In this document: positions 1 to 36,038 of the stretch, piece by piece
Layout: each line of letters starts with the position of its first letter
Position numbering within the stretch: position 1 is the stretch's first letter
Source of the DNA: Basidiobolus ranarum
Lineage: Eukaryota
Assembly (NCBI GenBank): GCA_040143965.1
Contig: JASJQH010000060.1
Span: 1-36,038 of the forward strand
Reading direction: 5' to 3'
Length of the DNA stretch: 36,038 nucleotides
Translations under genes and position numbers: made by a program
The notes under the pieces: model-generated
What the model was told of the DNA's origin: nothing
The model's input: only the letters and a program-made list of their open reading frames with translations
The model's database searches: none

Positions 1-564
1 GTTTGGGAATGATACTATATTAATACTTGGTAACTGGTCGGCTGGAAATGAAAAGTATCATGAGCCCAATAGAGGTGTCGGAATGAGAAAAATGTTAGCC
101 AAAGAAGGCTTCCAGCTATACCTCCTTGACGAGTTTAAAACTTCAAGTCTGTACCTACTTGCCAGAACGGTGAACTGGAAAAGTTTCGAAAAGTACAAAA
201 TCCTAGACCATACAAAAGAGAAAAGTATCCTATTGGCTATCGTCACGGCCTTTAAACGCTTTTTATATGCAAGTAAAAAATTCAAACCTGATTTCTGTTC
301 TGGTGTAAAAACCAACAGTGTTTAAAGGTTGCGGCCAATACTACTGAAGATTTTCCCCTTCGTCTTTGGAATTGTGACCTGGCTGCTACTTTGAGCTTTA
401 GGCATATCCTTTTTAACTTGCGCCCATATGGGGAAAGACCAGAACGTTTTTGCAGATTGAAGGAACCTCTCTCCACCGGGTATAAAAGAAAGAGTATCTC
501 GTCAGCTAGCAGCAGTCGACCAACTCAAAAAGCAAACAATCCTGTGTGGTTAGCGCTACACTAA
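1..564 (+). pseudogene. C-terminal part of a decayed Fanzor (eukaryotic TnpB-like RuvC nuclease), 5' part outside the window
   Basis: Manual translation. Frame 2: FGNDTILILGNWSAGNEKYHEPNRGVGMRKMLAKEGFQLYLLDEFKTSSL. Frameshift at ~152-154, then PTCQNGELEKFRKVQNPRPYKREKYPIGYRHGL. Stop-rich intron-like gap at 253-303, then CKNQQC...RLWNCDLAATLSFRHIL...GERPERFCR...TAA (562-564). G[D/N]WS, DEFKTSxxCPxC, HGLLRC and WNRD-like motifs recall the RuvC/zinc-finger C-terminus of fungal Fanzor proteins. Confidence 0.85.
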
Positions 565-590
565 ACATTTGATACAGAGTAGGTCTTTGA

Positions 591-710
591 CCACTTTATT
601 TTTTGCCATGTGTCTTCACCTGTCTCCAATTTTTTGTGATTGTCCCATTGATTTTATGAAATGTCTAATTGCTTTCTTTAATTCCTCTCATTTTAGATTA
701 AAACACTGTA
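591..710 (+). mobile_element. Right end/terminal repeat of a Tc1/mariner-type element carrying the Fanzor ORF; ends ...AAACACTG (708) followed by TA (709-710)
   Basis: A CACTG|TA terminus is typical of Tc1/mariner. The boundary is supported independently because similarity to the inverted copy at 8512-8629 stops at this position. Confidence 0.75.
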
Positions 711-1546
711 GCACCCAACAACGAGCAACACATCGAATACCACTGGAGGTTCGCCGAACTAGAATTAAGATCGAGTAATAGGATCTGGTGCATCCATATA
801 CCTTGTCCACCCTAGTGTAGGCGAAGTCTTTATCCTTGTAACCTTGGCCAAGTATTTTGTGAATGAACGTCCTTCATATGCATTGAGAACTAGAGGGCTT
901 AGTGAAAATCGAGCTTACTGAGTCAATGAAAGAAACGGATGATATTTACACTGCAGCTATTCTTAAAATTCAGCCCCTTTAGAGAGAATTAAGAGATTGC
1001 TCAGATTCAATGGTTTCTTGCCACTTCATCGTTTGTCAATTGACAATAAGTGTTAAAGATCTTCTAAATTTCGTTTCAATTAGAGTGCAAGTATATTACA
1101 AGCTCTCTTTTAATTAACATATTACCGAAACGCATTATTTTTTGACACCGTATTTTGGCACCATACCCCTTGTCTATTATCGATGGTCTTCAGGCACTTT
1201 GCAGGCCCTGTTTGAGATGTTGCTCATACTCTTCATTTCTTGTGCCCAGACACTCATCATTTGTCAGTAGGCTTTGGCACTTCATTGGAAATGTTACCTA
1301 TCTGCCCTTTTCTGCCCATACACCTAGGGCAAGGTATGCAAATCAATCGGAAATTTCTTGTGTATTTAAAACTTCAACTCTATAGCTCAAACCTGGTTAG
1401 ACTAATAGCCATTTCTCTAATTAGTAGTACTTTGATCAAATTAAGCCATTAGCCAATCATCATTATATACCCAATATATATATGTCGAATTTCTATCATT
1501 TAGTCCAGATATATAGTAATTTATATATACACTCACAGTACCTTCT

Positions 1547-1606
1547 TCTCTTACACATGGAGCTATTTTCAGTCCATTCCTCTCTTACACATGGAGCTAT
1601 TTTCAG
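1547..1606. repeat. Perfect 26-bp direct repeat TCTCTTACACATGGAGCTATTTTCAG x2 (34-bp period)
   Basis: Copies at 1547-1572 and 1581-1606. Confidence 0.9.
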
Positions 1607-2873
1607 CAAGATATCATTATCAGGTGCATGTATTTTCTATATCTTGCCAATATGGAACACTACTCGCAGTCACTGTAACTTCACAGTTGGATAACTAATA
1701 GCCGGCACAACTTCACTTGCCCTGAATATTTATTAATCAGCCATGGCTCTATATCCCAAAGTAATTCAATTGATCGAACATGTGTTTATATCGCTAATAA
1801 TCATATCAAGTGTCTGATTATCATGATATCATTAGTAAATATCTATATAGAAACAAGTGCTCTACTAAGGCTTATTTGTAGTATATTATATTAGGGTTAC
1901 CAAGTCAAGAGTAGGGAATTCGGATATGTATTGGATGTGTGAGCAATATATTGGATCAATTAGCGATCACATACAAAATGGTACAGTGAACGAATTTAAT
2001 TATTTAGCATGTAGCAAGGAGAGAGTTAGGTAGAAGTCCCAGAGTGACAGGGATCGACTGTAAGTATTGCTTATTACCAGCTTATTGCTTCAATACATGT
2101 TGTGTCCAATGTATGGCTTCAACACATGTCGTGTTCAACAGAGTCAGGGCTTATCTTTAATGACGGTAGAAGTTTTTTCCGGGAGTGGTACAAAAAATGA
2201 AAGCCACAATATCCGCTCCATGTTCCGGATATTAAGTCAAGATTCAGATATTTTTCAGATTCCCATATGTGCCAAAGTTGAGCCAATCGATAACGACCAT
2301 TGAATCTGACCTGTACCGAAAGTTCGACTATGTAGCACAATTCTTGAGAAAAAATCCACTTTGGTACTAACAATGGCAATATCAGTTGGGTGTGAGTGCA
2401 AGTGCAAGTGGCAAAGTGAACGAATCTTGGTGGAATTGATTAAACTTCTTTTCATGTGATACATGATCGGATAGTTGTAGGAACGTATGTATTGGAGCAT
2501 ATATTGGAGCACATATTGGATCTACCAACTCCCCACGATCAAATTTACCACTATTGGCTGAGAGCCAGCTTTATGTCGTCATATAGTGAATGGTGATTTG
2601 CGTAGGTTTGACGGAATTTTTAGAATGTCATTGGATAATATGCCTGAGTAAAGATAAAGAGGTTCCTTTAAAAGGCGCCTGTGGGATGGCATGTAGCGCT
2701 TAACCCCGCTATCCCCTCGATTTTCTTTTAAAGTTTAGTTGTGTTGTAGTAAAGTGAGGACTGATCTTAATACATATCTTGACCAAGAAACTGGTCCAAT
2801 AACGTTCAACTAAATATTGTACGAACCCACCTCAGTTTGCTATTCATTTTCCAACACATAACGTTATAGAGCA

Positions 2874-5247
2874 ATGACTGCACCTATCATTCAGGGACTC
2901 TTTCAGGGCAGAGAGTTGAATCTTCTGAACATAGCTAAACGCCATTTTCCATTTGGCGTTTGGATCACTCGATACAATCGAAAATGGTTGCTAGGGGATG
3001 TCATTGCAGGTATCACAATTGGTATCATGCTAGTCCCACAGGTTAGTGGAACTTGAATGTTTAATCTTGTTGAGTTGTAATAACTGAGAGTATTTGATTC
3101 TCCTAGGCACTCGCGTATGCGCAGCTAGCGACGGTACCTGTTCAATACGGACTTTATTCCTCATTCCTTGGGATTGCTATCTACTGCCTCTTTGGTACAT
3201 CTAAAGATCTTTCAGTAGGCCCGTCAGCAGTCCTATCCTTGTATATAGGTGTTGCATTAGAGCCTCTGGTATCCCAGGGCTATGATCCTGTTCAATGCGT
3301 CATAACTATGTCGTTTTTAATCGGCTGTTTTTCTCTTGGGCTGGGGATCTTCAAGCTTGGCATTGTTCTTGATCTGATTTCTATCCCAGTCATCAAAGGT
3401 TTTACTGCGGGAGCTTCGGTTACCATTTTCTTCAGTCAGGTGAGATTGCCAATTGAGCTGTACTAGCAAACTATGTAATTATTAAGCAATGGATTTAATC
3501 TGTAGGTTACCTCGTTGCTTGGAATCACTGGCGCCAAAGCACAAGGCCCCATAATAGATGTCATCAAGGCAATTGTCCAGGCACTTCCACGAACAAGGTG
3601 GCAGGATGCTCTTGTTGGATTTAGTGGTATTGCTATGATGATCTTCCTCAAATGGATATCAACCAAATTCAGTCACCTTCATCCCGCTGTTAAAATGATT
3701 GGGATTGCTCGCAGTGCTATTTGTGTGATATTCTTTACTTTGGTCGCTTTTATCATAGCAAAAGTGCAAGGTGAAGGAGTGGTTACTCTTGTAGGAACTA
3801 TTCCCACTGGATTTCCGGATCCTGCTGTGCCCCGGTTAGATCCCGCATTCCTTTCTCAGATCGTCGGTCCATCAGCCATAGGACTTATTGTGGCCATCAT
3901 TGAACATACCGCATCTGCCAGAACCTATGGTAAGATATATAATCACTAAGATGCATTTGATCTATCACTAACATGTCTTTTCTCAGGTCGTTTGAATCAT
4001 TACAAGACTGATAGCAGTCAGGAGTTCGTTGCTGTTGGCGTATGTAATATAATCAACAGTTTCTTTAGTGCTTTTCCGGTTACTGGTGCGTTATCGCGTA
4101 GTGCCGTGATTTCCCAATCTGGGGTTAGAACACCAGCCAGTGGAATTTTCACCAGTGTGGTAGTGATGCTGTGTTTGAATTTTCTACCACCGGTCATGTA
4201 CTTTGTCCCAAAACCAGTGCTGGCTTCTATCATTATGGTCAGCATCATTCCGTTGATATGTGGATACAGTGTGTACAAGGAGCTATGGGTGATTCAAAGT
4301 AACAAAGTGAATGTATTCATTCTCTCAGCTTTATCAAAAACTAACTTCCCATTCATCTAGAATCCGATATGATAGCTTGTCTCTTAGCATTCTTAGTGAC
4401 TATATTTACCAATATCCAAACAGGCATTGAGGTTGCAGTTGGTTTCTCTCTGTTAATCAGCTTACATAGAATAGCTAGACCAAAGTGGCAAATGCTTGGA
4501 GAGGCGGTTGAAGAACCCGATGTATATGTGGATAGATGGTCAAATGACTGGGCCACCTATCCACCACCTCCAGGAATCATTATCTTCCGATTCTCTGAAT
4601 CCATTACTTTCTTGAATGGAGAGTATTTCAAGAATAAAGTGATGAATGCCGCATATATCGCTACCGAGCCAGCAGAGAAATCAGCGGGTTCTTGGGGAGA
4701 GCGCGTCTGGTCTGATGATAGAGATTCTCGTATTGGCCGCATCCGGAATACATTCAACCGACGCCTACCCCCAAATGCAATGACACGACCAGGTGAAATG
4801 AAAATCAAAAGAGTTAATACCGCTGATAGTACCTATGACCGCGAGCATTCCCAGAGTCACATTCCAATCGAGATAAATGGAGAGAAGACAGCCGAACTTC
4901 CGACTTTACGAGCAGCGATTCTAGATTTTAGTGGAGTGAATCAAGTAGATTTCGCAGGTTTACAATGCTTGCTAGACTTGAAGTCACAGCTTACCGATTA
5001 TGCCGGGAATCATGGGTTCGAACTTCACTTCGTAGGGTTAAAATCCAACGTGTTGAGACGTATTGAACCTTCGGGTATTACTAAACACCCAGATGATGGA
5101 CCAGAGGATAATCACCGTTACATTCATATTAGTATCAAGGATGCGTTGAAATGTATTATGGAAGATTGGCATCATCAGACATATCTACCCCCACCTGACC
5201 CAGTCGAGAAGCTCGAAGATATGAGGATTCACATGCATCAGGCCTAA
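2874..5247 (+). CDS. SulP/SLC26-family sulfate/anion permease with C-terminal STAS domain (about 5 exons)
   Basis: GDVIAGITIGIMLVPQ|ALAYAQLATVPVQYGLYSSF, QEFVAVGVCN, FPVTGALSRSAVISQSGVRTP; STAS motifs IIIFRFSESITFLNGEYF and AILDFSGVNQVDFAGLQCL. GT-AG introns at approximately 3042-3106, 3440-3505, 3929-3986 and 4307-4360. Confidence 0.93.
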
Positions 5248-5719
5248 ATTATAAGATGTTAATTATTATATCCCTCTAATATGTATTAGAATCCTAATTT
5301 GAATTACACTATGGCTAACTTGTGTTGAATCCCGCATTTCTTCCATTCATATCTTTCTTTTTATACACACGTGGGTTTACAAGTTAAACGAAATAAGGTT
5401 CATTGTTTTCTAGTAAAGTATCTCATTATAAGCCTCCCTTTTAACCTTAAAGGATATAGACATATGGTGTGAAAATTGCGCCACATAGGCCAGAATTTCC
5501 ATTTAATCTCTCAATGCTGGGCCTTGTTGTAACCCTAAGCATATGTCAATGAATGTTACTCTTAACTCCCATCATATTTACCAGTACCATAGAAACAGGA
5601 TTACTGCATATACATATATATATAGCCTGTTCACGTATTTACCGAGAAACATTCAAACCTTTGTCACCTCATCGTAGGACAAAGTTCACTTCAATATTCA
5701 TTTGTTGATTTGGAATTAT

Positions 5720-6620
5720 AATAATAAAAAAATGGGATCAGCTACACTATTGATATCTTATTGGTAATTCAACGCGCAAATTTCTTACTTGGATGAGCTT
5801 GAGCAATTGAAGTAGAGACGGGAGAGCGAACAGCAAGTACAAGGAGAACCTTATAATGACGGCATGCAAGTTGCTTCCATCATTCTTGAAGCTGCTCAAT
5901 CCCTATTCTAACGACTTTCACTCAATTATGCTGATTCTAGTTAGATATTTGCTAGAGGACTCTATTGAGGGTTGGGTTTTTCCGGTTATGACAGTGACCT
6001 AAGATCCCTTTTATGAGAGTTTAGAGTGGCCAAAAAGAGATCATAAAAACCCACTCGGAGTGGGGGAACTGGGTTAGCAGTTACCCGTCATCACCACACC
6101 TACCCCCAAAATATCTTCAGTTCATCAGTAGAACCCTCAGCCTCCTTACTTCTTAGGTTCCGATTATACACTCGCAAATCTCACCAGGCTCACAACTAAG
6201 GCCTATCTTCCCGGTGAAGATGGCAGGAGCAGAAGTGAAACGACAATAAGTGAAATCAGATCCGTAAAAAATGAGAAAAACCAAGAGATCCTTCCAACTT
6301 ACTTCCAACACCTTGGAAAAGAGTCATAAACTCTAAGTAAGAGCAGTTCGACACACACTTAGGGTTAAGTATCAAATACAACGCCAAAGGTTATCAAGCC
6401 TAAACTTGGTTCCCCTTTGTTTTTTGCGAGGTACCTTCCACTTAAAATGATCAGACCGTCGTTATCCCGTGAAACCGTCAATTTCTTGACAATGAAAAAC
6501 TTCGCCCTCAATAGAATACTTTGTTAACTTACGCAAAAAGAATATCATGGCTCCACAGCCTAGTCTGTAGCGTCCCACAAAAAAAGGACCGCACCCGCCG
6601 CGCGTCACGAGTTATAGCAG
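5720..6620 (-). ncRNA. TER: Candidate telomerase RNA (~0.9 kb); ends approximate
   Basis: Minus strand, in order: terminal helix 5' strand (6578-6526); core-enclosing helix (6517-6494 with 5982-5959; 6480-6474 with 5995-5989); template UAACCCUAA (6367-6359); pseudoknot GAGUGG-GUUUUUAU-GAUCUCUUUU-UGG-CCACUC-UAAACUCUCAU-AAAAGGGAUC (6056-6003); three-way junction (5897-5828); terminal helix 3' strand (5782-5732); U-rich tract (5732-5725). Most helices contain G-U pairs that work only on the minus strand. The ORF track shows no ORF here. Confidence 0.82.
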
Positions 6621-6647
6621 CCAAAGAACCACTTTAATCCATGTAGC

Positions 6648-6655
6648 TATTTATA
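6648..6655 (-). promoter_or_regulatory. TATA box (TATAAATA) upstream of the candidate telomerase RNA
   Basis: Plus strand TATTTATA at 6648-6655, about 70 nt upstream of the first strand of the terminal helix. Confidence 0.55.
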
Positions 6656-6924
6656 CCTCTGCTCATTTGTTTTGATTTGAATATAATGACGAATTAAATT
6701 TGATTGGATTGATAAGACTTAGATCAGTGTATATGCACTAAGAAAAATAAATGTATCATTCAATAGATTTTTATATATACCCTGGGGGCATATCTTTCTG
6801 ACGTTGATGGTATAAACATGACAGAGAGGAAACAAATCACTACCTTCACTCTACTGAAAGCGAACATTCATCCTCTTTCTGCTATAACCAGCACAATACT
6901 TGACTTCTCAGAGGGAATTTACCT

Positions 6925-8514
6925 ATGGAGCAGTCGGTAATTGATACAGTAAAGATCTTGATGTAATGGGTATATTAACACTCCCAAGTCTCTATTTTCC
7001 AATGGCTCGGAAGACAAGGATTTTGATAGTGATTGTACGGCAATATCCGACCCTCGAACGAATCAAATCAATTTAGGTGAAGAAAAAAGGCCGAGTGCTC
7101 AGACGAAAAAAAGGATTCTGGTATGTAGCAAACAATTTGGATGAAAATTACATGTAAATAATCAAATACTTTCAAACAAGTCCAACAATAATGCGATTAA
7201 ATCCATACATAAACGATACCTTTCGTTACCTCTATTGAGAAGTGCACTCAAAGACTCCGAGTTGAACACTATTAGAGAACACGGGTCGGAGGATCTGGAA
7301 GTTTCGGATAATCCAAACTCGGTTGAAACTCTTGAACAAGAGCTATCCACCGAAAACACTCATCAAAATGAAGAGATTCCAACAGGAAATATGGGTCTAT
7401 TAAAAAACAGAGTCCGTGAATTTGACGCGCTTTGCTCTGATATGTTGTTTACTGCTTCCACATATCATCAGAAATATGATCAATATAAATTGGATTTTAA
7501 TCAACAACAGCAAGATTTTTTCAACGATTTAACTACAAAATTCAAAGAAATGCCACTTGAGTTGGGTAACTCTTTATCGGAAGAGATAGGTAAAAATACT
7601 CGGATACTATGACTCTTGAATCCCAACTTATGCCATGATATAGTAAACATGATCAATACAAAGATTCAAGCTATTCAAACCAATGTCAAACACCAGCTAG
7701 ATCTAGAGTGTACTCGTACAAAAGAACAAATCACGGTTCATTTATTATACTTGCAATCCAACATCAACAGTTACTAAGCTCTTTATTCTAGCAAATTACA
7801 GATCAACTAAATCAACTAACACAATATTTCGAGAAGTTTAATGAAAAGTACTTGGACATGCTGGTAATATTGAAAGGTTGTAACCTACTTTGACTTTCCT
7901 TTCATATTCACTTCATATGATGTAGTCCAACCAGTCTGCTATCCAAGAAACTTTAAATCGACTTCGTCATACAGCACAATATCCAATATTTAGTAACAAG
8001 TGAGTGAAACAGCCTCAGATATGTGAACTTATTTCAAAACTAGATCAAATTACATACAGCAATTATCCATTGTTGAATCAGTTGCCCTCTATTGCCTTAA
8101 CTGATTTACAACATCAAGGTGTGTTAAGACAAAAGTTCAATCACCACTACATATCAGATGTTCATTTAGTATAGTTTTTATTGAAGAGATGACTTCAGTC
8201 TCTACCAAATCCTCAACAATCCATAACTTGGCTGAAGATAAATGTCCCAGTGATAGAGAGAATAGTAAGTAAATGAAGAGATTTCATAGATGCCAGGCTG
8301 TACATCATAATGAAAGGCTTTTCTTTAGTCACACGAGAGATATCTGTCTCCTCGGAGTCAACAGTAAGAAATAGGAATGATAGTTTGAACAAGATCAAAT
8401 CCGAAACTTCAAAGAAACGGACTAAAGTAAGCGTTTGTTTCATTAAGAATAAATGATTCATAGTCTCTTGGTTAATTTCTACACTTTTAGAAGCGTCGAT
8501 TATTGATCACTTAG
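6925..8514 (+). CDS. Multi-exon hypothetical protein with central coiled-coil region and basic C-terminus
   Basis: Exon chain with GT-AG introns: MEQS|SLFSNGSEDKDFDSD...KKRIL|SNNNAIKS...EFDALCSDML...SLSEEI|VNMINTKIQAIQTNVKHQLDLE...|QITDQLNQLTQYFEKF...|...SETSKKRTK|KRRLLIT*. Exon structure between 8000 and 8300 is uncertain. Confidence 0.6.
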
Positions 8515-8629
8515 TGTTTTAATCTAAAATAAGACGAATTTAAAAAATCAATTAGACATTTCATAAAATAAATGGGACAATCGCAAAAAATTCGAGAAAA
8601 GTGAAGTCACATGGCAAAAGAAATAGTGG
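8512..8629 (-). mobile_element. Second, inverted copy of the Fanzor-element end (solo remnant)
   Basis: Ungapped manual alignment to the reverse complement of 591-708: 103/118 identical. Begins TAGTGTTTTAATCTAAAAT versus CAGTGTTTTAATCTAAAAT. Weaker gapped similarity continues to ~8658. Confidence 0.85.
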
Positions 8630-9475
8630 ATGAAAACGCATGATTGTTCTAGTGTAGTATCAGCATCACACTACTTCGAAGATTCTATATCCGAGTCGTA
8701 ACATCGTTCACCCAGGCAAACATGATATATAGCTCTTCTCAATTTTCAAATCAATCTCATATTTTTCCCACTTCAAGGGTTCTTCAATTTTAGTAAATTT
8801 TAAAGGTTTATAATGAAAAGTACAAAAATCCAATTGTGGAGGTGTGAGGTTTTCCTTCCATTTAAAAGGATGAGAAAGCAAACGAAGTATCCCGTCTAAT
8901 TCATTCCGGGAGATATTTCGGGATGAAAGAAAATCGTTGGTCTTTAGTAAAGTATCTAATGAATCAATTGGTAGATGTATGAAGAATTGTAAATATCCAG
9001 AGATGACACGAAAGACAATGAATGTAATAAGGGAGTTGACCCGAGAGGGGAGGGGGTGAGAAGGGGTGAGAATCAAGACAATATATATCACTCTCATTTG
9101 ATTGAATAATAATGTAAAAATAGGTCGATGTGTGGGGGGGGGGTTCAAGGTAGGCATTAATATACATTCACGACAATGAGATGAGGTGAAGGGAAGGGCA
9201 TATAACCTAGGTAGTGATAAATAAGTCGCGATATTTTTTCTAATTATTGTGAAGATATTTTGAGAAGAGGAGAAAGAGAACGTATCTACATTGGTCGATG
9301 AGGAAGAATTTTTAGGGAATCGGAGTGGAAATGTTTCCCGTGCTAACTCATTAATCTGGCCTGGTTGATTCAAATTGAAATGGTATTAGGGAATTAATTC
9401 AACTATGGTTTTGTGCTTTTAGGATCTTTTGTGTTTGTTTCGGATTAGAAATATCTCTCCATATCTGTGGTCACC

Positions 9476-12400
9476 TCAACGGCCTCTACCAAAATCATGA
9501 GAAAATCGACACTTATCTCCATACCGACAACTCCCTTCAGCAAAGAATTTACAAGGGGCGGTTGCTGTTCTGGGATTCGGACCAGGTCCATCCCTACCAG
9601 GGCCCCATCGATTACCGTTACGGTTTGGTGCACCTCTTCCACGTCCGCGCCCACCTCGTCCTCTACCTCTTCCATATTGGTTCTTACCCGGGCCAAATCG
9701 ATACCGATTATCTCCTTCCTCATAACCAGCGTTGTAATCCCATTGCTCACCGTTCTCGAATTCATTATATCCATCATAATCATTGCCATATGACTGGTAT
9801 GCTGGATCATATTCCTCTCGAGAATCCTAAATCAACAAATTTAGTAATATTTCTAATGATTCCCACTAATATATCCATACCTGGGCCTGGGGATAGTCTT
9901 GGTATGGGTCATATCCTTGTTCGTCTCCACTAGGCTCATTACTGCTTTAGAGATTCTTTAGTATAGGTAAAGTACATATATGTTCACTAATAAACCACAA
10001 ACCTGGCATAGTTTGGAGTGGAGAAATCAGGTCCTGGACTGTCTGGATTATACGGAGGATCCTGTCTATTATCCCAACGTTCCTGGTCAGGTTGCTGCGA
10101 CCAGTTTTGGGATTGTGCCGATTCTTTCTGCCAAGAATATGAGCCTGAATCTGACTCAGGATCCCATGGTTGACCGGAAGAAACACTAGACTCAGTGCTT
10201 TGAGGATTGGAAGGAAGAGGTGCCAAGATAGGACCAGTAGCTTGAACTTGGGACAGTAACTGTGACAGTTGAAACGTTTCACTTCCCACATCATAGAGTG
10301 GTATTACCTTTACTTGATGTGATGGATCTCCACGAACATCTTCGTCAGGTTCATTGGGTGTGTCTGGTATGTGACTATCACTGAAATAGAGTGCCGACAA
10401 GACTCCACCTTCACGAGTTTTCTGAACATCGATTTCATTACTGTTTATGCCTCGTTGTGGGACGTCAAATTCAAACAATATGGATTTCGGAGTTTCCCAT
10501 TCCCTTGTTACCGTGATACTTGGTTCCTCCTAAAGATTGGATGTTTAATTATCGATCAGTTACCTGATAATATTGAAAGTAAATAAATGAAACCATACCA
10601 CTTCAGTCTTGAACTCGCGTACTTGCACCAACGCATGATCTGGTGCGAATGAAACTCTTTTCTTCTTGGTTCCAGGTTTTAGTACACTTTCTGTATCTGG
10701 TCTAGAAGAAGGATGAATGTCCGAATCTAAACGTGAGTTTTTGTTTTTCCGGTCATTGTCACGAGAATCTGTATCACTACGCTTGGAGCTAACAACAAAG
10801 GATTAGCTTGGTAAAGATGGTGGATGTATATGTGTGAATCGCTTACTTGTTTCCATCTCTGGACATAATCTTAGGTAATAGTGCATCCAATGGTGAAAAG
10901 GAATTGTTTTTCGGTTTTGAGGGTTGAATACCAAGTTTGGAGGTAGTGTTGGACCGAACTTTGTTAATCTTGGGCAAAGAAGAAGCAGAGAGCTCATTGA
11001 AGAAATCCACGTTTGCAACTGCCATGGCATTTGGAGTAGCACTTTTCTCTGAACGTGCTGGCCCTGTAGGTTTTTGTGATCCCAATGGCTTAGCTTTATT
11101 AGCTACTCCGATGACAGCAGGTTTAGAGCCCAGTGTCTAGAAAAATGGCAGATTATTGATTGTTAATAGTTACAATGGTAAAGAGTGTGTTAAATAAATA
11201 AGAAATACCACTTCAGAATTAGCCGGTTTTTCTGGTCGGACTTTCTTACGTAGATCCTCTCGAGCAGTATCAACATCATTCTTGGATGCATCCGCCTCAG
11301 TTTTGTCATTATTCTCTCTGAAGTAATAATTACTACATGTGTTCTAAATGTACTCATTAAATGAAATTAATATGCTTACCTAGGGCGCTTCTTCAATGCT
11401 GGAGCAGAAGCTTTTTTCGATAAAAGAAATGTTACATGAATTTCTCAAGGGACATAGACATTATCTGGTGAAATTACCCTCTTGTTGAATGAGCTTAGTC
11501 CAACGGTCCATAAGTTCAGTGGCAAGTTTTTTGACATCTAGTAAAACAAAGATTTAGTAAAAATACATCTGTTTACAAAGAATTGAACTCACTACCTTCT
11601 AGTTCCGAATTTTTGAGTGTTTTGATAACTCTACCGAGCATAGTCTCTTTTAGTGTATCGATATCCAACGGTATCTTTTTCAACACCTAAAATAAGAACA
11701 TTATTAAATGTTAGTGTTATATTACTAATTACAAAGTTGAAACTAATCCAACAAACCTCTAGTAATTTGATTAGCAACGGACTGCTTTCTTTCTGCGCCT
11801 GCACTATCCACGTTCGTAGTATCGTGGGTCCCTTCGAATTTGAAAAGCTGAAAATAGGGAATACATGGTTAAATATCATATGTTAATAAACGAGTGGAAT
11901 TCACTTACGATTTCAGAATGCTACGATCCATAGTATTCACTAACACTGTCAAAAGAAGTGAGCGGTTCGTCGATTGCTCTTCAGTACGCATGAGTTTTAC
12001 AAATTTAGGAATATGGTCAACATGACCTAACCCCCAATCTTTGTTAACGCATGGTGTTAGCAAATGCATCAACTCATCCTCGTTTTCCTGTTGAGAAGTA
12101 GATTAGTATTCGAACCAATATCAGATGAAATCAATGGAGCACAAACCTCTTTAGGCCCAGATGCTTCCTCGCCTTCTTTTCCCTGATCATTATCTATGGG
12201 CAGATCATCTATCGAAATAATAAGTTAATAAGACGAACTATTTCAAATGCAATTTGTGGACTAATCTACTGACTTCGAGGAGGTGGAACCACAACCTCAA
12301 TAACGCACTTAGGCCGCACTGTAATCGCCCCAAGCGTTAGTATTGATAAAGTCAATGTAAACAAAACTGCTGTACAAACCTGATTGATTGTCAATATTGA

Positions 12401-15088
12401 TGTTTGGCTGCGGGAGCAATGCTACAACAGAAGAACAATCTATCATTAGATTGAAATAGAAAGTGGCATTTAAAAAAATATAAAGCAATACCTTTTGCCA
12501 CATTCTGATAGTTCTGAAATGACTCGCCTGCTCTAGGATTGATCAGATTTAAATTGGCCCAATTTGGTGGAAAGTTAATGACTGCAGAAGGGGGAATGGT
12601 GGCATATGGATTAAACTGCTGTCTGGCAAAAGGAACAAAAGGCGCGCCATTCCCGGTAGGCTCCAACTTGAGTGCAGGATTGGATTTGATTATTCCCGTC
12701 CCTATATTATTACGAGATGCTTCAGTTATCGTTGCTGTAACAGGAAGTGGCTGTTAGAGTATGATTAAGAGTACTCTATGATCAGAAATAGTTCTTACTA
12801 GGAGCAGCAGAAGGTTTGAATTCAGAAAATCCAAGGAAAGGATCGTCATCATCAAAATCACTCTTCCCATTTTCTATGAAAAATCCCAAATGTGTTTAGT
12901 ATCATCAGAGCTTTATCAAAAAGTGATATGACAACAAATCACTACCTTCTTTCAACTCAAGCTCTGCAATCATCGGGCTCTCCTCAAGTCCCATCTTAGA
13001 CTCGTTGGATAGCACCGAGGGATTGGTTTTTGGCGATACAGTATTCGCAGTAATATTGGAGCTAGACATAGAGTTGTCTGATTGAAGAGCTGTATATTTA
13101 CAAAATGGTTAGGAAAAGTAAAGCAAGAGAATAGTCATTTGCTTCAACGCTTACGAATTATGTCGAAATTCTCGGGTGCGGAGAACATGTTGGCTGTACG
13201 ATGGAATATCAACAGTTAGTTCTAATTATCAAGTATTTAGACAAACATTCATTACCAGAATTACGAATGTTATGTATGCTTGATGTAGGAACCATAGATG
13301 TCCAATCTGAGATTTCATAATTGAGCATTACACATTCAAAGGAAATAGTGGCGATATATGGCAAAGTACCTTGTATTATATTAGATGCGTGTGGATTGCC
13401 TACGTATTCATTGCAACTTAATTAGAGACCAACGATATGTATATATGTCTGGTGATGGTTTACTTACCAGGCGGTAAAGACATACTATATGAAGCTATAC
13501 GATTAAAAAAACAAGAAATACTTTAGTAACTCGGCAACACCAACATTGTCAAGGGTATAGCATACCATTTGGTATTCCCTGGAATGCTGAATTGAATGCT
13601 AAGATATGTTAGTTCATTGAACCATTCAAATCTTGGATGTATCCTTACCATTTACATTCATCGACTCGTGAGAATGGCGCTGAGCTAAATGAGAAGGGGA
13701 ACAATTGAGATACTTGCTCTGTGGCTAAAACCGCGTAAAGTACAAACCTTCCACTATATATGCAAGTGAGATAGAGGTTAATATTGATGGTTAAATGGGA
13801 TTTGCGTTGATTGGAAAATACTAACAAGTTTCGATCCCCGCGAGAAAATCGCACATATGTGCAGGATCTTCTGTATCATTGCCTTTCGGTAAGTCATAGT
13901 CCAGTTCAAATCCATTGGAGAAATTGATGTTCGAAGCTAATTAATAGAAAAGAAAATGGTCGATTTAGCATGTTGATTTTTGATGAACTAAAAGCAGTTC
14001 CCCTTACGTTCGATGGCCGACATACTCTCAGCTTTCACTGGAGCCACTTCCAACATTGACTGCCAATCTGACAATTTCCCAGTCAATCGAAGATACGCGT
14101 CAATTTCAATGAGGAATATACGAAAGACACGAAAAACATAAAGGTTTCTTACCATTATTAGGCTGAGATTCATTGAGAGGTGGAGTAGGCCGACTAAGAG
14201 ACTCGTTAGATCTCATCATTGCTAATGTCGGATCGGTGACTAATAAAAATATCCAACCGCGCGTTAATCAAACTGCTTAATAGTACAAGTGACTGAATCA
14301 ATTGCATGTTGCTATAATAACTCACTGTTCATTGAACTTTCAAAGGCCTTACTGTCAATAGGCGGACTAAAGGAAGACCATTCTAAAAGATTAAAGAACA
14401 CCAGTAATTTAGTACATCGACGTGCTTTTGGAAGTGCTCCATTAACTCATCCCACCAGCGAAAAAGGACTGAGAAGCAGGTAATGCTATTGCCTCTGCAC
14501 ATTAACGGGCTGATTAGCAAACCTTCTATCTTTGCCAGCCATTTCAAGCCGAAAGCTCGAGAAACTCATTGATATATGAAGCATACCTTGGTTTTCAATG
14601 GATTGCGAAGGATTCAGATTACCTCCACCCATTGCAATACTAAGCGGTACTGGCTCTAAAATAGATTAAATTCTTTAGCTTCAACAGCTCACAGATACTA
14701 GATAGACGACGTTATGAAATGTTACCAGGTGTATTGGTTCCACTGTGAGATTCTGTATCGCCTAATACTAACCAATGCGTTAGAAACGACAACGCTCACA
14801 ACCATTAAAAGCAAAAGCACAAACTTACCACCAACGTACTCGGGCTTTCCTTTCATCATGGAGTCCTTTCCCCTACGTCTCGAAAACCAGGTATTGATCT
14901 TAAAATAACGAATGTCAGAACTTGCTTCTTAAATGTACAATGTATGTATAAACAACTCTTACCTGAGCCTCGGTACAGCCGAATGAATTCGCCAGATCAG
15001 TTTTGATTTGCTTGGAGGGATATCCGTATTTTTCTGAAGTGCGGTAGGCAGTTTCCAGCTTCTCTATTTGCGTTTGTGTATAGATCAT
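9476..15088 (-). CDS. PNUTS/PPP1R10/Ref2-like PP1 regulatory subunit, apparently with an N-terminal homeodomain (many short exons; start uncertain, possibly ~15189)
   Basis: C-terminal CCCH finger CKFFAEGSCRYGDKCRFSH before TGA at 9478-9476; RGG tract; PP1-docking SVLKPGTKKKRVSFAPDHALVQVREF (RVSF at 10658-10647); TFIIS-N-like LRTWIVQAQKESSPLLIKLLE...DVKKLATELMDRWTKLI (~11840-11480); homeodomain RGRMIYTQTQIEKLETAY...YPSKQIKTDLANSFGCTEAQ|INTWFSRRRGK (~15100-14865). The PNUTS identity is strong; continuity as one gene is inferred. Confidence 0.78.
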
Positions 15089-15738
15089 TCGACCACGAGC
15101 TCGAGGAGCGTCTGATTTGAGTTATTGTAACGACCGAGAGTTGTTTGGTGTTATAATTACATTGTATGTGTTGATTTTGATTCAATCATTGTGGTTTGTT
15201 TGGTGATTTTATGTGAAAATAAATCTTGGTCAGTATACGTTGCAATGTAAGAAAGGTTGTGAAGTAGAGCAAAAAAGAAAATGATGTGCCTTTTTTCGCC
15301 CATTCATTAATTCAGTTTTTGCGTAATTGTACACATTACTATTCCCCACATAGCTACCTCTCCTCTTTATATGTTTGTCAGTAAATAACGTACTAGCTTG
15401 GGGAGTGCGTGAATGCTTGCCTGGGAAGAAGGCACCGAAAGCGGCACTTCAGCCTTCGACAAAGCATAGCACTTCGTCACCCCTCAATGAAATGACAATA
15501 ATAGTTTGTTTTGTTTTTGAGAAATTCACTTTTGAGTTTGAAGTGGTATACTTAGGTGGGAAAAATTGAAGGAAACAATAATGTAACCAGGAAAACCAAT
15601 AAGAGTATTAAGTGACTTCTCTTGTCTTACTACTATGAAGCGACTAGTCTCATTATTTTCAAATGCTCTTTCTTCTTAAAAATAGACTGTGCTTATTTCT
15701 CTAGTTTACGTGTCACTTGAGCAAACATATTGACCGTA

Positions 15739-16116
15739 TCAACGGTTGGAGAGGCAGCTGCATGCTTTAGAACAGAATGTGTATATGTATATATATATAT
15801 ATATGCAAGTAAGCATAAACGGGTTTCATCCCAGCGACTTACCAGGCTGTTGGAATGCAGAAAGACCACCAGGGTCGAGCGAAGAAGTCGTGATTTCAGA
15901 GAGTGAGGCAGCTATACTATTTGGAGAATATGACATAGCTTGAGCGTTTCCTCCGTTTTCCGGTAGCATAGAAGTTTGCATCGTTATAGGCATAGAAATA
16001 GGATGAAAAGGTGGCAAGTAATTATCAAAGCCAGCTCCTGAAGTAGGAAAGATGGAGTCCAATTCAGGCTGCTGATAAACGTGACCATCACTAAGTTGAT
16101 TATTCCAATTATTCAT
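15739..16116 (-). CDS. Possible small two-exon hypothetical protein (~100 aa, low complexity)
   Basis: MNNWNNQLSDG...SAFQQP, then a GTAAGT donor (~15842), an AT-repeat-containing intron and an AAG acceptor giving ACSCLSNR*. No recognisable domain. Confidence 0.35.
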
Positions 16117-17175
16117 CGAAACGTAACCGATCAACTGAATAAATCAAGGAGTAAAATTTTGTGACAGTGACGAAGAAAGTAACCAGTGTTAAAACTGAGA
16201 GATATCTCTAGACTAAATGTTGCCGATCAAGAAATCTCGGTCAACAGTGCTTGTTTTCAACTGACTAGGTCAACAAAGAAGAAAAACAAACTGCGAAGGT
16301 TTTGAAATAAAGATAGAGTGGAGTTAGTGGCGTTGACAGCCTAGCTAATCTATATGTAAACGACAAAGAAAACAAGGCAAGTGTGAGCAAGAAACTTCAG
16401 GTGTGTCCACTAAATACTTCTCTACGCAGTATATTCAAATTTAAAACATAGTAATCACCAATTCGAGTATTTCTTCAGGATCTTATTTTTTTATTAGTAG
16501 TGAATCTTTTCGTGTGCTCACTATTTTTCTAAATTTTTCACACATTGATGATCCTGTTTCAAGATTGTCACAAATAAAAATATAGAAAATTATGAATGAG
16601 ATATTTCTGTGCCAATGAGATAGCATAAGATCTCAGCTCAAATAGCTGAATTGATTGAATTTATAAGGCTGATTATCGTCACGAACACATGATAGAATTT
16701 GCGCAAGTATTCTTGTCCACTAGGTCAGTTTAGTTCCGAGTCACAATTTATCACCAGCTTTTTGGGGAGTGATTCACCTCTCTAAGCATAGTTTATTAAT
16801 AACCAATTTTCAGCATTTGTGGATTATGAGCTCTGTTGCTAAGCATATTTACTCAAATAACTCACCAGTTAGGCTTAGTTGTGGATCTAACTTGGCATAT
16901 AATCATTTAACTTATCTATTTTCAGTTACGATGGCGCGATTGTCAAATTCCAACAATCTATTCGAGAATGGCTTATCTTAGTTGATGATTGTGCAATGTG
17001 CTAGTCGTATACTCATCCATCCAAAAAATTCTGTAGTTGGATTATTTCCATTTTTCCAACCCGGGCATTTGGATTTTTCAAATAGTCACACTACATAGAC
17101 ATATATATCTACCATTAGTACTCCCGTATTTATTGAACTTGTGGAATCTCTCTTGATCTGTGAGATCTTTGCGAA

Positions 17176-19452
17176 ATGATGACTCCTTTGGATGGTATAC
17201 CTTTTTTCTGTCTTACAGACTCGTATAAGATAACCCATCCCTTTATATATCCCGAGGCCAAAAAAGTAAGCTTTTCTGTATTTTTTTAAATTTGATTTCC
17301 TCTTCATAACCACCATTTTCTGTTACTTAGATGGTAGCTTATGGTGAGTTTAGATCTGGATTCGATGATGATACAAATGATACGCGTATGATTTTTGTTG
17401 GTCTGCGTTATATTATCGAAAACTATGTTTCTAGAAAGTGGACTCTTCAAGAATTGGAGAAAGCAGATAAATTCTTTAGTACACATAACGCTGGTTTTAC
17501 TCCATTTCCATTTCCTAAGGATCTTTTCCAAAAGGTAATGGCTTTGTTTTATGGATTCAACTTAAATGAAGTCTATAATAAATTTTTATTCAGTTTATAC
17601 AAGAGAATGATGGACATTTTCCGGTCAAAATTGAAGCATTGCCTGAAGGCTCTGTTTGCTACAAACGCACGCCCGTATATCAAATAACTGCCGAGAAAGA
17701 ATATTCTAGACTCGTTACTTTCTTGGAAACCATTCTAACGATGGTTTGGGTAGTTATAGTTTATTTAGCTTTTGGTTATTCAAGTCAAGTGACTGACTCC
17801 CGATTTTCTTTCATCACAAATAGTATCCTTCTACAGTGGCCACACTCTCTCGTCGTGTTAAGGATTCGATTGAGAAGTCGTATGAGGAAACAGTAGACGA
17901 AGATTCGTATTGGACTCTTAGCAGGTAATCAATCAGAGACGTAAGGAGTTAGTACTTTATTTTCTTTTATACTAACTCGGTGTATTGTAATGTCAAGTCG
18001 TTTACACGATTTTGGTTTTCGTGCTTGTACTTCAATAGAGCAATCCATCTTAGGAGGAGCTGCTCATTTGGTAAGTCCTTGTTGTTCTCAATAGACACCT
18101 GACCTTCATAGTAACGCGTGCATAGTTAAACTTCGACGGAACAGATACTTTGAGCGCTGCATATTATGCCCAGTTTATGTTGAACGACGGAAACCCTGTT
18201 GGTTCGTCTATTCCTGCTACCGAGCATTCAGTCATGACCTCATTCGAAACAGAGAGGGTATATAAGCACTAGAATCTAATACCTCTGATTTTGACATCCC
18301 AGTTAATTTTGGTTACTATACGTGTTAGGATGCTATGAAGCATATGATTAATACATTTGGTACTGGTGTGTATGCTTGTGTAATGGATTCTTACGATTAT
18401 GCGCATGCATTGGACAAAGTTTTACCTTCTATTGCTCAAGCCAAACTTGAAAAGGGGGGATTCTTAGTTATACGCCCTGATAGTGGTGATCAAATAGAAT
18501 CAGTCATGATGGGGCTAAGGTAAGAAATAATGATATATCTACTTATGACCGAGTTCATGGACTAATACTTCTACTCAACAATCAGAGCTGCCGACAAGGT
18601 ATTCGGAAGTACAATCAACAAGAAAGGATACAAGGTACCTTGCAAATGCTCAATGAACCATTAGAGACAAAGCATCATTTTATACAGAGGGAGTAACCGT
18701 TAAATTTCACTTTATTCAGGTTCTGAAAAACTGTGGTGTTATACAAGGTGATGGCTTGAACCACGATATTATTAAGAAAATTCTTGTCGAGATGAAACAC
18801 GCTGGCTTCTCTGCACAATGTGTTGCATTTGGAATGGGTGGTGGTTTACTCCAAGTAAAGCGTTTACTTTTTCTCTGACCTTACGTTTATTAAGTTCTGA
18901 CCTTTAATTGTGCGCTTATTATATAGAAAGTAAACCGCGATACAATGAGCTTTGCCACCAAGCTATGTCACGTTATATATGTTAATGGTGCTGCCAGGTA
19001 AATATACAATATATCTCATGACTGAAACGACATAACCAATTATCATAATACGAAATTTGAATGTTAGGGATGTCATGAAAGTCCCAAAGACAGATGAATC
19101 CAAAACCAGCCTGCCTGGTGAGTTTGAAGTTCGTTTAAACGAAAAGAAGGTAAGAGAATGCAATTGAATCTTCTAAAAAAAATACGCTAAGAATGCTCTG
19201 TCATTGGATTAGATTCCCATCGTCTATCCTTTGAATGCGGGACCCTCCAACCACCCCAATATACTTCAAGTTGTATATGACAATGGACCTATTCATCCGT
19301 CTCCTTACACAGAGAGTTTCGCAGACATGCGCCAAAGAATTTCAAAAGAATGGAGTTCTCTTCCACCTAATTATGACGTTATTAGTGAGCAACTGAAAGA
19401 GCGCATCGGAGAATTTCTTCAAAGACACAAACAGACTGAACACCAATTATAA
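17176..19452 (+). CDS. NAMPT: Nicotinamide phosphoribosyltransferase-type enzyme (NAMPT/NadV family), more than 10 exons
   Basis: Spliced translation: LTDSYKITH, LETILTMVW|YPSTVATLS, LHDFGFRA, GGAAHL|LNFDGTDT, SIPATEHSVMT, VMDSYD, VIRPDSGD, VIQGDG, FGMGGGLLQ|KVNRDTMSFATK. Confidence 0.9.
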
Positions 19453-19767
19453 GTGATAGTTCAAAAAAAACAAAATACCAACGGAATAAAAAGATATATT
19501 AATTCAAAATCATTTACCAAGATATTACTCAAGTACTAGCTCACGAATCCTGGAACGGAACAATTGCTTGTCGATTAATCGATTAATTCATACCATTGTG
19601 TTGGCGTAATGGCAAAAATGTACAACGGTTGTGTTCCCTAACCTAAGTGGAGTAGTGATTAATTTAGCGCAAATGAGTGAGTATATACCAGAACCGCTTC
19701 GGGAAATTAGGTTCAGTCCTGAACAGTCTTATTCTTCGACACAAATGATATAGATATATGTTCTGCT

Positions 19768-19803
19768 AGAATGGGATGGCAGAACGGGATGGCAGAACGG
19801 GAT
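19768..19803. repeat. 13-bp tandem repeat AGAA[T/C]GGGATGGC, ~2.8 copies
   Basis: Read directly from the sequence. Confidence 0.8.
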
Positions 19804-20808
19804 AGGCTTAAATCAGAAACTCTGATTAGCTTTATTAGTTAGTGGATCGACCCAGAGAAGAAATCCCAAAAAAGCCAACTGGAAAGGGACTTGTAATCAA
19901 TCAATGTTTTGGTAAACTATACGTCAACAAGGACATCGATGCTACATTGAAGCTATTTAAAAATAGATTTCTATAAGCAATCTCGATAGAAACTTCCAGG
20001 AAAATGGCTTAGAATTCCCTACTTCATTTCGTATCAGGAAATCTACATTTGTTGTTTGTATTGTACCGTGATAGCCTTTGACTGTGTTACATAGGCGCAC
20101 ACTTGTGGACTAGAAGTAAAACATAGAGGAAGTTACACGTCGTTTCAATAGTGTTGGTCAATATGCAAGCAGCCGGTGGTGCTACATGATCAAGATAGAC
20201 AGAACTGAGTCCGTGTAAAGGTATATTAGGCAACGTAGATTGCTAATCCATAGATATATGTGAGGATTACACTGTAAATCATAACAAGTACAAATCCAGC
20301 GAGCAGTGGAATTTTCCTCTGGATGTTATTTTTATCTAGCAACGATGTCACTTGATTGGTAGTACATCTATCATATGGAGTTGGAAAACAATGTATGGTA
20401 AATTCGGCTTTCTCGTGATTCGTCCGCTTGCGTATTTCTCAAGAAAAGTGGGTATTTTATTTGAGCTTATAGATCCACACCTTTCGTTCTTCGAGCTGTG
20501 CGTTTACTCTCAGAAACTACTTGTCCACAGTAATTTTATTAATTACTTGTGTGTCCATTGGACGTTACCCTTTTTGCTTCTGGACTACCTATCTACTTTG
20601 CTTATTTCTCTTTGAAATATTTTTGTATATTTAAACATCCTTCTACTCCTCAAAAAGGTAAACTATTTCTCTTATACCTCAGTGTGGCTCCCTTGTTTTC
20701 TTTTTGCTTTGTTTATACTTTCAACTTGTGTCAATACATTTAACGCTGACGCTGATTCATTATCTTCCCAGACCTTCTTGATACTTAACGGTACACCTAG
20801 GTGAAGTC

Positions 20809-23800
20809 ATGTCTCAATACCTTCACAACGCCGAGAACGGCGGGTACCTTCCCGAAGATGTAACACACTTGGACCTGAAGAATCTTACAGAGGACTCTTT
20901 TACTCATTGCATACAAGGCCGTTTTGAGCAAGCTCAACTATATACCAAAATCAACAATTCGGCCTTAATAGCTGTCAACTCATTTGGACCTGAGAAGGAA
21001 AACACTGCTATTTCTCAACAGTATATTGAAGCCTGCTATCGTGATACCAGCGGAAACCCCCATAATTTACCATCACATATATACGAATTGGCGGCGAAAG
21101 TGTACCTTCATCTTCGTCGTACAGGAGTCGATCAGTCAATAATTTTAAGGTATGCTTCATGTTTGTTATCTATGTGTCACAAGGAGATGCTGATCTGATT
21201 TCATATTCCGCATTGTTTATTTAGTGGTGTCACCGGGAGTGGTAAAAGTGAATCATACAAAAAATTATTGAGCCAATTCTGTAATCTGGCTGCTTACGGA
21301 AAAAAAGAAACCAAATTACCCGGACAAATCCAAAATATTCAAGTAGTGTTGGAGGCATTTGGTAACGCGATGACTACCCAAAATCAAAATGCATCCCGCT
21401 ACTGTATGTACCAAGAAATTCAGTACAACGCACGTGGTAGAATCTCTGGAGCCAAGACTCTGACGTTTTCATTGGAAAAGTATCGGGTTACTCACACACC
21501 ACTGCACGAAAGAAATTTCAATTCATTCTACTATCTCCTTGCTGGTTTATCGGCGGATGAGAAGAGTGCTTTGGAGTTGTCAGAGCCAGAAGATTATCAT
21601 TATCTATCCCAAACACAACGCTTCAAAATAGACGGTGTCGATGACGGTGACAAGTTCCGCGAGCTCAGAGCAGCGATGAAGTCATTAGGCATCAAAACCT
21701 CTGTACAAACGAATGTCTTCAGGTTATTGACGGGTATCTTACACTTGGGTAACATCATATTTGAGGATCACTCGGAGCAAGAATGCTCCAACGTGAAGAA
21801 CACCGAGTTGTTGCAATTGGTTGCTGAAATATTTGGTGTCGGTTACACTCCCTTGATGGAGTCGCTGATTTTCAAATCTAAATTGGTAGGGAAGGACGTT
21901 TGCACCGTCTACTTGGACGCCAAAACCGCCGGAAAGCAACGAGACGCTTTGGCAAGAGCGTTGTATTCTCTCTTATTTACCTGGATAGTGGAGGCCATCA
22001 ATACCAAAGTCTGTAATGAATCGCCTACCAATTTCATCGGATTACTAGACCCCATAGGATTCCAAAATATGGAGCACAATAGATACGAGGAGTTCTGCAT
22101 CAACTTCACTAACGAGAAAATTCACAACTTCATTCTGAAGCATATGTTTGATCCTAGCATCGGAATGAATTCTGAACTTGCTGCTGATGGAGTGACTATC
22201 CCCAACATTCTGTACTCCGACAACCAGTCATGTGTTGACATGATCATTGGTAAGGCTAGCTTGATCGAAGTGATTGAGGAGAATGGTATTTCAGAAAGCG
22301 AAGAAGATTCCAAAAACATCAGTTTAATAATTGATCAACGTTTTGGCAAACATTCGTCGTTTCATTCTACCCAGACCCATAATCAATTCGGAATCAAGCA
22401 CTATGCTGGTACTGTCGATTATGACACCGATAACTTTGTCGAAAAGAACAAGGACATTCTTGCTGCGGATTTTGTTTCTCTATTCCGTGGTAGCACACCA
22501 AGCACTAATGCTTTCGTCACTGAGCTATTCAGCAGTGATGCTGTAGAAACCGAGTCTCATCCACGAAGCAAAGATACTATCATTGCTGCTCAACAGCTAA
22601 CCAAGCCTACCAGACAATCAAGCCGACGTCACCCAAAGAAGCCTGATGTCAAAAAGGAGAGCTCCAAGAGTAGCATTCCTGGAGTATTGACCCAATTGGA
22701 CTCTACGTTGAATGACTTATTTGACACAATGAATGAAACTCTTATCTGGAACGTATTCAATATTAGATCGAATCTATCTCAATCGCCTTATGAGTTCGAT
22801 GCCCACTGTGTCCGGAATCAAATCGTTGGATTATCCTTAACCGAGATTGCATGTCGTCTAGTGAATGATTATACCGCTAGTTTGGAATTTTCCGAATTCT
22901 TGGAGCGTTATCAACCAATCATAGAAGCGTTGCGATTGGACAGCAGTAAAGATTCACGTCAACTCGTAATGGCTGTGAAGAATATCAGTGGCTGGAATGA
23001 CAAGGATATGTATGTTGGTGCCCAAGAACGTGTTTTCCTATGCGAGCACGTTTGGAAAGAGTTGGAAGATAGTTTAAGGGCGATGGAGAAGGATGAAAGA
23101 AATGCTCAAAAAGGTAGAGCTTCATCTCTCGGTCATGATGGTGAATCCTTGGTATCCGGGTATAATGGTCATGACAATACATCCATGCCACCCAGAAGTA
23201 TGCCTTATGATACAGGCAGCTACAACAGTGAGGAGGATTACCGCAGCCAAAATATGCCAAGCGGTTACGGTCAATACGCCAGAGAAGATAGCGAATATGG
23301 AAGCGAGTTTGATTTTAGAAATCAACCTGGGAACGAAATAGAGTTGACCAAAGCCAGTAAAGGCGACTCTAAGGGAGCGCCGGTTGTTGAAACTCTTCCA
23401 CTCTCAGCAGTTCGTAGAAGTTGGCTATGTGTTACAAAATTATTTACTTGGTGGATTCCTTCGTTTACTCTTTCTTGGTGCGGCATGAAAAGGCCAGATG
23501 TTCAATTGGCATGGAGAGAGAAAGTCACCCTATGTATTTTCATCCTAATCCTTTGGGGAGTTATTATATTCATCATTGTAGGCCTTGGGCTAATTTTGTG
23601 TCCCCGTGTGCACTACTACAACGCTACAGATGTCGCTTTTCACCAAGGAAAGGGGGATTTGTTTGTCTACATGTATGGCAAAGTTTACGATGTTTCAATT
23701 TTCGCAGATTCAGATCACGGCCGAACCTCCGTTTCAACAGGTGTACCATATAGTGAAATGTCATCAATGATCGTGGAGGTCAATAATGACATTACGCCAT

Positions 23801-26493
23801 ACTTTGAAATTCCACTTCATGTGCAATGCCCTGGCTTGGTGGCTGAAGGATCAACACTTCAAATGAAGTCTGATATTGTATTACCAATTACAGTACCACA
23901 TCAAACTGGGATATTTCAAACAAATCCAAACAGTCCCATGAAAAATGACAATTGGTTCTATACCAACGCTCTGCCGTTCCTTCGTCTCTCCACCAAAGGT
24001 GATGTTGCTTGGGAGGTAGATCATATTCGATACATGTCCCAACAAGGGTATAAAAAGTGGGGTATTATCAATGGGCGAGTGTATGATCTTACTTCTTACT
24101 TTAATACTATTGATGACCCTATGAATGTTAACGTTCAACAGTTTCTCGATCCGCAAATTAAACAACTATTTCATCTGAGTAGCACGTTTGGGCCTGACTT
24201 GACTAAAGAATGGAATGAGAAAGTACACTTAGACTCTCAGACGCGTGCCATGAATATGGAGTGCTTAGATAATCTGTTTTATATAGGTGTGGTAGATACA
24301 CGCCACGGCATCAAGTGCAAATTGGCTCATTGGATTCCGGTTGCATTTGCTATCGTACTATGCTCGGTTATTGGATTGAAATTCTTAGCAGCTCTTCAGT
24401 TAACTTCGAAGCGGAAGCCAGAAGATCTAGATAAATTTGTCATTTGCCAAGTGCCCTGTTACACAGAAGATGAAGATTCTCTACGTAAGACGATCGACTC
24501 TTTAGCTGGACTCCAGTACGATGATAAGAGGAAATTGATCTTTTTTATTGCTGATGGTATGATTATTGGAAGTGGTAATGACCGGCCTACCCCCAAAATT
24601 GTATGTGATATCTTGGGTGTGGACCCAGACTATGACCCTGAACCATTCAGCTTTAAGAGTATTGGAGAAGGCAATCAGCAACACAACATGGCTAAGGTGT
24701 ACTCTGGTTTATACGAATTTGAGGGACATGTGGTCCCATATATCGTGGTGGCGAAAATAGGAAAACCCAGTGAGCGTTCACGTCCAGGTAATCGTGGTAA
24801 ACGTGATTCCCAAATCATTTTGATGAACTTCTTGAACCGTGTCCATTTCGATAGTGAAATGTGTCCCTTGGACTTGGAGATATATCACCAGATTAAGAAT
24901 GTCATTGGTGTAAACCCCGCCTTCTACGAGTACATTTTAATGGTGGATGCTGATACTGAGGTTAAACCCGACTCGCTCACCCGCTTGATTGCATGTATGA
25001 CACATGATGCTAGAATTATCGGACTTTGTGGAGAAACACAGCTTGCCAATGAAGAGTTCTCATGGGCTACTATGATTCAGGTGTATGAGTACTATATTTC
25101 TCATCACCTTGCTAAAGCCTTCGAGAGTCTTTTCGGCAGTGTTACTTGCTTACCAGGATGTTTCTGTATGTATAGAATTCGTACTGTCAAGGGCTCGCCA
25201 TTGATCATTAATAATGAAGTGATTAACAACTACTCTGAGAACAATGTGGACACACTGCACAAGAAGAATCTGCTTTCACTTGGTGAAGATCGTTACTTGA
25301 CCACATTGATGTTGAAGCACTTCCCGCAATACAAGATGAAGTTTACCTCTGATGCTATTTGCTATACAGTGGCTCCCGATAAGTGGTCAGTTCTGCTTTC
25401 ACAGCGTCGTCGTTGGATCAACTCTACTGTTCACAACCTATTCGAGTTGCTATTCCTTTCTGATCTTTGCGGTTTCTGTTGTTTCTCTATGCGTTTTGTC
25501 GTATTCCTCGATCTTTTCGGAACAATCATCATGCCTGCCACAGTTGCATATCTAGTTTATTTGATTATTGCCGCGATTATTGATCCCAACAGTTTAAGTA
25601 CCGTTGCCTTAATCATGTTCGCTGTGGTTTATGGTCTTCAAGCTGTTATTTTCATTTTGAAACGCGAATGGCAACATGTTGGCTGGATGATTATTTACAT
25701 CTTGGCCATGCCAATCTTCTCATTCGCCATTCCTATCTATGCTTTCTGGCATTTCGATGATTTCTCCTGGGGTAATACTCGTATGATTCTTGGTGACAAA
25801 GGTGAGAAGAAGGTCGTATCCAATGAGGCTCCATTTGATCCAAAGTCTATTCCCATGAAGAAGTGGAGTCAATTTGAACAGGAAGCATGGGAAGCTGGTT
25901 CTACTACCTCTAAAGATCATTCATCTAGATCCAGATCTAGAAGCAGATTTGAAGGCTCCCAATATGATGGATCGCAGTATCGTTCTCAGTCACCTTACGC
26001 AGGCTCCCAATATGGAGGATCACAAGTCTCTGCCAATTACTATGATAAACAGTCCAGTTACTACCAAGGTCATGATCAACGCCCTGCGTCTCATCTTTCT
26101 CCCTCTGTTATGCCCAGCCCTGGTTTTAATGGGTCGAACCATGATGGTTACATCGACTCTCGCACTTCTCTAGCATATTCTCAATACGGCCATGATATGT
26201 CTCCAGATAGACATTCTGTTGCTCCCCAATCTCCTTACGACTATCCTGTCCACCAGATGCCGATGGCTATGCCCTCACCAAGACCTGAAAGTGCTATGTC
26301 CGGAGGTGGATACTATCCTACTGATGAAGAAATCCTTGGCGAGATTCGACATATATTGTCGACTGCTGACCTGATGACTGTCACAAAGAAGCAAGTGCGA
26401 GAACAACTTGCATTGGTCTTTGGGGCTGACATGAGCCCTCGCAGGGATTTCATCAACAACTCTATTGAATTAGTTCTTCAAGGTCAAATCTAA
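20809..26493 (+). CDS. Chitin synthase with N-terminal myosin motor-like domain (class V-type), cytochrome b5-like region and C-terminal DEK_C domain
   Basis: One intron at 21150-21224 restores the P-loop SGVTGSGKS. Motifs LEAFGNAMT, NRGKRDSQ, LMVDADT, CLPGCF, LGEDRYLT, QRRRW, FSWGNTR; C-terminal PTDEEILGEIRHILSTADLMTVTKKQVR. Confidence 0.96.
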
Positions 26494-27182
26494 GCAAAGA
26501 TGAATATTTAGATAGCATCATGGTTGGGCCAGAATATTCAATCCTCTCATTCACTAATTACATATATTTTAACGAGATTTCAGTTACATCTTTCGTCACG
26601 CTTTAGCACACTATCCCACAATGTATTTTCCCCTATTTTTTGCCATCTTTTCTTAATATATCGTCCTCATCCTCATCTTCATTCTCATCGACCTCTAAAT
26701 CATTTTAACCCATGATTTTACTTGTAAAACCTTTATTCATGACATGTAGTATTTATTATTACACAAAACTGTGGATAACTTGAATAAAAACATTTGAGCT
26801 GATTCTTTTTCTTACTCTTTGCCTTGCTCTGTTTCGTACGCATAAGTGGAGATGCAGAGTGTGGAATGGGATCAATGCAGAGTGTGGAATGAGAACAATG
26901 TGTAGAGTAATGATGACATCAGTTCCCATTATCTTTGTGTACAGCTCGGAGATTTTTTACCAGTTTAACAGGAATAACATCAAACTAAGCTTTAGGGTGG
27001 GAAGCATCAATTTTACTAAATTCCCATCAGAATTTGCCTTTCCATAAACAATAAGGAGAATTCTAATTTCGACATTGGGTCAGTCAGATCTTTCTTTCTG
27101 CTTCTTTCCTTCCTCATGGCTCATCCTGTGGTAGTGCTGAAATAATCGCTGATTCAGTCATTCTAAATAAGTATATTTAGTT

Positions 27183-27286
27183 TCTTCGATGCCACCGTCA
27201 GCTCGTACCAATATTCTTGGATGCTACCATCAGCCCGTATTCATGCTCTTAGATGTCACCGTCATATTCTTTGATGCCACAGTCAG
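27183..27286. repeat. Four degenerate ~19-bp direct repeats (TCTTNGATGYYACMRTCA)
   Basis: Copies start at 27183, 27215, 27247 and 27268. Confidence 0.75.
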
Positions 27287-30250
27287 TATTCCTGGACCAT
27301 TCATTCCATCATTCGGTTTTACTAACCCAAAGTGTATTACTGACGGTAAATAGAGATGCTCGATCAACCTGCCCCACACCAGCTTAAAGGGTCCATGATG
27401 AAGTAAGACACGCATTCTTCTTGAGGATAAACTCTTTGTAGAATCCAACCAAAACCTCAGTGCATTAAATCCAGGATTAAATATAAACATATATGGCAGA
27501 ATTCTCCATACTTGTGAGAAAACCATGATAGAATAATGTGGATGTAAATATACTTGGATGTACATATCACTCATCTTCATCTTCACCTGCACCTGCACCC
27601 AACCCCACTCAACAATCGATTACGAATATGAATACGTAGGATATCTGTTCCTCTAATGATCAATTGGCTGAGGGGTGAGAAGATGGTGAGGAAAGGGCCA
27701 CCTTGTCTGTCACACAAACTTCAGTACCCGGTTTTTAGTCTAGATGGACTCGCTTTTCTTATAGTACCCTTAGGCAGCTAACTTCGAGTCATTTTAATGT
27801 ATAAAAATCAATTAGATGTGGTTAGTATGTGCGCATAGTGTCTAGGATGGCCTCCGAAACCAGAAATGACCACGTTTGAGTAAACAAAGAGAGTGATGTA
27901 ACATCCAATATATTGTTGGTGTGAATGGCTGAGGACATAAATGGTCTTGAAAAATAGGGGATGGGATCCTGAGGAAATTTGGGGGCAGCTTCAAGGCAAG
28001 TGGTCTGATTCCTAGGTAACAGCGTATGGCCAGATTTCGTAGTAAAATTCACACATCTCATCTCACCAAGCTTATTGATCAACATTGTGTAGCAAGCAAG
28101 ACCATTCATTGTAACTCCTCCAGGTTGAATCAACACCATCTAAATGAGGGCCGAGGCACAACCCAGCTGACTTCTCATGGCTTTGATGGAAGCCGATACT
28201 CATAGATCTGTCTGCTCCACATTGGCCAAGATTCAAATAGGAGTAAATTCTTACAAATAGTTAGTAATTCGCCAACCTTTGGTTCTAGACACATTCCGTG
28301 GAAAGCAACTAGTCGTCATATTATCAAGCGAAAGCGAGCTGAATGGACGATCTGCATTAAAGATGAGACAATATTTACTTAATTTCCCGAAGATCAGAGA
28401 TTATTCGATTAGAAGGGTTTGGTAGAAGAGTAAGCCTGCACTTTGACTAATGTAATATAGGCAGCCCTATACGACGTCGCAGTATGAATTCTAATGGGCA
28501 CAGATGATACATCAACAATTGGCGTCATCCCGAGAAATCCTCGGTGCCCCCTAGACAATGAGTTGATATGCAAACAATCAGCAGTCACGATATGGTAATA
28601 GTAGTAATCAGCAAGTCGTGATATGGTAATAGTAGTGGCAGTAGTAGTGACAGTGACATTAATGACCTTGGACCCACTGAGTGTCAGTGGCGTGACAATA
28701 ATGGCTATTGACTTGGTGGGTTCTATTCTTAGATTCCAGGGAAAACTCTCTTTGATCAAGATGAGATCCGAAATAGTTAAATTGGGTCAGAATGAATTAT
28801 CCCCAATCTGAGGCGTAACCTTTGTATTGGTTGAGGTGGATGACGAGAACAGAGTAGTATATATATGATGGTAGGCACTATATCAGCTGATAGTATATAT
28901 ATATAGGTATGTGTATAATGAAAAGACCGTACAAATCAGTGCCGATATCGCCACGTTCTACAATATCAATAAAAAATGACAGTGGAAACGAAACCACGCT
29001 GAAACATTGTCTCGTATAGCCTGTCATCCAAGTCCCAGTCCACCATAATTCGTCTATAATGGTCGGTGTGGCAGCTGAGTTAGGAATAGTTATCTGGGCA
29101 CAAGTTTAAGGTGCACTTTACATGCAAGAAGCATTCCAAACAAAGATTCAACATTGGATTGGATGTCGGCTACTTATCTCCGGTTCCTGAACGAATTCAA
29201 TGGATTAACATGGCTAATTAGACTCAGAGGACGATTGATCCTTATTTTGGTTAGTTGGTGAGGTCGGGGCTATAGGGATATTAATGTGCTCAGTATAACG
29301 TAACTACTTTCCTGGAAGATAATATCCTCGATTGGAGTAGTCTACATCAGTGGGTGGTGAGCAAATCATTTCTCTGGAGAGAGTCAACATTAATGCAGGC
29401 GAGGTGTTACCAGAATATTGGTCGAGTGCTTCGTCTGTATAGAAAAACTGCATTGAAGAGTAAAAGGGGTATTTGCCTTATCCATGGGTGGCTATGAACC
29501 TATACTCTAAGTGACGGCTTATAGGATTGAGTGATTCAGTGCATGCAGGCTATGATGAAGTGGCCAAGCTTTTGTGCCTACCAAATGGTAGAGTTGGCTT
29601 ATTCTGTCTACACTTAGGGTTAGGGTGGTTTTAGACTGGAATCCGCGCACTTGCTTTGATTTATACAATAACAAACTGGAATACCCACCTTGATTTATTC
29701 AATAGCAAATGAAGAATGTGGGAGAGGGAATATGAAACCCAGCCACAATTTCAGGTTATGTTGATTGGTGATGTCAAAAGAGGCCTTCCCCAACTTTTCC
29801 AGTCGACATGGTTACATTCAATAATTCTTACCTTCCAACTACTCTAGACTCTAAATTCAGAAACAATTCACGAAAAAAAAGCAGATTCGAAAGAACATAT
29901 TTCCGGTTTGCATGGCTTAGCTGTCCTGTAATAATGATTACAAGTGCCAACTAACAACAGAGATAAAGCGGCCTCACGTGCCTCGTCTTTTGAGAAAATC
30001 CAACTGGCAACTAGGATTCGAATGAAGAATGCAAGCTGAACATCGCCGCTTGTTTATATTGATCGATGCAGATAGTGTTCTGGTTTATTTCCTGGTTTGA
30101 AGGGTCGAGATAAGTATTCCTTACTCAATTTTGAACAGCATTAATATGGAAATAGATATTCATTAAGCAACTCTCATGTCACATGACTTCGGCTATTTCC
30201 ATTTGGACTATCCTTCTAGGGGTAGTAGACAATGGGCAATCGATTTGGGA

Positions 30251-30452
30251 AATAAGAAATGGGAATAAGAAATGGCAATAAGAAATGGGAGATGGCTTAA
30301 TATCAACATGACGAAGGTGTAAGGGTTAGGATTGAGTAGTGATGGGAGCGATATGAAAGGTGATGATTAGTGACGATGATTAGTAGCTACAATGCTGGCT
30401 AGATTAATGCTGGCTAGATTAATGATGGCTATCGACGCTGGCTAGATTAATG
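30251..30452. repeat. Two short minisatellites: AATAAGAAATGG x3 (30251-30288) and AATGCTGGCTAGATT x~4 (30391-30452)
   Basis: Read directly from the sequence. Confidence 0.8.
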
Positions 30453-31257
30453 GCGGTGTAGAATGGCTCTGGTGATCAGTATAAATCATTGCTCACTATT
30501 CGCACTCACACCCAACCAAATTGATCAACATTCATGGAAAAGGGGCTAAGTTCCGAATGAAATCATACTTCTGCGTAGACGCATATTAGATTGTTATCCA
30601 TGTGTGGCTTACAAGTGAAAGATGAACAGATCTATTTCTCCTCCACGACGTCCAGCGAACTGAGCAAATAGTCCGATGCTCATTAAGGATAAATAAGGCT
30701 AAATTGGGTTGGAGCTCTAATACAGGATATTGATTATTGATGGGATTCATCACTGCTTGAGTGGCGATTGGTTCAGGCGATTGGTTCAGCAGTGCCGTGG
30801 AATCAGTGGCCAAGCTACTAAATAGAATCCTGTATACCAACTATGACCGAGTGGCTAAATTGAATACCAACTGTATTGTAGAATGACTAGAGAATGGTGA
30901 AACCATGTTGGTCGCTTATGTTTTTGTTATTGTTAGCATAGGGTGGGGCCAGGAAATACATATATAAGAGGGAAGCAGAAGCTATCCTCATTCAATTAAT
31001 CCACTCGACCGGATTTTAAAAAGATCAACTGTACGCTGCACAGTTCACGCTTGACTATTCACGCTCCTTTCGCAAGTTTTTTTTTAAGTCTTCCCCACAC
31101 ATATCGCTTATTTCCATACTTTTACAGAAAGTAGCGAACCTCGTTTCTATTGACCTATTCTTCATATATTATCACATCGTTTTCCTTCTCGGCTTCTTAT
31201 ATATTCTCTGTCTCTCCTTTTGGACTCAAAACTTCCTCTCTCGAAATATCTCATAGA

Positions 31258-32220
31258 ATGGTTTCCCCAAAACAAAGCGCTTCCCAACTGGCATATACCC
31301 ATCAACGTATGAATATGAAAAGATTACCCAGCCGCCTTCCAGGAGGCGTTCGCTCCAGTCCTACTTCCCAACTCGGGTCACGCCCTTCACAACAAAAATT
31401 GCACACTACTCGTCGTACCCCTGTCTCTTCTCGCGATCAAGTAGCAGCTGCCTACGCTTCAGTATACTTACCAAGTCCTGCTTCTAAACAGAACGATGTG
31501 TTCAAAAGACTATCAACTACTTCTAGTGGATTACAATTGAACTCTCATGTGATCAACATGACTGCTAATCATATTCAAGCTCATTGGGAAGGTGTACAGT
31601 CATCTTTACAATCGGTTAGAACTGTACAACTTTCCACTTACATCTCAACTATCCTCACCCGTACTTCACTGGCCCCAGTGACCAACTCTGCACTCACCGC
31701 AGCATTCCCTTCATTCTCTTGTATTGCACTCGTGTTAGCATTGATATATGTTGACCGCCTCAAGAAAATGCATCCCGCAGCCAAAGGTGAGGCGGGTTGT
31801 GGATTACGTCTATTCCTTGTTTCTTACATGGTTGCCACCAAGTATATTCAGGCACACTTCAATTCTTGGGCCAAATGTTCACCATCCCTCGCGACTACAT
31901 CTCCTGTAAAGGATACAACAGAATCCCAAACATCGCAGCCTATTCAAACCGTCCCACTTTCATCACTGCTCTCACCAAATGAACACTGGGCCCGTCTTAG
32001 TTCGATTTTTTCCACCCCTGAACTCACTCGTATGGAGTTGGAGCTATTGAGCTTTTTACAATTTGATTTATTCGTATCATATGAAGATTTCAAATATTAT
32101 TGGACTATGTACATGGAAATCAACCAAGCTGTTCCAGCAGAGAACCCCTCACCGGTGTTTGAGCCATCCTATGGTGACGATGAGTACGCAGCTGAAGATG
32201 GCTGCGTACCAGACCTGTAA
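31258..32220 (+). CDS. Pho80/Pcl-family cyclin-like protein, intronless
   Basis: Cyclin-box motifs LVLALIYVDRLK, GCGLRLFLVSYMVATKY, NEHWARLSSIFSTPELTRMELELLSFLQFDL. First ATG at 31258; a TATATAA lies at 30961. Confidence 0.85.
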   Translation: MVSPKQSASQLAYTHQRMNMKRLPSRLPGGVRSSPTSQLGSRPSQQKLHTTRRTPVSSRDQVAAAYASVYLPSPASKQNDVFKRLSTTSSGLQLNSHVINMTANHIQAHWEGVQSSLQSVRTVQLSTYISTILTRTSLAPVTNSALTAAFPSFSCIALVLALIYVDRLKKMHPAAKGEAGCGLRLFLVSYMVATKYIQAHFNSWAKCSPSLATTSPVKDTTESQTSQPIQTVPLSSLLSPNEHWARLSSIFSTPELTRMELELLSFLQFDLFVSYEDFKYYWTMYMEINQAVPAENPSPVFEPSYGDDEYAAEDGCVPDL

Positions 32221-33889
32221 GGTGAACTGGGAAGTGTCCCAACTCTGTAGATTCCAACCCCCCCCACAAAATGTTTATTGTCGCTTTTCTTTATTGCATG
32301 TTAGATAGTCACCGTTACCTTGCCTTTACCATTACCCCCTCAGCCTCGATAGAGTTGAGCATTTTTTTATTTGTATAATTAGACGTCATGAAAATCTCTA
32401 CCACAGTGATGAATCCTTTTTGTTCATATAAAGTGTGATTTTTATCTAGCCATTGCTTTACCAATCTAATTCAATTAGTAATCATATGAAGAGGAAGTGG
32501 AAGTGGAAAAGGAAGTGGATAATCAGGGTCAGATGAACCTTTATCATATGAAAACGATCCTCATGTTTTGGAAGATCGCTTGGGCTATGAGCTCGGTTGT
32601 TTCATTTATGATAAGAAAGTTCACCTTTCACATGTCGTTGATGTTAGCATGGTTCTAGAAAATATGGCGCACCTTGGTTAATCCTGGTTACGGCGTAGAC
32701 CTATCCTTTCTTTCTGGACACTCCCTGCGTAAAGCTATTCTTTCGCACTCACCAGCCAGGTCGGACATATACTATTTAATTAATCGCCTCATTTGTAGCT
32801 GATTCAAGATTTGGTTTCTTTGGTAATTGGAACTGGTGGGAAGCAAAAATCATATGAAGATCACGCTCAAGCAGGTTACCCATATCAATGAGATTTTCCT
32901 TCGTGAGACCAGTTTAGCATTTCGATAAAGAGGAGGGAGTCAGTGTAGAATAAGAGAGGGAATCGTTTCTAACTCGAGAATCCAAAAGGAAGTCGTTATC
33001 TTCATTTACTATATTTGGTTTGCACTATCTTCGGTTCCGACGGATCGTGATCAGTCCGCAGATGCTACTGGGGGATGTTTAGCGTGACTGTATGTTTGTA
33101 TATAAACTAAGAACGCTCGTTCAAGCATTTGAAATCAAATCTGAATTCTAATTACTAACTGGTTCTTCGGGGAATTGTATTTGTTAGTAGAGAAGGTGCG
33201 TATATGGATACGGGATATTGAGTTGTATGCCAAAAAAGAAATAAGCTTAACCATATATAGATAGGTCAATATAGATAGGATAATCCATGTAAGGAGAGGC
33301 TGTCGCTGCTGGAGTTCGTTTTCCGCCCTATACATCCCTTGATTTGTTTCTGCTTTCTGGAGTACGTACAAGTAATGATGCGTGCATGAGCGATGAGTTT
33401 TAGTGGGGCTTTCGTGGGGCTTTCGTGATGGTTATTCATATGATCCGTAACATTCATGTGATCTGTAGGGTTAGGGATAGTAACATTGGAGCGTATATTA
33501 TGAAAAGATATTTCCAATCTGAGAAGTATGAAGTGTTTCAAGAATCCCTAGGAATCTGTTCCTCACCTGTTCTCTTGTTCTTACTCACATTCGCCGGTGT
33601 TACAATGAGTAATGTGCATTAGAGTCAATAGATAGTGTTTCAATGGTTGATATGATCTTCACAATCATGCCGTGACTGGGATAAGCAATTGATTCTATTG
33701 TATGTTTATTGTAAGCTTGGGCTGTGATGTATATAAGCGTGAGATAAAGTACTTGGATGATATAAAGACTATGAAAACCCATCAAAAAAGCCGAGTTGGA
33801 TGAAAATAAACTCGTTTAATGAAGTATTTCTATATGGTTTGTATTATGACTTGCTTCTTTCGTACTATCTATGTTGCTACCTCCTAAAC

Positions 33890-36038
33890 CTACTTCGGGT
33901 TATTTTCATTCGCATTGCTAATTGTCTGCGTAACCTCATCTTTATCATTCACATCTGGGATCTTTTGACTTGTTTCTGAGCTGTTCGTATCCTGTCCTAC
34001 TTCATTAGCTCCCTTCGTATTTTGTAACGTCTCCAAGTCATGATTAGTACCATCAGCTACAGGAGAATAAGAGATTAGTTGATTGGATATTATTCTCCTC
34101 TAGAAATAGCCTCAATTACCAGTTTGAGATGAAGGCGAACCTTCGTGTGTCTGTGCATGATTTCCCTCGTCCTTACTTGAATTCTGTTTGACAGCTTTGG
34201 GTGATGTTATTGTACCAATGGAATCGTCAATCTGTCCATTAAGAATATTTTCACGTTCTCGACGAAGTTCATGAAGTCTACTAAGTGATTTGAATAGTTC
34301 CTGACGCTGATACTTTTGCTTCTCATTTACTAAAGCCGACTCAGGATTGTTTTCGTTAATGTTCGGCAAATCGATCTTTGACGTTTGAGGACTTTCTTTG
34401 GTAATGGTAGGGGATGAGGTTGATGAATTGGTTGATTGCCCACAATTTTTCGGATTTTCTGATAAGGGTGAAGATACTGGTTCATCATCAAGTATGATTA
34501 CTGGCTGGGTATTATCCACAGGAGTTTGATCAATTATGCCTTGTTGAGATTGTTGTTGTGGTGCTTGTTGTTGGAGCGGTTGTTGTGGCAATTGATTCTG
34601 CTGCGACTGTTGCTGTAATTGTGATGATTGTCGCTGTGGTGATTGTATCTGTGGGGATGGCTGTTGTGGCAATTGCTTCTGTGGCGGTTGTGGATGTGGT
34701 TGTTGTGATTGCTGTGACGATTGTTTCTGTTGTGACTGTTGTTGTAGTGATTGTTGCAGATGCCATTGGAGTTGTTGTTGTGAAGGATGTTGTTGTGGCT
34801 GTTGCTGTAGTGAATGTTGCAACGATTGTTGGAGTTGCTGTTGGAGTGAGTTATTCAACAATGGTAACGGGGGGCGTTGCTGCTGAAGATATTGCTGTTG
34901 CAATTGATGTACCTGCTGTGGGCTCATCTGATTTAAGAGATATTGTTGCAATTGTCTCAATTGAGTTTGTTGAGTCTGATTCAAGTGTGGAGCATTCTCC
35001 TGAATTTGCTTCTGTAAATATTGATGGAGTATTTTTGCTTGTTCTTGACGATGTGCACCTGAAGTTTGGTTGTTCTGTATTTGGTTTAATAGATTTTGCA
35101 TTTGTTTCAAATGATTTCGCTGCCTTTCAGCAGCTTGTAACTGCTTTTGTTGCGGCTGATTGGAATGATATTGTTGCATTTGCTGTAGCAGAGCATGCTG
35201 TACTTGGTCAGGGAGTGGTTTTTCAGCCTGTGCTTGTTGAAGTTGGGAGACTTGGAGCTGATATTGTTGCATTTGTTTTAATTGCTTTTCTTCGGCTTGC
35301 GCAGATCCAGATGGATTGGGGTTCATTTGTTTTATAAGGTGTTGTAGTTGATTTAGTTGAGCTCTTTGAGCCGACTCTTGCCTTGACTGATACTGCATCT
35401 GATTGAGCTGTGCCATTTGGGCTTGGGGTGAGTTTTGTTGATTTAGATTTGGTAAGGACTGATTATAATTCACCGGTCTAAAGTTGTGCTGCGTTTCCTT
35501 CGACTTATCTAGCCGCTGTTTGTTTGCTTGGGGTTGGTTGACAAAAGTTACAGGACGCTGAGGAAATTGCGACGCACTTGATTGAAAGTTGTGAGATGTG
35601 GAGGTATTGAATGCTAGGTTCGGGAGAGAGGCGGCATGAACCTGTTGAGGAGACCGATAGGTAGCAGCGGATGCCGATGAGCTAGGCAAAGAAGCAACGT
35701 AGGTTTGCTGTGGAGATTGATAAGCATTAGTAAGCTTCGATGAACCAGGCAAAGTACCAATGTGAGTCTGTTGTGGGGATCGATAGGCAACAGTAGGCAT
35801 TGTTGAACCAGGTAAAGAGACAAACTGGGTCTGTTGTGGAGATCGATAGGTAGTAGATGTCGTTGACCCGGGTAGAGAAGGGACATGACTCTGCTGTGGA
35901 GATCCAAAAGCAGTTACTTGTGAAGTTGAGCCGGGCAGTGAGCCAAACTGAGCCTGTTGTGGAGATCGATAGGTAGTAGATGTCGTTGACCCGGGCAGAG
36001 AAGGGACATGACTCTGCTGTGGAGATCCAAAAGCAGTT
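33890..36038 (-). CDS. 3' part of a glutamine-rich low-complexity protein with 20-aa tandem repeats (5' end outside the window; final exon uncertain)
   Basis: Open frame from the window end to ~34119, then a GT-AG intron and an exon ADGTNHDLETLQ...NENNPK*. Extensive Q-rich tract. Confidence 0.75.
35620..36038 (-). repeat. Coding 60-bp tandem repeat (~7 units in the window) with a 120-bp higher-order period
   Basis: Units align line by line (60 nt). 35834-35918 is nearly identical to 35954-36038. Peptide consensus [YF]xSPQQxxxxSLPGSxxxxx. Confidence 0.92.

What the first reader, a model, noticed from the sequence alone, without database searches (positions are those of the whole stretch)
5530..5549. 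20-nt 'anti-template' downstream of the candidate TER that could sequester the template in a precursor
Seen: minus-strand 5'-UUGACAUAUGCUUAGGGUUA-3' (5549-5530) can form 20 contiguous pairs with the template region 5'-UAACCCUAAGUGUGUGUCGA-3' (6367-6348). All four departures from perfect complementarity are G-U wobbles on the minus strand and would be A-C mismatches on the plus strand. Complementarity runs 11 nt beyond the telomeric 9-mer, so this is more than a stray telo-box. It lies ~180 nt past the predicted mature 3' end. Inference: a 3'-extended precursor could mask its own template until 3' processing, an autoinhibitory or folding-chaperone switch I do not know to be described for telomerase RNAs.
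Basis: partly seen in the sequence, partly recalled or inferred. Interest (0 to 1): 0.78.

Follow-up and report, generated by a model that had tools for sequence, protein, structure and literature searches.

The report
Template-complementary element downstream of candidate telomerase RNA
Just downstream of a probable telomerase RNA gene in the fungus Basidiobolus ranarum lies a 20-base stretch that could pair perfectly with the RNA's own template, which may silence unprocessed transcripts or may only be a scar of past telomerase action.

Summary
Minus-strand 5549-5530 forms 20 contiguous pairs (16 Watson-Crick, 4 G-U, -27.7 kcal/mol) with minus-strand 6367-6348, with no pairing beyond either end. 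On the plus strand the four G-U become A-C (-18.0 kcal/mol).

It is not chance. It is the longest such run on the window's minus strand (10 shuffles reach 16-18). It is also the best non-self partner of the template among 18008 scanned windows.

The window is a whole Basidiobolus ranarum contig. The upstream RNA (about 6620-5725, minus) is exceptionally structured: z -7.2, against -1.5 to +2.8 for 14 control folds. It shows telomerase-RNA hallmarks by prediction and has no Rfam match.

Whether the pairing ever forms is untested. Nested folding gives the duplex probability 0.00, because it crosses the core-enclosing helix. As a pseudoknot it nets about -14 kcal/mol before a tethering penalty.

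My reading is an RNA-level template mask acting on 3'-extended or read-through transcripts (0.35). Rivals are a telomerase-made DNA footprint (0.2), a template-switch relic (0.1), a telo-box with a lucky flank (0.1), and the RNA not being a telomerase RNA (0.15).

Template sequestration is already described within mature Tetrahymena telomerase RNA.

The parts
5530..5549 (-). 20-nt 'anti-template': TTGACATATGC followed by the telomeric TTAGGGTTA
   Evidence: 20 contiguous pairs with 6367-6348. It is the best non-self partner of the template in the window.
6348..6367 (-). Candidate template UAACCCUAA (6367-6359) plus an 11-nt 3' linker GUGUGUGUCGA (6358-6348)
   Evidence: P(unpaired) is 0.59-0.83 for 6364-6353 in both mature-like and precursor folds.
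5725..6620 (-). Structured non-coding RNA body (candidate telomerase RNA); ends approximate
   Evidence: MFE -283.2 kcal/mol, z -7.2. The plus strand gives -229.5, z -4.2. Seven control regions on both strands give z -1.5 to +2.8. No reading frame over 65 aa in 5250-7140.
6647..6657 (-). TATA-like box GGTATAAATAG upstream of the RNA
   Evidence: Read; its function is inferred.
6494..6517 (-). 5' strand of the core-enclosing helix (13 bp plus 7 bp)
   Evidence: inverted repeat I1; mean pair probability 0.99 and 0.94.
5959..5982 (-). 3' strand of the core-enclosing helix
6365..6445 (-). Template-adjacent arm. Its closing helix 6445-6439/6371-6365 abuts and overlaps the 5' end of the template, like a template boundary element
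   Evidence: mean P 0.76.
6003..6056 (-). Candidate H-type pseudoknot: S1 6056-6051/6029-6024, U-rich loop 6050-6043 (GUUUUUAU), S2 6042-6033/6012-6003 with four U-A pairs at the junction
   Evidence: Sequence read. S2 has P 0.93. S1 is a perfect 6-bp complement that a nested fold cannot show (P 0.04). The triple helix is inferred.
5827..5898 (-). Three-way junction resembling CR4/5: P5-like 5898-5891/5834-5827, P6-like 5884-5877/5862-5855, P6.1-like hairpin 5854-5839
   Evidence: P 0.60, 0.92, 0.99.
5725..5733 (-). AUUUUUUUA tract after the terminal helix (6571-6567/5745-5741): an Sm-like site and the likely 3' end region
   Evidence: Sm binding is inferred and the consensus G is missing.
5550..5724 (-). 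Trailer between the structured body and the element
   Evidence: No structural signal: 5480-5730 gives z +0.26 (minus) and -0.80 (plus).
29610..29625 (-). Second internal telomeric motif, CCCTAACCCTAAGTGT. It shares 13 nt with the template region and its plus-strand complement is the next-best partner of the template (-21.9)
   Evidence: (E 0.62 alone). No structured RNA downstream (z +0.90).

Best explanation
The 20-nt element is a template antisense encoded in cis that acts at the RNA level. Transcripts of the candidate telomerase RNA gene that extend about 180-200 nt past the structured body carry it. These could be normal 3'-extended precursors or read-through products. The element then pairs with the single-stranded template and its 3' linker inside the already folded core. 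This is a long-range pseudoknot, so such molecules cannot present their template until the trailer is cut off and removed by an exonuclease or helicase. What is shown is the complementarity, its strand specificity, its improbability, the structured RNA upstream and the openness of the template. What is inferred is that transcripts reach 5530, that the duplex forms, and that it inhibits or protects.
For: - 20 of 20 pairs at -27.7 kcal/mol on the minus strand, against -18.0 with four A-C on the plus strand.
- Longest run on the minus strand; 0 of 10 shuffles reach 19. Best non-self partner of the template in 18008 windows.
- If the element were a freely decaying perfect copy, four substitutions would leave all 20 pairs intact with P 0.0008-0.045, depending on transition bias. 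Pairing therefore looks constrained.
- It spans exactly the predicted open stretch: the template plus the linker up to the next helix at 6352-6349.
- It lies on the same strand and downstream of an RNA with z -7.2 (controls) that has a core-enclosing helix, a template-adjacent helix, a candidate pseudoknot and a three-way junction.
- With both sites opened (13.55 kcal/mol) the duplex still nets about -14 kcal/mol.
- Fungal telomerase RNAs have longer polyadenylated precursors (PMC4299874, passages).
- Template sequestration in free telomerase RNA exists in Tetrahymena (PMC5224487, passages).
- UUAGGG RNA pairs with and inhibits the human template in vitro (PMC2943627 and PMC3799450, abstracts).
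Against:
- No orthologue: no genome is held, 0 relatives were found by protein scan, and the single pattern hit is an unrelated contig.
- In nested ensembles the duplex has P 0.00 in 5 of 5 precursor constructs, and enforcing it costs +6.5 kcal/mol.
- The core-enclosing helix is transcribed before the element, so full 20-bp pairing needs threading of the free 3' end.
- The trailer has no structural signal and contains AT-rich UAUAUA-type sequence, which could end transcripts before 5549 (read; inference).
- The telomeric half of the element is partly held in a local hairpin 5540-5516; opening it costs 5.6 kcal/mol.
- A 20-bp duplex would not fall apart on cleavage alone.
- The telomerase RNA call rests on prediction only: no Rfam hit, and the species' telomere repeat is unverified.
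Confidence: 0.35

Rival explanations
1. The element is a DNA footprint of telomerase. Either a chromosome break whose 3' end happened to pair with the linker next to the template was extended by one template pass (TTAGGGTTA) and resealed, or a short cDNA of the template region was captured. On this reading it is a short interstitial telomeric sequence with no present function.
For: - The homology stops exactly at the 5' template boundary (...GGGTTA then non-pairing bases).
- Telomeric 9-mers are enriched in the window: 4 exact against a mean of 0.32, and 0 of 500 shuffles reach 4.
- A second one, at 29610-29625, carries two repeats plus 4 nt matching the same linker.
- If the flank was chosen by pairing with the RNA, wobble-compatible mismatches are expected.
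- Vertebrate genomes hold telomeric inserts flanked by retrotranscribed telomerase RNA, some from the region next to the template (PMC8537989, passages; PMC2246262, listing only).
Against: - It would have to fall within about 1 kb downstream of the telomerase RNA gene and in the complementary orientation by coincidence. I estimate about 0.03-0.05 from 3 other motifs in 36 kb (inference).
- 11 nt of flank pairing is far more than the few nucleotides of microhomology described.
- If it was copied, neutral decay keeping all pairs has P 0.0008-0.045.
- The 13-nt match at 29610 is not significant on its own (E 0.62).
Confidence: 0.2
2. The element is a neutral relic of a short local inverted duplication (a replication template switch) that happened to copy the template region. 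It has since been blurred by four transitions.
For: - The borders are sharp and there is no wider similarity (the local alignment is limited to 18-20 nt; flank scores lie within the shuffle range).
- Three of the four differences from a perfect copy are C to T, at one CpG and two CpA sites.
- Proximity is natural for a local event.
- Inverted pairs with 16 of 20 identity are common in the window (26).
Against: - All four changes preserve pairing on the RNA strand (P 0.0008-0.045).
- None of the four falls in the 9 telomeric positions (P 0.068).
- That the one pair with full G-U-inclusive pairing involves the template is itself unlikely, of the order of 1 in 100 to 1 in 1000 (my estimate).
Confidence: 0.1
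3. The telomeric 9-mer is a DNA site for a Myb-type TTAGGG-binding factor (Tbf1/Teb1-like; names recalled). It would serve, for example, as a terminator or insulator between the two convergent genes, and the 11-nt extension would be fortuitous.
For: - Fourfold occurrence of the exact 9-mer in 36 kb against a mean of 0.32 suggests a used motif.
- The element sits between the end of the sulfate-transporter-like gene (stop at 5245-5247) and the RNA gene.
Against: - The extension pairs by chance with P about 1.2e-4.
- The site at 1891-1899 has no such extension.
- No binding data exist.
Confidence: 0.1
4. The structured RNA is not the telomerase RNA. It would be another long non-coding RNA that happens to carry a telo-box, so the pairing has nothing to do with a template.
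For: - No Rfam family matches (0 at gathering; only a chance miRNA hit at E 4.7).
- At about 870-900 nt it is short for filamentous-fungal telomerase RNAs (recalled).
- The telomere repeat of the species is not verified (no telomeric array in the contig).
- The P6.1-like loop has 4 nt, not 5 (against PMC4993307).
- No telomerase RNA is published for this fungal group in the searched library, so there is no yardstick.
Against: - The combination of features is hard to get otherwise: an open 1.5-repeat template, a template-adjacent helix, an enclosing helix, a U-rich pseudoknot candidate and a three-way junction, with z -7.2.
- The other telo-box that was tested shows no structured RNA.
Confidence: 0.15

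Closest known systems
Tetrahymena telomerase RNA alternative stem ('Stem 3alt', template-stem) in protein-free RNA (PMC5224487, passages read)
   Same: Intramolecular pairing covers the template and the sequence 3' of it. It is said to sequester the template, is conserved to base-pair, and is proposed to stabilise free RNA and guide assembly until TERT opens it.
   Different: There the partner is the pseudoknot region inside the mature 159-nt RNA and is released by protein binding. Here the partner lies about 180 nt outside the structured body, so release would need 3' processing. Conservation is untested here.
TERRA as a template ligand and inhibitor of human telomerase (PMC2943627 and PMC3799450, abstracts)
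   Same: UUAGGG-containing RNA base-pairs with the telomerase RNA template and blocks it.
   Different: TERRA acts in trans, comes from chromosome ends and has many repeats. Here there are 1.5 repeats plus 11 nt of unique flank, encoded in cis beside the gene.
3'-extended, polyadenylated precursors of fungal telomerase RNAs processed by spliceosomal cleavage (PMC4299874, passages read)
   Same: A pyrimidine-rich Sm-like site at the mature end, with transcribed sequence beyond it that is later removed.
   Different: No convincing 5' splice site follows the U tract here (AUAAUU at 5719-5714 against AUA(A/C)GU; read). No template-complementary element is reported in those trailers in the passages I read.
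Interstitial telomeric repeats flanked by retrotranscribed telomerase RNA, TERC-ITS (PMC8537989, passages read)
   Same: A telomeric repeat joined to sequence matching the telomerase RNA next to the template, at an internal chromosomal site.
   Different: Those are scattered across vertebrate genomes and were shown to be insertions by comparison with empty sites. Here a single copy lies beside the gene itself, only 1.5 repeats long, and the insertion status is untestable.

Membership tests
Fungal/vertebrate-type telomerase RNA | Single-stranded template complementary to the species' telomere repeat | tested here: inconclusive
   UAACCCUAA is at 6367-6359, and positions 6364-6353 are 0.59-0.83 unpaired. 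The telomere repeat of B. ranarum could not be checked: no genome is held and the contig has no telomeric array.
Fungal/vertebrate-type telomerase RNA | Template-adjacent helix as template boundary element (PMC4993307) | tested here: met
   Helix 6445-6439/6371-6365 abuts and overlaps the template's 5' end, mean P 0.76. This is prediction only.
Fungal/vertebrate-type telomerase RNA | Pseudoknot with a triple helix at the helical junction (PMC4993307) | tested here: inconclusive
   S1 (6 bp) and S2 (10 bp) are in H-type order, with a U5 loop and four junction U-A pairs. The nested folder cannot score it, and there is no covariation data.
Fungal/vertebrate-type telomerase RNA | Core-enclosing long-range helix | tested here: met
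   6517-6494/5982-5959, P 0.94-0.99.
Fungal/vertebrate-type telomerase RNA | CR4/5 three-way junction with P6.1 (4-bp stem, 5-nt loop) (PMC4993307) | tested here: inconclusive
   A three-way junction is present at 5898-5827. The P6.1-like hairpin has a 4-6 bp stem and a 4-nt loop.
Fungal/vertebrate-type telomerase RNA | Sequence or structure homology to curated families | tested here: not met
   No Rfam match at gathering threshold, and none relevant at E up to 10.
Fungal/vertebrate-type telomerase RNA | Association with TERT and templating of telomeres | not testable with these tools
   Needs immunoprecipitation and template mutagenesis.
Template-sequestering alternative fold (Tetrahymena Stem 3alt type) | Pairing covers the template and its 3' flank | tested here: met
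   20 of 20 pairs over the template plus the 11-nt linker.
Template-sequestering alternative fold (Tetrahymena Stem 3alt type) | The partner lies within the mature RNA | tested here: not met
   The partner lies 177 nt beyond the U7 tract that follows the terminal helix. The trailer is unstructured.
Template-sequestering alternative fold (Tetrahymena Stem 3alt type) | Pairing conserved across related species | not testable with these tools
   No related locus was obtained.
Interstitial telomeric sequence made by telomerase (ITS / TERC-ITS) | Telomeric repeats joined to sequence matching telomerase RNA | tested here: met
   A 9-nt telomeric stretch plus 11 nt complementary to the linker, with 4 transitions from a perfect copy.
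Interstitial telomeric sequence made by telomerase (ITS / TERC-ITS) | Shown to be an insertion against an empty orthologous site | not testable with these tools
   No orthologous sequence is available.
TERRA-type template ligand | Transcribed from chromosome ends with tandem UUAGGG repeats | tested here: not met
   A single 1.5-repeat at an internal locus.

The most novel reading that the evidence does not exclude
A telomerase RNA gene carries its own built-in template blocker in the 3' trailer. Any transcript that is not correctly 3'-processed has its template locked in a 20-bp long-range pseudoknot. This would be a self-masking or quality-control device not described for any telomerase RNA precursor, found in the first telomerase RNA candidate from the zygomycete-grade fungi.
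Probability: 0.3. Interest if true: 0.8.

Novelty: new variant of a known kind. Interest (0 to 1): 0.55.

Why it matters
[quoted passage not shown] That would be a simple way to keep immature or read-through RNA from assembling into an active or dominant-negative enzyme. It would also extend the Tetrahymena idea of template sequestration to a precursor-specific form.

The question is directly testable with a few constructs.

Independently, the upstream RNA is a well-supported candidate for the first telomerase RNA from Zoopagomycota. None was found in the searched literature for this group. The only suggestion I found for a basal fungus is a doubtful ciliate-like candidate in Lichtheimia (PMC4133162, passage).

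If the element instead proves to be a telomerase footprint, it would show telomerase-mediated break repair in an early-diverging fungus.

Tried and rejected
- **Orthologue hunt.** A metagenome scan with the neighbouring 300-aa exon matched 48 pattern stretches, and 0 were relatives. A scan with a degenerate 20-mer matching both arms gave 1 hit, L001. This is an AT-rich coding-looking contig without the second arm, which I judged a chance match.
- **Rfam.** Nothing relevant.
- **Larger decayed inverted duplication.** Rejected: similarity is limited to 18-20 nt, and the transition-tolerant score of 40 lies inside the shuffle range, which reaches 50.
- **Rival telomerase RNA at the two-repeat motif (29614-29625).** Rejected: the downstream 896 nt have z +0.90.
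- **Plus-strand RNA with the 5530 motif as template.** Rejected: the plus strand folds 54 kcal/mol worse.
- **Pol III transcript ending at the T7 tract.** Rejected: the body contains several internal T5-T7 runs (read).
- **Local 200-nt z-scores.** Uninformative (-1.9 to +2.2), because the signal comes from long-range helices.
- **Spliceosomal 3'-end signals.** Only weak candidates by eye (AUAAUU at 5719-5714; GGUAAAU at about 5643 and 5583; UUAG|GG inside the element). I did not pursue them.
- **Literature for a described precursor anti-template.** Phrase searches found only the Tetrahymena case. These searches are literal and cover open-access papers only.

Full report
**Where we are.**
The window is an entire 36038-nt contig of the zygomycete-grade fungus Basidiobolus ranarum. 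A myosin-motor chitin synthase reading frame in it is 100% identical to an NCBI protein labelled with that species, whose longest contig is 36038 nt. The next relative, B. meristosporus, is only 65% identical in that protein. No whole genome, earlier notes or sequencing runs were open for this window.

**The observation.**
- Minus-strand 6367-6348 reads TAACCCTAAGTGTGTGTCGA and minus-strand 5549-5530 reads TTGACATATGCTTAGGGTTA.
- Antiparallel, they pair at 20 of 20 positions: 16 Watson-Crick and 4 G-U, at -27.7 kcal/mol. The first three positions beyond either end do not pair.
- On the plus strand the four wobble positions are A-C mismatches, and the best duplex is -18.0 kcal/mol.
- The element begins 177 nt after the U7 tract (5732-5726) that ends the structured RNA.

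**Is it chance?**
- The 11 nt beyond the telomeric 9-mer would pair by composition with P about 1.1-1.2e-4. Empirically 6 of 36028 minus-strand and 5 of 36028 plus-strand 11-mers can do so, counting the element and the template's own complement.
- Among all intrastrand pairs within 1500 nt on the minus strand, this is the longest contiguous run (20). The next are 19, 18 and 18, and ten dinucleotide shuffles topped out at 16-18.
- In an energy scan of 18008 windows on both strands it is the best non-self partner of the template (-28.5 against a background of -6.3, sd 2.8).
- Against over-reading: as plain DNA identity (at least 16 of 20), such inverted pairs are ordinary. There are 26 in the window and 15-25 in ten shuffles. 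What is unusual is that every mismatch is wobble-compatible on one strand, and that the partner is the template.

**The upstream RNA.**
- Between the stop of a STAS-domain, sulfate-transporter-like gene (5245-5247, plus strand) and a reading frame starting near 7145, no frame exceeds 65 aa.
- The minus strand of 5725-6620 folds to -283.2 kcal/mol with z -7.2. The plus strand gives -229.5 with z -4.2.
- Seven other 896-nt regions on both strands gave z -1.5 to +2.8, from 8 shuffles each. Four further regions in that script were not reached before its time limit.
- Predicted features and their ensemble probabilities:
  - a 13+7-bp helix 6517-6494/5982-5959 enclosing the template (0.99 and 0.94);
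  - a helix 6445-6439/6371-6365 abutting the template (0.76);
  - an open template and linker (0.59-0.83 unpaired for 6364-6353);
  - a candidate H-type pseudoknot at 6056-6003 with a U5 loop and four junction U-A pairs (S2 0.93; S1 is a perfect 6-bp complement that a nested folder cannot show);
  - a three-way junction at 5898-5827 with a short P6.1-like hairpin (0.99);
  - a terminal helix followed by AUUUUUUUA.
- A TATA-like box lies at 6657-6647.
- These match the defining elements listed in the review PMC4993307 (passages read). They are predictions without covariation.
- Rfam finds nothing. The P6.1-like loop has 4 rather than 5 nt, and the species' telomere repeat is unverified.
- I put the telomerase RNA identity at roughly 0.8.
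- No telomerase RNA for this fungal group turned up in the searched library. The one suggestion for a basal fungus is a doubtful ciliate-like candidate in Lichtheimia (PMC4133162, passage).

**Would the duplex form?**
- In nested thermodynamic ensembles of five precursor constructs (5' ends 6660-6560, 3' ends 5500-5300), every one of the 20 pairs has probability 0.00. The template stays as open as in the mature-like RNA.
- Enforcing the duplex costs +6.5 kcal/mol in the ensemble and +9.1 in MFE, because it crosses the core-enclosing helix.
- Treated instead as a pseudoknot onto the folded core, opening both sites costs 13.55 kcal/mol. That leaves about -14 kcal/mol before a tethering penalty, which I estimate at 4-7 kcal/mol (inference).
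- The pairing is therefore energetically feasible but topologically demanding. The enclosing helix is transcribed first, so two helical turns require the free 3' end to thread.
- The trailer itself shows no structural signal: z +0.26 on the minus strand and -0.80 on the plus strand.

**How did it arise?**
- A wider decayed inverted duplication is excluded.
- Relative to a perfect complement the element differs by C to T three times (one CpG, two CpA) and A to G once.
- If a perfect copy decayed freely, four substitutions would keep all 20 pairs with P 0.0008-0.045, depending on transition bias. They would spare the nine telomeric positions with P 0.068. This argues that pairing with the telomerase RNA sequence mattered, either as RNA-RNA pairing or as RNA-DNA pairing when telomerase extended a broken end.
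- The second possibility has support. Exact TAACCCTAA occurs 4 times in the window against a mean of 0.32, and 0 of 500 shuffles reach 4.
- The copy at 29610-29625 has two repeats plus 4 nt matching the same linker. That 13-nt match alone has E 0.62, and the copy at 1891-1899 has no flank match.
- Vertebrate genomes contain telomeric inserts flanked by retrotranscribed telomerase RNA (PMC8537989, passages).
- The weakness of that reading is the coincidence of position and orientation right behind the gene, together with an 11-nt flank.

**Weighing.**
- Chance is excluded.
- A cis RNA function explains the position, strand, extent and wobble pattern at once. It rests on an undescribed mechanism and on no expression or conservation data; I give it 0.35.
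- The rivals are a telomerase footprint (0.2), a template-switch relic (0.1), a telo-box with a fortuitous flank (0.1), and the RNA not being a telomerase RNA (0.15). The remainder is unassigned.

**Comparison with known systems.**
- The nearest precedent is the conserved alternative stem of protein-free Tetrahymena telomerase RNA. It pairs pseudoknot residues with the template and its 3' element and 'sequesters the template' (PMC5224487, passages). The partner there is internal, not a trailer.
- TERRA pairs with and inhibits the human template in trans (PMC2943627 and PMC3799450, abstracts).
- Fungal telomerase RNAs are made from longer polyadenylated precursors carrying an intron after an Sm-like site (PMC4299874, passages). 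I see no convincing equivalent splice signals here.
- Literal phrase searches for a described precursor anti-template found nothing else. They cover open-access text only.
- If real, this is a new variant of template sequestration rather than a new category.

Noticed in passing
window 5725-6620 (minus): An exceptionally structured non-coding RNA (z -7.2) with template, enclosing helix, pseudoknot candidate and CR4/5-like junction. It is a candidate for the first telomerase RNA from Zoopagomycota. No Rfam match.
   Followed up: partly
window 1891-1899, 5530-5538, 6359-6367, 29614-29622: The exact 9-mer TAACCCTAA occurs 4 times in 36 kb against a mean of 0.32 in 500 shuffles. Three of the four are followed by G. 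This may be a used telo-box or telomerase footprints.
   Followed up: partly
window 29610-29625 (minus): CCCTAACCCTAAGTGT: two telomeric repeats plus 4 nt identical to the linker after the template. A TATA-like TGTATAAATC lies about 40 nt upstream. No structured RNA downstream (z +0.90).
   Followed up: partly
window 6589-6572 with 5680-5663 (minus): In the precursor fold the 5' leader pairs with trailer sequence (9+4+3 bp) instead of the terminal helix seen in the mature-like fold. The true 3' end may therefore lie nearer 5660.
   Followed up: no
window 5643-5535 (minus): By eye: two GGUAAAU 5'-splice-like sites (about 5643 and 5583), a GAGUAAC branch-like site (about 5559) and UUAG|GG inside the element as a possible 3' splice site. 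UAUAUA-rich sequence at 5625-5607 resembles a yeast-type polyadenylation efficiency element.
   Followed up: no
window 21199-26493 (plus): A long exon of a myosin-motor chitin synthase (Myosin_head, Cyt-b5, Chitin_synth_2, DEK_C domains), 100% identical to a B. ranarum database protein.
   Followed up: partly
window 35675-36038: Tandem repeats of 60-63 and 123 nt run to the contig end, inside a long minus-strand open frame (34112-36037) with no Pfam match.
   Followed up: no
window 26500-31100: About 4.6 kb without any reading frame over 130 aa, holding several short tandem repeats. The content is undetermined.
   Followed up: no
L001 1472-1491: The only metagenome match to the degenerate 20-mer lies in an AT-rich, coding-looking contig unrelated to the locus. 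I take it as a chance match.
   Followed up: yes

Follow-up and report, generated by a model that had tools for sequence, protein, structure and literature searches.

A template-complementary element downstream of a candidate telomerase RNA gene in Basidiobolus ranarum

In the stretch of Basidiobolus ranarum DNA analysed here (the window, 36,038 bases), a 20-nucleotide minus-strand element, TTGACATATGCTTAGGGTTA (5549-5530), is complementary over its entire length to TAACCCTAAGTGTGTGTCGA (6367-6348), the template region of a candidate telomerase RNA encoded on the same strand. This 20-bp complementarity was confirmed as real and non-random. We hypothesize that the element, referred to here as the anti-template, masks the template in a 3'-extended precursor, a reading to which we assign a probability of roughly 0.4. 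The features of the locus are collected in Table 1.

Table 1. Features of the candidate telomerase RNA locus and its surroundings (coordinates are those of the window)
Feature	Coordinates	Strand	Basis or detail
Candidate TATA box	6648..6655	-	TATAAATA; ~30-70 nt upstream of the structured RNA; by sequence
Candidate telomerase RNA body	5725..6620, ends approximate	-	Folding z-score and helix list
Terminal long-range helices	6578-6523 with 5773-5732	-	Predicted fold
Core-enclosing helices	5' strand 6494..6517, 3' strand 5959..5982	-	Predicted fold; also inverted repeat I9
Candidate template boundary hairpin, long	6365..6445	-	Abuts the 5' edge of the template
Template region	6348..6367	-	Template UAACCCUAA at 6367-6359, 3' flank GUGUGUGUCGA at 6358-6348
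Candidate H-type pseudoknot	6003..6056	-	Stem 2 in the MFE fold; stem 1 and loop read by eye
Candidate three-way junction	5827..5898	-	Predicted fold
U7 tract, candidate Sm/Lsm site, approximate mature 3' end	5726..5732	-	Directly after the terminal helix
Trailer, presumed mature 3' end to just beyond the anti-template	5480..5724	-	Motifs and folding
Anti-template, 20 nt	5530..5549	-	3' half UUAGGGUUA, 1.5 telomeric G-strand repeats
Anti-template, 5' half	within 5530..5549	-	UUGACAUAUGC; pairs with the 11 nt after the template
Local hairpin around most of the anti-template	5514..5542	-	AUGCU-UA-GGGUU / ACAACAA / GGCCC-AGCAU; trailer folded alone
Sulfate permease gene, four exons, convergent	2874..5247	+	Stop codon ends at 5247

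Complementarity of the trailer element to the template region

Placed antiparallel, the two arms (5549-5530 and 6367-6348) form 20 contiguous pairs, as an earlier note on this DNA had claimed; a recount at the same coordinates gave 16 Watson-Crick and 4 G-U pairs. Mismatches flank the duplex on either side, so that its length is exactly 20, and its energy is -27.7 kcal/mol (RNAduplex). The note had also described all four departures from Watson-Crick pairing as wobbles of the minus strand, and this description holds: on the plus strand all four G-U pairs turn into A-C, and the longest perfect stretch there is 10. Since every wobble is a G-U pair on the RNA-sense strand, the complementarity is strand-specific, which argues for masking at the level of the RNA. 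Two further claims were borne out, namely that the complementarity extends 11 nt past the telomeric 9-mer, and that the element lies ~180 nt beyond the predicted mature 3' end (177 nt, measured from the U7 tract at 5732-5726 to 5549).

To place these numbers against chance, all same-strand pairs of segments separated by no more than 1500 nt were compared across the window (36,038 bases). The duplex is the sole minus-strand run of at least 20 pairs, and the plus strand contains three such runs, two of them inside a coding repeat that is rich in GT and of low complexity. For the template 20-mer, no second minus-strand partner of at least 13 contiguous pairs exists in the window. When G-U pairs are allowed, the 11-nt tail GUGUGUGUCGA finds five other pairing positions on the minus strand and four on the plus strand, with ~36,000 positions per strand, a frequency of ~1.3 × 10^-4 per position. 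The tail is G/U-rich and promiscuous.

The earlier note had proposed a shuffle test for the 20-bp duplex, and its outcome supports the claim by both measures used. Among dinucleotide shuffles of the 425-nt trailer 5724-5300, 5 of 1000 could form a run of at least 20 pairs somewhere along the 896-nt RNA. The duplex with the template 30-mer has an energy of -29.2 kcal/mol, compared with a mean of -17.3 (s.d. 2.5) and a best value of -27.1 for the shuffles, none of 500 reaching as low. The window contains 4 copies of TAACCCTAA against 0.25 expected, a 16-fold enrichment, and none of 100 shuffles reached 4; the telomeric 9-mer by itself therefore proves little. Pure coincidence is unlikely (~10^-3 to 10^-5 by look-elsewhere counting, the test being post hoc).

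A non-random origin could nevertheless differ from masking. The TTAGGGTTA sites may be short interstitial insertions made by telomerase at breaks, the broken 3' end having annealed immediately 3' of the template; the flank pairing would then record the origin of the site and have no present function. Telomeric repeat insertion at break-repair sites is documented in vertebrates. All three non-template sites hold an exact one-round copy of the 9-nt template, TTAGGGTTA, and the site at 29614 holds two repeats, TTAGGGTTAGGG. At the three sites, the G-strand 5' flank pairs contiguously with the template 3' flank for 11, 5 and 0 nt. The five-base complementarity belongs to the second TTAGGGTTA site (29614-29622), where at least five would be expected at ~0.03 per site, and flank pairing at this second site means that the complementarity of the trailer element may come from the way the site arose rather than from masking. 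Insertion at a break annealed to the template flank would also explain why the complementarity at 5530 stops exactly at the 5' boundary of the template, as a telomerase product would. However, an 11-nt primer-flank duplex far exceeds the microhomology that telomerase usually needs. That a site should fall on the sense strand of the telomerase RNA gene and less than 1 kb downstream of it would moreover be a coincidence of ~1-4% at the site density of the window. We consider an origin by insertion a serious rival, though unlikely as the explanation; three sites were examined, and such an origin is compatible with later use of the element.

Nor do we expect that the signal resides in the DNA, although several observations point that way. 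The 9-mer could be the site of a Myb-type factor of the Tbf1/Teb1/Tay1 kind, acting as a roadblock or terminator between the converging genes, with the 11-nt extension arising by chance or as part of a longer consensus, TAACCCTAAG(Y)(R)T. Tbf1 and Teb1 are described as transcription factors acting on TTAGGG in the available part of PMC12449055. The excess of TAACCCTAA in the window (4 copies against 0.25 expected) is consistent with such an element, as are the G that follows at three of the four sites, the TAACCCTAAGTGT common to two of them, and the roughly central position of the site in the 478 bp that separate the permease stop at 5247 from the RNA 3' end at 5726. However, even if four flank positions are granted to the motif, the other seven would pair with a chance of only ~2 × 10^-3 (from base frequencies), and a DNA motif does not predict differences that are all G-U on the RNA-sense strand. 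A telo-box would be expected to be enriched, as the motif is, and to lie in promoters; this copy is flanked instead by the 3' ends of two converging genes, and the other two telomere-like sites are in likely promoter regions. We regard a DNA element as an improbable account of the complementarity.

The host RNA as a candidate telomerase RNA

Masking presupposes a template, and the minus-strand RNA 6620-5725 is a strong candidate for a telomerase RNA, an identity predicted from its fold and its motifs. Its MFE is -283.2 kcal/mol (z -7.2), with none of 20 shuffles equally stable; the plus strand of the same region has an MFE of -229.5 kcal/mol (z -4.2). The available part of PMC3592445 lists a template, a boundary element, core-enclosing helices, a pseudoknot and a three-way junction as features of fungal telomerase RNAs. 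Like the vertebrate/fungal core described there, the Basidiobolus RNA has candidates for a template, a boundary element, core-enclosing helices, a pseudoknot with a U-rich loop, and a junction with short P6 and P6.1. It differs from that core in that Rfam detects no sequence similarity and in that its P6.1-like loop is a 4-nt UUCU, without the conserved G of the NUNGN consensus given in the same source.

The template UAACCCUAA corresponds to 1.5 repeats of TTAGGG, the presumed telomere repeat. In the fold of the mature-length RNA, positions 6364-6353 of the template stretch are unpaired, with P(unpaired) of 0.59-0.83 per nucleotide. The boundary hairpin is built from the helices 6445-6439:6371-6365, 6436-6431:6379-6374, 6419-6414:6390-6385 and 6408-6404:6399-6395, and in this single-sequence prediction it overlaps the first three nucleotides of the template. 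The core-enclosing helices, which would bring the template and the pseudoknot close to each other, are predicted to comprise 13 bp (6517-6505:5971-5959) and 7 bp (6500-6494:5982-5976).

In the candidate pseudoknot, stem 1 pairs GAGUGG (6056-6051) with CCACUC (6029-6024), the U-rich upstream loop is GUUUUUAU (6050-6043), and stem 2 pairs GAUCUCUUUU (6042-6033) with AAAAGGGAUC (6012-6003), including four U-A pairs. In telomerase RNAs of the fungal/vertebrate type, the U-rich upstream loop can take part in a triple helix. The MFE calculation cannot draw a pseudoknot, and it pairs 6055-6051 with 6063-6059 instead. The candidate junction consists of P5 (5898-5891:5834-5827), P6 (5884-5877:5862-5855) and the P6.1-like hairpin (5854-5849:5844-5839, AUAAGG-UUCU-CCUUGU), the stem of which fits the 4-bp P6.1 expected of such RNAs.

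The U7 tract, a candidate for the Sm/Lsm site that ascomycete-type RNAs carry at the 3' end, lies in the context A-U7-A (5733-5725), with no G after it; an Sm site is usually followed by G. Seven further U runs of at least five lie within the RNA, which makes U7 unlikely as a polymerase III terminator; a polymerase III transcript ending at that point was rejected on these grounds.

A search of the whole window with Rfam at the gathering threshold found no telomerase RNA or other relevant family, and a search of 5000-7300 at E values up to 10 gave a chance miRNA match only. A missing match is expected for so divergent a lineage. Our literature search found no telomerase RNA described for Mucoromycota, Zoopagomycota, chytrids or Basidiobolus, and a Lichtheimia paper mentions merely a doubtful ciliate-like candidate.

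The same observations could be taken to mean that the transcript is a structured RNA other than telomerase RNA, in which the 'template' would be an ordinary telomere-like 9-mer and the pairing an ordinary long-range inverted repeat. The lack of an Rfam match, the departure of the P6.1-like loop from NUNGN, a host repeat (TTAGGG) that is presumed, and the lack of a Zoopagomycota telomerase RNA in the literature search for comparison would all suit such an RNA. It would, however, have to contain by accident five independent predicted architectural features, ordered as expected around a 1.5-repeat template that is unpaired in the fold, and to show its greater stability (z -7.2 against -4.2) on the expected strand. 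This makes the possibility quite remote in our estimate.

Other placements of the template were considered and set aside. Equal-length minus-strand regions for the other TAACCCTAA sites gave z-scores of +0.93 (29614) and +1.28 (1891), no more stable than their shuffles, and these sites were rejected as the true template. A plus-strand reading, with the template at 5530-5538 in the permease 3' region in the Ustilago-like manner described in the available part of PMC9564094, is not favoured: the fold is 54 kcal/mol less stable, and the 20-mer pairing would contain four A-C mismatches.

The trailer and the predicted masking helix

The anti-template sits between two converging gene ends, 283 nt from the stop codon of the sulfate permease gene, and the gap from that stop to the RNA 3' end is 478 bp. 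The 292-residue permease exon 4369-5244 is 100% identical to the 707-residue 'Sulfate permease 2 [Basidiobolus ranarum]'; its relatives include a 71% paralogue on another B. ranarum contig and a 64% match in B. meristosporus. Elsewhere the window carries a myosin-motor chitin synthase gene and a cyclin-like gene.

The 245-nt trailer contains a (UA)n tract (5625-5606), four GUAA (background 5.2 per kb) and, 23 nt beyond the anti-template, an AUUAAA (5507-5502). A polyadenylated precursor ending at this AUUAAA would thus contain the anti-template, whereas the (UA)n tract and the four GUAA, all upstream of the element, could signal termination and so end transcripts short of 5549. Inspection by eye, with the permease introns as a guide, revealed no convincing 5' splice site beside the U7 tract. 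The AUAAUU at 5717-5712 is merely similar to AUAAGU. The trailer folds no more stably than usual (z +0.16 for the minus strand, -0.85 for the plus strand). A metagenome scan with a degenerate 20-mer covering both arms returned a single match, in a coding region of an unrelated prokaryote-like 2-kb contig; this match is due to chance.

In nested folds of precursors ending at 5500 or 5400, the template/anti-template pairing has a probability of 0. This value reflects the fact that the pairing crosses the enclosing helices and not that it is weak; when the pairing is forced as a nested helix, the cost is +9.1 kcal/mol. Because it crosses these helices, the 20-bp pairing must be of the pseudoknot type, and because nested folding is unable to represent it, opening and duplex energies were used instead. 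The duplex is worth -27.7 kcal/mol, and opening the two arms costs 7.9 kcal/mol in the core and ~10 kcal/mol in the trailer; a local hairpin of 10 bp sequesters the anti-template there. With both 20-mers held open and the duplex energy added, the precursor reaches -351.0 kcal/mol, compared with an unconstrained nested MFE of -336.1 kcal/mol. The net gain of pairing is ~9-15 kcal/mol, the pseudoknot entropy penalty being excluded. By these calculations, pairing would be energetically favourable if transcripts reach 5530, before the penalty for a knotted topology.

We propose that the telomerase RNA, encoded on the minus strand at ~6620-5725, is probably a polymerase II transcript whose mature form would end at the U7 tract after the terminal helix, and that the primary transcript probably extends into the 478-bp gap ahead of the convergent permease gene. 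The precursor would then carry UUGACAUAUGCUUAGGGUUA ~177 nt beyond the mature end, and this segment could pair with the template, which is single-stranded otherwise, and with the next 11 nt. In the resulting pseudoknot-type helix of 20 bp, the template would stay occupied until 3' processing removes the trailer. The trailer element would in effect be a TERRA-like template ligand supplied in cis, and might serve to block premature use of the template, to guide folding, or to mark unprocessed RNA. Somewhat more tentatively, the precursor may be inactive in the manner of a zymogen, the anti-template locking the template and its 11-nt flank and 3'-end maturation licensing the template.

The earlier note had inferred that a 3'-extended precursor could mask its own template. 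The present analysis supports this in part, through the TER-like anatomy, the strand-specific and unusual complementarity, the location outside the structured mature RNA in an otherwise unstructured trailer, and the favourable predicted energetics; that transcripts reach 5530, and that the helix forms in vivo and matters there, is what we infer.

Masking also has to be weighed against a neutral history of the two arms, in which replication template switching between two inverted telomere-like 9-mers already present would have produced an inverted copy that later acquired four transitions. As DNA, the arms are identical at 16 of 20 positions, and all four differences are indeed transitions. Decay through wobbles only would have a probability of roughly 0.06-0.1; the copied flank would be C/A-rich, so that a transition leaves 9 of its 11 positions paired, and such decay is not very improbable. 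However, the best gapped local alignment of the flanking regions has a score of 12.5, and the 20-mer by itself already has 12, indicating no homology beyond it, and the spacing of 800 bp is long for replication template-switching events. The substitutions are also unevenly placed, with 0 in the telomeric 10-mer and 4 in the other 10. A neutral relic thus appears highly unlikely. A piggyBac-like miniature transposon, with inverted termini of the TTAA + CCC... kind, was rejected, as TTAA is present on one side and GTAA on the other, 5300-6700 has no similarity elsewhere in the window (best E-value 0.056, AT-rich repeats), and a boundary at 6367 would cut an RNA whose halves pair with each other.

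Comparison with known telomerase RNAs and biological meaning

The closest functional parallel to the proposed masking is found in trans. According to the available part of PMC2943627, the UUAGGG repeats of TERRA pair with the telomerase RNA template and inhibit telomerase. The Basidiobolus element similarly contains UUAGGGUUA and would occupy the same template nucleotides. TERRA, however, is a chromosome-end transcript that acts in trans through repeats alone, whereas the Basidiobolus element is a single 1.5-repeat copy beside the gene, would act in cis, and reaches 11 nt into the unique sequence flanking the template.

Precursor-specific 3' extensions are known from other telomerase RNAs. As described in the accessible text of PMC4800423, the immature 3' extension of S. 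cerevisiae TLC1 carries a CGCGCG palindrome, located 37 nt beyond the mature end. This trailer, too, is confined to the precursor and removed on maturation, and it affects telomerase biogenesis and telomere length. Its motif, however, is a 6-base self-complementary sequence involved in RNA-RNA association and lacks complementarity to the template; compensatory mutants gave no rescue. The exL form of human telomerase RNA has a precursor-specific triple helix at its 3' end (PMC11250828, available part). Here also a structure present only in the 3' extension governs precursor processing and quality control, but the template plays no part in it, the elements concerned being the terminal UUU, box H and the H/ACA domain, and the extension measures ~10 nt compared with ~200 nt in Basidiobolus.

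Fungal precursors matured by spliceosomal cleavage are polymerase II transcripts with a long trailer, composed of an intron and a second exon, beyond a U-rich Sm/Lsm site at which the mature RNA ends (PMC4299874, in the portion available). These RNAs have a 5' splice site 0-27 nt downstream of the mature end, whereas the Basidiobolus locus is without a convincing one, and that portion of the source describes no template-complementary element in their trailers. Our literature search (titles and abstracts) likewise found no description of a cis anti-template or of a self-masking telomerase RNA.

If the anti-template is functional, this RNA would be the first telomerase RNA to mask its own template in cis. 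Processing of the 3' end would then be tied directly to catalytic competence, providing a simple way to keep immature telomerase RNA off TERT or chromosome ends. If the TTAGGGTTA sites were instead inserted by telomerase, their flank pairing would be a footprint of telomerase at internal breaks and would imply a role in primer alignment for the residues 3' of the template. The locus provides a well-defined telomerase RNA candidate for Zoopagomycota, for which none was found described in the literature search, and a telomerase RNA from this group would help to place the vertebrate-like core of pseudoknot and three-way junction at the base of the fungi.

Possible pairing with the core-enclosing helix

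In the background scan for same-strand complementary runs (G-U allowed, pairs ≤1500 nt apart), 6847-6864 can join 6501-6518 (-) by 18 uninterrupted pairs, 5 of which are G-U; this run ranks third in length on the minus strand. One arm lies upstream of the candidate TATA box and the other in the 5' strand of the candidate telomerase RNA's core-enclosing helix, and this pairing would rival that helix only with a transcription start far upstream. The long G-U 'duplexes' of the same scan arise because of the GT-rich antisense strand of an open reading frame, very rich in glutamine, that occupies 34112-36037 (-) and continues past the window end; 63-nt tandem repeats within it encode a recurring ...YRSPQQ...SLPGS... 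unit.

Telomere-like sites and repeats elsewhere in the window

At both TAACCCTAA sites listed in the table, AATAAGCC follows within 10-14 nt, and the pair may represent a two-part promoter motif. The 29614 site belongs to CCCTAACCCTAAGTGT and has 13-14 nt in common with the template region of the candidate telomerase RNA.

Telomere-like sites and small tandem arrays
Feature	Position	Strand	Composition	Location
TAACCCTAA site	1891-1899	-		likely promoter region, ~1 kb upstream of sulfate permease start
TAACCCTAA site	29614-29622	-		likely promoter region, upstream of cyclin-like gene
Small tandem array	30248-30290		GGAAATAAGAAATGGGA x3, spacing 13 nt	upstream of cyclin-like gene
Small tandem array	30394-30452		GCTGGCTAGATTAATG x3, all identical	upstream of cyclin-like gene

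A 117-nt inverted repeat (arms 591-707 and 8513-8629, complementarity 88%), which grows to ~150 nt in a gapped alignment, bounds an 8-kb segment in which lie the sulfate permease gene, the candidate telomerase RNA and the gene that follows. The arms may be two oppositely oriented copies of a small dispersed repeat. The open reading frame truncated by the window start (2-325 (+), FGNDTILILGNWSAGNEKYHEPNRG...) looked transposase-like by appearance; a Pfam search with E up to 0.01 returned no match for it.

The candidate telomerase RNA and its lineage

The candidate telomerase RNA (5725-6620 (-), ~850-900 nt) has a predicted core of the vertebrate/fungal type, comprising the template, a boundary hairpin, the core-enclosing helix, a candidate U-rich pseudoknot and a candidate three-way junction. 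The candidate is notable in its own right; it comes from a lineage (Zoopagomycota, Basidiobolus) for which a literature search found no described telomerase RNA.

Follow-up and report, generated by a model that had tools for sequence, protein, structure and literature searches.

A candidate telomerase RNA gene in the early-diverging fungus Basidiobolus ranarum

Telomerase RNAs (TERs) diverge very fast, so each lineage needs fresh discovery. According to an excerpt of a 2025 paper, knowledge of fungal TERs is confined to Ascomycota and, of late, some Ustilaginomycetes (PMC12506658). As described in excerpts of two further papers, the TER plan comprises enclosing helices, a template-adjacent boundary helix, a pseudoknot and a P5/P6/P6.1 junction, and the pseudoknot has an upstream loop of 4-5 U that enters a triple helix (PMC3592445, PMC4993307). 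The Neurospora crassa RNA, NcrTER, is 2049 nt long (Qi et al. 2013, PMC3592445, excerpt), the boundary helix of fission yeast overlaps the template (PMC4993307, excerpt), and in Ustilaginales and Malassezia an Sm-like AAUUUUU marks the 3′ end (PMC12506658, excerpt). For Lichtheimia corymbifera a ciliate-like telomerase RNA has been suggested from a comparison with the 150-nt RNA of Tetrahymena paravorax, and the excerpted text reports that no other basal fungus yielded a homologue (PMC4133162).

The DNA analysed here, hereafter the window, is one entire contig of Basidiobolus ranarum (36,038 bp). An earlier note on this DNA had ascribed it to an early-diverging fungus; NCBI places B. ranarum in Basidiobolomycota, outside the Dikarya, in agreement with that reading. 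Between about 6620 and about 5725, the minus strand probably encodes the telomerase RNA of B. ranarum, roughly 0.85-0.9 kb in length. In its predicted structure and its sequence, the elements run from enclosing helices and a template-adjacent helix through a template that is largely unpaired to a telomerase-type pseudoknot, and on to a three-way junction and a U-tract at the end (Table 1). This is the order of elements of fungal and animal telomerase RNAs that the earlier note had recognised.

Table 1 Features of the candidate telomerase RNA locus, with positions in the window.
Feature	Position	Strand	Basis and remarks
TATA box TATAAATA	6648-6655	minus	Direct reading; about 70 nt 5′ of the start of the terminal helix
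G+C-rich 5′ leader hairpin	6590-6612	minus	MFE helix ACUCGU/GCGGGU, 6612-6607/6598-6593; hairpin 6604-6590 in consensus scan
Multi-segment terminal helix, 5′ strand	6523-6578	minus	Pairs with 5773-5732; probabilities mostly 0.8-1.0
Core-enclosing helices, 5′ strands (13 bp, 7 bp, GACGGU, GAUC)	6449-6517	minus	Pair with 5999-5959; probability 0.94-1.0; inverted repeat I8
Stem-loop arm, template-boundary-like	6365-6445	minus	MFE helix UUAAGUG (6445-6439)/UACUUAA (6371-6365) and inner helices
Putative 9-nt template UAACCCUAA	6359-6367	minus	Direct reading; would specify GGGTTA/TTAGGG repeats
Segment between template and pseudoknot	6087-6352	minus	MFE structure
H-type pseudoknot	6003-6056	minus	Just 5′ of the closing helix
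Core-enclosing helices, 3′ strands	5959-5999	minus	Folding model
Template-distal arm ending in three-way junction	5776-5952	minus	MFE structure; junction 5898-5827
P5-like stem	5898-5891/5834-5827	minus	Probability about 0.6
P6-like hairpin	5884-5855	minus	Probability about 1.0
P6.1-like hairpin, AUAAGG UUCU CCUUGU	5854-5839	minus	Probability about 1.0
Terminal helix, 3′ strand	5732-5773	minus	Folding model
A-U7-A tract	5725-5733	minus	Direct reading; immediately 3′ of the terminal helix

As far as the excerpted description of NcrTER goes, the candidate as predicted shares with the Neurospora RNA a putative 9-nt template for TTAGGG-type repeats, at least two core-enclosing helices, a boundary helix, a U-rich upstream pseudoknot loop and a distal junction in which a long P6 is followed by a short P6.1. 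The candidate differs from NcrTER, within the same excerpts, in being less than half its size, in a UUCU loop instead of NUNGN, in a P6.1-like stem of up to 6 bp and in a U-tract that is not directly adjoined by a 5′ splice site; it also has no detectable sequence or covariance-model similarity to NcrTER. The earlier note had given UAACCCUAA as the Neurospora template, a string with no occurrence in the main text of PMC3592445. Three unpaired nucleotides lie at the pseudoknot junction of the candidate, unlike the vertebrate and filamentous-fungal TERs described in the excerpts of that paper (PMC3592445). The overall topology of an enclosing helix, template, pseudoknot and P5-P6-P6.1 junction is also that of human TR, as excerpted in PMC3592445 and PMC4993307. 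In both pseudoknots an 8-nt U-rich loop lies 5′ of a stem that ends in U-A pairs. The human elements are the P2b and P3 stems and the J2b/3 uridines. Compared with vertebrate TR, the candidate shows neither a 3′ H/ACA domain nor the L6.1 consensus, and its predicted boundary helix is template-adjacent, whereas vertebrates use an enclosing helix.

Fission yeast TER1 has a U-rich Sm-type site near its 3′ end. The candidate departs from TER1 in its regular TTAGGG-type template, and no spliceosomal cleavage signal was recognised beside its U-tract. A boundary helix overlapping the template, predicted in the candidate, is common to both, and L6.1 loops of 4 to 5 nt are tolerated in TER1 (PMC3592445, PMC4993307, excerpts). 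With basidiomycete TERs, namely that of Ustilago maydis (PMC9564094, excerpt) and a putative one from Malassezia (PMC12506658, excerpt), the candidate shares, as predicted, T/PK and CR4/5 domains; the excerpted accounts report or propose that those RNAs are processed from a protein-coding mRNA precursor, whereas the candidate has a TATA box of its own. The RNA suggested for Lichtheimia is of the short ciliate type in the excerpt and is unlike the architecture found here.

The locus occupies the intergenic, non-coding gap in which the earlier note had placed it. Stop-to-stop ORFs of 30 aa or more number 22 between 5650 and 6700, with a maximum length of 65 aa, and none of the 12 scanned ORFs that overlap 5720-6620 has a Pfam match at E <= 0.1; a coding gene or transposon protein remnant was rejected on these grounds. 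A 63-aa ORF over the junction had no words in common with any protein of the collection searched and returned no candidates. Rfam gave no match at the gathering score in the entire window and none at E <= 10 in 5300-7000. The telomerase RNA families of Rfam are vertebrate, ciliate, Saccharomyces and ascomycete models, and this null result carries little weight because so distant a lineage would not be expected to match them. A 22-nt piece of the pseudoknot had no match in metagenome contigs, nor did a 22-nt piece around the template in prokaryotic genome contigs; the C-terminal 300 aa of the sulfate permease encoded next to the locus gave 48 pattern matches in metagenome contigs, none of which was confirmed.

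The permease has 100% identity to a B. ranarum protein, and its gene and the candidate are convergent. Paralogues of this permease on other B. ranarum contigs (71% and 74% identity) suggest duplicated segments in the genome, and the locus might accordingly hold a paralogue or pseudogene of the telomerase RNA, with another copy in the duplicated regions as the active gene. We regard this as quite improbable, given that template, enclosing helices and the two stems of the pseudoknot are all intact and that the TATA box is in place.

The fold of 5720-6620 is strand-specific and unusually strong. The minus strand has an MFE of -283.2 kcal/mol against a shuffle mean of -245.0 (z -4.83), and 0 of 20 shuffles fold as well. 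Measured against 170 real 901-nt windows from both strands of the same contig, with regression on G+C and G+U, the 901 nt of the candidate reach a composition-corrected z of -3.36, where the minimum of the background is -2.03; the minus strand thereby exceeds in structure every other 901-nt window that was tested in this contig. The plus strand folds more weakly (z -2.83 against shuffles and -1.9 against contig windows), and G-U pairs make up 51 of the 312 MFE pairs on the minus strand and 25 of the 266 on the plus strand.

Long-range pairing of this kind could also come from a mobile element of the foldback or inverted-repeat type that has decayed; the helices would then be formed by its arms, and the telomerase-like details would have arisen by chance. 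Among 25 of the 28 inverted-repeat pairs in the window, I8, the enclosing helix, alone has non-overlapping arms within 3 kb of each other; the sole further close pair is a TA-rich palindrome whose arms overlap. The wider region is flanked by a 117-nt inverted repeat (I1). The helices are indeed imperfect inverted repeats in the DNA, the plus strand also beats its shuffles, and I1 would suit such an element, yet we consider this origin highly improbable. Apart from short A/T-rich matches, nothing in 5720-6620 recurs elsewhere in the window; instead of two long arms there are short, interrupted ones on three nested levels; and the strands differ clearly in stability, the minus strand having double the number of G-U pairs.

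For the candidate telomerase RNA, the core-enclosing helices consist of AUUCUAUUGAGGG (6517-6505)/CCCUCAAUAGAGU (5971-5959), with 13 bp including one G-U and pair probabilities of 0.95-1.0, of GUUUUUC (6500-6494)/GAAAAAC (5982-5976) at 0.94-0.95, and of a third level of 6+4 bp (GACGGU + GAUC) at 0.94-1.0. Within the terminal helix, GUGGGA (6578-6573)/UCCCAU (5737-5732) pairs with a probability of 0.82-0.96 and GCUACA/UGUAGC (6571-6566/5746-5741) with 0.95-0.97, its final pair at 0.52, while UGAUAU(U)CUU/AAGAUAUCA (6547-6538/5759-5751) is present in the MFE structure. Five of the helices quoted in the earlier note thus have complementary strands and reappear in the thermodynamic model. Two more are complementary and not favoured pairings, each with an ensemble probability of 0: UGACGGU (6480-6474)/ACUGUCA, where ACUGUC pairs instead with a second GACGGU at 6460-6455 (0.98), and GCGUAAGUU/AAUUUGCGC, which is replaced by neighbouring alternative pairings.

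The template lies, as had been stated, at 6367-6359, where the minus strand reads TAACCCTAA. It is predicted to be mostly single-stranded within the loop closed by the core-enclosing helices (unpaired probability of CCCUAA 0.74-0.83), its first two nucleotides being paired. A boundary-like helix is predicted directly 5′ of the template, with a 3-nt overlap; by analogy with the fungal TBE, the arm at 6365-6445 may serve as a template boundary (PMC4993307, excerpt). The segment between template and pseudoknot matches in position an arm of yeast TERs (PMC4993307, excerpt).

The 9-nt motif by itself does not exceed chance for the B. ranarum genome. Twelve 9-mers of the CCCTAA series occur at 6 loci in the window, against 1.49 expected from base composition, and with this approximately 8-fold enrichment the template match alone is weak evidence. 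Longer telomere-motif matches of 13 and 11 nt are found elsewhere in the window, and TTAGGG was absent from the B. ranarum telomere literature among the matches listed. One rival candidate, at 29626-29614, has a 13-nt motif 35 nt 3′ of TATAAAT; it was rejected, with z of +0.19 (451 nt) and +0.79 (901-nt register), no pseudoknot under the strict descriptor given below, and only 3 Rfam matches in 26.5-31.2 kb, far under the gathering score.

So frequent a motif would fit some other structured ncRNA, or merely structured intergenic DNA, carrying by chance one of the telomere-like motifs that abound between genes in this genome, for example as sites of a TTAGGG-binding factor. Another copy lies only 190 nt from the candidate (5530-5538, plus strand), and the copy at 29.6 kb has 13 nt, TAACCCTAAGTGT, in common with it. 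The five other motif loci are unstructured, however (z -0.57 to +1.7 in the same register), and we find this explanation unlikely.

The downstream pseudoknot, for which the earlier note gave no coordinates, was located at 6056-6003. Its first stem, S1, is GAGUGG (6056-6051)/CCACUC (6029-6024), with 6 bp; L1, GUUUUUAU, holds U5; S2 is GAUCUCUUUU (6042-6033)/AAAAGGGAUC (6012-6003), with 10 bp ending in UUUU/AAAA and pair probabilities of 0.79-0.95; and L3 has 11 nt. S1 has a probability of 0.04 in the nested ensemble, which by its nature cannot represent pseudoknots. The S1 hairpin (-8.4 kcal/mol) and a competing local hairpin at 6064-6050 (-8.1 kcal/mol) are nearly isoenergetic and could form a conformational switch. 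The locus offers a predicted pseudoknot of telomerase type with a U-rich upstream loop, in which U.A-U triples may form. A strict descriptor (S1 of at least 5 bp, L1 with U4, S2 of at least 8 bp ending in U3/A3, L2 of at most 4 nt) finds 1 locus, 6056-6003, in the 72 kb of both strands of the window, a post hoc result in that the descriptor was written after this example had been seen. In shuffled windows it finds 1 locus in 30 and 3 loci in 200. A lenient descriptor returns 40 loci, with 6056-6003 tied for the top at 16 bp.

Further 3′, the MFE structure contains the separate arm with a three-way junction that had been described, at 5952-5776, and within the junction a long hairpin is predicted to precede a short one, which is the expected order. 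In place of NUNGN the P6.1-like hairpin has a UUCU loop, on a stem extendable to 6 bp, and no 4-bp stem with a NUNGN loop is present in the junction arm. The 2 hairpins of that form seen in the RNA, at 6585-6573 and 6113-6101, are outside the junction, weak and held by G-U pairs, and were read as chance; about one 4-bp/NUNGN hairpin is estimated per 900 nt by chance. The strict vertebrate/Pezizomycotina form of CR4/5 is absent, but this does not exclude the candidate from the telomerase RNA family as a whole, since budding yeasts lack the L6.1 consensus and fission yeast loops have 4-5 nt (PMC3592445, excerpt). The absence of the P6.1 loop consensus and of an Rfam match also agrees with another structured ncRNA or intergenic DNA. 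That alternative would nevertheless need a coincidence, in the very 0.9 kb where the contig is most structured, of an unpaired motif on the right strand, the sole strict pseudoknot in 72 kb and a three-way junction after it.

Upstream of the telomerase RNA candidate, the TATA box that the earlier note had reported is present as TATAAATA at 6655-6648 on the minus strand, and by its sequence may be a Pol II promoter element. A second TATA-like run occurs near 6768-6782. A U7 run (6585-6579) follows 3′ of the leader hairpin. Transcription by Pol III was rejected by inference: T5-T7 runs lie within the structure, and the T7 run at 6585-6579, this early, argues against it. At the other end, the A-U7-A tract resembles an Sm/Lsm-like site or a 3′-end signal and may act as one or the other. 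The classical Sm consensus includes G/R, which the tract lacks, and the tract is similar, not identical, to AAUUUUU. No H/ACA hairpin-hinge-hairpin with ACA was seen in the candidate RNA.

Taken against these results, the earlier note's identification of the locus as the telomerase RNA of this organism is partly supported, by the non-Dikarya host, the non-coding gap, the strand-specific fold and the order of elements. Weighing against it are the P6.1 consensus, which is unmatched, the motif, which is common in the window, and two of the quoted helices, which are not favoured.

We propose a working model for the RNA. Pol II would start 3′ of the TATA box (6655-6648), and the terminal helix (6578-6523/5773-5732) would close the RNA on itself. 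The three stacked enclosing helices (6517-6449/5999-5959) would form the template core, with the stem-loop that ends at the 5′ edge of the template as its boundary. TERT would copy the single-stranded UAACCCUAA into GGGTTA repeats, the 3′ UAA aligning the DNA end and UAACCC being copied. The pseudoknot at 6056-6003 would adjoin the template, its U5 loop occupying the S2 groove at the UUUU/AAAA end as U.A-U triples, and the P6- and P6.1-like hairpins of the junction at 5898-5827 would provide a second TERT-binding site. The A-U7 tract 3′ of the terminal helix may bind Sm/Lsm proteins or mark the 3′ end.

Our literature search found no TER for Zoopagomycota, Basidiobolomycota, Mucoromycota or chytrids, with the exception of the unconfirmed ciliate-like suggestion for Lichtheimia. 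On balance, the locus seems likely to represent the first non-Dikarya fungal TER, a compact RNA of about 0.9 kb whose template/pseudoknot core is vertebrate-like and whose junction is of the P5-P6-P6.1 type, with a template-adjacent boundary helix as in fungi and, at the 3′ end, a plain U-tract and no H/ACA domain. If so, the core shared by animal and fungal telomerase RNAs would already have been present at the base of the fungi, and the NUNGN L6.1 loop would be less universal than supposed. Once verified, a Basidiobolus TER would give the animal-fungal comparison an anchor on the fungal side and would show which elements are ancestral among boundary helix type, triple-helix pseudoknot, P6.1 and 3′-end module. 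It would also supply the seed for covariance-model searches in early-diverging fungi.

In the minimum free energy (MFE) fold of 6620-5720 on the minus strand, computed with ViennaRNA, the terminal helix appears as a series of segments alongside the 13-bp and 7-bp helices, and pair probabilities are 0.8-1.0 for all three. By direct reading, all helix strands listed in the earlier note are present and the putative template is confirmed, but two of the proposed pairings are not favoured in the ensemble. The favoured partner of ACUGUC is another GACGGU copy, at 6460-6455 (0.98), and not 6480-6474 (probability 0), while GCGUAAGUU and AAUUUGCGC, although complementary, have probability 0, and neighbouring pairings take the place of this helix. 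The three-way junction described there is predicted as a stem and two hairpins that resemble P5, P6 and P6.1, the junction parts of telomerase RNAs (TERs), and the upstream TATA box is likewise found. A predicted helix closing an 80-nt arm adjoins the putative template, with which it shares 3 nt. Fungal template boundary elements, in the available text of one source, are helices immediately upstream of the template, and that of fission yeast overlaps the template, comparable to the candidate's helix (PMC4993307). The terminal helix is followed by an A-U7-A tract resembling AAUUUUU, which is taken as an Sm site in Ustilaginales and Malassezia in the portion at hand of another (PMC12506658). Transcription by Pol III seems unlikely, given the T5-T7 runs within the structure.

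Features of the candidate telomerase RNA gene and other telomere-like motif loci
Feature	Position	Strand	Basis
TATA box, TATAAATA	6655-6648	minus	
13-bp helix	6517-6505 / 5971-5959	minus	MFE fold
7-bp helix	6500-6494 / 5982-5976	minus	MFE fold
Arm-closing helix, 80-nt arm	6445-6439 / 6371-6365	minus	MFE fold
Putative template, TAACCCTAA	6367-6359	minus	direct reading
Pseudoknot stem S1, GAGUGG / CCACUC	6056-6051 / 6029-6024	minus	
Pseudoknot loop L1, GUUUUUAU		minus	
Pseudoknot stem S2, GAUCUCUUUU / AAAAGGGAUC, one G-U pair	6042-6033 / 6012-6003	minus	
Pseudoknot loops L2, UGG, and L3, 11 nt		minus	
P5-like stem	5898-5891 / 5834-5827	minus	predicted fold
P6-like hairpin	5884-5855	minus	predicted fold
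P6.1-like hairpin	5854-5839	minus	predicted fold
A-U7-A tract after terminal helix	5733-5725	minus	direct reading
CCCTAA-series locus	1891-1899	minus	motif count
CCCTAA-series locus	5530-5538	plus	motif count
CCCTAA-series locus, 13-nt match	29614-29626	minus	motif count
CCCTAA-series locus	30322-30330	minus	motif count
CCCTAA-series locus, 11-nt match	33466-33476	minus	motif count

The pseudoknot, claimed without coordinates, could be placed by prediction at 6056-6003, immediately upstream of where the enclosing 13-bp and 7-bp helices have their 3′ strands. Its arrangement is that described for TERs, where the upstream loop, with its 4-5 uridines, and the second stem together make a triple helix (PMC3592445, in the part available). 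Stem S2 has pair probabilities of 0.79-0.95. GAGUGG can pair downstream to form S1 (-8.4 kcal/mol) or upstream within a hairpin at 6064-6050 (CCCACU/AGUGGG, -8.1 kcal/mol), and these near-equal energies would allow a possible hairpin/pseudoknot switch. A strict descriptor (S1 of at least 5 bp; L1 of 4-12 nt containing U4; S2 of at least 8 bp with U3/A3 at its junction end; L2 of at most 4 nt; L3 of 4-25 nt) matched a single locus, the candidate pseudoknot, when both strands of the window were searched, against 1 locus in 30 and 3 loci in 200 dinucleotide-shuffled windows, counts that flatter the candidate because the descriptor was written after the example was seen. A much looser descriptor returned 40 loci, with the candidate joint first at 16 bp; the site tied with it, at 19892-19825, has weaker features.

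The minus-strand MFE is -283.2 kcal/mol, compared with -245.0 ± 7.9 in 20 shuffles (z -4.83); the plus strand of the locus gives z -2.83. As a real-sequence control, 176 contig windows of 901 nt were folded on both strands, and energy was regressed on G+C and G+U, the fit being restricted to the 170 that share fewer than 300 nt with the locus. After this correction for composition, z is -3.36 for the candidate, -2.03 for the most extreme background window and -1.9 for the locus plus strand. The core-enclosing helix corresponds to an inverted repeat that, among 25 shown of the 28 such pairs in the window, is the only separate-armed pair less than 3 kb apart; the sole other close pair among them is an overlapping TA-rich palindrome. 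A decayed inverted-repeat element is a conceivable but unlikely reading of the locus. G-U pairs number 51 of 312 in the minus-strand fold and 25 of 266 in the plus-strand fold, an excess consistent with selection for a minus-strand RNA as opposed to a DNA palindrome, and the locus is unrepeated in the window save for short A/T-rich matches.

The template motif alone is weak evidence. CCCTAA-series 9-mers occur 12 times, at six loci, in the window versus 1.49 expected (~8-fold enrichment), with longer matches elsewhere than at the candidate. Judged by ORF maps, these loci lie mostly between genes, so telomere-like boxes are common between genes here, a pattern that points to a cis-element recognised by a TTAGGG-binding factor. 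One box, TTAGGGTTA at 5530-5538, has its G-strand on the minus strand and sits between the candidate, whose terminal U-tract is ~190 nt upstream of it, and a convergent sulfate permease gene. It adjoins a stretch rich in TATATA (5600-5624), which could function in 3′-end formation.

An unrelated structured RNA carrying this common motif is a less likely alternative. Several features do not fit known TERs. In vertebrates and Pezizomycotina the P6.1 consensus combines a 4-bp stem and a NUNGN loop, and fission yeast loops have 4-5 nt (PMC3592445, likewise in part); unlike that consensus, the P6.1-like hairpin has a UUCU loop and a stem of at most 6 bp. No NUNGN hairpin was found in the junction arm, the pseudoknot junction leaves three nucleotides unpaired, and Rfam gave no match for the whole window at gathering score or for the locus region at E <= 10. 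Against such an RNA, the five other motif loci, folded as controls in the same register, show no excess structure (z -0.57 to +1.7). The 29.6-kb copy, 35 nt downstream of TATAAAT and sharing 13 nt (TAACCCTAAGTGT) with the candidate template region, also has none over 451 nt (z +0.19).

The gap proved apparently non-coding, as proposed. The longest stop-to-stop ORF within 5650-6700 is 65 aa, the 12 scanned ORFs overlapping the locus and a 13th just outside it (5553-5705) have no Pfam match at E <= 0.1, and a search of the protein collection with a 63-aa ORF of the locus yielded no relatives; a coding sequence was therefore rejected. The plus-strand ORF ending at 5247 encodes the C-terminal portion of a sulfate permease of the SulP/STAS type (best match "Sulfate permease 2 [Basidiobolus ranarum]", 100% identity over 98% of the query). 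This protein gave 48 pattern matches in metagenome contigs, 0 confirmed, and exact 22-nt patterns of the locus gave 0 in metagenome or prokaryotic genome contigs. At least four further B. ranarum permease paralogues (among P0002-P0006; 51-74% identity) lie on other contigs, the 71% paralogue on one close in length to this contig (38,105 bp). Such a distribution points to duplicated segments, in which another copy of the RNA gene might lie. A 117-nt inverted repeat (591-707 / 8513-8629, 88% complementary), perhaps a small repeat element present twice, brackets 7.8 kb holding the permease gene, the candidate and the next gene. Elsewhere, 21199-26493(+) is an uninterrupted 1764-aa ORF, by eye resembling a myosin-motor chitin synthase, and 34112-36037(-) an open-ended, very Q/S/P-rich 641-aa ORF with 63-nt tandem repeats (four families, D1-D4). 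Between them, the stop-to-stop ORFs of 26500-31130 (~4.6 kb) reach at most 129 aa on both strands, and all Rfam matches fall far below threshold; such a stretch is unusual given the long exons of this contig's genes.

The order of the predicted elements is right for a TER, and their rarity was checked by comparison with shuffled sequences, genuine background windows and the remaining motif loci. On this basis a telomerase RNA is the best explanation of the locus, and a probable one; the unrelated RNA, the decayed repeat and a non-functional TER paralogue share the smaller remainder. Fungal TERs are known from Ascomycota and some Ustilaginomycetes, according to the available portion of one account (PMC12506658), and the Lichtheimia genome paper, in its accessible text, suggests an unconfirmed ciliate-like TER (PMC4133162). 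Apart from that suggestion, our literature search returned, among the papers listed, no TER report for early-diverging fungi, the Mucoromycota papers describe none there, and none of the papers listed for Basidiobolus telomeres is on that subject. In NCBI taxonomy B. ranarum belongs to Basidiobolomycota, a non-Dikarya group, and the candidate would be the first TER from a non-Dikarya fungus.
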